From Patescibacteria group bacterium (lineage in GTDB: Bacteria; Patescibacteriota; Minisyncoccia; Phycocordibacterales; BOKC01): a stretch of DNA of 32,631 nt. Of this stretch, positions 1 to 32,631 are shown piece after piece (within the stretch, counting starts at the first letter, position 1; the number at the start of each line of letters is the position of its first letter). A program made the position numbers and the translations under genes. Location of the stretch: positions 519,640 through 552,270 of the forward strand of contig JBBTWE010000001.1 of the NCBI GenBank assembly GCA_038062955.1, in the 5' to 3' direction. The notes under the pieces are model-generated. The model was not told where the DNA came from, made no database searches, and was given only the letters and a program-made list of their open reading frames with translations.

Positions 1-267
1 GATCATCGCCTGCGGTTTTCGGCTTAATTTTTCAAGCCAAGGATATTTTTCAAAGATTCGTATTCCCTTTTTGCGGCCGATCATAAACCAGCAAATATCA
101 GCAGTAATAGCGCCCAGAATGGCAAAGAGAAGAATGAAATGCAATTTCAAAATCCCAGCGTAGGCAACAAGTCCGCCTAAAACCAGAACTACTTCCCCCT
201 CAAGCATAGAGCCGAGGAAGATGAATGGATAACCGTAGGTAAGAATTAGATCAGTGAAGTTAGTCAT
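1..267 (-). CDS. DedA-family membrane protein. The N-terminal 89 codons are in the window; the C-terminus runs off the left edge.
   Basis: Not in the ORF track because it is open at the edge. Reverse-strand ATG at 265-267 opens MTNFTDLILTYGYPFIFLGSMLEGEVVLVLGGLVAYAGILKLHFILLFAILGAITADICWFMIGRKKGIRIF... The LEGE motif, hydrophobic helices and IGRKxG are the usual DedA pattern. Confidence 0.7.
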   Translation of the reverse strand, partial: MTNFTDLILTYGYPFIFLGSMLEGEVVLVLGGLVAYAGILKLHFILLFAILGAITADICWFMIGRKKGIRIFEKYPWLEKLSRKPQAMI

Positions 268-375
268 CAATAGTTAAATTTTATAAAGACGTAAAGTTAT
301 AAATCAGAGAGTTAATTTAAGATTTATGATTTCAGATTTAAGAATAAAAGACTCTTAACTTTTCAAAATTCTAGA

Positions 376-2034
376 TTAATCACGCTTTGTTTTATGATTA
401 ATGGAAGCTTTGATGAATGCGGTGAAAAGCTTGTGCGGCTCAAGTGGACGGGCGCGGAGTTCGGGGTGGAATTGAGTGCCAAGCATGAAAGGATGTACTG
501 ATTTAGGAAGTTCGGCTATTTCTTTGAGTTTCCCATTTGGTGACTCTCCAGAGAAAACGATTCCGGCTTTTTCCAACTCCTCAACAAATTTAGGATTGAT
601 TTCGTAGCGATGACGATGCCTTTCTGAATCCACTCTTTTTGAGCCATATATTTCCCTCGCAAGAGTTCCCTCTTTGAGTTCACACGGATATGCCCCAAGT
701 CGCATTGAACCTCCGTAATCTTTTCGAGCCAACTTTTCTTTTTGTTCCGGAAGAATATCAATCACCGGAAAAGGAGTTTTTGGATTTATTTCTGTCGTGT
801 TAGCGTCTTTCATTCCGGCCATGTGCCTGGCATATTCAATTACCATCATGTGAAGACCGTAGCAGAGTCCGAAATAAGGAATTTTATTCTCTCTAGCATA
901 TTTGGCGGCCATAATTTTGCCTTCGATTCCAGTTTCTCCAAATCCTCCAGGGACAATCAACCCATCGTATTTTGAAAGTTCTTTAACAGACAAAACATTG
1001 TTTTGGATATCTTTGGCGTTCAACCAAACGATTTCAGGCTTGACTCCCTCTTCATAGGCAGAGAATTTAATTGCCTCTATAACAGAAATATAAGCATCAG
1101 AAAGAACGAAGTTTCCCGTATCAAAATACTTGCCGACAATGCCGATTTTAACTGTTTTCTTACCGTTATGAGCATGTGAGGCAAACTTTTTCCATTCATT
1201 CATGTCGGACTCTTGCTTGCCACGTTTACCAAGCGCCTTAAGAATCAGGTTGGATAAATTATCACGTTCAAAATTTAGAGGAACATCATAGATTGAACTC
1301 ACATCTGGCGCAGAAATAATATTATCTACTGGAACATTGCACGAGATGGCCAGTTTTTCTTTTCGTTTGTTGTCGAGTGATTGGCTTGCGCGAGCGATAA
1401 TAAAATCAGGCTGAACACCGTAGGCATTGAGTTGTCGCACTGCATTCTGTGTCGGCTTGGTTTTCATTTCTCCGATCGTGCCCGGCACTGGCAAATATGA
1501 GACCATCATAAATAGCACGTCATGAGGATTTTGGAGATGAATCACTCGCGCGGCATCGATAAACAAAGCGTTGGAAAAATCACCGAGAGTTCCGCCGATC
1601 TCCACCACCGTAAAATCTGAGCCAGCTTTTTTTGCTGAATGTTTAAGCCTTTCTATTATTTCATCTCGCACATGTGGCACCGCCTCAACACATTTTCCAC
1701 CGTAACCTAGATTGCGTTCCTTCTCTATCACCGACTTATAAATCATGCCGGAAGTCATGTAGTCTTCTGGCCCTAGGTCGCGGTTCAAAAATCTTTCGTA
1801 GTTTCCCATGTCTTGATCAGTCTCAAGACCTGAATCCAAAACGAAACACTCACCGTGTTCCGTTGGATTCATCGTGCCGGCATCAACATTAAGATATGGA
1901 TCGATTTTTAGCAGATTTACTTTGAAGCCACGAGCTTGAAGGATTTTGCCGATCGAAGCAGAAGCAATGCCTTTCCCCACTCCGGACATGACTCCCCCGA
2001 CAACAAATATGTATTTGTGATTTTTATTTTTCAT
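376..2034 (-). CDS. pyrG: CTP synthase
   Basis: 552 aa. N-terminal synthetase motif VVGGVMSGVGKGI. C-terminal class I glutamine amidotransferase with nucleophile elbow GLCYG and FHPE. Full-length architecture. Confidence 0.97.
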   Translation of the reverse strand: MKNKNHKYIFVVGGVMSGVGKGIASASIGKILQARGFKVNLLKIDPYLNVDAGTMNPTEHGECFVLDSGLETDQDMGNYERFLNRDLGPEDYMTSGMIYKSVIEKERNLGYGGKCVEAVPHVRDEIIERLKHSAKKAGSDFTVVEIGGTLGDFSNALFIDAARVIHLQNPHDVLFMMVSYLPVPGTIGEMKTKPTQNAVRQLNAYGVQPDFIIARASQSLDNKRKEKLAISCNVPVDNIISAPDVSSIYDVPLNFERDNLSNLILKALGKRGKQESDMNEWKKFASHAHNGKKTVKIGIVGKYFDTGNFVLSDAYISVIEAIKFSAYEEGVKPEIVWLNAKDIQNNVLSVKELSKYDGLIVPGGFGETGIEGKIMAAKYARENKIPYFGLCYGLHMMVIEYARHMAGMKDANTTEINPKTPFPVIDILPEQKEKLARKDYGGSMRLGAYPCELKEGTLAREIYGSKRVDSERHRHRYEINPKFVEELEKAGIVFSGESPNGKLKEIAELPKSVHPFMLGTQFHPELRARPLEPHKLFTAFIKASINHKTKRD

Positions 2035-2057
2035 GATGGTAAGGATTTCGTACGGGA

Positions 2058-2978
2058 CTACTTAAGGTAACGACGGGAAGCAAGATAACTTGAAATCGCC
2101 CCGATAACTATGCCCGACAGAACAATCATTGCTGATATCTCCAGAAAATTCTGCATATAATAATCAAAAGCGTTAAAGGAAATAAAGAATCTATTAGACA
2201 TGTCTGCGAGCCATAATGTTGTCGGAAAGAATATCAGTAAAGTCAAAACTGATGCAAAAAATCCATAAAGAACGCCGCTCACAACGAATGGCCCTCTTAT
2301 GTACGAAGAATCCGCCCCCACAAGTTTCATAACAGAAATTTCATCGCGAGATATGTATATTGCGAGTCTAATTGTATTGAAAGTGATGAGAACCGACATA
2401 ATGACTAACACGGCTGTGATAATAAACCCCAATTTCTCGGAAGAATTTATAATGTTTGAAAGTTTGTCTATGGCGGTTTTGTTTTGAAAGAAATTTATCT
2501 TATCAATAATTGAAGCTCCGGAATTGGAAACAGGTTCTTTGTTTTGAAGAAAATTGGCAACACTCTCGTATTGAGATGGATCTTTGGCTTTAATGTTAAG
2601 CGAACTTCCGAGCGGGTTGTCCCCTAGCTCTTCGAGCGCCTGAAGAATCAATTGGTCGTCTCCGTGTCTTTGTTTAAAATTCACCAGAGCTTCCTCACGA
2701 GAAGTGTAAGAAACATTTTCTACTTCAGAAAGAGCTTCTAATTTATCCTTGAGATTCAAAATTTCCTGTTCCTCGGCCGTCGTTACAAAAGTAACCCTGA
2801 TATCAACTTTATCTTTGAGAGCTTCGAGAGTTGAATTTAATATTGCCGATGAGAAAATAACAGACCCGATAACAAAGAGAGTGACGAGCATCACCAAAAC
2901 AGAAGAGAAAGAAACAAAGCCGTTTCGAAAAAAGTTAAAAAAACCTGATCTGATTATTCTTTTGATATGGACGAACAT
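2058..2978 (-). CDS. ftsX: Cell-division ABC-transporter permease-like protein FtsX
   Basis: 306 aa. One N-terminal TM, an extracytoplasmic loop, then three C-terminal TMs. It starts 7 nt after the ftsE stop, the classic ftsEX pair. Confidence 0.85.
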   Translation of the reverse strand: MFVHIKRIIRSGFFNFFRNGFVSFSSVLVMLVTLFVIGSVIFSSAILNSTLEALKDKVDIRVTFVTTAEEQEILNLKDKLEALSEVENVSYTSREEALVNFKQRHGDDQLILQALEELGDNPLGSSLNIKAKDPSQYESVANFLQNKEPVSNSGASIIDKINFFQNKTAIDKLSNIINSSEKLGFIITAVLVIMSVLITFNTIRLAIYISRDEISVMKLVGADSSYIRGPFVVSGVLYGFFASVLTLLIFFPTTLWLADMSNRFFISFNAFDYYMQNFLEISAMIVLSGIVIGAISSYLASRRYLK

Positions 2979-2985
2979 AATTTTA

Positions 2986-3666
2986 TTATAAAACGTAACG
3001 GCCTTCTTTAGAATCTCTAATAATCTTCCCTTCTTCCATTGAAATCACACGTTTCCCCAAAGAATCGATGACTCCTTTGTTGTGGGTGGTTAGAATAACA
3101 ATCGTTCCGAAATCGTTTATTTTTTTCAAAATCTGAATAATCTCAAAAGTATTCAAAGGGTCCAAGTTCCCTGTCGGTTCATCGGCAATCACGATATCTG
3201 GCTGGTTTACAATCGCTCTTGCAATAGCCACTCTCTGCTTTTCTCCGCCAGAAAGTTCGTTTGGGAAACTCCAAAACTTTTTTCCAAGATCAACCAGTTC
3301 TAAAACATGCGGCACATCTGATTCTATTTCTTTATCGGTCCTACCAGCCGCTTCCATGGCAAAAGACACGTTTTCATAAACGGTCTTATGCGGAAGCAAA
3401 CGAAAATCCTGAAAAATAACTCCAATACGACGGCGATAATAAATCATCTCTCGTTTTTTGAGAGAGTGAATGTCTATGGATTGCAAAAATACTTTCCCTT
3501 TTGTCGGAGCCTCTTCGGCCAAGAGCATTTTAAGAAGTGTGGTTTTACCCGCGCCGGAATGTCCGACAATAGACACGAACTCCGCCGGCTCAATCGAGAG
3601 CGTTATATCGTGGAGGGCCGGTGTGGCGTCTGCATAGACTTTGGAGACACGATCAAAGTAGATCAT
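2986..3666 (-). CDS. ftsE: Cell-division ATP-binding protein FtsE
   Basis: 226 aa ABC ATPase. Walker A GHSGAGKTT, signature LSGGEKQR, Walker B IVIADEPT. Adjacent to ftsX. Confidence 0.92.
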   Translation of the reverse strand: MIYFDRVSKVYADATPALHDITLSIEPAEFVSIVGHSGAGKTTLLKMLLAEEAPTKGKVFLQSIDIHSLKKREMIYYRRRIGVIFQDFRLLPHKTVYENVSFAMEAAGRTDKEIESDVPHVLELVDLGKKFWSFPNELSGGEKQRVAIARAIVNQPDIVIADEPTGNLDPLNTFEIIQILKKINDFGTIVILTTHNKGVIDSLGKRVISMEEGKIIRDSKEGRYVL

Positions 3667-3673
3667 AAATATT

Positions 3674-3869
3674 ATTCACATTCTATAAATTTCAGATTCG
3701 GATACAGACCGAGGCGCAAGCGAGTCGGAAATTTTATATCACTTCGTGATAAAAAATCTCCCGACATGATTTCTATGGTGTAGAAATCAGAACCGTACCG
3801 AGACGTATTTAATAATACGTTGAGGGAGGCTCGGAGCGAAGTAACGATGGTATGTGCCGAATGTGGAAT
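3674..3869. repeat. Intergenic palindromic repeat element, copy A. It fills the ftsE-prfB spacer.
   Basis: Terminal inverted repeat attcacattc (3674-3683) / gaatgtggaat (3859-3869). The reverse complement of the core at 3795-3850 (cgttacttcgctccgagcctccctcaacgtattattaaatacgtctcggtac) aligns closely with 16527-16585 (copy B). The far end also aligns (ctcgcttgcgcctcgg..atccgaat vs ctcgctcgcgccttg..atccaaat). Confidence 0.55.
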
Positions 3870-4760
3870 TTATAGATCTTTTTCTGCGTCTAAGAATACA
3901 TCTATATTACCATTTAATACACTTTCGACATCACTTGTTTCAACATTTGTTCTGTGGTCTTTTACCATTTTGTACGGATGCATAACGTAAGACCTTATCT
4001 GGCTTCCCCATTCAATATCAGTGGTCTTTGAAACGTACATTTCTCCTTCTTTACTGATTCTTTCTTTCTCCAACGCATGAAAAATTTTCCCACGGAGAAT
4101 TTGCATGGCTTTTTCTTTATTTTGGGCTTGAGAACGCTGATTTTCGGAGTGAGCAGCCAAATTTGTTGGAATATGCACCACCCTCACGGCCGTTTCTCTT
4201 TTGTTAACGTTCTGTCCACCGGGGCCACTTGATCTTGAGAACTCAAGTCTAATTTCTTTGTCCGGAATTTCGAGCTCGGTCACCTTATCAAATTTTGGAA
4301 TAACTTCGACAAGCGAAAAAGAAGTGTGACGGAGTTTCTTCGCGGAGAATGGAGAGACGCGGACCAAACGATGGACCCCGGACTCGTTTTTTAAAGTTCC
4401 ATAAACATTTTTGCCACTTATTTCAATTGTGACGTTTCTAAATCCCCCGTGATCGTTCTGGTGTTCATGCACCAGAGAAACAGACCAGCCCTGCTTTTCT
4501 ATAAATTTGTAATACATTTCCAAAAGCATATGAGAAAAATCTTCAGCATCGTCTCCGCCTGCACCTGAAAAAATACTCATGATAGCATCACCTTTATCGT
4601 ATCTTCCGATGCCATCTTTCTCTAGCTTAAGATCATTGTATTCTTTAACAATTTTTTGGGCATGATCCTTGTTTTGCCAAAACGAGGCGTCAGCCATATC
4701 ACGCTCCAACTCTAATATTCGAGCTAGAATCTCTTCACTTTTGTTTTTCCTTTCTTTCAT
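3870..4760 (-). CDS. prfB: Peptide chain release factor 2 (short form, single ORF)
   Basis: 296 aa. SPF tripeptide (RVSPFS) marks RF2. GGQ motif in SGPGGQNVN. RF-1/PCRF domain order. No upstream frame-0 ORF ending in CTT TGA was found. Confidence 0.93.
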   Translation of the reverse strand: MKERKNKSEEILARILELERDMADASFWQNKDHAQKIVKEYNDLKLEKDGIGRYDKGDAIMSIFSGAGGDDAEDFSHMLLEMYYKFIEKQGWSVSLVHEHQNDHGGFRNVTIEISGKNVYGTLKNESGVHRLVRVSPFSAKKLRHTSFSLVEVIPKFDKVTELEIPDKEIRLEFSRSSGPGGQNVNKRETAVRVVHIPTNLAAHSENQRSQAQNKEKAMQILRGKIFHALEKERISKEGEMYVSKTTDIEWGSQIRSYVMHPYKMVKDHRTNVETSDVESVLNGNIDVFLDAEKDL

Positions 4761-4876
4761 CCCGTACGAAAGTAGGACACGGACTGAATAAATTATCCTT
4801 GCCCTATTTTAAAGTTAAATAATAAATTCAATGTTCCTGATTACATTCCCGCATGGTGTCCGTGACTTCGTACGGG
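4761..4876. mobile_element. MITE-like palindromic insertion E1, abutting the prfB start codon
   Basis: Imperfect terminal inverted repeats cccgtacgaaagtaggacacggac (4761-4784) and gtccgtgacttcgtacggg (4858-4876). Flanked by direct repeat ttcat (4756-4760 and 4878-4882), which is ATGAA on the coding strand. No ORF inside. Confidence 0.5.
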
Positions 4877-4974
4877 ATTCATATTCGCGTCCTGATTATA
4901 TAAGAAGATGTTGGATTTTAAAAATGAGATAAAGGGCATTAACCCTTTGATCCGTCTTCGCTCGCGGATCATGG

Positions 4975-5010
4975 GAATGTAGGTCGATCGGTGATGATCG
5001 ACCTACATTC
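4975..5010. repeat. Perfect 15-bp inverted repeat hairpin
   Basis: gaatgtaggtcgatc (4975-4989), loop ggtgat, gatcgacctacattc (4996-5010). The flanks continue as a degenerate palindrome (cgctcgcgg / ccgctcgc). The string atgatcgaccta recurs near 16470. Confidence 0.8.
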
Positions 5011-5043
5011 TCGCGATGCCGCTCGCTAGCCGGAATAAAAAAA

Positions 5044-5150
5044 GAAGCCACAGGAGGAAGGACTTCATCCCCGAGAGAGATTTCTACGCACCTCGGAGGG
5101 AGGGCGCTTCATCCTGATGTTAGGGGTTTATATTCCTATCCTGTGGCTTC
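5044..5150. other. GC-rich structured non-coding segment closed by a 12-bp helix; family unknown
   Basis: gaagccacagga (5044-5055) pairs perfectly with tcctgtggcttc (5139-5150). There is an inner helix ccgag/ctcgg. On the minus strand the closing helix is followed by a T7 run. No conserved motif of SRP RNA, tmRNA or RNase P RNA was recognised. Confidence 0.4.
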
Positions 5151-5272
5151 TGTCTACATACAATATACAGGAATTTAAAATAAAGAGAAGTCATGATTGT
5201 TCATACAGAACATCAAAGATGATTGAAAATATTTGAAAAACGTAATAAGGTTATAAGGTTGAAAAATAAACT

Positions 5273-5540
5273 GCCGTTGTAGCTCAGTTGGTAGAGCACG
5301 TCATTGGTAAATCAAATTGCCCTTCATTTTGGAAACATAGTGATGAAGCCCGAATTACGGTTAAAGTCCATGCGAGTGGATAAGACCGTGGCGAAAGAGT
5401 CGCCCGAACGACTGACAAGGGACGCTAAATCAAAAGGATATGCGTAAGATACAGTCTAACCCTTTTATAAGTCGGTTGCGACGAAACTAAGGTATATGTG
5501 AATGACGAGGTCTCCGGTTCAATCCCGGACAACGGCTCCA
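5273..5540 (+). tRNA. tRNA-Thr(GGU) interrupted by a 192-nt insert in the anticodon loop; CCA encoded
   Basis: Exon 1 (5273-5308) is GCCGTTG TA GCTC AGTTGGTA GAGC A CGTCA TTGGT. Exon 2 (5501-5540) is AA TGACG AGGTC TCCGG TTCAATC CCGGA CAACGGC T CCA. Joined, they give a canonical cloverleaf with every stem Watson-Crick and anticodon loop TTGGTAA. Confidence 0.85.
5309..5500 (+). ncRNA. Putative group I intron within tRNA-Thr(GGU), inserted between positions 36 and 37
   Basis: The 5' exon ends in U5308 and the insert ends in G5500. A P1-like hairpin GGT|AA-ATCAAA-TTGCC puts a U.G wobble at the 5' junction. Further helices: CTTCAT 5322-5327/ATGAAG 5343-5348, ACGG 5357-5360/CCGT 5386-5389, TCCA 5367-5370/TGGA 5377-5380, GGCGA 5390-5394/TCGCC 5400-5404. 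CTAAGG lies 8 nt before the 3' junction. No ORF inside. Not confirmed by a covariance model. Confidence 0.5.
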
Positions 5541-5602
5541 TTTTAGGAGCTAGGCAATTATAGGCTCTAGGCACTAGGAAAAAATTTGGTAAATATACAA
5601 TA

Positions 5603-5623
5603 AAAAAAATGCCGATGTAGCTC
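5603..5623 (+). repeat. Orphan duplicate of the 5' end of tRNA-Thr(CGU) plus its upstream A-tract
   Basis: aaaaaaatgccgatgtagctc at 5603-5623 versus aaaaaattgccgatgtagctc at 5722-5742. Only the first 13 nt of the tRNA are duplicated; no cloverleaf follows. Confidence 0.6.
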
Positions 5624-5662
5624 CCCAGTAGTATAAGCTCGAGTACTCGCTTAACTACGGGG
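5623..5662. repeat. 40-nt palindromic unit of the CCCGTAG...CTACGGG family
   Basis: ccccagtag (5623-5631) pairs with ctacgggg (5655-5662). Inner helices are aagc/gctt and cga/tcg. It resembles the nested unit gtcccgtagtgaaagc-ttcg-cttctactacaggac at 19564-19598. Confidence 0.5.
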
Positions 5663-5729
5663 CAGGCAGTAAGACTTTATAACTAAGTCGTCATTTTTTT
5701 GTTCTGATAGAATATGAGAACAAAAAATT

Positions 5730-5802
5730 GCCGATGTAGCTCAGTTAGCAGAGCACCACTTTCGTAAAGTGGGGGTCGACAGTGCAATTCTGTCCATCGG
5801 CT
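5730..5802 (+). tRNA. tRNA-Thr(CGU) with non-canonical D- and T-loops
   Basis: GCCGATG TA GCTC AGTTAGCA GAGC A CCACT TTCGTAA AGTGG GGGTC GACAG TGCAATT CTGTC CATCGGC T. All stems are perfect. The D-loop has AG where GG is expected. The T-loop is TGCAATT, with G at position 55. CCA is not encoded. Confidence 0.85.
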
Positions 5803-5806
5803 CCTT

Positions 5807-5843
5807 TTAAAATAAAAAGGCAGTGGTTTTTCAACACACTGCC
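5807..5843 (-). terminator. Rho-independent terminator downstream of the cupin gene
   Basis: Stem ggcagtg (5819-5825) / cactgcc (5837-5843). On the minus strand it is followed by tttttatttt (plus-strand 5809-5818). Confidence 0.7.
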
Positions 5844-5894
5844 CTGCTTTCATTCAACCCCAAAGAACTGTCGAGAGACGATCTCTTCCCTTTT

Positions 5895-6263
5895 CTACTC
5901 GACGAGCGTCGAACCCCGAGGTTGGTGATAGAGGCCGTGCCAAAAAACCGCATGTGGCGCATGAACCGAATCCTCTGGGAGAAAAACAACCGACCCAGAA
6001 GAATAGATGACCTCATGACCATGAGCTATGGTGTCGTAGAGGGCACCAGAAATGGTGAGGATCATCTCACCATACTTACCACCAGAATTGTGCCGATGTT
6101 TCGGAACGGTGCAATTCTCGATGACGGCCATGACCCAAAGTTCACCCGTCTCTCTGTTTCCGCTCACGACAGCATAAGCTGTCCTACCCTTTCCATCAGC
6201 GCTTGGATGAACCTTCCACTTCAATTGTGGGTACGTAGCAACAACCTGATCGAGACCACTCAT
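5895..6263 (-). CDS. Small cupin-domain protein (122 aa)
   Basis: I prefer the internal ATG at 6261-6263 to the track start at 6410, because AAAGGAGG lies about 7 nt upstream. The product is MSGLDQVVATYPQLKW... with cupin-like motifs PKHRHNSGGKYGEMILTISG and GSVVFLPEDSVHAPH. It is visibly more GC-rich than its neighbours. The overlapping plus-strand ORF 5823-6296 is treated as an antisense artefact. Confidence 0.72.
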   Translation of the reverse strand: MSGLDQVVATYPQLKWKVHPSADGKGRTAYAVVSGNRETGELWVMAVIENCTVPKHRHNSGGKYGEMILTISGALYDTIAHGHEVIYSSGSVVFLPEDSVHAPHAVFWHGLYHQPRGSTLVE

Positions 6264-6345
6264 GTTGGACCTCCTTTTGTTTGTCCGGTGGAATAGTAGC
6301 TTAAAGTGGTCAAAAATAAAAGTTTTATCTATCACTATCAGATAC

Positions 6346-6377
6346 AAAAAATCACCAAGGTATATTGGTGATTTTTT
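6346..6377 (-). terminator. Rho-independent (bidirectional-looking) terminator after tRNA-Asp
   Basis: A 13-bp stem, aaaaaatcaccaa (6346-6358) / ttggtgatttttt (6365-6377), starts 7 nt beyond the 3' end of tRNA-Asp. Confidence 0.75.
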
Positions 6378-6383
6378 ATTTTG

Positions 6384-6457
6384 CGCGGTCGACCGGGCTT
6401 GAACCGGCAACCTCCCACGTGACAGGCGGGTGCTCTAACCAGTTGAGCTACGACCGC
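6384..6457 (-). tRNA. tRNA-Asp(GUC)
   Basis: Reverse complement: GCGGTCG TA GCTC AACTGGTTA GAGC A CCCGC CTGTCAC GTGGG AGGTT GCCGG TTCAAGC CCGGT CGACCGC G. Canonical GG in the D-loop and TTC in the T-loop. Confidence 0.93.
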
Positions 6458-6500
6458 AACACATACAATGTAACAGATTTTGATACATGTATCAATTTTA

Positions 6501-6571
6501 TGCCGATGAGTGGAATCGAACCACTGTCTAAGGCTTATGAGTCCTCCGTTCTACCATTGAACTACACCGGC
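6501..6571 (-). tRNA. tRNA with CAU anticodon and a paired 1:72. It is elongator Met or possibly Ile2 if lysidine-modified.
   Basis: Reverse complement: GCCGGTG TA GTTC AATGGTA GAAC G GAGGA CTCATAA GCCTT AGAC AGTGG TTCGATT CCACT CATCGGC A. There is one A31/G39 mismatch in the anticodon stem. Confidence 0.82.
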
Positions 6572-6617
6572 TTATCAGCTTTATTCAAAATTTAGAATAG
6601 CAGAAATAACCACAAAA

Positions 6618-6655
6618 TGAAAATCTCCAATCGAACATTCGACTGGAGATTTTCA
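6618..6655 (-). terminator. Hairpin terminator between the initiator tRNA and tRNA-Met
   Basis: A 12-bp stem, tgaaaatctcca (6618-6629) / tggagattttca (6644-6655). On the minus strand it is followed by ttttgtgg. Confidence 0.6.
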
Positions 6656-6698
6656 TTTACCCGTACACCTATTTATCTTAGGTATTAGGGTTTACTTG

Positions 6699-6769
6699 TT
6701 GCGGGGCCCGGATGTGCGCCGGGGCCTCAAGGTTATGAGCCTTGCGAGCTACTGCTACTCAACCCCGCG
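6699..6769 (-). tRNA. Initiator-type tRNA-fMet(CAU) with non-canonical D- and T-loops
   Basis: Reverse complement: CGCGGGG TT GAGT AGCAGTA GCTC G CAAGG CTCATAA CCTTG AGGC CCCGG CGCACAT CCGGG CCCCGCA A. It has the C1xA72 mismatch and the A11:U24 pair that mark bacterial initiators, and it aligns arm by arm with E. coli tRNA-fMet. The T-loop is CGCACAT and the D-loop lacks GG. Only two G:C pairs lie next to the anticodon loop. Confidence 0.72.
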
Positions 6770-6779
6770 ATATAGCTAT

Positions 6780-6900
6780 GACTTTCATCTTTGGTGCATT
6801 TCGTCGTTAGGCGCTCCGCTTGCTTCCATGCGCTGGATTATTCATACAGCTTGGTCACAATGCTCGCGTCTGCCTAGAACTGCACTCAAACCTGAAAGTC
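6780..6900 (-). ncRNA. Unassigned GC-rich structured RNA candidate, directly upstream of the initiator tRNA
   Basis: Nested helices on the minus strand: GACTTTCA (6900-6893)/TGAAAGTC (6787-6780), TTTG/CAAA, GTGCA/TGCAC, TAGGC/GCCTA, and an apical TCCA-GCGCA-TGGA followed by AGCA. It is clearly GC-richer than true spacers. No long ORF on the minus strand; the plus-strand ORF 6696-6944 overlaps a tRNA. Confidence 0.35.
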
Positions 6901-6988
6901 CTACTAACAACGATAACCTTCTTCTTTATAAGAAAAGTAACTGAAATCATAATTGATTTTTAGCAAAAAAGCAATAGAACTTCCAGAT

Positions 6989-7651
6989 CTAAATATAACG
7001 AAATTCGTGAAACACCTTTTCAAAAAGCCCGATAACTCTCAAGGCTTCCCTATGAGTAAGTAAGAAATCAGATCCTTCATGTGCTAAAGAGTTTCTAATT
7101 TTATGGGCTTCCCAGGCCAGTTCTACAGTAGTAAAATCACTTCTCTCAACATTTTTTAATTTTTCACCTAAACTTTCACCAGGGTAGCCGATTTTATCCA
7201 CCATCTCTTCAAGCATCACATCTGCCTCCAAAATGGCAAGTTTCCAGTCGCTCATGTTTGGCGACATAATAAATTTTTGAACTTTTTCCCATCTTTGGTT
7301 AATTCTTTCTGCAGGAACTTCATGACTAGCACCATGTCCAGCAGGCGTAGAATGAAATTTTAGCTGTAATGCGTGATGTAGTCTTTTTAACTGTCGATTC
7401 GAACGAATAATACCGATAAGAAAGAGAATGGAAACTGTAACAGATATTACAATCACAAATGGTAGAATCCCGATAAAATAAGATTTTACCCATTCCAAAA
7501 AAGAGAGATCTGAATGTCTGAAATTTAAAAATCTCTCTATCAAATAACCGAGCAAGCCGAGAGCTAGAAGTAAAATTACAATGACTTCGTAAGGATCATT
7601 GGTGTCCATTATTCCAACACCTCCTGATTTTTCTTTTTTTTCTTCAGCCAT
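6989..7651 (-). CDS. Hypothetical membrane protein with a helical C-terminal domain
   Basis: 220 aa. Two strongly hydrophobic helices (residues about 22-38 and 56-82). The C-terminal domain contains WKLAILEADVMLEE and AHKIRNSLAHEG. No family recognised with confidence. Confidence 0.8.
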   Translation of the reverse strand: MAEEKKEKSGGVGIMDTNDPYEVIVILLLALGLLGYLIERFLNFRHSDLSFLEWVKSYFIGILPFVIVISVTVSILFLIGIIRSNRQLKRLHHALQLKFHSTPAGHGASHEVPAERINQRWEKVQKFIMSPNMSDWKLAILEADVMLEEMVDKIGYPGESLGEKLKNVERSDFTTVELAWEAHKIRNSLAHEGSDFLLTHREALRVIGLFEKVFHEFRYI

Positions 7652-7743
7652 AAGAGCAGATTTAAGATTCTAGATATACGATTTAAGATTTAAATACAAT
7701 AAAAAATCCGGGGGCTCCAAATGTGGAAGTTCTTATTATTTTA

Positions 7744-9174
7744 CTATATTTCGCCAAGAAAATCTTTACCCGCCTTAAACAACAAATCTTCTCTCATGTA
7801 AGGAGCGGTTATTTGAAGGCCGATTGGCAAGCCGATTTGGGAAAGTCCCGATGGTACCGAGATTGCAGGAAGTCCAGCGATGCTTTGAGGTGCAGTTAAA
7901 ATATCCGACATATACATAGATAATGGATCCGCGGCTTTCTCCCCTATCTTGAAAGCAACATCTGGAGTTGTTGGGGTTATTATAATGTCCACACCATTTT
8001 TTGCTTGCCTATTTTCAAAAACTTTATCGAAATCACCGATAACTGCTCGTCTAAGTTCATTGGCCTTATTATAGAAAGAATCATAGTAGCCGGACGACAA
8101 AACGTAAGCTCCTAGAATTAATCGTCTCCTGGTCTCTTTCCCAAATCCGATAGTTCTGGTTTTTATGTAATCTCCGAGCAGATTTTCTCCATTTTCATGC
8201 AAACCATATTTTACTCCGTCGAAACGAGCCAAATTTGAAGAAACTTCGGCTGGCATAATCACGTAATATATTGCCAAAGAATAATGAGCGTTTGGTAAAG
8301 AAATATTTTTTATCTCGTAACCAAGTTTTGAAAATTTTTTGATTGATTCTTCAAAATTTTTCCTGACGTCTGGTTGGATTCCGTCCATCTTAAGCACATC
8401 TTCCGGCACACCGATAATGAGTTTTTTGGGCAATTCTTTTTTTTCTACAGAAGATATGGTAGTGCTGTCCTTTGGATCTTTACCTTTCATGATATTAAAA
8501 AGAATTTCTGCGTCTTCAACTGACTTTGTAAGTGGGCCAATCTGGTCAAGCGAAGAACCCATAGCAATGAGACCATATCTTGAAATTGCGCCATATGTTG
8601 GTTTGAGGCCTACCAAACCGCAAAAACTGGCTGGCTGTCTAATCGATCCGCCAGTGTCAGATCCAAGAGCCGCTAATGCTCCATTCATTTTTACAGCCGC
8701 AACAGAGCCTCCAGATGAGCCGCCAGGAACCCTCGTAGGGTCAATCGGATTCTTGGTAACCCCATAAGCAGAATTTTCCGTAGAGCTTCCCATTGCAAAC
8801 TCATCCATATTTGTTCGTCCAATAAAAATAGGACTTTCTTTTTTGAGTTTTGAAACAACAGTCGAATCATAGGTTGCGTGATATTTTCCCAAAATCTTGC
8901 TCGAGGCGGAAGCAATTTTACCTTTATTTAAAATATTATCTTTGAGTGCCAAAGGAATTCCTGTAAGAATGCTGGCTTTGCCTCCCTTAAATAAACTTTC
9001 AGCTTTTGCTGTTTCCTCTTTCACATCATTATAAACTTCAAGGTAAGCGTTTATTTCTTTATTTTTTTCATCAACATTCTTGAGAGCTGAACCCACAAGG
9101 TCTTTTACTGAAAAATCTCCATTCTTCAAATGGTTGTGTGCAGATTTAATTGTTAAGTTTGTTATATCAAGCAT
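7744..9174 (-). CDS. gatA: Glutamyl/aspartyl-tRNA amidotransferase subunit A
   Basis: 476 aa. Amidase signature with GGSSGGS and the GSDTGGSIRQPA block. Immediately downstream of gatC. Confidence 0.96.
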   Translation of the reverse strand: MLDITNLTIKSAHNHLKNGDFSVKDLVGSALKNVDEKNKEINAYLEVYNDVKEETAKAESLFKGGKASILTGIPLALKDNILNKGKIASASSKILGKYHATYDSTVVSKLKKESPIFIGRTNMDEFAMGSSTENSAYGVTKNPIDPTRVPGGSSGGSVAAVKMNGALAALGSDTGGSIRQPASFCGLVGLKPTYGAISRYGLIAMGSSLDQIGPLTKSVEDAEILFNIMKGKDPKDSTTISSVEKKELPKKLIIGVPEDVLKMDGIQPDVRKNFEESIKKFSKLGYEIKNISLPNAHYSLAIYYVIMPAEVSSNLARFDGVKYGLHENGENLLGDYIKTRTIGFGKETRRRLILGAYVLSSGYYDSFYNKANELRRAVIGDFDKVFENRQAKNGVDIIITPTTPDVAFKIGEKAADPLSMYMSDILTAPQSIAGLPAISVPSGLSQIGLPIGLQITAPYMREDLLFKAGKDFLGEI

Positions 9175-9178
9175 GATT

Positions 9179-9481
9179 TTAAAGAATTTTTTTAACTTTC
9201 ACATAATCCCCCTCTCTTTGCGGAACTTCAGCTAGAATTTCTTTCGAAAATTCTCCGGATTTATGCGGAGTAGTATCTTCTCTAAAACTGTTTTGAATCA
9301 TACTAAAAACACCCGGCAATCTTTTTTCACTTTTTGCACTACCGCTTACTTCTTGAATTTGTTTTACAAAAGAAAGAATCGAATCGATGTCTTTTCCAAA
9401 AGAACCCAGTTCTTCTTCAGACAACTCAATACGCGACAGAGAAGCAAGTTTTAATAATTCTTCTTTTTTAATTTTTAACAT
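9179..9481 (-). CDS. gatC: Glutamyl/aspartyl-tRNA amidotransferase subunit C
   Basis: 100 aa. It has the typical gatC size, the sequence LSRIELSEEE...F....ILSFV, and the position 4 nt upstream of gatA. Confidence 0.88.
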   Translation of the reverse strand: MLKIKKEELLKLASLSRIELSEEELGSFGKDIDSILSFVKQIQEVSGSAKSEKRLPGVFSMIQNSFREDTTPHKSGEFSKEILAEVPQREGDYVKVKKIL

Positions 9482-9501
9482 ATACAGACTCTAACTATAT
9501 C

Positions 9502-11535
<2,034 letters not shown>

Positions 11536-11672
11536 TTAGCATTCTGCCAAAAGAAAAACATGCGGCAGAGAATTGAGAATATGAATAATAGAATACTGAA
11601 TATTGTCGGAATTCCCTAGCGCCCCTGCCTGCCGGCAGACAGGTAAAGCCTAGCTCTTAGTTTTCCTGGTGT

Positions 11673-12170
11673 CTAATACGTTGCTCGGAGGGCTCTTTCC
11701 AATCTCCTAGAGCTTCCAACATTGCAAGTGTTGTAACCACGAGATTCGGTTTGCGTTACAATGTCACCGTCCTCATCTTCCTTTAGAATAGTGAAAGTGA
11801 AACATGGACCATTTGGATCATTGTTTAAATTGAAAGCTTCTGAAGTAAAAGTTCGTGGTAAACCACTTCCTGGAGCAGTCACCGAAACATCCTGGTCAGC
11901 ACAGGTAATCACAAAAGAGTTTGAGGCATTATTTGGATCAAAAGAGTTATTTCGTAAATCCCAAAATAGAGCGCATTCTATTCCGGAATTTGAAGCATAA
12001 AAAGCAATCTGGGAATCTCGTCCAGCTTGAGTTAAGTTAAGTTCTTTTACAGCGATATTGGAAACGGCGTAACTAAAAAGCAAGGCTACCGAAGTAATGA
12101 GTACCGCCACAAAAAGAGCAACGCCTTTATTATTTTTTTTATTAAATCTTGTCATGTAAAAATTCGACAT
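11673..12170 (-). CDS. PilX-like pilus assembly protein / minor pilin-like protein
   Basis: 165 aa. N-terminal basic stretch then the hydrophobic helix KGVALFVAVLITSVALLFSYA. Its start overlaps the upstream stop (TAATG). Located in the pilin operon. Confidence 0.65.
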   Translation of the reverse strand: MSNFYMTRFNKKNNKGVALFVAVLITSVALLFSYAVSNIAVKELNLTQAGRDSQIAFYASNSGIECALFWDLRNNSFDPNNASNSFVITCADQDVSVTAPGSGLPRTFTSEAFNLNNDPNGPCFTFTILKEDEDGDIVTQTESRGYNTCNVGSSRRLERALRATY

Positions 12171-12733
12171 TAGATAAGATCACTTAAGGGATGCCAATTG
12201 AATATATGTTCAGAAATTACAAATGTTGGTCTTCCTGCCCAAATTATACTCACCGTAACTTTGACCTCATTTGGGTTAATCTCTGTCATATTTATCCGTC
12301 TGGTAAATTTGGTTGCGGTGCCTCCAGTATCCTCATGACTAATCAAGCCTTCACTATCTTTAAACAACTTACAATCGTTCATATCAGGATCTGAACAAAG
12401 AGCTATTGTTTCCAGTATAGGATCAACCCCACAAGGCACTGCCTCACTACAAGGACCTGGGGTAGTTGCCCACGAAGCAATACCGTCTAGCCAGTGAGTT
12501 GGAGTTCCAAAATTTTTGATACCATTCTCGTCTCTCTTATTTTTTATCATTTCTATAGCCTCCCCCGCCAAAAAATATGCTGCAATTCGATCCCTGGAAT
12601 AAAAAGATGATTGTAAGGAACTTTGGGCAACTGTCATAGCTGAAGTGATGGCCATAGAAAGAATGAAGATGGCAACCATCGTCTCTACCAAAGTAAATCC
12701 TTTCGACATATTTTTATAATAAAGTTTTTGCAT
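12170..12733 (-). CDS. Type IV minor pilin (prepilin-type N-terminal cleavage/methylation domain)
   Basis: 187 aa. Class III signal KGFTLVETMVAIFILSMAI, with G at -1 and E at +5. Confidence 0.8.
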   Translation of the reverse strand: MQKLYYKNMSKGFTLVETMVAIFILSMAITSAMTVAQSSLQSSFYSRDRIAAYFLAGEAIEMIKNKRDENGIKNFGTPTHWLDGIASWATTPGPCSEAVPCGVDPILETIALCSDPDMNDCKLFKDSEGLISHEDTGGTATKFTRRINMTEINPNEVKVTVSIIWAGRPTFVISEHIFNWHPLSDLI

Positions 12734-12746
12734 TTGAAATTAAAAA

Positions 12747-13400
12747 TTATGGAAGAACTATCGAAAGATTGGGAGATCGTTGGGATAAAGTGGTCTGCAA
12801 CTCAAACTTTGATTTTACTTCGTCTTTCACCCCAGCCTCACCTTCAATCACTATCAGAACTTTTGGTTGTTTGTCCTCCAGCCCGGCTCCGGTCACATAA
12901 AATCTCATATTTTGAATATCAACTTCCGGCGAAGTAATTCTTTCCCATTCTGATGAACCAAAACTGTTCTGACAATCGTCATTAGTGCTTATTCTCCTCT
13001 CAAGATATCCACCAGAACCACCGACAACAAAGCGATAAGCAATAGCATTGCTATCACTACTGCAAAAAGATAAATAATCTCCCCCGCCGTCTCCAATAGT
13101 GCAATCCAGCGGTTCGCCCATTGGAGTAGGATTGCCACACCTAAAAGAAGATCCGAATGCTGTTGTATCCGCAATTTTAGCCACCACAATTTCTCTTGCC
13201 ATCGAATCGAGAGCAAAATTAAGGTTGTTCATAATAGCCTTAAGTGACTGACTTTTTTGATTCACACCAAACATCTGAAGCACTGCCCCCAAGCCAATAG
13301 TCATGACAGCGATAAACACTCCCAAAGATACAACAAGTTCCATGAGAATGAGGCCTTTTTTGAAACCTGCTTTTTTTTGTTTTGAATAGGGAGAGGTCAT
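12747..13400 (-). CDS. PilW-like minor pilin with a degenerate prepilin signal
   Basis: 217 aa. KKGLILMELVVSLGVFIAV resembles a prepilin leader and helix. Located in the operon. Confidence 0.62.
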   Translation of the reverse strand: MTSPYSKQKKAGFKKGLILMELVVSLGVFIAVMTIGLGAVLQMFGVNQKSQSLKAIMNNLNFALDSMAREIVVAKIADTTAFGSSFRCGNPTPMGEPLDCTIGDGGGDYLSFCSSDSNAIAYRFVVGGSGGYLERRISTNDDCQNSFGSSEWERITSPEVDIQNMRFYVTGAGLEDKQPKVLIVIEGEAGVKDEVKSKFELQTTLSQRSPNLSIVLP

Positions 13401-13533
13401 GGGATGTGATAGCGATTTCTAATTTAAATATCAGATTTATGATTTAAGATTTAAGATTTTTTCACTTCTTGATCTTTGATTTTTAAATTTGTCATGCTTC
13501 GTGCTTCAAATTTCTGTTCCTTATTATACTATT

Positions 13534-14274
13534 CTAACTCTCATCAGAAATATCTTCACATATTGTATCTTTCCCCACATAAATCTGACCTGAATGTAAA
13601 ACATTGATGCTTTTTGTGCGGCCGGAGGGAGATTTAAGACAGATTATCGCTTCTTTATCATTATACTGGTTTGGTGGTGTTAAAACCGTGCCATTTTGTC
13701 TTCGAAATCTTATGTTTGTATCAAGTTTTGGTCGTAGAAAAGTTAGATCCACTCCTGCCAGATTTGAGTCATCAGAACAACTTAAATCACCAGAACCATC
13801 ATTCACACATATTTTGGATATAAAATTTCCTCGTCCAATATCAATTTGTTGTATACATTCAAGGTTGATGGACGGATCTCCACAATTATTATTGAATCCT
13901 AAATAATTCGGCGGAAGATTTCCATATATATATTGGTCATTCTCATCATCAACAAAAAGAAGATACGCTTTATTATTTCCAGGGAAATTAGCATCAGTTT
14001 CTGGGTTAATATTAAAATGAATTCCATAGGCTTTCTCAAAATTTCCAGATATACCCTTAACGGCCGTACCTGAAATTTGAGCCTCTCTTATGGAAAGCGC
14101 CACGGCATAGGCTAGATTGGTTATTTCCAAGCTGTCTGTAAATTCCTTGTGATTATAAACCGTTACAGAAGCAATCACACCTATAATGAAAACAGAAACA
14201 AGGAGTTCTATGAGAGTGAAACCGCTTTTGTAAGTGGCAAGATTTTCTTTATTCTTTTGTTTGGAGAGAAACAT
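13534..14274 (-). CDS. Type IV pilin-like protein
   Basis: 246 aa. Signal SGFTLIELLVSVFIIGVIA. Confidence 0.8.
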   Translation of the reverse strand: MFLSKQKNKENLATYKSGFTLIELLVSVFIIGVIASVTVYNHKEFTDSLEITNLAYAVALSIREAQISGTAVKGISGNFEKAYGIHFNINPETDANFPGNNKAYLLFVDDENDQYIYGNLPPNYLGFNNNCGDPSINLECIQQIDIGRGNFISKICVNDGSGDLSCSDDSNLAGVDLTFLRPKLDTNIRFRRQNGTVLTPPNQYNDKEAIICLKSPSGRTKSINVLHSGQIYVGKDTICEDISDES

Positions 14275-14381
14275 AGTTTATTAAGTCAAAATTCAAAAGG
14301 CAAAACTCAAAATTGAAAGTTAGAAGTTATTAATTTAAAGACATTTTTCTTCCAGATTTTTTCACTTTTATATCAGTTTGT

Positions 14382-15233
14382 TTAGAATAAATCGAGTATG
14401 ATTTTCAAATGTAGAAAGTCCCATTCGAAAAGAAAAGCTAAGAGTGTGCCGAGAATTAGAAACGGTCCAAATGGAATTTCACTCTTAATTGTAAATCTTT
14501 TGCCAAGTATTAACAATCGGCCATTATTAACAGAATTTTTTGAAATAGCGCTCAAACCCAAAAGAACGAAGCCAACTCCCCCGCCTATCCAAAAAGCAAG
14601 TATAAGAGCGTATATTCCCGAAGGTAAACCGAGAAGAAAACCTATACCGAACGAAAGTTTAACGTCCCCAAAACCCATCCAAGCGCCCCGAGAAATAAGC
14701 CAGAGCAAGAAAAATGGTAAAGCAAGTAAGGGACCCGCGATGAGATTCCCATAAATCCCCTGCCCAAAGAAGACGTATAGAGCAAACAAAAAAGAGAGTC
14801 CGATAAAAGTGTAGACCAGAGCCTCGGGAATTATTTTGTGTTTATAATCATAGACTGAAATAGCAATTAGAATTGAAAAAATGATCAAGTAAAAAATTAA
14901 TTCAAAAATTAAAGTATAGAAAAGACTTAAAAAATCAGGAGTTAAGGAGAAGATTTTCCAAAAAATGGCGACAAAAACAAGGCCTGTCATAATTTCTACC
15001 AAAATATATTGTCGAGAAATCTTGGTATGACAGTTACTACATCTTCCTCCTTGAAAGACAAAACTCAAAACTGGAATAAGTTCAAACCATTTCAAAGTTT
15101 TACCACAAGAAAAACATCTTGATCTATCATTTACGATTGATTGCCCAGTGTTATAACGCAAAACCAAAACATTTAAAAAACTCCCAATGAGAGTACCGAG
15201 AATAAAGATGGAAATATAGAAGAATGGAATCAC
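14382..15233 (-). CDS. pilD: Prepilin peptidase (A24 family)
   Basis: 283 aa polytopic membrane protein. N-terminal CxxC pairs (CFSCGK, CSNCHT). The acidic GFGDVK motif is typical of PilD/GspO. Confidence 0.9.
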   Translation of the reverse strand: MIPFFYISIFILGTLIGSFLNVLVLRYNTGQSIVNDRSRCFSCGKTLKWFELIPVLSFVFQGGRCSNCHTKISRQYILVEIMTGLVFVAIFWKIFSLTPDFLSLFYTLIFELIFYLIIFSILIAISVYDYKHKIIPEALVYTFIGLSFLFALYVFFGQGIYGNLIAGPLLALPFFLLWLISRGAWMGFGDVKLSFGIGFLLGLPSGIYALILAFWIGGGVGFVLLGLSAISKNSVNNGRLLILGKRFTIKSEIPFGPFLILGTLLAFLFEWDFLHLKIILDLF

Positions 15234-15283
15234 AGTAAAAAGGTTTGATAGATTAGATTCGGGATAAAAAATCGGAGATTTTA

Positions 15284-15775
15284 TTAACTAGCATCAGAAT
15301 CACAAAATGCAGGAGCAAGCGCACCACCACCACTCGCAATACCAGATCCACCCGCACCAACAGAACCAACACACCAATTTCCACCGTCAGATAGAGGAAT
15401 TGATACCGCCCAAGATTGACCATTTGCGCCAATTACACAACGTCGATTGGAATTGGCGTCCGATGATCCGTTTTTAGTAGCTTCAACAATCGCCGCATTG
15501 ATAACCGAGTGATTAAAAATATCGCTGTCACAGAGGGCAGAATCCGTAATGGGTGTTCCGTAAGTACTAGAACCCACGTAATACAATTCTGACTCGGACC
15601 TTACCGTGTTTAAATTTGATTGAACGGCTGCAAATTTTCCTTTATTTCTCGTGGTATTTAAAGAAACAACTATAACTGACGCCAACATACTTACAATGGC
15701 AATCACAACCAAAAGTTCTATCAAAGTAAAACCATTTCCATTGATATAGTGTTTTCTATTTCGCCTTTCTCTCAT
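15284..15775 (-). CDS. Type IV pilin
   Basis: 163 aa. Signal NGFTLIELLVVIAIVSMLASV. The C-terminal half is Gly/Ala/Ser-rich and contains Cys residues. Confidence 0.85.
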   Translation of the reverse strand: MRERRNRKHYINGNGFTLIELLVVIAIVSMLASVIVVSLNTTRNKGKFAAVQSNLNTVRSESELYYVGSSTYGTPITDSALCDSDIFNHSVINAAIVEATKNGSSDANSNRRCVIGANGQSWAVSIPLSDGGNWCVGSVGAGGSGIASGGGALAPAFCDSDAS

Positions 15776-15884
15776 AATGTCCTTTTTAAAAAATCTATTT
15801 TCTTAATATTAACAAAAACAGATCTCATCGCACAGATTCAGATCGATATAGTAGTATTTATTATAAGCCATAAACCAAGGAAAG

Positions 15885-15917
15885 AAAAACACCGCTTTGA
15901 AGTGAGGCGGTGTTTTT
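15885..15917 (-). terminator. Rho-independent terminator after the pilin gene at 15941-16357
   Basis: Stem aaaaacaccgc (15885-15895) / gcggtgttttt (15907-15917), 24 nt beyond the stop codon. T-rich on both sides. Confidence 0.7.
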
Positions 15918-15940
15918 CTGATCAAACAAAAAGATGCTTA

Positions 15941-16357
15941 TTAAGATTTTACACACCCAGTCAGACTACAAGTAATCGTCGTGTCAGCACCACACGAAGC
16001 AGCGGGACACAATGTTGTAGCAGTAACCGTATCTGCACCTGCGTTTGCAATCGTTGGCAAAGGCCATCCGCTTGGCATCGTGGTAGGCCAGAAACTATTT
16101 ATTGCTGGAGTGGTACATATATCAGCGCCTGCAACCGCCACGCCTGCGGTAGAAGAAATTGTTCCACCACTATCGCGACAGAGAACTATTGCAGTAACCC
16201 ATCCGCTTGCTGTAGCTTGACCAGCTGCCACTCTAGCTTTCTGTCTTGCAGTATTTAATGAAGCCAATACAACAGAAGACAAAATACCGATAATTGCGAT
16301 AACAACTAAGAGTTCAATAAGAGTGAAACCCTTATTTACTTTACTGAATTTTTTCAT
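15941..16357 (-). CDS. Type IV pilin (candidate major pilin)
   Basis: 138 aa. Signal KGFTLIELLVVIAIIGILSSV. Short, Ala/Thr/Gly-rich, and followed by its own terminator. The GC-rich body produces spurious antisense ORFs. Confidence 0.85.
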   Translation of the reverse strand: MKKFSKVNKGFTLIELLVVIAIIGILSSVVLASLNTARQKARVAAGQATASGWVTAIVLCRDSGGTISSTAGVAVAGADICTTPAINSFWPTTMPSGWPLPTIANAGADTVTATTLCPAASCGADTTITCSLTGCVKS

Positions 16358-16371
16358 AACTATTTAAGAAA

Positions 16372-16389
16372 ATTGTTCGCGCGAACAAT
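16372..16389. promoter_or_regulatory. Perfect 18-bp palindrome 15 nt upstream of the pilin start codon (candidate operator or 5'-UTR hairpin)
   Basis: ATTGTTCGCGCGAACAAT is its own reverse complement. It is the only GC-rich core in an otherwise AT-rich leader. Confidence 0.4.
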
Positions 16390-16499
16390 CTATTATTTTT
16401 TAATTCTAATCAATTTTATGAGAGATTTCGCTGTTTTTTATTTTTTCAAACAAAAAAACAATGATCGACCTAATCCTCTCTTATTAACATTTTCAACGC

Positions 16500-16622
16500 T
16501 AGAACTCACACCTTTGGCGCATCTCTTCGTTGCTCGCTCCGGTGCTCCCTCATCGTATTATTTATACGTCTCGGTTCACTCCTCGCTCGCGCCTTGATTT
16601 GCATCCAAATGTGTAAGTTCTA
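16500..16622. repeat. Intergenic palindromic repeat element, copy B
   Basis: Terminal inverted repeat tagaactcacacctttgg (16500-16517) / ccaaatgtgtaagttcta (16605-16622). The core cgttgctcgctccggtgctccctcatcgtattatttatacgtctcggttc matches the reverse complement of copy A (3795-3850). Confidence 0.55.
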
Positions 16623-16743
16623 ATGTCGATAAATTATAGCAAAGTTTGAATGAGACTTACAAGGAAAAGCACGGGGAATGTGGATAACGTGAGTAGGTAC
16701 TAGGAGATAGGTATTGGGCAAGGAAAAGACAACGAAAAAAACA

Positions 16744-17010
16744 TTAATTGATCTTGAGGAGAGTTTTGACTTGTCTCATAGAGTCTTCTAACCTTTCTAT
16801 ACGATTAGAAGCGAGTAAAGCTTCGAGAGTATTAAGACGAGAATCTACTTTATCAAAGCGTTTATCAACTTCATCAAACCTACGGTCAATTTTCTCAAAT
16901 TTTTCATCAACTTCATCAAAACGTTTTTCCACAGCTTCAAAACCCCACGCAACACTCTGGGCGAGGTTATCAATCTTATCGTCAATAGATTTTTTCTGTT
17001 TCTTTGGCAT
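16744..17010 (-). CDS. Small coiled-coil protein with an internal RFDEVD/KFEKID repeat
   Basis: The track ORF begins at a TTG (17034). I prefer the first ATG at 17008-17010 (MPKKQKKSIDDKIDNL...). The repeats are EKRFDEVDEKFEKIDRRFDEVDKRFDKVDSRL. The mirror ORF on the plus strand is an artefact of the repeat. Confidence 0.55.
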   Translation of the reverse strand: MPKKQKKSIDDKIDNLAQSVAWGFEAVEKRFDEVDEKFEKIDRRFDEVDKRFDKVDSRLNTLEALLASNRIERLEDSMRQVKTLLKIN

Positions 17011-17159
17011 AATATTGAATCGAGAGAGATACAAAATTCTTTTACTTTTTGAATGCAGTACTAGGCGGTAAGGAGTAAAAAAGTGAAATGTATGAATAAT
17101 ACTTTGAACTTTTTTACGACGTAACCAACGACGTAATGCGTCAAAAATAAAAGAATTTA

Positions 17160-18362
17160 CTAAAAGGCGCCGGCGATGTTATATATCGGCATCAAAACCG
17201 CCGCAAGCAAGAATCCCACACTTAATCCAAGAACCAAGATGATAACCGGCTGAATTAAATCAACCAAAGTATCTACCGACGTAACTACTTCTCTTTGATA
17301 GAATTTGGCTAACGTTCCCAATATGCTTCCCAATTCTCCAGTTTCCTCCCCCACTCTTATCATTTGGGTAACGATGCTTGGTATGTCTTCATATTTTGCA
17401 AAAGCAGCCGAGAGAGCCTTGCCTCCTTTTACTTCTTCTGCTGATTGTTCGAGAATTGCTTTAAAAACATCATTGTCCACAACGGAAGAAGTCGAGTCCA
17501 ACGCCTGAAGCATGGAAATTCCGCTCCCGATCATTGTGTTCATATTGTCAGCAATGCGAGTGAGATATAACTTTCTATATAATCCTCCGATGTATGGAAG
17601 GGATAATTTGATATTTGAAAGTGTTATAGAACCTCTTTCTGTTTTCATATATCGGAGAACAAAAAAACCTAAAATTATGAATCCGACTAGAATAAAAATC
17701 CCGTAAGTCAAGAGAAAACCGCTCATTCCTATAACAATTTTAGTGTAAACCGGTAATTCAGCGCCAGACTCCAATAAAATCGGGGTGATTTTTGGGATGA
17801 TAACAGTAAGCAATAAGACCATAACACCGATAAAAGCGGCGATAACGAAGATTGGGTAAACAAGAGCGTGTTTGGCCTTGCTTGTGAGCGCATATGTTCG
17901 ATCAAGATAATCAGCCAAAAAAACAAAAACTTGGCCTAATTTTCCGGATTCTTCTCCCACCTTGACCATGCTTATATAAAAATTGGAAAAAATGTGGGGA
18001 TGTTTGGCCAACGCTTCAGAAATAGAACTTCCCTCTTGGAGAGAATCAGCGATATCACCTAGACTCATCTTCAAAGTCATATTGTCGGTCTCTGAAGAAA
18101 GCAATCTAAAAACGCGAAGCGCGGACACTTGGGACTCAAAGAGAGTTGCCATCTGTCTAGAAACTATGACAATTTCTTTTGTCTTAACTCGGTTAAAGAA
18201 AGGGATTTTTCTGAAAAAAGTCGGCTTATCTCTAAGTTCGATACGAGATACGATAAGCCCTCTCCCTTGGAGAGATGTAGTTGCAACGTCTATATTAAGA
18301 GCGTCAATTATTCCTTCTTTTTCTCCCCCTTCTTTGGTTATGGCTTTGTATTTAAATAACAT
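17160..18362 (-). CDS. pilC: Type IV pilus platform protein (GspF/PilC family)
   Basis: 400 aa. Two T2SS-F-type repeats and three TM segments. Confidence 0.93.
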   Translation of the reverse strand: MLFKYKAITKEGGEKEGIIDALNIDVATTSLQGRGLIVSRIELRDKPTFFRKIPFFNRVKTKEIVIVSRQMATLFESQVSALRVFRLLSSETDNMTLKMSLGDIADSLQEGSSISEALAKHPHIFSNFYISMVKVGEESGKLGQVFVFLADYLDRTYALTSKAKHALVYPIFVIAAFIGVMVLLLTVIIPKITPILLESGAELPVYTKIVIGMSGFLLTYGIFILVGFIILGFFVLRYMKTERGSITLSNIKLSLPYIGGLYRKLYLTRIADNMNTMIGSGISMLQALDSTSSVVDNDVFKAILEQSAEEVKGGKALSAAFAKYEDIPSIVTQMIRVGEETGELGSILGTLAKFYQREVVTSVDTLVDLIQPVIILVLGLSVGFLLAAVLMPIYNIAGAF

Positions 18363-18376
18363 AATAAATTAGGATG

Positions 18377-18463
18377 TTAGAATAATTAGAGGTATTAGAA
18401 GAATTAGGTTAGTTTTATTTTGAATTTATTTGCTAATTCCTCTAGTGCCTCTACTTCCTCTAA
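18377..18463. repeat. Imperfect long inverted repeat built from TAGAGG-like units (pilT-pilC spacer)
   Basis: ttagaataattagaggtattagaagaattagg (18377-18408) versus the reverse complement of gctaattcctctagtgcctctacttcctctaa (18432-18463). About 24 of 32 positions are complementary. Confidence 0.4.
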
Positions 18464-18481
18464 ACGCGTTTAGCTCCTAGA

Positions 18482-19543
18482 TTAAATCAGTCTTTCGAGA
18501 GTTTTAATATTATTGGCATACCTGTACGCTGTTTCTGCGGTAATTGAACCATTTCTAACAAGCTCTACTAAAGAAGTATTTAGATCCACCATACCAAGCG
18601 AAGAACCTGTTTGGATCATTGTGTCTATTTCATGAATTCTATTCTCCCGAATGATATTTGCCACTGCCCCAGTATTTATTAAAAGTTCACATGCTGGAAT
18701 CTGTCCACCGGAAATTTTTGGAACCAACCTTTGGGAGAAAATACCAGAGAGACTGCTTGCAAGCTGAACCCTTATCTGACTTTGCTGTCCAGATGGAAAA
18801 GCGTCGACAATTCTTTCAATGGTTCTTGAGGCGCTATTAGTATGCAAAGTTGAGAAAATCAAATGTCCGGTTTCGGCGGCGGTTACGGCAGTTGAGATAG
18901 TTTCATTATCTCTCATTTCTCCAAGCATAACCACATTGGCGTCCTGTCTGAAGACATTTTTTAGACCACTGTGAAAATCGACTGTATCAGCGCGAACTTC
19001 TCTTTGATCAATAATGGACTTTTTTTCTTTGAAAATATATTCAATCGGATCTTCAATGGTAATGATATATTCGCTTCTTTTTTGATTTATAATCTCAATC
19101 ATTGAAGCCAAAGTGGTGCTTTTACCTTGTCCAGCTGGTCCCACCACAAGGAAAAATCCTTGCTTCTTTTCTGTAAAACTCTCTAAAATTGGTGGTAGAT
19201 TAAGCTCTTGTATGGTTTTAATTTTTTCTGGAATATGACGCAAAGCAATTCCAATAAGACCTTGCTGAAAATAAACATTTCCTCTAAACCTCTCTTTGTG
19301 GTTATGACTGTATGCAAAATCAGTTTGCTTGAGATCGATGAATCTTTTCTTATTCTCAACATTTAGTATCTCGTCCAAAATTCCATAAATATATTCTTTT
19401 GTCACAACAGAATTGCTAGAGATCGGCATTAAATTTCCGTTTCGACGGATGATAGGCTGTCTGCCTTCTCCCAAATGTAAATCTGAACCACCCTCATTTA
19501 GAAGGATAGTTACTAAATCAATTAACTCTTTTTTAAAATTCAT
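18482..19543 (-). CDS. pilT: Type IV pilus retraction ATPase
   Basis: 353 aa. N-terminal GGSDLHL, Walker A GPAGQGKST, and the His box TLHTNSA. The size and absence of an N-terminal GspE-N domain fit PilT rather than PilB. Confidence 0.95.
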   Translation of the reverse strand: MNFKKELIDLVTILLNEGGSDLHLGEGRQPIIRRNGNLMPISSNSVVTKEYIYGILDEILNVENKKRFIDLKQTDFAYSHNHKERFRGNVYFQQGLIGIALRHIPEKIKTIQELNLPPILESFTEKKQGFFLVVGPAGQGKSTTLASMIEIINQKRSEYIITIEDPIEYIFKEKKSIIDQREVRADTVDFHSGLKNVFRQDANVVMLGEMRDNETISTAVTAAETGHLIFSTLHTNSASRTIERIVDAFPSGQQSQIRVQLASSLSGIFSQRLVPKISGGQIPACELLINTGAVANIIRENRIHEIDTMIQTGSSLGMVDLNTSLVELVRNGSITAETAYRYANNIKTLERLI

Positions 19544-19687
19544 CCCGTAGTGAAATTTCAGGTCGTCCCGTAGTGAAAGCTTCGCTTCTACTACAGGACT
19601 ATCCTGGAATATTCTTTTGATAAAAACTAAAACTTTCTATTACTTATATTCTAACAAATTATTTGCAACCTGAAATTCTACTACGGG
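19544..19687. mobile_element. MITE-like palindromic insertion E2, abutting the pilT start codon
   Basis: Terminal inverted repeats cccgtagtgaaatttcaggt (19544-19563) and acctgaaattctactacggg (19668-19687), 19 of 20 complementary. Flanked by direct repeat attcat (19538-19543 and 19688-19693), which is ATGAAT on the coding strand. Contains a nested 35-nt palindrome at 19564-19598. Confidence 0.5.
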
Positions 19688-19712
19688 ATTCATCCATTCA
19701 GCTCTCTCCATT

Positions 19713-20111
19713 CTACCTCGGTTTATGCTCTTCGGCTATTCGAATAACTTCCGCCGCCACTTCTGATGGAATCAGAGCCGCTTTTACAATATAACCGTTC
19801 ATACCCAGTTTTTGAGCACGATCAATTTCACTCGATTCACCTTGATTGGTAAGCATAATCACAGCCGCGAGAGGTGCTAATTTTTCTTTTCGGATAGTAT
19901 TTAGAAGCTCTAAACCGTCCGGATGAGGCATTATCACATCAAGAACTATCGCATCAGGACTTAATCCTTCCCGAAGCTTGCTAAGGGCCGTCTCACTGCT
20001 AGTTAAAGAAACAATCTCGTGACCGAGATTTTTAAACTTAGTTTCATACATATTTAGCAAGAAACGGTCATCGTCCACCATCAAGATTTTATATTTTTTT
20101 GTTTCAGTCAT
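19713..20111 (-). CDS. Single-domain CheY-like response regulator
   Basis: 132 aa. Receiver-domain acidic pocket (MVDDD), phospho-acceptor context VLDVIMP, and the conserved Lys in YIVKA. No output domain. Confidence 0.9.
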   Translation of the reverse strand: MTETKKYKILMVDDDRFLLNMYETKFKNLGHEIVSLTSSETALSKLREGLSPDAIVLDVIMPHPDGLELLNTIRKEKLAPLAAVIMLTNQGESSEIDRAQKLGMNGYIVKAALIPSEVAAEVIRIAEEHKPR

Positions 20112-20133
20112 AAATTTAGTTGGATTAGAAGGT

Positions 20134-20209
20134 TAGAGGAATTAGAGGTACTAGATTATTTTAACATATCAAACTTATTTTTCTTTTCCTACCTCCTCTA
20201 ATACCTCTA
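20134..20209. repeat. Imperfect inverted repeat of TAGAGG-like units (pilB-regulator spacer)
   Basis: tagaggaattagaggtactag (20134-20154) versus the reverse complement of cctacctcctctaatacctcta (20188-20209). About 17 of 21 positions are complementary. Same unit type as 18377-18463. Confidence 0.4.
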
Positions 20210-20227
20210 TTTTACTAACTTCTCTAG

Positions 20228-21838
20228 TTATAGTCCCCCAATTTCTTCAAAAGGAACTATCCTCTTAAAGCCCTTCAAAATGGCATCTTCTTTCATCTTC
20301 AGCATTCCTTTAGCTCTTAAGATTTTTTCCAATTCCACTTCTGGAGCGCTTCTCAAGATAGCATTTTCAAGTTCTTTGTCCATTTCAAAAACTTCGGTCA
20401 CAGCAATTCTACCTCTAGTTCCACTTGGACAGTCCGGCCCAGGAGAAACTCTGTAAAATTCTTTTCCAATAGGCAATTTTTTTCTGAATTCAAGAGGTAG
20501 GTCCTCAAATTGTTTTTCTATCATGAGCTTTAGACTGCCGTCCACTGGAACCTTTGTGCCAGCTCCAGGACAAAGCATACTAACAAGTCTTTGGGCCATA
20601 GCCAAAATAACAGTCGGAGCAATAAGATATGGGTCAACTTTCATATCAATCAAACGAGGAATTACTCCGACAGCATTGTTGGTGTGGATAGTTGCAAGCA
20701 CCAAATGACCAGTTAACGCCGCTTGAACAGCGAGGCCAGCGGTTTCAGCATCTCGAATTTCTCCAACCATAATAATGTCCGGGTCTTGTCTTAACGTGGT
20801 ACGCAAACCGCTCGCAAAGGTATAACCGATATCCGGACGCACTTGTGACTGACTCACGCCCTCGATATTGTATTCTATTGGATCTTCGAGACTTAGAACG
20901 TTGTCTTTTTCTCGGTCAAATTCATTTAAAATAGAATAAAGTGTCGTGGATTTTCCCGAACCTGTCGGACCGGAAATTAAAATCATACCGTAAGGCTTCT
21001 CCATCGCTCTTCTTATAAGAGCTACGTTCTCTTCGCTCATTCCTAATTCATCCAACGCTTTGACTCCCTTCTCTTGATCGAGAATTCTCATCACCACCTT
21101 TTCACCAAAATAAGTTGGAAAAGTTGAGACACGAAAATCAATCTTTCTGCCTTCGATCTTAGCGGAAAATCTTCCGTCTTGCGGCTTTCTTTTTTCATCA
21201 AGTTTCATATTCGACAAGAGCTTGATTCTTGCCACTACCGCCTGATGAATTTTGGCTGGTAAAACTAGACTTGTATTCAAAACTCCGTCTACTCTAAATC
21301 TCACTCTGACACTCTCTCTCATTCTTTCAATATGAACGTCGGAAGCGTTGCCTTCAGTTGCATAACGAAGAATTGTCGCCACAATTTTGGTGATTGGCGC
21401 TACTTCAATAATTTTTGGTTCTTTTATTTTTTCGTCCCCTCCCTCCTCTTTAGCTCTTTCGGCATCTTCTTCATCAAGAGCAAAAGTAACGTTTGGCCCT
21501 CCTGATGAAACTTCGTCTAGTTGGGAAAGGGCTTTGGTAACTTCTTCAGAAAGACCCTTGTACATCGAGATAACCTTGTCAAAATCCTCTTCTGAAATCA
21601 GGAAGAGTTTAAATGGATACCTAGCCTTAGTCGAAATAAAATTCAAAGCATCGCGAGCTTCGATATTATCAGGATCGATAATACCAATAGCCAAAACTCC
21701 GCTTTTTATCCCTAGCGGCACAAACTTATAATGGATAGCGGATTCTTCTGGAATTATACTTAGAATCTCGCTTGGTATTTTTCTTTCCCCAATCTTTATT
21801 TTGGGTATTTGAGAGCTAGAAGCCATAATGTGTACCAT
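20228..21838 (-). CDS. pilB: Type IV pilus assembly ATPase (GspE/PilB family)
   Basis: 536 aa. N-terminal T2SS-E N domain, Walker A GPTGSGKST and His box TIHTNNA. The start may be the second ATG (MASSS...). Confidence 0.95.
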   Translation of the reverse strand: MVHIMASSSQIPKIKIGERKIPSEILSIIPEESAIHYKFVPLGIKSGVLAIGIIDPDNIEARDALNFISTKARYPFKLFLISEEDFDKVISMYKGLSEEVTKALSQLDEVSSGGPNVTFALDEEDAERAKEEGGDEKIKEPKIIEVAPITKIVATILRYATEGNASDVHIERMRESVRVRFRVDGVLNTSLVLPAKIHQAVVARIKLLSNMKLDEKRKPQDGRFSAKIEGRKIDFRVSTFPTYFGEKVVMRILDQEKGVKALDELGMSEENVALIRRAMEKPYGMILISGPTGSGKSTTLYSILNEFDREKDNVLSLEDPIEYNIEGVSQSQVRPDIGYTFASGLRTTLRQDPDIIMVGEIRDAETAGLAVQAALTGHLVLATIHTNNAVGVIPRLIDMKVDPYLIAPTVILAMAQRLVSMLCPGAGTKVPVDGSLKLMIEKQFEDLPLEFRKKLPIGKEFYRVSPGPDCPSGTRGRIAVTEVFEMDKELENAILRSAPEVELEKILRAKGMLKMKEDAILKGFKRIVPFEEIGGL

Positions 21839-21985
21839 CTATTATATCAGAGGAAAGGATATAAAAAGAGAAGATTTAAGATATTTTGTTATTTACAACA
21901 AAAAATTCGAAGCATAAATCGGCTCACTTTAATTTTCAATATCTCAAGATTGAATTTTTTGATAATTAAGTCTTGAAAATTAAAA

Positions 21986-22291
21986 TTACTGTATAAATGG
22001 GTTATCGCGACCTATGGGTTGAGGAGAAACTACCACCGATATATCTTTTAAACTATCAAAAGTACGATTATCAAAAAAATTTACATCTAACTGATTAAGA
22101 GATTTTAATCTTTGCAATTCCACCAAAAGCTCGGCGCCAAGAATCTGACTAGATGGGCTTCCTTGCAACGCTGTAATTAGTGGCTCAACTTCTGTTCCAG
22201 AACTTTTATATAACCAAAAAACAACAATCAAAACAATCAAAATGATTAATGCGATTTTGTTTTTCTTTAATTGTTCTATTAGTTTATCCAT
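21986..22291 (-). CDS. Small single-pass membrane protein of the pilus operon (function unknown)
   Basis: 101 aa. One N-terminal TM (IALIILIVLIVVFWL). Begins 1 nt after the stop of the upstream PilO-like gene. Confidence 0.55.
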   Translation of the reverse strand: MDKLIEQLKKNKIALIILIVLIVVFWLYKSSGTEVEPLITALQGSPSSQILGAELLVELQRLKSLNQLDVNFFDNRTFDSLKDISVVVSPQPIGRDNPFIQ

Positions 22292-22292
22292 A

Positions 22293-22829
22293 TTATTTTA
22301 AGGAATAAGTGTTCAAGGTCATACCATAACTCTGAAATGAAGGACGTTCTTTGTTTGGACTTAATTCAATCTTCACTATATCCATGATTCGGAGACTATC
22401 TTCGATCTCTTTAAGAAAGCCGTTCAAATTGGAATAATCTGTGTCAAACCTGAAAGCTAGAGTTAATGTTTTATATCCCTTGAGAGTTTCCGCTTTTTCA
22501 CCTTCAATATCATCCGAAGAAGCATCTATATCATGTATAACTATCGCATGTTTTAAAGCCAAACTATCAACTTCTAAAACTAATCTCACTAGACTCATAT
22601 TTATCGGAATCATTTTGTCCAATTTCGCCAAATCAGCTTCTCCAAACCTGCTGGTCTTTTCGGATAATTCGGCTCTGATCTGTTTGAGTTCAACCGATTT
22701 GTTTAAAATCTCATCATAATTAGCGCCTTCAGTCTGAAACGCGGTCATTTTTGAATATTCTGGACTAATATAGAAATAAAATAGTCCGAGAGATGCCGCT
22801 ATTAAAATTATTGGTATAGTATTTCTCAT
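22293..22829 (-). CDS. pilO: PilO-like pilus assembly protein
   Basis: 178 aa. N-terminal TM, a coiled segment and a C-terminal globular part. It occupies the position after pilN. The call rests on architecture and gene order only. Confidence 0.55.
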   Translation of the reverse strand: MRNTIPIILIAASLGLFYFYISPEYSKMTAFQTEGANYDEILNKSVELKQIRAELSEKTSRFGEADLAKLDKMIPINMSLVRLVLEVDSLALKHAIVIHDIDASSDDIEGEKAETLKGYKTLTLAFRFDTDYSNLNGFLKEIEDSLRIMDIVKIELSPNKERPSFQSYGMTLNTYSLK

Positions 22830-22858
22830 TTTTTTGATTTGACCTGTTTGATATTTTT

Positions 22859-23518
22859 CTATAAACCAGACTGTTCAGATTGAGTCGAAGATGCGCTAGA
22901 AACACTACTTGATCCCTCTTCTTCAGGTTGATCGGGCTCGAGGCTCTTCGAATAGGACACTGCATCCTCACTAATTTCTGCGCTAAGTTCAAAATTAACC
23001 CTGCCTTTTTCATTTAAATCGATGCCGGAGAAAATAGGATTTAGAATCAGATTGGATTTTTCCAGTACTTCTGACTGGAAAGCGAGAACCGCATAACTCG
23101 GAGATTCTCCTCTCCCAGCAATAGTAGCAATGGCACCAGGGTTTGCGGTAAAAACAAAATTGCTGAAATAGACACCTTTCACTGTATTTTTCTCGATCAG
23201 ATCAAAAACGGCAGACGCGGAAGTATGTCTGGATAAAAGACCCTTACCAAAATCAATCCTTTGCTTCAAAACTGTAAGCGTTTCAGTCAATTTTGGATCG
23301 AAGGCTTCAATTTCTTTTTTTATATTCAATTTCTTCTCCTCTAATTGAGGTAAAAGAACAAAACGATTAAAAACAAAGAGTCCAACAGCCATGAGTATCG
23401 CTACTACAAAAACAAGAACTCCGATCCAGTAAAAAAGAGTTGTCGGTGATTTTGCCCGAGCGACAACATCTCTAGTTTGCCTTTTAGGGATGAAAGATGG
23501 TTGAGAATTTGGTTCCAT
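22859..23518 (-). CDS. pilN: PilN-like pilus assembly protein
   Basis: 219 aa. Cytoplasmic N-tail, a single TM (LFYWIGVLVFVVAILMAVGLFVF), a periplasmic domain and a Ser-rich tail. It follows pilM. Confidence 0.6.
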   Translation of the reverse strand: MEPNSQPSFIPKRQTRDVVARAKSPTTLFYWIGVLVFVVAILMAVGLFVFNRFVLLPQLEEKKLNIKKEIEAFDPKLTETLTVLKQRIDFGKGLLSRHTSASAVFDLIEKNTVKGVYFSNFVFTANPGAIATIAGRGESPSYAVLAFQSEVLEKSNLILNPIFSGIDLNEKGRVNFELSAEISEDAVSYSKSLEPDQPEEEGSSSVSSASSTQSEQSGL

Positions 23519-23686
23519 TTTAAATTACTAGAGTTTGGAGAAATTATATTTTTTACAGATCATATTCTGCAAATAAAAAACGTCTTACTATAAGTATACA
23601 ACAGAAAAAGAACAACCAAATTAAGTTTTACACACATCGTGGAACGCAACACAAATAGCTGAACAATATCCTTAAACCTAGTCTTT

Positions 23687-24838
23687 CTATTCTTCTTCCA
23701 GACCACGGAGAGCTGCTCCAACCGCCACTGCAAATTCCGGCCCGTTATTTTTTAAGATTTCTAAGACAAAAGTTGGCGCCTCAACCTTTGAGAATGAATT
23801 TCCAGACACTGCCTCTACTTCTAGATTTACAGTAGCCGCTTCAGCAAAACCTTTCATAGACGCTCCCCCTCCAACCAAGACTACTTTATTTAAAATTTTA
23901 TTATTTTTTTCTTTGTAGCTTTTCAAAATCTTAGAAGTCTCGGAAAAAATATAATCTAAAGTAATAAAAATAGCATTATATAAATCTGGCTCCCTAGAAC
24001 TTAAACCTTTGGTTCTTTTTAAGATTTCTGCTTCTTTAAGAGAAATTCCTAACGCCCTAGAAATACTAGCTGTTATATCTTGAGATCCCCTGCTTACTGT
24101 ATGAGAATTTAAAACATTCCCCTTCTCCACAACATAAAGCTTGGTGGAAGCGGCTCCGACATCCATAATCATAGTTGGTCCTTGGTCGTGTTCTAAAACT
24201 GACCGCAAAGTGCTAAATATTTCGATCTCAAAAAAATCCGCGAGAAGAGACGCTCCTCTCACAATATTTTCAAATTTTCTGATGATATCGTTGTGGATAG
24301 CTACAATCAACACCTTTATCACTTCGGCTTTTGTGCGTTCTTTTAGAATTTCCGATCGCTTTGATTGAAGTGCGTTCAGTTTATCTTTCAAATCAACATC
24401 TTCAACTTTTTCCTCATCCTTATCTTTGGAAACGACTGACCAATCCAGACTGACTTCACTTAACGGCACTGGAACATATTTCTTTGCTTCAAGAGGAATA
24501 ATTTCTTTTAAATGAACTTCGCTGGCCGATGGCAATTCAATTACCGTCATCAAACTTGAGTTGAAAGAGATGGCCATTCCAACATTCTTTGTGGTGGTTT
24601 TGGCTTCTTTTAAGATGTCGTTTAAAGCCATTATTAACTTTCCTTCCGAAAGACTCGTTGCTTTCCCAACTTCTTCACCGGCATATGGTCCAAGAGAGAT
24701 GGCTCCGTAGGTATCCAAAACAGCCTTTCCTTTTTTCTTTGAAAGCTGAACAACTTTTATAGCAGAACTCCCGATATCGATACCGATTACTGTATTTTCT
24801 TTTTTGCTTCCACCAAATAAGTTACCAAAAAGGCCCAT
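23687..24838 (-). CDS. pilM: Type IV pilus assembly protein PilM (actin-like ATPase fold)
   Basis: 383 aa. The phosphate-1 motif GIDIGSSAIKVV and later VGAASTKLYV and VLVGGGA blocks are typical of the PilM/FtsA fold. Confidence 0.88.
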   Translation of the reverse strand: MGLFGNLFGGSKKENTVIGIDIGSSAIKVVQLSKKKGKAVLDTYGAISLGPYAGEEVGKATSLSEGKLIMALNDILKEAKTTTKNVGMAISFNSSLMTVIELPSASEVHLKEIIPLEAKKYVPVPLSEVSLDWSVVSKDKDEEKVEDVDLKDKLNALQSKRSEILKERTKAEVIKVLIVAIHNDIIRKFENIVRGASLLADFFEIEIFSTLRSVLEHDQGPTMIMDVGAASTKLYVVEKGNVLNSHTVSRGSQDITASISRALGISLKEAEILKRTKGLSSREPDLYNAIFITLDYIFSETSKILKSYKEKNNKILNKVVLVGGGASMKGFAEAATVNLEVEAVSGNSFSKVEAPTFVLEILKNNGPEFAVAVGAALRGLEEE

Positions 24839-24921
24839 GGATTGATTATGAGATTAGACTTCCTATTTATTATATACTAGAAAGCACTGAAATTAAAAGA
24901 AATTATTCCTCCTTAAGTTTT

Positions 24922-25584
24922 ATGCTTATTAAAAGTATGAGAATTATCAATAATATTAAAAAGATACTAATTGATTTCCTTTTCCCGCAGGTAAAACCGA
25001 CAGAATTATCGGTGGATAAAATTATAGAAGAGTTAAAAAAACCGACAGATTTAGATGACCCAGATATCATCGTTTTATCAGATTACAAACAAACCTTGGC
25101 TAAAAAGCTTATTTGGGAGCTTAAGTATAAAAACAATGAACATTCCGCAAAGATTTTGGCGGAAATTATGTACACCGAAATTATCGGGTATTTGAATGAT
25201 TGGATTATGTTTGAGGATTTTAAGGACCCGGTTCTTATCCCCGTTCCCCTATCCAAAGAAAAGCTGGAAAAGCGAGGCTATAACCAGACAGAAACACTAG
25301 TGGAGCAAATAATTCTACTTGATCAGGGAAAAAATTTAGGTTTCGAATTTGATGCGATTCACAAAGTAAAAGACACTCCTGAACAAAGCTCCCTTAAAAC
25401 CAAAGTGCAGAGACTCAAAAACTTAAAAAATTGTTTTAAAGTTGTAAACCCAGAAAAAATTAAAAATAAAAATATTATTATCGTTGATGACGTAATTACA
25501 ACCGGCGCAACAATAAAAGAAGTTAAAAAAATTCTAAAGAAAGCCGGTGCTAGAAAAATAAAGGCAATCTGTGTGGCACACTAA
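24922..25584 (+). CDS. comF: ComF-family phosphoribosyltransferase-domain protein
   Basis: 220 aa. C-terminal PRTase motif IIIVDDVITTGATI. Divergent from pilM. Appears to lack the N-terminal Cys4 finger. Confidence 0.78.
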   Translation: MLIKSMRIINNIKKILIDFLFPQVKPTELSVDKIIEELKKPTDLDDPDIIVLSDYKQTLAKKLIWELKYKNNEHSAKILAEIMYTEIIGYLNDWIMFEDFKDPVLIPVPLSKEKLEKRGYNQTETLVEQIILLDQGKNLGFEFDAIHKVKDTPEQSSLKTKVQRLKNLKNCFKVVNPEKIKNKNIIIVDDVITTGATIKEVKKILKKAGARKIKAICVAH

Positions 25585-25626
25585 AAGTTGAAAGTTTAAC
25601 GTTAAAAGTTTAAAGTAAGGGAGCTT

Positions 25627-25712
25627 GGAGGGGTCGCATAGCGGTATTGCAGCAGATTGCTAATCTGCGCCCCGTAAGGGGCCCGTGGGTTCGAATCCCA
25701 CTCCCTCCGCCA
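25627..25712 (+). tRNA. tRNA-Ser(GCU), class II with a long variable arm; CCA encoded
   Basis: GGAGGGG TC GCA TAGCGGTAT TGC A GCAGA TTGCTAA TCTGC GCCCC GTAA GGGGC C GTGGG TTCGAAT CCCAC TCCCTCC G CCA. Confidence 0.93.
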
Positions 25713-25819
25713 GAGTTTAAAACGAAGTTTTAAAGTGAGATTCGAAAATCCTTGAATATATCGCACGGAGCGAAGCGAGTACGATATGAAAGGTGTACCG
25801 TTCATGTAATGAAAGAAAT

Positions 25820-25834
25820 TCCCACTCCCTCCGC
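25820..25834 (+). repeat. Direct repeat of the 3' end of tRNA-Ser (att-like scar)
   Basis: tcccactccctccgc at 25820-25834 is identical to 25696-25710 inside the tRNA, 124 nt upstream. Confidence 0.6.
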
Positions 25835-25873
25835 AAAATTATACTTTCAGCAAAATCAAAAGTAATTTCTTGA

Positions 25874-25920
25874 ATAAAATAAAAGGGCTGGCACAGCACT
25901 ACTAGTGTGTGACAGCCCTT
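25874..25920 (-). terminator. Rho-independent terminator ending the minus-strand transcript that leaves the 767-aa gene
   Basis: Long stem aagggctg..cacagcact / agtgtgtg..cagccctt (25883-25920). On the minus strand it is followed by ttttatttt. Confidence 0.65.
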
Positions 25921-26186
25921 CGGGTAAACAACCTCAATTTGATCTTCGGGTGAGTGGTATTTCACTGGCGACTCCGCTACCCGCAAACAGGAAGCATCAC
26001 TGTCTTCCACTTATACTGTGCAGCCGTTCTCTCTTATCGGTCCAGTTCTGGGATTTGAACCCAGCTCATATTCCCCGAAGACCCCTCTCCGGAGAAACTT
26101 GTCCCAAGACAACTGTTATTTTACCCAATAAAGATATTGCCTGACATGATTCAAGCGGTCAAGAGTTTTACAACACCGATCAGATT
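25921..26186 (-). ncRNA. Unassigned structured RNA: either a long 3' UTR of the 767-aa gene or an independent sRNA
   Basis: GC-rich and hairpin-dense. It has a tRNA T-arm-like hairpin ctggg-ttcaaat-cccag (minus strand, 26048-26064), ttgtc-ttgg-gacaa, ggaag/cttcc and two C-UUCG-G tetraloops. A weak TTGACC-N17-CAATAT lies at 26162-26134. Only spurious ORFs are present. Confidence 0.3.
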
Positions 26187-28490
26187 TTATTCTGGTAGCG
26201 TTGTGGAAGTAGAGCCGGAAGCGGTGGTACCACTAAACCAAGGCCCCCACACAAAATTGTTAACATCGAAATAATCGCTTAAATTGCTTTGGGTTATTTC
26301 TGTTCCATTAATGCGGATATTTTCCAAGATTACATTATGAAAACCATTATTAGCGTTGTGGCCTTTGATTTCGCTCCTCTCTCTCTGTGTTCCTTCTAGC
26401 GTGATGTTTCTAAAAACAAGATTGTAACTATTGCCGAGCGGTGGATCAATTACCTGTTGTCCAACATTCGTCCAAGGGTGAACAAAATTTTTGATTTGAG
26501 CTAAAGACATATTTAAACTGCCCTCAATGCGAATATTTTGATAGGTTTGGTTGGAATGCCCGCGAGTACTGTCAGCACTATCCACCCACACCTGAAACAC
26601 CCCTGGGACTTTCGCTCCACTGGGTAACAATCCTGCATCATAAGTTTTGATATCAATGTTATTAATAAAAGATGTATGAGTATTATTTGAAGAATTTCCC
26701 CAATATCCTCCAACGAAAACAGCATTATTTGTAGTCCCGGCAAATGAATTGGTAACAGTCACATCATTGTTATGCAACCCAGCATACATAGGAAAGAAAA
26801 CATTATCACCAACAAAAGCAAAAGACTGATCGACGTTGCTCACACCCCCATTGAAGCCGTCAGTCGACCAATACCAAGGAGACAGTAATTTCACGCCGTA
26901 AACATTATCCACACCAGCACCGATATTATACGAAGGAGAATTGACAATGGTTATACCTCTTATACTCGAAACATTTACTTGCCCCCAATTCCCAATAACC
27001 ATAGTGTAATTCATTGGGGCCGGCCAAGGATGGAGACCTTGAACGAATTCAGCTGTCCATAAATCCCCGGAAAGAATGCCAGGACCCATAATTCTTACAT
27101 TACTCTTGCCTCGCACATCGATATTCCCCCTCACTATGGCACCACCATCTAGATAAATTGTTTCATTATTTGTAGCCTGATAATGGTTTTCTGTAGCAGG
27201 AGAAATATCTTGAATGCCGGGTCCAAAGTATCTTGCACCCGCAGGAATTGTTGGCTTAGGAGGATCAGCAAACACAAAAAGAGGGTTAGCATCATTTCCA
27301 TTTATCGTAATCCAGACTTTATTATTTTGATTCAAAGTGAGTATGGCTTGGCCATTACTTAGCTCGACTGGGATATTTTTACTTTCAGGACTGACTTGCA
27401 CAGAGTTAACAGACCCTCCTAAAGTAGAAACTCGAACGCGTACGGATCTGGTCGTGCCGAATGTTGTGAAATTGACGGTAGGCGTTGAATTGCGGTGCCA
27501 AGAAGTTCTGCTTGTCCTGCCAAATTTATAAACATAAGAAGGAATCCAAGTTGAACCATCCAAGACTTCGACAGTGTAGAGATTTGATAGATAAGTATTA
27601 GTGCTAGGTCCGGGATAGACTTCAACAGTGCTAGGGGGTGGTGGCAAAGCAGTAACAGTCAAAAGAAAAGATGTGGTTTTTTGCACGCCAGCTATCCCAG
27701 TAACAATGACAGTGTAGTTCCCTGTTAGAGTGGCAGTAGTAGTCGTGATTGTGAGAGCGCTAGTGCAAGTTGGGTTGCAAGAAGTTGGAGAAAAACTTCC
27801 ACTTGCTCCGCTAGGGAGTCCTGAAACGCTGTAAGAAACGGTTCGAGTGTTACCAGAAATTAAAGTCGCAGCAATTGTATTTTGAACAGATTGACCCTGA
27901 ACAACCGATTTTGGGCCGCCATTTGAAAGAGAGAAATCGAAAGGAGGAACTGGCAAAGCAGTAACCGTCAAAATAAATGAGGTCGTTTTTGTTTCTTTAG
28001 ATTTTCCTAGAACTGTAACAGTGTAATCCCCCGCAGAAGTAGACACAGCGGTTGTGATATTCAATATGGTTGTGCATTTTGGATTGCAAGAAGTTGGGGA
28101 AAAACTTCCACTTGCTCCGCTAGGGAGTCCGGATAACTCGTAGAAAATATTTTCTGACTCTCCATCAATTAAATTCGCCGTAATTTTATTTGTAACAGAT
28201 TGACCTTGAACGACCGACTTTGATCCGCCGTTTGAGAGAGAAAAGTCGAATCCTATAACAGGTGATGGTTCTACAATCGGACACTCTTCAAATGCACAAT
28301 TCTCTCCAACACGCCCAACGTATGATCCGTCAGAACACTTCTTAACATCTTGCGGACAAATTGTTGGTTCAGGAGTTGGCGCCAGTGGCTGGGTACTAAA
28401 AAACATAAAATAAATCATTCCTACGATAAGTAAAAGCGCAGACAGAATTATTAAAACTTTACCAAAATTATTTTTCGCTTCAGGATTCAT
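26187..28490 (-). CDS. Surface or secreted protein: TM anchor, Cys motif, two Ig-like repeats and a right-handed beta-helix (glycoside hydrolase or lyase-like) domain
   Basis: 767 aa. N-terminal TM (VLIILSALLLIVGMIYFMFF). Cys module CPQDVKKCSDGSYVGRVGENCAFEEC. Two 103-aa repeats. The C-terminal roughly 480 aa are Asn/Gly/Val-rich with periodic N-V/I-x-I/V rungs and WYWSTDGF, typical of pectin-lyase-fold enzymes. Confidence 0.85.
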   Translation of the reverse strand: MNPEAKNNFGKVLIILSALLLIVGMIYFMFFSTQPLAPTPEPTICPQDVKKCSDGSYVGRVGENCAFEECPIVEPSPVIGFDFSLSNGGSKSVVQGQSVTNKITANLIDGESENIFYELSGLPSGASGSFSPTSCNPKCTTILNITTAVSTSAGDYTVTVLGKSKETKTTSFILTVTALPVPPFDFSLSNGGPKSVVQGQSVQNTIAATLISGNTRTVSYSVSGLPSGASGSFSPTSCNPTCTSALTITTTTATLTGNYTVIVTGIAGVQKTTSFLLTVTALPPPPSTVEVYPGPSTNTYLSNLYTVEVLDGSTWIPSYVYKFGRTSRTSWHRNSTPTVNFTTFGTTRSVRVRVSTLGGSVNSVQVSPESKNIPVELSNGQAILTLNQNNKVWITINGNDANPLFVFADPPKPTIPAGARYFGPGIQDISPATENHYQATNNETIYLDGGAIVRGNIDVRGKSNVRIMGPGILSGDLWTAEFVQGLHPWPAPMNYTMVIGNWGQVNVSSIRGITIVNSPSYNIGAGVDNVYGVKLLSPWYWSTDGFNGGVSNVDQSFAFVGDNVFFPMYAGLHNNDVTVTNSFAGTTNNAVFVGGYWGNSSNNTHTSFINNIDIKTYDAGLLPSGAKVPGVFQVWVDSADSTRGHSNQTYQNIRIEGSLNMSLAQIKNFVHPWTNVGQQVIDPPLGNSYNLVFRNITLEGTQRERSEIKGHNANNGFHNVILENIRINGTEITQSNLSDYFDVNNFVWGPWFSGTTASGSTSTTLPE
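27633..28250 (-). repeat. In-frame tandem duplication, 2 x 309 nt (two 103-aa domains)
   Basis: aagttggRgaaaaacttccacttgctccgctagggagtcc occurs at 27782-27821 and 28091-28130, exactly 309 nt apart. Both protein repeats begin FDFSLSNGG and end TTSFxLTVTALP. Confidence 0.85.
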
Positions 28491-28601
28491 ATAAAATTTC
28501 TTTAAAAAATTAAACTGAGTTTACTTAATTGTACAATAAATAATCACTTTGGAATCAATCGTCTGTGGACTTCGAAAGTTTAAAATCTCTAATTTTGAAA
28601 C

Positions 28602-29630
28602 ATGATATCATTACCGTTATCAATGAATTACTTCATGAATCAAAAAGCTATGCCTGCTGGTAGGCATGGATTCGCGAATATTGCAATAATTATATTATTT
28701 CTTGTTGTGTTGGTTGGAGGAGGAATTTATTTTGCGTTCTATAAACAAAATGTGCCTTCGTACCCAATAGCTTGCACTGCAGATGCTATGGAGTGTCCTG
28801 ATGGGTCATATGTCGGTCGCAGTGGTCCAAACTGTGAATTTAAGTGTCCGAAAATAAATCCTGGAATCGTAACCGAATGCACAAAAAATTCTGATTGTCC
28901 TTCCTCAAAGTATATTTGTGAAGAGATACAAGGTGTTGGGACAGCTTGTCCAGACAATGATCCTTCCTGTGTGCCAACACACACGATAATCCAAGGAGAA
29001 TGCAAATTGAAAGAAAGTAATCAATGTACCCGAAATTCTGATTGTGCTGGCGGAAATTTGTGTCACAAAAATAGCTGTGTGAGTCCAATCGGAAAGCAAT
29101 GTAGCGGGCCTTCTGACATGAACTGTCCGTCTGATTTTGAATGCGTGCAAGGTTGTGGTTCTCCGGTTGGATATCAAAATGAACCCCCTCCCCCTTATTT
29201 TTGTCAGCTCGTAGGGTACATTCGCACTTGCCCAATATGCCTCGCAGAAAATACATTGATTGATACGCCTTCCGGTGCAATTCCTGTTGAAGAATTACGA
29301 AAAGGAATGGTGATTTGGACAGTTAATAAATCGGGAGAACGTGTTTCGGGTATCATTCTCGAAACCAGCAAAACTCCTGTGTCACCAACTCATAAGATGG
29401 TTCATATTTCTCTTAAAGATGGCCGAGAAATTCTTGCTTCCCCCGGACATCCAACCACAGATAATAGGACCTTAGGAGAACTTTCTGCAGGTGACATTCT
29501 TGATGGAAGCATTGTATCAACCACCAAAACAATTCCTTACAAAAAATCCTACACTTACGACATTCTACCTTCTGGCGAAACTGGGTTCTACTTTGCAAAC
29601 AGAATACTTCTAAATAGTACTCTCCGCTAA
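28602..29630 (+). CDS. Cys-rich membrane-anchored protein with a C-terminal Hint (bacterial intein-like) domain
   Basis: 342 aa with a TM (IAIIILFLVVLVGGGIYFAF). Cys module CTADAMECPDGSYVGRSGPNCEFKC, then a 130-aa Cys-rich region. The Hint blocks are CLAENTLIDTPSG (residue 213 onward), SPGHP, LSAGDIL and YDILPSGETGFYFANRILLNS. Only 3 residues follow. The exact start codon is uncertain (several ATGs in the first 17 codons). Confidence 0.85.
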   Translation: MISLPLSMNYFMNQKAMPAGRHGFANIAIIILFLVVLVGGGIYFAFYKQNVPSYPIACTADAMECPDGSYVGRSGPNCEFKCPKINPGIVTECTKNSDCPSSKYICEEIQGVGTACPDNDPSCVPTHTIIQGECKLKESNQCTRNSDCAGGNLCHKNSCVSPIGKQCSGPSDMNCPSDFECVQGCGSPVGYQNEPPPPYFCQLVGYIRTCPICLAENTLIDTPSGAIPVEELRKGMVIWTVNKSGERVSGIILETSKTPVSPTHKMVHISLKDGREILASPGHPTTDNRTLGELSAGDILDGSIVSTTKTIPYKKSYTYDILPSGETGFYFANRILLNSTLR

Positions 29631-29694
29631 TTTCCCTAAACATAGCCATTCTACAGCCTCTTTTTACCCTCCTAAATTTTTTCTTCGAAAAATT

Positions 29695-29722
29695 TTGGAC
29701 TTTTTCAGTAATTTAGTATATA
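29695..29722 (+). promoter_or_regulatory. Candidate sigma70-type promoter for the orphan ORF
   Basis: TTGGAC (29695-29700), a 16-nt spacer, then TATATA (29717-22, or TATAAA with an 18-nt spacer). A GGGAGG Shine-Dalgarno lies 6 nt before the ATG at 29784. Confidence 0.45.
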
Positions 29723-29783
29723 AATCATCTGGAACTTAGGAAGCGCCTAGGTCTAGCACACAAACACCTTTAGGGAGGTCCTT

Positions 29784-30176
29784 ATGAGTCAATTCGCCAC
29801 TCTACCGTTACTCAACGAGCAATCGATTCTATTGGAACTTCGAGATGCGGCTCTGCACGCCAGACTCCACGACGATTACAGATGGCTCCAGTCCGCCTCG
29901 GAAGTTTTCTTGATGATGATCAATAGAAGGTACGCGGAGCATCAGCAACTCACAGAAAGATGGCGTTCCTACGACAACAAAAGAAGCTTGGTGAAGTTGT
30001 TGTTGAAACTTTGCGGGAGAAAGCCTCCGCTCGCTCTCAAAGGACACGAAGAAGCCTCCAGACTCTTGTACTGCGCTCGCCTTCTCCGAAAGGCCGCCCA
30101 AGCAAGAGATGTTTCTGGATTCCTCCAGCTTTGCCAAGAAAGACTGGAGATTGAAGCGCTTGACTTGTTCGTCTAA
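29784..30176 (+). CDS. Orphan 130-aa helical, Arg/Leu-rich protein in a compositionally atypical (GC-richer) segment
   Basis: It has a strong SD (GGGAGG), its own promoter-like hexamers and a strong terminator. The opposite-strand ORFs 29829-30179 and 29960-30154 have no such signals. No family recognised. Confidence 0.6.
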   Translation: MSQFATLPLLNEQSILLELRDAALHARLHDDYRWLQSASEVFLMMINRRYAEHQQLTERWRSYDNKRSLVKLLLKLCGRKPPLALKGHEEASRLLYCARLLRKAAQARDVSGFLQLCQERLEIEALDLFV

Positions 30177-30201
30177 CAAACGAACTGTCGGCGCTTTTTT
30201 T
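30155..30201 (+). terminator. Rho-independent terminator of the orphan ORF
   Basis: Compound stem AGCGC..GAC..GTTCGT / ACGAAC..GTC..GCGCT followed by T7 (30195-30201). The stop codon lies inside the stem. Confidence 0.75.
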
Positions 30202-30206
30202 ATTTC

Positions 30207-32408
30207 CTATTCAAAATGGATTTTATTTTTTTGTTTTGAGAGAATCTCTTTAAGATGAGAATGGTCTTTTTCTTTAAATTCTGGGTCTTGTTCAACAATT
30301 TCTCGAGCCACATTTCTGGCCGCTTCAACCATTTTTATATTTTTTATAGCTTCCATACCGAGGTCTGATATTCCCCACTGTTTTTTGCCCGACAACTCGC
30401 CGGCACCTCTTTGCTCCAAATCGAGCTCGGCCAATTCAAAACCGTTTTTGGCAGTTGTTAAAGCTTTAAGTCTTTGAATGGATTTTTGAGTTTTGCCTTC
30501 CGAAAAAACATAGCAGTATGCCTGATGAGAACTTCGGAGAACACGTCCACGAAGTTGGTGAAGTTGAGCAAGCCCGAATCTCTCGGCTCCTTCGATTATA
30601 ATTGTAGTTGCGTTCGGCACGTTTATCCCAACCTCCACCACCGATGTAGCGCAAAGAATTTGAGTTTTTCCAGCTTCAAAATCCTTCATCACTTCCTCTT
30701 TTTCTTCTTTTTTAAGTTTGCTGTGGAGAATTCCTATTTCATATTCTGGGAAGACAGATTTTTTAAGACGGGCAGCTTCTTCACTTACTGATTTAACATT
30801 GAGCGCCTGCTCTTTTTCCCTAAATGCTACCGCATCGGGCGAGTCGCCAAAAGCGACTTTAGCCGGATCAGGCTCTGCGATTCTTGGACAGATTACAAAA
30901 AGTTGGCGACCGCTTTTGAGTTCTTGCCTTATTTTTTGATACGTTTCTTCCCTTTTGTTTGGTGGCACAACTTCTGTAATAACGGTTTTTCTCCCTGCCG
31001 GCATTTGATCGAGCAAGGTCAAATCCAAATCACCGTAAATCGTAAGGGCAAGTGTACGAGGAATCGGAGTTGCAGTCATAGTAAGAAGGTGTGGAAGAAT
31101 GCCATCTTTTTTTCGCAGTTCTGCTCTCTGCTTTGTTCCGAAGCGATGCTGTTCATCGATTATTACATAGGCCAGATTTTTAAATTTAATATTTTTCTGA
31201 ATCAGAGCGTGGGTACCGATGAGAATCGGAATTTCACCATTTGCTACCCATTTTAAAAGCTGACTTTTAGAAATTGGAGTCGCTTCACTGGGATTCAATT
31301 TTGAAGGAAATTTTTTACATCCACTACCAGTCAAGAGGCCGATTTTTATATTAAGCCCCGAAAAAGTTTCAATAAAAGTTTTGAAGTGCTGATTGGCTAA
31401 TATTTCTGTCGGTGCCATGTAAGTTACTTGGAGCTGTCCAAAACGATTATCTTTAGGAGGAGTGGTGATACAAGCATAAGAAGTAATGGCCGCCACGGCT
31501 GTCTTTCCGGAGCCAACGTCTCCCTCAAGAAGTCTCGACATCGGATAATCTTTTTTGAAATCTCCCAAAATGTCCGCCACAGATTTTTCCTGGCTCTCGG
31601 TTAATTTGAATGGCAATCTGTCGGTAAAAATTTTAAGTTCTTTTGCGGTTGGGTTTATTTTAAAAGAACTTTTTTCTTCGTACTCCTTTCTTTCACGCTG
31701 TTTTTGGAGCTGAATAAAGAAAATTTCTTCAAAAGCAAATCGTTTTCTGGCTGGAATATAGTCATTTTCTCTCTTTGGTATGTGAATCCAAATGAGAGAA
31801 GTTCGGAGAGACGGCAGATTGTATTTTTCTAGTATTTGTTTGGGGATCGGATCCGCGATTAAATCCAGAGTTCCAGATTTTAAAATTCTTTCTATATGAT
31901 GATGAAACCAGCGTGAGCTTATCCCCCGACTCTCTCTGTAAGTTGGCTCTAAAAAATCATCTTTAGTTTCAGTGGGTAATCTTAAAATCGGCATCGGTAT
32001 TTCGTCGGCTTTTTCGATTTCGGGATTGATAAAACAGAAAGAGTCATTTTTATTTGAAACCTTACCACTTACTCGAACAATGGAATTTTCTCGAAACATT
32101 TTTGCAATGTAAGGCTGATGCATCCAAAGAATTTTTATCTTTCCAGTTTGGTCCACGAGTGTAGCTCGAGCAATAGCCTTTTTGGATTTCCAGGTTTTGC
32201 CAGTTTCCAAATTTATAATTTTCCCGTAAATAGTGACTTGTTCATCAGCTCGGAGTTCGTTTATATTTTTTTGAGGTAAAGATGAGCTGTATTTAGTTGG
32301 AAAGAAATATAAGAGATCTAGGACAGTATGAAGCCCGAGTCTTTGGAGAGACTTTTTATGAAATGGAGAAAGTTTGAAATTTTCTTCTAAAAAGGAGTCC
32401 GGTTTCAT
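30207..32408 (-). CDS. recG: ATP-dependent DNA helicase RecG
   Basis: 733 aa. N-terminal wedge/OB region, helicase motif I GDVGSGKT, motif II IIDEQHRFG and a C-terminal helicase lobe (QLRGRV). Confidence 0.96.
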   Translation of the reverse strand: MKPDSFLEENFKLSPFHKKSLQRLGLHTVLDLLYFFPTKYSSSLPQKNINELRADEQVTIYGKIINLETGKTWKSKKAIARATLVDQTGKIKILWMHQPYIAKMFRENSIVRVSGKVSNKNDSFCFINPEIEKADEIPMPILRLPTETKDDFLEPTYRESRGISSRWFHHHIERILKSGTLDLIADPIPKQILEKYNLPSLRTSLIWIHIPKRENDYIPARKRFAFEEIFFIQLQKQRERKEYEEKSSFKINPTAKELKIFTDRLPFKLTESQEKSVADILGDFKKDYPMSRLLEGDVGSGKTAVAAITSYACITTPPKDNRFGQLQVTYMAPTEILANQHFKTFIETFSGLNIKIGLLTGSGCKKFPSKLNPSEATPISKSQLLKWVANGEIPILIGTHALIQKNIKFKNLAYVIIDEQHRFGTKQRAELRKKDGILPHLLTMTATPIPRTLALTIYGDLDLTLLDQMPAGRKTVITEVVPPNKREETYQKIRQELKSGRQLFVICPRIAEPDPAKVAFGDSPDAVAFREKEQALNVKSVSEEAARLKKSVFPEYEIGILHSKLKKEEKEEVMKDFEAGKTQILCATSVVEVGINVPNATTIIIEGAERFGLAQLHQLRGRVLRSSHQAYCYVFSEGKTQKSIQRLKALTTAKNGFELAELDLEQRGAGELSGKKQWGISDLGMEAIKNIKMVEAARNVAREIVEQDPEFKEKDHSHLKEILSKQKNKIHFE

Positions 32409-32414
32409 ATAAAA

Positions 32415-32631
32415 TTATTGAGTAGTCGCTGCGTTTGATTCTTCCGTTTTTGCAGCGCATTCCAAAAAATTACAGCTAGGCAAACCACGCCCAACATAAG
32501 AACCGTCGGGACAAATTTTTAAATCGGAAGGACAAACTGTAGTTGGTTTCGGCAGACTTGAAGGATTAAAAAAATGTATGAAAATACCGATTAAAATTAC
32601 GAGTCCGATGACAATTAGAGATGTTGATTCT
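32415..32631 (-). CDS. Small TM protein with the same Cys module; the N-terminus lies beyond the right edge of the window
   Basis: Not in the ORF track because it is open at the edge. The reverse frame reads ...STSLIVIGLVILIGIFIHFFNPSSLPKPTTVCPSDLKICPDGSYVGRGLPSCNFLECAAKTEESNAATTQ, ending at TAA (32415-32417). Confidence 0.6.
   Translation of the reverse strand, partial: ESTSLIVIGLVILIGIFIHFFNPSSLPKPTTVCPSDLKICPDGSYVGRGLPSCNFLECAAKTEESNAATTQ

Follow-up and report, generated by a model that had tools for sequence, protein, structure and literature searches.

A family of palindromic, MITE-like elements at ATGAA start codons of CPR bacteria, with a copy at prfB

A palindromic element adjoins the prfB start codon

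The window (the whole stretch of 32,631 nt analysed here) carries prfB in its short form, in which ~70 amino acids of RF2 domain 1 and the frameshift site are absent. A 116-bp palindromic element abuts the gene, and a second element lies at the start of a pilT-like gene (Table 1). On the coding strand, the order at prfB is ...TATAAT cAGGAcgcgaat ATGAAT [CCCGTACGAAGTCACGGAC...GTCCGTGTCCTACTTTCGTACGGG] ATGAAAGAAAGG, where the outer brackets enclose the element, and the direct repeat ATGAA flanks it at 4882-4878 and 4760-4756. The arms pair as 10 + 7 bp around a bulge. The perfect inverted repeat is 12 nt long, including the flanking AT (ATCCCGTACGAA/TTCGTACGGGAT), and the paired bases at the element ends extend from it to 17-21. 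Of the short ORF opened by the distal ATG, nothing is conserved past MNPV, and these four residues are encoded by the arm itself. Only 12 nt separate the end of the TATAAT box from the distal ATG, so the transcript may begin at or downstream of the AGGA motif.

Table 1. Positions of the elements, flanking repeats and neighbouring genes in the window.
Feature	Position	Strand	Description
Solo TCCCGTACGAAATCC	2043-2057	minus	8 nt before pyrG ATGAAAAAT; profile match to positions 1-13, E = 0.49
prfB, short-form RF2	3870-4760	minus	296 aa; matches RF2 structures at E = 2e-75
Gene-proximal ATGAA copy	4756-4760	minus	ATG at 4760-4758 is the inferred functional RF2 start codon
Palindromic element	4761-4876	minus (coding)	116 bp; subfamily 1 (CCCGTACGAA...TTCGTACGGG); at prfB start
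Gene-proximal (3') arm	4761-4784	minus	gtccgtgTCCTActttcgtacggg; 24 nt, with family-typical YCT bulge
Short ORF MNPVRSHGHHAGM (then stop)	4841-4882	minus	13 codons; opened by the distal ATG
Gene-distal arm (5' on mRNA)	4858-4876	minus	cccgtacgaagtcacggac; 19 nt
Gene-distal ATGAA copy plus T (4877)	4877-4882	minus	T always precedes the element; original upstream context retained
AGGA	4890-4893	minus	7 nt before the distal ATG; putative SD of uninterrupted prfB
Promoter-like TTTAAA-16-TATAAT	4895-4922	minus	Upstream of the distal ATG; conserved in relatives with the empty site
pilT-like ATPase gene	18482-19543	minus	Start ATGAATTTTAAAAAAGA adjoins the element
Second element	19544-19687	minus	144 bp; subfamily 2 (CCCGTAGTAGAA...TTTCACTACGGG); at start codon of the pilT-like gene
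Gene-distal ATGAAT copy of second element	19688-19693	minus	Preceded by GGAGAG; opens a 17-codon short ORF (19693-19640)

Several lines of evidence set the prfB element apart from background. The motif ATCCCGTA occurs five times in the window compared to 0.53 expected, and none of 100 shuffles reached five. The predicted RNA fold has a free energy of -40.8 kcal/mol (z = -2.8). A profile derived solely from copies in other genomes matches positions 4876-4761 in the gene orientation with E = 4.8e-12, compared to E = 0.0036 for the opposite strand. Since the structure is identical in six independent assemblies (L001-L006), it is not an assembly artefact. No Rfam covariance model matched at its gathering score in the window, and nothing credible was found at E <= 10 over positions 4650-5000. 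It is very likely that this palindrome represents one copy of a mobile DNA element that is non-autonomous, MITE/REPIN-like and without coding capacity.

Close relatives carry an empty site at prfB

Two relatives (L007 and L008) lack the prfB element. Their empty site reads tcttcttatataatcaggacgcgaat followed directly by ATGAAGGAAAAG (also written as ...AGGACGCGAAT followed by ATGAAGGAA). RF2 of these relatives is 94-95% identical to that of the window, prfB is 87-88% identical at the nucleotide level, and the 40 nt upstream are near-identical. The alignment shows a single clean gap of 122 bp, corresponding to the element plus one repeat copy, and the relatives' RF2 begins MKEKKN at the position matching the proximal ATG. 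We consider it very likely that the element entered prfB after the split from these relatives, making this a fairly recent insertion; precise loss in L007 and L008 remains a possible alternative.

The initial annotation had described the palindrome, its arms, the ATGAA repeats, the 13-codon ORF and the AGGA spacing, and all of these held in every detail. It had inferred an insertion and predicted both empty sites and further copies. The inference held, and so did both predictions. L007 and L008 supply the empty sites. As for further copies, the window contains a second one, at pilT, and CPR genomes and metagenomes contain more than 200. It had also named two observations that would refute it, namely a homologous leader with compensatory changes in all related genomes, without empty sites or extra copies, and proteomics showing that RF2 starts elsewhere. 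Neither holds.

The pilT element is matched by the profile from other genomes with E = 3.2e-11, and the ATGAATTTTAAAAAAGA start of the pilT-like gene is conserved in relatives that lack the element. No exact empty site was found for this copy; one relative (L015) has a different intergenic element there. The solo TCCCGTACGAAATCC near pyrG is possibly the remnant of an element end, although the support is weak.

Related elements occupy start codons across CPR lineages

A scan of genomes found 103 copies among the ultra-small CPR (Patescibacteria) bacteria, in Paceibacterota, Saccharibacteria, Wolfe-, Doudna- and Nomurabacteria, and others. Of the flanking sequence, the search pattern fixed ATGAAT to the left of the element but just AT to its right, with no demand for GAA or an ORF there. 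Nevertheless, ATGAA is present on the right in 100 of the 103 copies, and a long ORF (>=60 codons) follows 92 of the 97 non-tandem copies. If non-coding ATGAA sites were used just as readily, chance would place about 37% at starts (background of 173 starts compared to 293 non-coding sites; P = 1.7e-33). In metagenomes, scanned with the left triplet free, the family numbers more than 100 copies as a lower bound. Genomes and metagenomes together contain more than 200 related copies.

The two flanking ATGs are not equally maintained. With the left triplet free, ATG was found there in 83 of 117 metagenome copies, and decayed left copies (ACGAAT, ATTAAT, GTTAAT/TTTAAT, TATAAT and others) still have a long ORF from the right ATG. 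Overall, the gene-distal ATG is decayed in ~15% of real elements with the downstream ORF intact, while the proximal G is retained in 102 of 103 copies. As an exception, ATA replaces the proximal ATG in L041, and an ORF of 341 codons still follows. Upstream of the elements the reading frame closes within a few codons, and therefore the elements are not internal to longer ORFs.

The host genes are unrelated housekeeping genes (SecY, FtsX, HisRS, MurG, HtpX, aldolase and others), with which Pfam profiles align from residues 1-3. Operon-internal starts are also used: for 36% of the genes with an element, the preceding gene is on the same strand and ends no more than 30 nt away, compared to 28% for controls. 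When the fetched loci were rescanned without flanking sequence in the pattern, only about three CCCGTA-ended hairpins were found away from starts (L021:895, L031:3000 and L125:5160), two of which belong to a distinct 65-67-bp class. In one variant (L240) the junction geometry differs, with TATG duplicated instead of ATGAA, and the element is still on the start codon. One copy (L158) has ATGTAT on both sides. No extended target motif was found around the sites beyond ATGAA. Flank-free scans of viral contigs gave 0 matches and 1 match, and phage and plasmid collections gave no match. No earlier description of the family was found in the full-text literature searched.

Together, these data show that the family integrates at ATGAA start codons in fixed orientation, producing ATGAA-T-[CCCGTA...TACGGG]-ATGAA with a start codon regenerated directly 3' of the element. 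An element at a start is tolerated because the start codon is regenerated.

Start-codon placement as the defining property of the whole family had been missed in the initial annotation.

We considered what could confine the elements to starts. A preference for ATGAA combined with purging of insertions in coding sequence is inadequate, because non-coding ATGAA sites are almost never occupied. Survivorship (a "deletion shield") is unlikely to be the sole cause, since copies within a genome that are 93-100% identical are all at starts. Targeting of transcription starts at leaderless promoters was rejected. Boxes resembling a -10 element do lie 6-9 nt before the distal ATG more often than in controls (32% compared to 14%); however, the transcription start cannot be the landmark given the 36% of element genes with a close upstream gene on the same strand. 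A bolder reading is possible, in which "start-codon-ness" is recognised rather than ATGAA alone, or in which SD-poor CPR bacteria have co-opted the family as a portable module for the control of translation or mRNA. In its favor are the essentially unused non-coding ATGAA sites, the lack of an extended DNA motif, the use of operon-internal starts, and the L240 variant.

Anatomy and variation of the family

Family elements are ~115-145 bp long and have no coding capacity; ~20 nt at either end are conserved, while the AT-rich interior varies. About 12 nt of the ends are conserved across very distant CPR classes. Subfamily 1 has GTAC, whereas GTAG is confined to subfamily 2. Of 95 subfamily-1 copies, 85 carry the bulge on the gene-proximal arm and one carries it on the gene-distal arm. 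Orientation relative to the gene is fixed across the family; GTGAAA/TTCTAC variants, which might have indicated both orientations in subfamily 2, are not clear inversions. Compensatory pairs are present in stem 1, and in some copies the 3' arm forms a local subterminal hairpin of its own (e.g., GGAAATC-TAAA-GATTTCC). Tandem doublets and arrays occur, and their junctions consist of 12-nt inverted arms around ATGAAT. Copies at different genes within one genome reach 100% identity, and this identity indicates copy-and-paste spread. Along with the tandem doublets, it is also a sign of recent mobility.

The short ORFs range from 4 to 49 codons and are unconserved across the family, so a conserved leader peptide was rejected. 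Within element interiors, -10-like hexamers are common on both strands with a weak positional peak; no promoter was called inside either the prfB or the pilT element of the window.

Expression of genes behind the hairpin

We infer that RF2 is made from the gene-proximal ATG, because across the family the distal ATG decays while the proximal ATG is kept. The distal ATG would retain the old promoter and leader and open a dispensable short ORF. Initiation at the proximal ATG would be independent of an SD, which is the norm in these SD-poor lineages, and may be aided by short-ORF ribosomes melting the 5' arm. Alternatively, a promoter in the AT-rich interior may aid expression from the proximal ATG.

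The initial annotation had suggested that the hairpin may be needed to bring the SD and the start codon together. This part is unsupported: only 11 of 103 family members have an SD-like motif ahead of the first ATG, compared to 14% of control ORFs from the same loci, and the anti-SD motif is missing from about half of Parcubacteria 16S rRNAs (PMC9297842). With SD motifs rare in these lineages, the idea is unnecessary. It should also be noted that the proximal ATG at prfB directly adjoins a stem of roughly -40 kcal/mol. Such a stem should hinder initiation, and therefore the mode of gene expression is inferred rather than shown.

Mechanism of insertion and alternative explanations

The initial annotation had proposed a MITE-like insertion with a target-site duplication. 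The MITE-like part is supported. A strict duplication, made by the staggered cut of a DDE transposase, is not proven, and sequence alone does not reveal the chemistry. The element has ATGAA on both sides and the empty site has it once, but the junctions fit a duplication of 5, 4 or 2 bp as well as a target plus an element end. A recombinase, whether single-strand or site-specific, that inserts the element beside a particular pentanucleotide would give the same outcome. No autonomous partner was identified: in ~1.9 Mb of fetched loci, which do not cover complete genomes, there was no long matching pair of ends and no transposase bounded by CCCGTA ends. Five loci (L054, L085, L139, L180 and L236) contain Y1_Tnp (IS200/RAYT-like) genes (PF01797, E = 1e-6 to 8e-10; NF047646 below cutoff). 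We found no link between these genes and mobilisation of the family, as they are flanked by their own unrelated hairpins rather than by CCCGTA ends.

An alternative to a duplication is that folded single-stranded DNA is inserted next to ATGAA by an HUH enzyme (IS200/IS605- or RAYT-type) or a tyrosine recombinase, in which case the "repeat" is the target plus an element end. The specific 5-nt target, the orientation fixed relative to an asymmetric target, the conserved extrahelical bulge on one arm, and the local 3'-arm hairpin of some copies are in favor of this model. So are the tandem junctions, which resemble a recombinase core site, and the presence of Y1 transposase genes in these genomes. 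However, the Y1 genes found lack CCCGTA ends, and the two element ends pair mutually, like classical terminal inverted repeats. Furthermore, the rare short hairpins with the same ends have ordinary 6-7-bp direct repeats of other sequence (GATAAC in L031, GTTTGAT in L125) that look like a true duplication, and ATGTAT is on both sides of the L158 copy. On balance, the evidence tips slightly against this model without excluding it.

A second explanation is that the element is mainly a functional, cis-acting translational or mRNA-stability hairpin recruited to starts in SD-poor CPR bacteria, such that its position reflects positive selection rather than insertion preference. The hairpin would gate the proximal AUG and be opened by short-ORF translation from the distal AUG, by temperature or by a binding protein. 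This is consistent with near-exclusive start placement that the ATGAA motif alone does not explain, fixed orientation and the conserved 3'-arm bulge, ends of ~12 nt conserved across distant classes, compensatory pairs in stem 1, and elements at operon-internal starts. We nevertheless regard it as unlikely. Presence or absence differs among close relatives at an essential gene, the interior and the short ORF are unconserved, the host genes are unrelated, and the finding of identical copies at different genes points to copy-and-paste. Covariation in the stem would equally be expected if the two ends of a transposon bind one protein, and the distal ATG is lost in ~15% of copies.

Neutralisation at the RNA level is less plausible still, and we consider it very unlikely. 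In one version, translation would begin at the distal AUG and the ribosome would pass the base of the hairpin by shunting or hopping, landing on the matching AUGAA; in the other, cleavage would remove the hairpin, so that a leaderless mRNA starting at the proximal AUG remains. Matched AUGAA sequences do flank a stable hairpin, the -10-like boxes in 32% of members suggest leaderless transcripts, and the L041 ORF persists without a proximal ATG. Against this, ORFs remain intact where the distal ATG has decayed, the proximal G is almost invariably kept (102/103), 36% of elements are at operon-internal starts, there is no Rfam match, and nothing indicates a processing enzyme. Finally, a chance palindrome or assembly artefact, favored solely by the short length of the perfect repeat, is all but excluded by the six independent assemblies, the motif and fold statistics, the profile match (E = 4.8e-12) and the more than 200 related copies.

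Implications and comparison with known systems

The family provides a natural experiment on initiation, with hundreds of essential CPR genes (RF2, SecY, FtsH-like, MurG, tRNA synthetases) that have a stable hairpin against the start codon. It thus bears on the mechanism of initiation in lineages largely without Shine-Dalgarno pairing. In addition, the element ends are a simple, specific marker for CPR DNA, and the elements cause mis-annotation of gene starts through spurious short ORFs and shifted starts.

Among known systems, the family resembles Correia/NEMIS elements of Neisseria and bacterial MITEs generally (ERIC, RUP), reviewed in PMC2229807. Shared features are a size of 100-155 bp, terminal inverted repeats, a flanking direct repeat, long stem-loop transcripts and many copies; filled and empty sites between strains and frequent co-transcription with the downstream gene are further points of resemblance. 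Of the criteria for a bacterial MITE, the CPR family satisfies three, namely small size without coding capacity, terminal inverted repeats, and multiple polymorphic copies. In contrast to Correia elements, which duplicate TA and occupy varied intergenic positions, CPR elements are flanked by ATGAA and lie on start codons in one orientation. Their sequences are not similar, and the CPR family has no known partner IS.

REPINs, reportedly described together with RAYTs by Bertels and Rainey in 2011, are likewise hairpin-forming, non-autonomous and ~100 bp long, and subfamily 2 begins CCC-GTAG, reminiscent of the REP 5' GTAG. However, REPINs are extragenic without a start-codon rule, while the CPR family is on start codons. 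Membership was rejected: no RAYT flanked by the same REPs was found in the fetched loci, and neither free extragenic placement nor a conserved 5' GTAG applies. IS200/IS605 elements insert beside a fixed 4-5-nt target in fixed orientation, as in the target rules of IS608 and ISDra2. The CPR family meets this criterion (ATGAA in 100/103), which is compatible with such a mechanism and not diagnostic of it. The criterion of a separate subterminal hairpin at each end is not met, as the CPR ends pair mutually and only some copies have a local 3' hairpin. Integron attC sites (RYYYAAC ... GTTRRRY) resemble the family only in architecture, with conserved ends, a bulge and a similar size range; the ends here are (T)CCCGTA...TACGGG(A), and the attC consensus is not met.

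Translational bypass elements, such as the gap in phage T4 gene 60 and the mitochondrial "byps" of Magnusiomyces, lie inside ORFs and need an upstream take-off codon. They share with the CPR family a mobile hairpin insert between matched codons that is harmless at the level of expression. Programmed bypass does not apply here, as the element precedes the ORF and the upstream copy is dispensable. By analogy only, integration at a gene-start landmark rather than a long DNA motif recalls Ty3, a eukaryotic LTR retroelement that targets Pol III transcription start sites. Unlike Ty3, CPR elements are also found where a gene starts within an operon, which makes the start codon, and not the transcription start, the landmark.

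Rickettsia palindromic elements (RPEs; Ogata et al. 2000, as summarised in PMC2229807) are palindromic selfish elements of 105-146 bp in the reduced genomes of host-dependent bacteria, which, like the CPR family, survive where essential genes are not destroyed. RPEs are tolerated as in-frame, translated inserts, whereas the CPR element is not translated into protein and is tolerated by regenerating the start codon. It is not of the RPE type, because 122 bp is not divisible by three and stop codons end the short ORFs after 4-49 codons. While small palindromic mobile elements are already known, landing almost only on starts and rebuilding the start would be a new survival strategy in compact, mostly essential genomes, comparable in spirit to in-frame RPEs or self-splicing introns.

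Insertion at the prfB start

On the minus strand, the prfB start region reads TATAAT-cAGGAcgcgaat-ATGAAT-(116-bp element)-ATGAAAGAAAGG. ATGAA lies on both flanks, the inverted repeat is perfect over 12 nt counting the adjacent AT, and computed folding of the RNA gives a single long stem with bulges (-40.8 kcal/mol, z = -2.8). The DNA comes from a bacterium of the Paceibacterota (CPR) in Hainich groundwater, and the same arrangement is found, identical, in six independent assemblies.

Alignment of the window with the two closest RF2 relatives, both from other metagenomes (protein identity 95% and 94%, nucleotide identity 88% and 87%), shows one clean 122-bp gap corresponding to the element, a T and one ATGAA. 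At the prfB start both relatives read ...TCTTCTTATATAATCAGGAC(G/A)C(G/A)AAT followed directly by ATGAAGGAAAAG, with a promoter-like box upstream as in the window; in a more distant relative (89%) the upstream region is unrelated. The initial annotation had described the palindrome, its ATGAA repeats and the short ORF, all of which were confirmed in the sequence, and had predicted the empty site, which was found exactly in the two closest relatives. With empty sites and further copies, its core interpretation, a mobile-element insertion at the prfB start, held and is very likely right.

Features of the window and of loci fetched from other genomes, metagenomes or viral contigs (L handles)
Sequence	Coordinates	Strand	Feature
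Window	3870-4760	-	prfB; ORF from proximal ATG, 296 aa, RF2 short form
Window	4761-4876	-	prfB element; 5' end CCCGTACGAAGTCACGGAC, 3' end GTCCGTGTCCTACTTTCGTACGGG
Window		-	Short ORF from distal ATG; peptide MNPVRSHGHHAGM, then stop
Window	19544-19687	-	pilT element
Window	2043-2057	-	Solo element end TCCCGTACGAAATCC, immediately past ftsX stop, 8 nt upstream of pyrG ATGAAAAAT
Window	5272-5539	+	tRNA-Thr(GGT); 192-nt intron after position 37
Window	~5610-5660	+	tRNA 5'-fragment-like sequence GCCGATGTAGCTC..., duplicate of tRNA-Thr(CGT) gene start at 5730
Window	6699-6769	-	tRNA by Rfam (45.7 bits), not by ARAGORN
Window	18368-18408, 20124-20212		Other intergenic repeat family beside pilus genes; TTAGR/TAGGC-rich, inverted symmetry
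Window	308-352, 7653-7697, 13421-13465		AT-rich GATTTAAGATT repeat in three intergenic spacers
L015	74-242		Related palindromic 'taggc' element, pilT upstream spacer
L031	3000-3064		Hairpin, ends CCCGTAGTGAAA...TTCTACTACGGG; repeat GATAAC
L125	5160-5226		Hairpin, same ends; repeat GTTTGAT
L240 (IMG/VR)	411-542		Variant, ends CCCCGTAG...CTACGGGG; TATG direct repeat
L068	6767-7031		Tandem copies
L106	6132-6397		Tandem copies
L052	3930-4208		Tandem copies
L020, L031, L090, L101			Tandem copies
L054	1156-1836		Y1 gene
L085	3664-4302		Y1 gene
L139	7168-7815		Y1 gene
L180	4378-5136		Y1 gene
L236	2897-3850		Y1 gene

A second element and other features of the window

Searching the entire window for repeats revealed a second palindrome (144 bp; coding strand starting CCCGTAGTAGAA and ending TTTCACTACGGG) that likewise sits on a start codon, that of a pilT-like gene, as GGATGAAT-element-ATGAATTTTAAAAAA. 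The search for further copies suggested by the initial annotation was successful within the window as well as beyond it. Similarity between the two elements is confined to termini and flanks. The pilT relatives open with an identical ATGAATTTTAAAAAAGA; no exact empty site was present among those examined, and in the closest (91%; L015) a different palindromic element occupies the spacer. The solo end beside pyrG may be what is left of a deleted element; at the equivalent position, the spacer in relatives L009-L011 is unrelated.

The tRNA-Thr(GGT) gene is matched by ARAGORN only with introns allowed, being missed by default ARAGORN and by Rfam. Its intron is unusually short among bacterial tRNA introns and has no group I intron match at E<=0.1.

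A CPR-wide family

Searching a genome collection for ATGAATCCCGTA-N(103-133)-TACGGGAT, with the right side constrained only to AT, gave 110 matches. Seven, in non-CPR genomes and without arm complementarity, are chance; the other 103 are from CPR (Paceibacterota, Saccharibacteria, Wolfe-, Doudna-, Nomura-, Yanofsky-, Zambryski- and Wildermuthbacteria), and in 100 of these the right flank is ATGAA. Two main subfamilies were distinguished, CCCGTACGAAAT...ATTTCGTACGGG (about 115-122 bp) and one with the termini of the pilT element (about 124-145 bp). Conservation is limited to ~20 nt per end, the interior being variable and AT-rich, and profiles built without window sequences match both window elements in gene orientation (E = 4.8e-12 and 3.2e-11). 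Copies at different genes of the same genome are up to 100% identical, indicating recent copy-and-paste spread. Tandem doublets or triplets before one gene (ATGAAT-element-ATGAAT-element-ATGAAA), at times mixing the subfamilies, occur especially in Wolfebacteria NORP133.

Six of the 103 copies are upstream members of tandem doublets and were set apart. Among the remaining 97, 92 have, in frame with the right-flank ATG, an ORF that spans >=60 codons or extends past the locus end. Reading upstream from the distal ATG, the frame closes fast (median about 7 codons), which places the elements at the 5' ends of ORFs rather than within longer ones. The genes behind them are unrelated housekeeping genes (SecY, FtsX, HisRS, MurG, HtpX, class II aldolase, a PIF1 helicase, a PfkB kinase and an M16 peptidase), and several Pfam profiles, such as MurG, aldolase and AAA_30, align starting at residues 1-3.

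The start-codon bias exceeds what the ATGAA motif alone would give. The same 733 kb of CPR loci contain 2061 ATGAA sites within ORFs, 293 in non-coding sequence and 173 at called starts. If any ATGAA were used and genic hits purged, ~63% of elements would be expected at non-coding sites; at most 5/97 were observed there (P = 1.7e-33). No extra sequence preference beyond ATGAA was found around insertion sites. Differential survival as the sole cause is unlikely, because the recent copies, too, are without exception at starts. The transcription start was rejected as a landmark, since a same-strand upstream gene ends <=30 nt away for 36% of element-bearing genes, similar to controls (28%).

Evidence on placement free of flank constraints is thinner than the flank-constrained scan. 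Elements recovered this way are mostly at starts (window pilT, L107, L138, L158 and L240), with three elsewhere (L021:895, L031:3000, L125:5160); the latter two are 65-67-bp hairpins with ordinary 6-7-bp direct repeats. L240, the sole viral-contig match, has a different junction geometry and occupies the start codon of a tsaD-like gene beside a tRNA gene, on a contig classed as viral. Start-codon specificity remains the main unexplained feature of the family, and the mechanism behind it could prove new in kind.

Start codon use and expression of prfB

A metagenome scan leaving free the three bases before AAT yielded at least 117 matches, 103 with good arms; the free triplet was ATG in 83 matches. 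Decayed distal copies include ACGAAT, ATTAAT, GTTAAT/TTTAAT alleles, TATAAT, TCTAAT, CCTAAT and GTGAAT, and elements carrying them mostly retain the long ORF from the proximal ATG (exception: the L131/L171 ACGAAT copy). The proximal G, left free in the genome scan, is kept in 102/103 (exception: L041). Distal decay is tolerated, the proximal G is kept, and the RF2 of relatives begins at the corresponding position; from this we infer that 4760-4758 is likely the RF2 start codon and that the distal ATG is not needed.

The resulting protein matches solved RF2 structures (E = 2e-75) but lacks ~70 N-terminal domain 1 residues. Short RF2 (~290-300 aa) is found across the clade. Its start lies past the point where the canonical +1 frameshift site would be, and the clade therefore lacks the frameshift that usually autoregulates prfB.

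The initial annotation had suggested that prfB might rely on the hairpin to bring SD and start codon together, an idea that is not needed. SD-like motifs precede the distal ATG in 11/103 copies, the proximal ATG in 7/103 and control ORFs in 14%, and the anti-SD motif is absent from about half of Parcubacteria 16S rRNAs (PMC9297842); losing SD proximity is therefore no special problem here. Between the TATAAT box and the distal ATG there are 12 nt, making the native prfB leader very short. We infer that the real obstacle to expression is the proximal AUG adjoining a stable stem. Two options would be most economical, neither of them shown: ribosomes on the short ORF would melt the 5' arm, or a promoter may lie within the AT-rich interior. 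Across the family, the short ORF has MNPV as its first residues in every case, since the arm supplies those codons, and it stops after 4-49 codons; the positional signal for an interior promoter is weak.

Mobility and comparison with known elements

The mechanism of mobility is not settled. A single-strand or site-specific mechanism is possible: copies keep one fixed orientation toward the gene at a 5-nt target that is asymmetric, a YCT bulge is conserved (subfamily 1: gene-proximal arm 85/95, other arm 1/95), some copies carry local 3' hairpins, and the junctions of tandem copies look like a 12-6-12 recombinase core. A classical TIR/TSD transposon is also possible, as the ends pair mutually and rare relatives have ordinary 6-7-bp repeats. 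No autonomous partner was found in the fetched loci. Y1 (IS200/RAYT-like) transposase genes in five fetched CPR loci showed no link to the family; each lies between two short hairpins of its own, which bear no relation to the CCCGTA elements.

No match to the family was found in Rfam or in phage and plasmid collections, nor any description in the literature searched, although absence there is not proof of novelty. The prfB palindrome very likely belongs to a family of palindromic mobile elements, associated with start codons, that is widespread in CPR and apparently undescribed, giving it a wider significance than the initial annotation stated.

The family is akin to known MITE/REPIN-like elements. 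It meets the descriptive criteria for bacterial MITEs, tabulated for Correia, ERIC, RUP and RPE (PMC2229807), except that the partner IS is unknown and the flanking ATGAA repeat is only a possible target-site duplication. It differs from those four in its ATGAA rather than TA target, its start-codon rule and its fixed orientation, and unlike RPE it is untranslated. REPINs differ in position and in having a matching RAYT, which was not found here. Compared with bypass elements, the CPR element precedes the ORF and its upstream copy is not needed.

Follow-up and report, generated by a model that had tools for sequence, protein, structure and literature searches.

A compact group I-type intron in the anticodon loop of a Patescibacteria tRNA-Thr(GGU) gene and its relatives in cellular and viral genomes

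Does a tRNA-Thr(GGU) gene whose anticodon loop is interrupted by 192 nt still encode a working tRNA, and what kind of element interrupts it? This question is raised by positions 5273-5540 of the window, the stretch of 32,631 nt that was analyzed here. The window, a low-GC piece of a bacterial chromosome, includes pyrG, ftsE/ftsX, a short prfB, gatA, and ligA, and the nearest genome by LigA is a Candidatus Paceibacter MAG (70% identity). Judged by comparison with its homologues, the locus is very probably a functional tRNA-Thr(GGU) gene of Patescibacteria (Paceibacteria-like) with a compact group I intron between U36 and A37.

Default ARAGORN reports four tRNAs in the whole window and the Rfam tRNA model reports five, and both miss the tRNA-Thr(GGU) at 5273-5540. 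ARAGORN in intron mode, a check that the initial annotation of this DNA had proposed, recovered tRNA-Thr(ggt) there as a split gene, 5309-5500 forming an intron of 192 nt inserted at 36/37 ('ttggt-Intron-aatga'). Artificial removal of the 192 nt gave a normal tRNA-Thr(GGU) of 76 nt with an encoded CCA, in agreement with the earlier description of the segments 5273-5308 and 5501-5540 as the halves of a flawless tRNA. The 5' exon (5273-5308; this and all features below are on the + strand), defined by ARAGORN -i and by stem pairing in 63 homologues, contains the 5' strand of the acceptor stem, the D arm, the 5' strand of the anticodon stem, and the loop through G34, G35, and U36 (5306-5308). The 3' exon (5501-5540), defined by ARAGORN and the 63-homologue alignment, contains A37 and A38, the 3' strand of the anticodon stem, the variable loop, the T arm, the 3' strand of the acceptor stem, the discriminator, and CCA (5538-5540). 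Both the intron and exon 2 start with AA, and three boundary choices consequently give an identical mature tRNA. Only one of them puts a U (U5308) at the end of the 5' exon and a G (G5500) at the end of the intron; inspection of the sequence bears out the initial annotation on this point, as well as on the absence of an ORF from the group I-type insert, which lacks coding potential (the longest ORF touching it has 49 aa). Pre-tRNA folding compared with shuffles gave z = -3.2. Pairing across 63 aligned pre-tRNAs amounts to 99.7-100% in the acceptor, anticodon, and T stems and to 100% in the acceptor and anticodon stems, and compensatory changes are numerous. The fold z-score, the recurrence with the same junctions in more than 115 other genomes, and the compensatory changes in both exons and intron place the split gene beyond chance.

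The genomic setting was examined in 80 related loci, which are mostly from Patescibacteria, the remainder being distant (36-47% identity) and from other phyla. In relatives, a conserved tRNA cluster follows ligA in the order Met, Met, Asp, Thr(GGU), Thr(CGU). Comparison with these orthologous genes, which had also been suggested at the outset, revealed that the Thr(GGU) gene of the ligA cluster is intronless in 27 loci and carries an intron of the present family in three (L146, L149, and L166). The split gene of the window lies in this same cluster and is therefore the orthologue of the relatives' single-copy Thr(GGU) gene, with an intron that is patchy among close relatives. Related loci also sporadically hold other tRNA introns, in Asp, Met, and Leu genes. 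Elsewhere in the neighborhood, a hidden upstream exon or intron of the short prfB was sought and not found, the protein simply starting late, and Rfam gave no match in the structured intergenic stretch 4740-5275.

Homologues were collected with two patterns. A pattern comprising the D arm, anticodon arm, and P1 matched six loci, five of which have a clearly homologous intron in tRNA-Thr(GGU), while the sixth (L002) has a classical-looking intron at the same site. A core pattern, GAACGACTGACAA N15-45 ATACAGTCT, matched at least 120 rows in a collection of species-representative genomes, nearly all of them Patescibacteria/CPR MAGs by their taxonomic labels as deposited; among the matches listed, a few are labeled otherwise, including the cultured Niastella populi (L072). 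All 115 resolvable copies among the matches listed lie in tRNA-Thr(GGU), with GGU before the intron and AA after its final G. The compact family thereby extends to more than 115 genomes, mostly of Patescibacteria, and its cellular copies are always at 36/37 of tRNA-Thr(GGU). Where ARAGORN had called the host tRNA-Arg(gcg), His(gtg), Pro, or Leu, the junctions showed that it had misplaced the boundaries of tRNA-Thr(GGU). Intron length among the 63 aligned copies, window included, ranges from 158 to 243 nt with a median of 192 nt, and P9 is deleted in the shortest member (L052, 158 nt).

The fold of the intron was derived by hand and then tested on a structure-blind MAFFT alignment of the 63 pre-tRNAs, which shows directly how the intron is built, how it is conserved and covaries, and that the exons are intact. 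In standard pairs were 96.0% of the cells, compared with 77.6% in column shuffles and 34-42% with slid 3' partners. Compensatory changes occur at 41 of 66 pairs, and the covariation score was 0.50 versus 0.15. RNAalifold, blind to the hand fold, returned the cloverleaf together with P1, P2, P4, P5, P6, P7, P8, and P9, and covariation is strong in P2, P5, P6, P8, and P9. The joining segments are J3/4 GAAUU, J4/5 UAAA, J5/4 AAG, J6/7 CGAAC, J7/3 ACAA, and J8/7 AAGAUA.

P1 (5306-5321) is formed by exon GGU plus intron AA (5306-5310) and the internal guide UUGCC (5317-5321). The initial annotation had drawn this P1-like hairpin with a U.G wobble at the junction, and the alignment upholds it: the wobble U5308.G5319 at the 5' splice site is UG in 63/63 sequences, the two G-C pairs and U-1 are likewise kept in 63/63, and on the intron side the pairs covary (AU/GU; AU37/GC21). 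P2 (5325-5342) is a hairpin of CAUUUUG and CAUAGUG with one U.U mismatch and the GAAA tetraloop L2 (5332-5335), and all seven of its pairs show compensatory changes. An extended P2 of CUUCAU/AUGAAG can be formed in the window only, and the covarying CAUUUUG/CAUAGUG was preferred. P3 (5349-5421) has only 3 bp, CCC (5349-5351) with GGG (5419-5421), and makes the core pseudoknot with P7; it is 100% paired in the 63 sequences, with CG to UA changes at each of the three pairs. P4 (5357-5389; ACGGU 5357-5361 with ACCGU 5385-5389) encloses J4/5, P5, and J5/4. It is invariant in the tRNA set and covaries once viral members are added (AU30/UA19; UA32/GC8/AU3), counts that come from a model-fitted alignment and lean towards the structure. 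P5, within P4, is a hairpin (5366-5371 with 5376-5381) with loop GCGA and compensatory changes at five of six pairs. P6 (5390-5404; GGCGA/UCGCC) has such changes at four of five pairs and is 94.6% paired.

P7 (5410-5456) pairs GACUG (5410-5414) with CAGUC (5452-5456), was also found by RNAalifold, and is flanked by J6/7, J7/3, and J8/7 (5446-5451). It contains the candidate guanosine-binding pair G5410-C5456, which is preceded by a bulged C5409 and A5408-U5457 and followed by A5411-U5455. P7 is invariant in all members and therefore shows no covariation; the search pattern partly imposed this invariance, as it did that of J6/7 and J8/7. P8 (5422-5445) consists of ACGC and GCGU with an internal CUAAAUC...GAUAUG, which resembles the 11-nt GAAA-tetraloop receptor; all four pairs show compensatory changes, and pairing is 98%. 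The types of L2 and P8 go together across the family: a long P8 with receptor-like CUAAR...UAUG is found in 23 of 29 members with a GAAA L2 and in 0 of 33 members with GYAA or GCGA. Toward the 3' end, P9.0 (5459-5499; A5459-U5499 and C5460-G5498) encloses P9 (CCUU 5461-5464 with AAGG 5489-5492; compensatory changes at four of five pairs). P9.0 joins the two nucleotides after CUA (5459-5460) to the two directly 5' of ωG (5498-5499) and is 97.6% paired (GC31/AU29/GU3; UA35/CG18/UG7), against 0-50% with a slid partner. The last intron nucleotide, ωG (5500), is G in 63/63 homologues. The CUAAGG that had been noticed near the 3' end is indeed present (5487-5492), but it has no diagnostic value as an IC3 hallmark; it forms the P9 3' strand in the window copy only and is not conserved across the family.

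The elements follow one another in the order P3-P4-P5-P5'-P4'-P6-P6'-P7-P3'-P8-P8'-P7', with a P3/P7 pseudoknot and a P4-P6 domain, as in the group I core; likewise, P1 includes the exon end and the U.G wobble, and ωG is positioned by P9.0. The S element (AAGGGAUAGUCC) and the L2-P8 pair of IC3 are present in the window intron, the R element is divergent (CGAACGACUGACAA versus the classical GUAGAGACUA), and no L9-P5 tetraloop-receptor pair was found in it. A P3 of just 3 bp and a J6/7 of CGAAC, unlike the GUAGA of classical bacterial tRNA introns, are features that speak against a group I assignment.

The search with Rfam RF00028 (Intron_gpI), likewise proposed with the initial annotation, gave no match at the gathering threshold (50 bits) or even at E ≤ 10, either in 651 nt or in the 211-nt intron alone, for which E = 10 corresponds to about 11 bits. 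The same model scores the classical tRNA introns L002, L063, L081, and L127 at 52-65 bits (L002, 64.7). The miss reflects the model and does not count against group I identity, because tRNA-Tyr introns that are among the group I seeds of Williams are also missed. According to Williams (2020; bioRxiv 10.1101/2020.01.27.920355), none of the RF00028 seeds is bacterial. Since RF00028 is negative, group I identity rests on the comparative structure and on cross-matches of a family model. This model, R1, is a covariance model of the family core with 154 positions and 32 pairs. R1 scores family members at 120-149 bits and has a single match in the window. Its next-best matches in 0.78 Mb are, down to about 11 bits, all full-length and inside other tRNA group I introns: tRNA-Tyr introns at 24.2 and 23 bits (with E-values, only roughly calibrated, of about 1e-4), a tRNA-Ser-like gene at 18.6 bits, and several tRNA-Asp introns at 11-16.5 bits, the 16.5-bit one scoring 56.3 bits with RF00028. 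At 10-24 bits these cross-matches are weak, and in the alignment of R1 to the tRNA-Tyr intron P4, P6, P7, J8/7 AAGAUA, and P9 are in register. On this comparative evidence we regard the insert as a genuine group I intron, divergent and compact in type. The central proposal of the initial annotation, a small group I-type intron 3' of the anticodon, thus stands with P1-P9, P9.0, and ωG all located, covariation in its helices, and an invariant P7; a P3-P7 core, whose failure to fold would have spoken against that proposal, was found with a covarying P3.

The family also occurs in viruses, where the core pattern matched 42 IMG/VR contigs. R1 scores these copies at 54-128 bits over its full length, and RF00028 gave no match to them. 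None of the viral copies lies in a tRNA gene; here the family ribozyme interrupts protein-coding genes. A single ORF is interrupted by three copies within 1.5 kb in both L229 and L245, and at the first junction of this three-copy gene the exon ends in GCU and is followed by AAACAAAUUGGC, a P1 design as in the tRNA. The L221 copy has an ORF for an HNH_3 endonuclease as its neighbor. Searches of PHROGs and Pfam with the exons of the viral host genes matched no family, and blastn of annotated GenBank phages with the tRNA region and the three-intron viral gene gave no match.

How the intron would be removed can be proposed by analogy with the established group I pathway, from which each of the following steps is taken. 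The guide UUGCC would pair with exon GGU to place the U36.G wobble at the 5' splice site in P1. The core would be built from the P3-P8 pseudoknot and the P4-P6 stack, with L2 (GAAA) probably docking, as its Azoarcus counterpart does, on the receptor-like P8. Free guanosine held by the P7 pair G5410-C5456 would attack after U36, P9.0 would then bring ωG (G5500) into the same pocket, and the 3'-OH of U36 would attack after G5500, so that the exons are ligated into a tRNA-Thr with the anticodon loop UUGGUAA. Both catalysis and autonomous splicing of the window intron are what we infer from this anatomy.

A group I-derived intron with a stripped-down core (3-bp P3, short P5, no peripheral domains) could instead have given up autonomous catalysis and need a protein cofactor or splice inefficiently. 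Such a loss would fit the 3-bp P3, the length below that of the 205-nt Azoarcus intron, and the failure of RF00028 to recognize the core, and many group I introns do need protein cofactors, for example bI3 (PMC2813881). We nevertheless consider it unlikely, because the core elements have been kept under selection (the As of J4/5, J8/7 AAGAUA, the P7 G-C pair and bulge, P9.0, and ωG) and the L2-P8 tertiary covariation implies a self-organizing fold; the presence of the family in very reduced genomes and in phage genes, with no co-occurring protein noticed, argues weakly in the same direction.

Much less probable still is a tRNA-Thr(GGU) pseudogene with an inert insertion and the true gene elsewhere in the genome, even though the 32.6 kb in view are part of a genome and default tRNA finders skip the gene. 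The exons show no flaw, many compensatory changes across 63 lineages have left their helices 100% paired, the insertion always comes with U-1 and ωG at exactly 36/37, the gene occupies the orthologous slot of the relatives' single intronless Thr(GGU) gene, and split and intact copies occur together in no fetched locus. We rejected the pseudogene because of this exon covariation, the orthologous slot, and the lack of any fetched locus with both copies. As for a protein-spliced BHB intron of the archaeal/eukaryal type or another ribozyme class such as the hammerhead, the likelihood is negligible. The insertion lies one nucleotide from the canonical 37/38 position, a superficial similarity to BHB introns, but the covariation-supported fold puts the junctions in P1 and beside P9.0, and no tRNA splicing endonuclease is known from bacteria. 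Rfam also matches Hammerhead_3 to 5449-5492, but at 15.4 bits (E 1-3) this is below the gathering threshold of 48.5; the stretch belongs to the variable P9 interior, which the family does not conserve. The preferred reading is accordingly a functional gene with a group I intron that would splice itself.

Such a gene has a practical consequence. Because default tRNA finders and Rfam miss the split gene, carrier genomes will seem to be without tRNA-Thr(GGU), and this apparent absence can distort inferences about completeness and codon usage in Patescibacteria. Lui et al. (2021) note the same detection problem in CPR tRNAs. Family-specific covariance models of the R1 kind do detect the intron, scoring it at 120-149 bits. 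Should members of the family prove to self-splice, they would rank among the smallest natural group I introns able to do so. The family itself offers a naturally minimized group I core with rich comparative data, one cultured host (Niastella populi, L072), and relatives in phage genes. It is a tentative and rather doubtful proposal that the compact family forms a distinct, uncatalogued minimal subclass of group I ribozymes. Its marks are a median length of 192 nt, a P3 of 3 bp, the lack of peripheral domains, and invisibility to RF00028, and it occupies a single fixed site in the tRNA-Thr(GGU) genes of Patescibacteria and a few further bacteria together with multiple sites in protein-coding genes of phages. 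On this proposal the cellular copies in tRNA-Thr would be gained and lost among close relatives without a homing endonuclease ORF, the viral copy L221 adjoining an HNH ORF. If the proposal holds, exchange between phages and ultra-small bacteria would be one possible explanation of the shared family.

The window intron reveals no new kind of element, and to a specialist a group I intron in a CPR tRNA is unsurprising; what is notable is its size, how widespread the family is, the link to phages, and the fact that annotation overlooks it. Group I introns occur in bacteriophage protein-coding genes (review PMC3984707), which the family resembles in its presence on 42 IMG/VR contigs outside tRNA genes, with three copies in L229 and an HNH_3 neighbor in L221; unlike these, the window copy interrupts a tRNA gene of a cellular genome and lacks an endonuclease ORF. 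Four classical cases of bacterial tRNA introns are all IC3, and among classical introns that of the Azoarcus tRNA, described as 'compact' at 205 nt, invites the closest comparison. It shares with the window intron the insertion directly 3' of the third anticodon base (36/37), a parallel rightly drawn in the initial annotation, with the U of the 5' exon paired to G in P1. It is also compact and ORF-less with P2-P9 plus P9.0, and has (seed Aol6.Ile2.5Ug) a GAAA L2 and a P8 with an 11-nt-type receptor; a string similar to CUAAGG is part of that P8 receptor, according to the seed alignment (Williams, 2020; bioRxiv 10.1101/2020.01.27.920355). The two differ in length (192 nt in the window versus 205 nt), in P3 (3 bp versus about 6), and in J6/7-P7 (CGAAC-GACUG versus GUAGA-GACUA); unlike in Azoarcus, P5 of the window is a short hairpin without a receptor, and docking of an L9 GAAA onto a P5 receptor is not evident. 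Given 192 nt here and members down to 158 nt, the earlier suggestion that the intron lies at the lower size limit of the class is fair.

Closer in lineage are the introns of CPR bacteria, in which group I introns within tRNAs make these harder to detect (Lui et al., 2021). The Tyr.4Ug and Thr.2Ug introns (seeds Mba143 and Pgr210; loci L099 and L026) are the best non-family matches of R1 and share with the window GAUAACGGUGAAA...AAUACCGUGG (P4), AAGAUAUAGUC (J8/7-P7'), and the order of elements; GAUAACGGUGAAA...AAUACCGUGG and AAGAUAUAGUCC are also present in the hand-curated group I seeds Mba143.Tyr.4Ug and Pgr210.Thr.2Ug of Williams (2020). Loci of this type, like the window intron, gave no RF00028 match at E ≤ 10. 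Unlike the window intron, they occupy another tRNA and site and have a 6-bp P3, a classical GUAGAGACUA R element, and a larger P6. The same preprint, based on GenBank assemblies and with seed names that point to CPR MAGs, lists 21 tRNA/site classes, including 'Thr.5Ug', the same tRNA and site as here. The window intron, in a tRNA-Thr split after loop position 5 (36/37) with U-1 and ωG, falls within the definition of this class. The claim of the initial annotation that isoacceptor and lineage were without a described example was thus too strong, in view of Thr.5Ug in Williams (2020; bioRxiv 10.1101/2020.01.27.920355) and of the CPR tRNA introns of Lui et al. (2021), and the kind, site, and lineage of the intron are not new. 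What may be undescribed is the combination in the compact family of a 3-bp P3, a divergent J6/7, a median length of 192 nt, the failure of RF00028 to recognize it, and occurrence in phage genes. The comparison with its nearest counterparts by site illustrates this: Rba53.Thr.5Ug and L002 have, like the window, Thr GGU, the same splice site, and the same P1 design (ggU before the splice site and A...UGcc after it), and the P1 loops of L002 (AAAUAAAAUUGCC) and the window (AAAUCAAAUUGCC) are nearly identical. Rba53 and L002, however, combine these with a classical IC3 core (GUAGAGACYA ... AAGGGAURGUCC), a 6-bp P3, and a long P9, and RF00028 detects them, whereas the window's family is built otherwise and goes undetected by that model while retaining the same P1 design at the same site.

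In close relatives of the window's genome, other group I introns occur sporadically in neighbouring tRNA genes. Among the loci fetched from other genomes, the Asp(GUC) tRNA gene carries an intron of about 206-220 nt in seven (L126, L127, L165, L169, L170, L178, and L186), the Met(CAU) tRNA gene one of 222-278 nt in three (L150, L160, and L194), and the Leu(CAA) tRNA gene one of 273 nt in L164; the Asp and Met tRNA genes of the window itself are intact. A tRNA with the anticodon CAU was located on the minus strand at 6699-6769 by an Rfam search (45.7 bits) and was not called by ARAGORN. Its acceptor stem is topped by a C1xA72 mismatch, and within the Met-Met-Asp cluster this tRNA is probably the initiator, tRNA-fMet.

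The Thr(GGU)-Thr(CGU) pair of the window is inverted relative to that in most relatives. Counted together with the A-run before it, 5610-5624 duplicates the initial 13 nt of the tRNA-Thr(CGU) gene, which starts at 5730. In the element at 5610-5700, this tRNA-Thr(CGU)-like start gives way to a hairpin (CCCCAGUAG...CUACGGGG) plus a T-run, in place of the remaining tRNA. The 5610-5700 element showed no significant fold (z = -1.65) and is missing 5' of the orthologous tRNA-Thr(CGU) gene in L126, the closest relative. It may be a leftover of the rearrangement behind the Thr(GGU)-Thr(CGU) inversion.

Copies of the compact ribozyme family to which the window intron belongs were scored with R1, a covariance model built from the family core (154 positions, 32 pairs). 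The smallest member, of 158 nt (L052, 5890-6121; 101 bits), resides in a contig of 386 kb that carries the label of a Gammaproteobacteria MAG; the whole of P9 is deleted and P9.0 alone remains, as a GC/GC mini-hairpin. On the IMG/VR viral contig L229 (6187-8079), and likewise on L245, one ORF is split by three family copies within 1.5 kb, which scored 97-127 bits, and the exons of this interrupted ORF had no match in either PHROG or Pfam. Another viral contig, L221, bears a copy at 3138-3284 (111 bits) directly downstream of an HNH_3 homing-endonuclease-like ORF on the opposite strand (2531-3040); downstream of the copy is an ORF of 303 aa that matched no family. In an Oscillospiraceae MAG, a minus-strand copy (L019, 6583-6732; 80.6 bits) lies outside any tRNA, flanked on one side by an ORF of 328 aa and on the other by a reverse-transcriptase ORF (RVT_1) in the region 5145-7947, and may occupy a retroelement setting, such as a diversity-generating retroelement.

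The gap of approximately 500 nt between prfB and tRNA-Thr(GGU) contains three long GC-rich inverted repeats within 4759-5151, namely 4759-4770/4867-4878 (12 nt, perfect), 4968-4989/4996-5017 (22 nt, 86%), and 5043-5055/5139-5151 (13 nt, perfect), and matched zero Rfam families at E<=5. The release-factor gene with PCRF and RF-1 domains (3870-4760, minus strand) encodes only 296 aa, and neither an exon nor a frameshift segment was found upstream in any frame. Its product begins at MKERKNKSEEIL..., a point at which a typical RF1/RF2 would have passed the end of its N-terminal domain.

Follow-up and report, generated by a model that had tools for sequence, protein, structure and literature searches.

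The pilT-like gene of the window (i.e. the whole stretch of 32,631 nt analysed here, from a Patescibacteria genome) starts directly behind what is, in our judgement, very probably a non-autonomous 'stealth' hairpin DNA element, MITE-like, mobilised in trans and belonging to a family confined to Patescibacteria. The anatomy of the element, its target duplication, its classes of target site, the multi-copy and polymorphic distribution of its relatives and the use of the right-hand of its two flanking ATG codons are shown by the sequence comparisons; its mobilisation is inferred. The family (CCCGT...ACGGG hairpins) is widespread in Patescibacteria (CPR bacteria) and apparently undescribed; a literature search that included the literal arm sequences returned no description of it.

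An earlier note, made from the letters of the window alone, had placed a 144-bp element between two copies of ATGAAT at the pilT start, and this core was recovered (144 nt, 19544-19687, minus strand). Comparison between lineages adds to it a terminal T (19688) and a terminal A (19543), the latter doubling as the A of the pilT ATG. Read along the minus strand, the order is GGAGAGAGCTGAATGG, ATGAAT (19693-19688), CCCGTAGTAGAATTTCAGGT, ..., ACCTGAAATTTCACTACGGG, ATGAAT (19543-19538), TTTAAAAAA, with the following features:

19543-19688, minus: the pilT copy in its family-wide anatomy, T + CCCGTAG...CTACGGG + A, 146 nt
19668-19687, minus: left arm (5' strand of P1), CCCGTAGTAGAATTTCAGGT
19544-19563, minus: right arm (3' strand of P1), ACCTGAAATTTCACTACGGG
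19565-19599, minus: nested 35-nt palindrome, GTCCTGTAGTAGAAGCGAAGCTTTCACTACGGGAC, also present in the predicted fold
19689-19692, minus: left copy of the 4-bp target duplication, TGAA, preceded by the original start-codon A at 19693
19539-19542, minus: right copy of the 4-bp target duplication, TGAA, giving with the terminal A (19543) ATGAA, the working pilT start
19640-19693, minus: 17-codon upstream ORF, MNPVVEFQVANNLLEYK and a stop, opened by the left ATG and extending into the left arm
19704-19709, minus: GGAGAG, resembling a Shine-Dalgarno sequence, 10 nt upstream of the left ATG copy
18482-19543, minus: pilT-like ATPase gene (T2SSE/PilT ATPase, 353 aa), starting at the right-hand ATG

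The terminal repeats, previously described as complementary at 19 of 20 positions, reach this figure only when a G.T wobble is counted, 18 of the 20 pairs being Watson-Crick; inclusion of the flanking AT extends the inverted repeat to 22 nt (91%). The A.C/G.U asymmetry between the right and left arms is typical for the family, and the same type of left arm recurs in other loci (L067, L108, L080 and others). The nested palindrome, likewise noticed from the letters and located as given above, stands where members of the family have their conserved 3' hairpin (1-2 nt short of the right arm), the enlargement here being a copy of the outermost 12 bp of P1 closed by a GCGAAGC mini-loop; relatives carry GUCC-GCAA-GGAC, UUCGC-GGAA-GCGAA and similar hairpins there. 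The upstream ATG does open a 17-codon ORF, as had been stated, the length of which varies between family members (4-48 codons). The native start of pilT is the right-hand ATG, since orthologues, including those without the element, begin at the aligned position (MDYKSEL...); the expected element-free site would read GGAGAGAGCTGAATGGATGAATTTTAAAAAA. GGAGAG was originally the ribosome-binding site of pilT and now lies some 160 nt away from the working ATG, and the response-regulator gene upstream of pilT stops at 19713-19715.

A 116-nt relative (4761-4876), placed like the pilT copy, lies at prfB between ATGAAT (4882-4877) and ATGAAA:

4760-4877, minus: prfB sister copy, A-type, T + CCCGTACGAAGT...ACTTTCGTACGGG + A, 118 nt, scoring 67.7 bits with the covariance model
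3870-4760, minus: short RF2 gene (prfB), starting at the prfB copy
4878-4881 and 4756-4759, minus: TGAA duplications of the prfB copy
4895-4922, minus: promoter-like TTTAAA-16 nt-TATAAT, ending 12 nt before the left prfB ATG copy

No strain-level empty allele was encountered at either window site, all Hainich and Logan contigs being filled, and the prfB element site is identical across all Hainich assemblies.

Pattern scans of 185,579 species genomes recovered several hundred relatives, essentially all of them in Patescibacteria. The two-sided pattern ATGAATCCCGTA-N(103-133)-TACGGGATGAA alone matched 95 stretches, all in Patescibacteria-type genomes, when about 0.5 chance matches would be expected in the genome collection by our own estimate; it had no match in 2.9 million viral contigs, and carriage by phages was rejected on this ground. 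The scans yielded 112 A-type right ends and more than 132 B-type copies (the type found at pilT). Copies are non-coding and 115-146 nt long, with arms of 12-22 nt. The suggestion that a mobile palindromic family had inserted independently at two start codons of the window, leaving both ORFs intact, is thus substantiated by a large family.

In contrast, the 6-bp ATGAAT direct repeat of the earlier note does not represent a target duplication of 6 bp: because lineage comparison reveals Y...R ends and a 4-bp duplication, ATGAAT is a composite of duplicated TGAA and an element-borne terminal T...A pair. The anatomy of the family, as read from the comparison of lineages, is Y-CCCGT...ACGGG-R with a 4-bp target duplication. 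Left and right flank copies covary (ATGGA/ATGGA, ATGTA/ATGTA, ACGAA/ACGAA); in the C/G lineage the flanks read N|TTGA|C...G|TTGA and N|TATG|C...G|TATG (N variable), and C/G elements inserted at A|TGAA have given rise to GTGAA starts (L258, L278). Judged by these flanks, the terminal A of the element (or G, yielding GTG) is the first base of the rebuilt start codon, and the target of the T/A lineage is A|TG(R)(A), not ATGAAT. Duplications of 6 or 5 bp fit the ATGAA copies and fail for the C/G lineage and the GTGAA conversions, a failure shared by a 2-bp GA duplication with AT-extended repeats. A P-nucleotide origin of the extra T was ruled out by ATGAG+T, ATGAC+T and GATAA+C, and a transcription start as the left boundary of the duplication was discarded, since genes internal to operons (pilT, rplB, rplD) are also targeted. 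The length of the duplication is not fully fixed, as minor 3- and 5-bp variants occur (e.g. ATGGAA+T, TGGTA).

The association with start codons was measured with searches that left the flanks unconstrained. The strong specificity suspected from the two window copies was borne out: 108 of the 112 A-type right ends (96%) abut an ATG, GTG or TTG (106 ATG, one GTG, one TTG), and among the matches listed an ATG directly follows 64 of the 65 T/A-terminated B-type copies. In 55 of these 64 the ATG opens an ORF of 60 codons or more, and another 6 are the upstream copies in tandem arrays. The ORFs behind the elements start with the canonical N-termini of TopA, EF-G, LepA, GAPDH, RecR, SSB, MurG, L4, PilC, PilT and RF2, and L2 is also among the housekeeping proteins whose native N-terminus abuts a T/A B-type copy. 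The C/G-terminated B-type copies, among the matches listed, occupy TATG start codons or lie within TTGACA -35 boxes, and 18 of the 22 listed TTGA sites (82%) have a TANNNT -10 box 16-18 nt downstream, a box found at 6.5% of all TTGANN sites and at 14.5% of those that are intergenic (p = 2e-18). In the 5-mer control, gene starts make up about 50% of the intergenic ATGRA sites; for starts the motif predicts some 50% and 85-95% was observed, the values for promoters being 14.5% and 82%. This excess at functional signals beyond a 4-5-mer could stem from extended target recognition, from differential survival or from a cause that we did not consider. The mechanism does not explain the excess over the 4-5-mer expectation. 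Furthermore, among the matches listed, T/A copies show a strong orientation bias (47:7), and TATG copies occur in both orientations (11 forward, 15 reverse).

The element has a conserved internal architecture, namely an outer stem of 12-20 bp, the motifs GGGA and GTCGAA, a centre rich in AT and a 3' hairpin that covaries. None of the 14 pairs predicted for the outer stem is lost, and 5 of the 14 show double compensatory changes; between the orthologous fusA copies of L165 and L235, a U-A pair is exchanged for C-G. Folding of the gene-sense strand is slightly more stable and involves more G.U pairs; as RNA, the pilT copy folds at -59.8 kcal/mol (z = -6.9), which speaks against chance, and the covariance model scores it with 31.7 bits on the gene-sense strand versus 16.4 on the antisense. 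Orientation bias and sense-strand folding both hint at a constraint at the level of RNA or of the single strand and, like the excess at functional signals, count against the reading favoured below. A search of Rfam returned only tRNAs at threshold in the window, the best matches of its two elements having E-values of at least 0.58, far below gathering scores; a known RNA family or ribozyme was rejected as a candidate, Rfam being empty for the elements at gathering and permissive thresholds.

Two outcomes would have refuted the earlier reading, namely random placement of the palindromes with a chance match of ATGAAT, or a pilT transcript that starts in or after the copy from its own promoter with a functional Shine-Dalgarno sequence. 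The palindromes are not placed at random, and neither a promoter-like site nor a Shine-Dalgarno sequence was found inside or downstream of the pilT copy, which was consequently dismissed as a carrier of such signals. With this absence at pilT and the promoter-like site upstream at prfB, the element is predicted to be part of the transcript; as that site precedes the left ATG, the prfB element should be transcribed as a 5' leader. Shine-Dalgarno sequences are scarce in the genomes concerned: motifs of this kind mark about 14% of control gene starts versus 4 of 117 element-bearing ones. In 36 of these 117 the ATG is preceded, at 6-7 nt, by a -10 box, and the right arms of the main subfamilies contain no TANNNT at leaderless spacing.

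Mobility is supported by identical or near-identical copies at unrelated genes of one genome (L091, twice, and L138; NORP133 clusters), by tandem arrays with a shared duplicated motif (L056, L099, L133), and by filled and empty orthologous sites at fusA, rplB and rplD between related species (80-93% amino-acid identity). Four criteria of a MITE are fulfilled, the copies being short and non-coding, bounded by terminal inverted repeats, flanked by a characteristic target duplication, and dispersed and polymorphic. For a classical MITE one would also expect an autonomous partner whose ends match its own. In 2.1 Mb of DNA flanking more than 350 copies (8-kb tiles around the elements, not whole genomes) we found no autonomous IS with matching ends, no copy longer than about 200 nt and no transposase or recombinase tied to the elements; the left arm lies within 200 nt of the right arm in 98 of 112 cases, and in none beyond 203 nt. 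Long CCCGT...ACGGG pairs, considered as autonomous copies, resolved into two separate small elements or chance occurrences in ORFs (L102, L268), and the long pair of L299 into an inverted segmental duplication of 3.4 kb in which small copies are embedded. Among transposase-like genes, only those for RAYT-like Y1 enzymes recur in the loci; they occur in 6 of them, flanked by their own, unrelated hairpins, and were rejected as the mobiliser.

On the reading that we favour, the element would have entered pilT within its opening bases, at A|TGAA, with duplication of TGAA; its terminal A and the right-hand TGAA would have rebuilt ATGAA, the full pilT ORF beginning directly after the element, and the old ATG and GGAGAG would have been left upstream, where they now open the short ORF into the left arm. 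The gene- or promoter-proximal copy of the duplication would restore the signal (start codon or -35 box) every time, and because the split signal is restored such insertions would be tolerated in essential genes and could be inherited vertically. Mobilisation in trans is inferred to be due to an unlinked enzyme, e.g. a DDE-type transposase with a 4-bp stagger or, alternatively, a recombinase that works on a circular form with a target-matching junction (...ACGGG-A-TGAA-T-CCCGT...). The conserved internal architecture would serve mobility and not host regulation; as the -35-box copies keep the same architecture, the regulatory role raised in the earlier note is not needed to account for it. Ribosomes coming from the left ATG or from the upstream gene might unwind the outer stem and free the right-hand AUG, in organisms in which Shine-Dalgarno sequences are seldom used in any case; there are no expression data for this. 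More speculatively, and as a tentative possibility only, the family could be 'signal-regenerating' mobile DNA that homes to the most repeated safe motifs (start codons and -35 boxes) in a streamlined genome, donates a start-codon base and depends on a translation relay, in which ribosomes coming from the retained upstream start or the preceding gene would melt the hairpin and reinitiate flush behind it in the absence of a Shine-Dalgarno sequence. If this were true, ribosomes of Patescibacteria would routinely start EF-G, L2, L4, RF2 and TopA directly after a stable hairpin (the two window copies reach -40 to -60 kcal/mol); targeting, moreover, may be by homology to the element's own junction (a target memory) and not by protein recognition.

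Of the rivals to the preferred reading we give most weight to site-specific recombination, which we nevertheless hold to be rather unlikely. Here an excised circle with the junction right arm + R-NNNN-Y + left arm, laid out like a tyrosine-recombinase site (two inverted binding arms, a 5-6 bp core), would integrate at a matching chromosomal core; as the circle integrates wherever the chromosome matches this core, each lineage would 'remember' its last target, and lineages whose core is an abundant and harmless signal (ATGAA starts, TTGAC -35 boxes) would out-proliferate the rest. The junction ...TACGGG-ATGAAT-CCCGTA... is indeed a near-perfect palindrome with a short asymmetric centre, and the terminal pair tracks the target (T/A with A|TGRA; C/G with TATG, TTGA|C and others). 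In T/A copies, the base that precedes the left duplication is always identical to the right-terminal base of the element, as the base after the duplication of TTGA copies (C) equals the left-terminal one. Tandem arrays form at the hybrid sites, target class and orientation are uniform within sequence clusters, and the absence of an autonomous copy from the 2.1 Mb of flanking DNA is also in keeping with a circle. However, no recombinase is linked to the elements, the target and element arms show no similarity, and the predicted match of the fifth base is met in only 7 of the 11 forward TATG copies listed (a weak enrichment). Moreover, the left copy covaries with the right instead of keeping a donor core, so that the core would need replacing at each integration.

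We consider it unlikely that the elements are functional cis-acting RNAs of gene 5' ends spread by selection for that function, be it as 5' stabilisers against 5'-dependent RNases, as translational gates sequestering the AUG or as protein-binding regulators. Such a role would suit an architecture that is conserved with compensatory changes across classes of Patescibacteria, folds better on the sense strand and is kept in orthologous copies between species. The outer stem pairs the A and U of the working AUG (first pair A-U in 34 of 39, G-U in 4 of 39), a Saccharimonadales-labelled subfamily pairs a right-arm GGAGG with a left-arm CCUCC (L059, L092, L124), and leaderless-type transcripts would open with 4 unpaired nt followed by the hairpin. 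Yet the same architecture is found in -35-box copies, which lie upstream of the promoter they abut, and in TATG copies of either orientation; the element-bearing genes share no function, close relatives lack the element at the same genes, and Rfam offers no match. Scarcely credible, finally, is intron-like excision within the duplicated AUGAA, or ribosome bypass from the left to the right AUG, by which the gene would act as if empty. Identical short sequences at both borders resemble take-off and landing sites (known bypass elements with such sites are T4 gene 60 and byp of Magnusiomyces), a compact stable hairpin lies between them, and essential genes tolerate the element. The left copy is nevertheless often mutated (AAG, AGG, ACG) and is lost in L161 and L230, where the gene persists; no ribozyme or intron family matches, the flanks allow no bulge-helix-bulge geometry, and the -35-box copies are not in a coding context.

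A trans-mobilised, MITE-like family has its nearest likeness in the Correia/NEMIS elements of Neisseria, which are bacterial MITEs with a TA duplication at many intergenic sites. Both are non-coding, multi-copy and 100-150 bp long, with long inverted repeats that form a transcript hairpin, a short target duplication and gene-adjacent, co-transcribed positions. The pilT family differs in its 4-bp duplication, in its sites (almost only start codons and -35 boxes), in an end that donates a base of the start codon and in its residence in Patescibacteria, where no partner IS is known. REP/REPIN sequences (RAYT, Y1 HUH) are likewise exclusively short hairpins; as neither they nor the pilT family ever carry their own enzyme, both would be mobilised in trans. 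B-type arms contain GTAG/CTAC, and RAYT-like genes occur in the same genomes. REPINs, however, are extragenic, without target duplication or fixed target, and the features of a REPIN/RAYT system (no target duplication, a RAYT gene between copies of its own repeat) are not those of the pilT family, given the duplication and the six RAYT-like genes flanked by hairpins other than CCCGT elements. The IS1380 family and piggyBac-type DDE transposons have CC(C)...(G)GG ends and a 4-5 bp duplication, and resemble the pilT family in both; they are a lead only, the arms not having been compared with IS1380 ends, and no IS1380-like gene or long copy with CCCGT...ACGGG ends was found in the 8-kb tiles around the elements. 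Integron attC sites and Xer-dependent elements share imperfect palindromes of about 60-140 nt with conserved asymmetric bulges, integration at a short core common with the target, and tandem arrays; the pilT family lacks GTTRRRY/RYYYAAC cores, an integron platform and a dif-like target, is dispersed at housekeeping genes and, with YCCCGT...ACGGGR ends and no GTT core, does not qualify as attC. Rickettsia palindromic elements (RPE) are also small, palindromic and tolerated at essential genes of reduced genomes, but they lie in frame within ORFs and are translated, whereas the pilT family stays outside the ORF by duplicating its first bases. PATEs derived from IS200/IS605 have no terminal inverted repeats and no duplication, and insert 3' of a fixed tetra- or pentanucleotide; the long inverted repeats and two-sided duplication of the pilT family fail this test. 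The likeness to T4 gene 60 and byp rests on the matched AUGAA copies, of which the left one is dispensable (L161, L230).

Small mobile elements are usually excluded from genes, and to occupy the start codons of essential genes throughout a vast uncultured radiation is an unusual habit. It points to a trans-acting mobilisation enzyme with very short and very specific targets, which could be of practical interest, and it raises the question of how translation can begin immediately behind a long hairpin in organisms with few Shine-Dalgarno sequences and, apparently, many leaderless genes. Since every copy marks a genuine start codon or -35 box, the family can aid annotation of Patescibacteria, in which starts and promoters otherwise have to be guessed.

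The window also holds a solo arm near a third gene:

2045-2057, minus: A-type left-arm remnant, TCCCGTACGAAAT, 10 nt before the pyrG ATGAAA

By our estimate the window should contain only about 0.001 such 13-mer matches, and the arm is probably what remains of a decayed third copy.

The elements at the pilT and prfB (RF2) start codons belong to a family that, from the matches recovered, is large and restricted to Patescibacteria: the two-sided pattern ATGAATCCCGTA-N(103-133)-TACGGGATGAA matched 95 stretches in a scan of 185,579 species genomes (chance expectation ~0.5 matches by our own estimate), with hosts among Wolfe-, Nomura-, Yanofsky-, Zambryski-, Wildermuth- and Doudnabacteria, Paceibacterota and MAGs labelled Saccharibacteria, and zero matches in viral contigs. 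Three arm subfamilies, A (CCCGTACGAA), B (CCCGTAGTAGAA; including the pilT copy) and C (CCCGTTAGAG), have a single architecture in common, namely an outer stem of 12-20 bp (first five pairs constant, next pairs covarying), a GGGA motif 3' of the left arm, a centre with a GTCGAA motif and an AT-rich middle, and a 3' hairpin 1-2 nt ahead of the right arm (stems covarying, loops stable). Across 39 diverse A/C copies, RNAalifold kept 14/14 outer pairs, with double compensatory changes at 5.

On the minus strand the pilT site reads GGAGAGAGCTGAATGG-ATGAAT-[CCCGTAGTAGAATTTCAGGT ... ACCTGAAATTTCACTACGGG]-ATGAAT-TTTAAAAAA, and the features of the two copies are:

19693 (minus): original A of the pilT start, from the family-wide anatomy
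19692-19689 and 19542-19539 (minus): TGAA duplication copies at pilT
19688 (T) and 19543 (A) (minus): inferred element ends at pilT
19687..19544 (minus): core of the pilT copy (bracketed part), 144 nt
19565-19599 (minus): palindrome inside the pilT copy, 35 nt
4882..4756 (minus): prfB copy (116 nt) with its flanks, ATGAAT-CCCGTACGAAGT...ACTTTCGTACGGG-ATGAAA, ahead of the short RF2 gene

The arms of the pilT copy are Watson-Crick paired at 18/20 positions plus one G.T (22 nt and 91% for the inverted repeat including the neighbouring AT), its RNA fold (-59.8 kcal/mol, z = -6.9) is far more stable than those of shuffles, and its nested palindrome is the family 3' hairpin, made longer by an outer-stem copy with GCGAAGC as closing loop. 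The left ATG opens an ORF of 17 codons and the right one the T2SSE/PilT ATPase (353 aa); the nearest PilT orthologues (54-55% identity) start at the aligned residue and lack the upstream element. The prfB copy is placed identically relative to the RF2 gene. Both copies are present in all assemblies of the Hainich groundwater Patescibacteria population from which the window derives (704-kb contig), and they were the only intact ones found by covariance model in the window and fetched flanking loci (62 kb in total).

ATG-associated copies typically read ATGNN-T-CCCGT...ACGGG-ATGNN, i.e. a 5-nt repeat with an extra T on the left (82 cases, and 46 more in which T is the sixth base of the gene as well). 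Since the repeat covaries on both sides (ATGGA, ATGTA, ACGAA, ATCAA), it derives from the target. The remaining ambiguity is resolved by the C/G-terminated lineage, whose junctions read N-TTGA-C-CCCGT...ACGGG-G-TTGA-C and N-TATG-C...G-TATG (N variable), and in which insertion at A/TGAA turned the working start into GTGAA (L258 and L278, two of the 8-kb genome tiles around copies in other Patescibacteria). The element is therefore Y-CCCGT...ACGGG-R with a target duplication of 4 bp, and its own terminal base becomes the first base of the rebuilt start codon. The earlier note had described a mobile palindromic family inserted at start codons with ORFs left intact, an observation and main inference that hold, and had given the direct repeat as 6 bp (ATGAAT); duplication and target are redefined here, with 4 bp duplicated outside the Y...R ends.

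The insertion sites were surveyed with flanks unconstrained. With only the right arm of the A-type as query, 112 distinct ends were recovered, followed by ATG in 106, GTG in 1 and TTG in 1 (5-mer ATGAA 58, ATGGA 30). Both B-type arms as query yielded at least 132 copies, and among the matches listed 64/65 T/A-terminated ones directly precede ATG (55 of these open an ORF of 60 codons or more, and a further 6 are upstream members of tandem arrays), while the 64 C/G-terminated ones lie at TATG start codons (26), at TTGA inside TTGAC(A) (22), beside an ATG with merely a short ORF (2) or elsewhere (14). At 18/22 of these listed TTGA sites a TANNNT box follows at a distance of 16-18 nt (controls: 6.5% of all TTGANN, 14.5% of intergenic TTGANN; p = 2e-18); these are genuine promoters. 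The ORFs following elements have canonical N-termini (TopA, EF-G, LepA, a BipA-like GTPase, GAPDH, RecR, SSB, MurG, Ddl, L4, Adk, PilC, PilT and RF2). As intergenic ATGRA in the same loci is split about evenly between gene starts (1128) and non-starts (1138), the observed 85-96% start association exceeds what the 5-mer and in-gene lethality would lead one to expect.

Mobility is evidenced by identical 142-nt copies at unrelated genes within one genome, by clusters of copies at least 85% identical in Wolfebacteria NORP133, by two- or three-element tandem arrays with a common ATGAAT motif, and by presence/absence differences between related species (80-93% protein identity) at fusA, rplB, rplD and other genes. 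Some insertions are common to sister species, with arms conserved and interiors diverged (at fusA with a U-A to C-G swap). In L161 and L230 (further tiles) the left ATG copy is lost and the element adjoins the upstream stop codon; the right duplication copy alone is indispensable.

Regarding expression, no promoter-like site was found within or downstream of the pilT copy, and at prfB 12 nt separate the end of the promoter (TTTAAA-16-TATAAT) from the left ATG downstream; therefore the elements should be transcribed. Shine-Dalgarno use is rare (~14% of control starts, 4/117 element-bearing starts), and a -10 box (TANNNT) lies 6-7 nt ahead of the ATG, a leaderless arrangement, in 36/117 element-bearing starts, a spacing that also peaks clearly in 892 control genes (ordinary long ORFs, tiles L056-L350); both findings suggest that these lineages commonly start translation on leaderless mRNAs or independently of SD sequences. 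In the RNAalifold structure the outer stem takes in two bases of the working AUG (A and U). A translation relay, plausible as an inference from sequence alone, would depend on ribosomes that come from the left ATG or from the gene upstream and in every case travel four or more codons into the left arm; their passage would melt the outer stem and free the right AUG. A B-type subfamily (tiles L059, L092, L124; MAGs labelled Saccharimonadales/Saccharibacteria) has GGAGG 11 nt ahead of the working ATG, in the right arm and paired to left-arm CCUCC, and may be adapted to Shine-Dalgarno-using hosts. Since -35-box copies and TATG copies of both orientations keep the same architecture, its conservation more likely reflects a mobility requirement than host regulation; two biases are so far without explanation, namely that stability and G.U pairs modestly favour the sense strand and that T/A copies favour one orientation 47:7 (among the matches listed).

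The distance between right and left arm never exceeds ~200 nt, and no long (autonomous) copy or linked enzyme gene was found in 2.1 Mb. The junctions fit a DDE-type enzyme with 4-bp staggered cuts, the CC...GG ends and 4-5-bp duplications suggesting a tentative parallel to the IS1380/piggyBac type; they also fit a recombinase acting on a circle, with the junction arm-R-NNNN-Y-arm as palindromic core site, which would furthermore explain tandem-array formation and why target class tracks the terminal base pair. Between the two we remain undecided. HUH enzymes are not known to make target duplications. RAYT-like Y1 (HUH) transposase genes (YHIxNRG ... PNHFHLI) do occur in the tiles (L085:1159-1836, L175:1347-1970, L178, L221:5522-6184, L237, L114), flanked by their own GC-rich palindromes, unrelated to the elements and different between genomes, and constitute a separate REP-like system in Patescibacteria. 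The element resembles MITEs in anatomy and, as with REPINs, no autonomous form came to light in the 2.1 Mb covered; it failed the defining tests for REPIN/RAYT membership, IS200/IS605 derivatives, integron attC sites and all Rfam families. No description was found in the literature, including searches with literal arm sequences. We rate the family as apparently undescribed signal-regenerating hairpin elements of Patescibacteria, targeting start codons and promoters.

Several further features were observed. A solo A-type left arm of 13 nt (TCCCGTACGAAAT; 2045-2057, minus), located after the ftsX stop codon and before the pyrG ATGAAA, is probably what remains of a third copy that has decayed at another start codon. 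The RF2 gene (3870-4760, minus) encodes only 296 aa, which align to solved RF2 structures from around residue 70 onwards, with an additional match of residues 12-49 to the stretch just past the usual frameshift site; an upstream frame-0 leader and a CTT TGA frameshift site were not evident, and RF2 is similarly short and element-bearing in a second genome (L168). In another tile (L299:1715-5105) a 3.4-kb segment lies between inverted duplications of ~200 nt, each with a 68-nt short C-type form (ATGAGT-CCCGTTAGAGAA...TTCTCTAACGGG-ATGAGC) plus another hairpin (CCCGTTACCTGCCTGCCG). The tRNA-Thr(GGT) gene (5273-5540, plus) has a 192-nt intron in its anticodon loop, seen only by ARAGORN in intron mode (default tRNA scans and Rfam miss the gene) and without a match to group I intron models at E <=1. 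At the start of tRNA-Thr(CGT), 32 nt (5711-5742; upstream sequence and the first 13 nt of the gene) are duplicated at 5592-5623 (plus), 3' of which (within 5592-5710) a C...G-terminated mini-hairpin of ~47 nt (CCCAGTAGTATAAGC...GCTTAACTACGGGG), similar to B-type arms, could be a relative, now degenerate, that inserted at a tRNA gene. AT-rich ATTAGAGGTATTAGA-like repeats (18368-18408 and 20124-20212), in direct and inverted orientation, are intergenic on both sides of the response-regulator and pilT genes, and a second intergenic repeat family (GATTTAAGATTT...) occurs at 308-352, 7653-7697 and 13421-13465.
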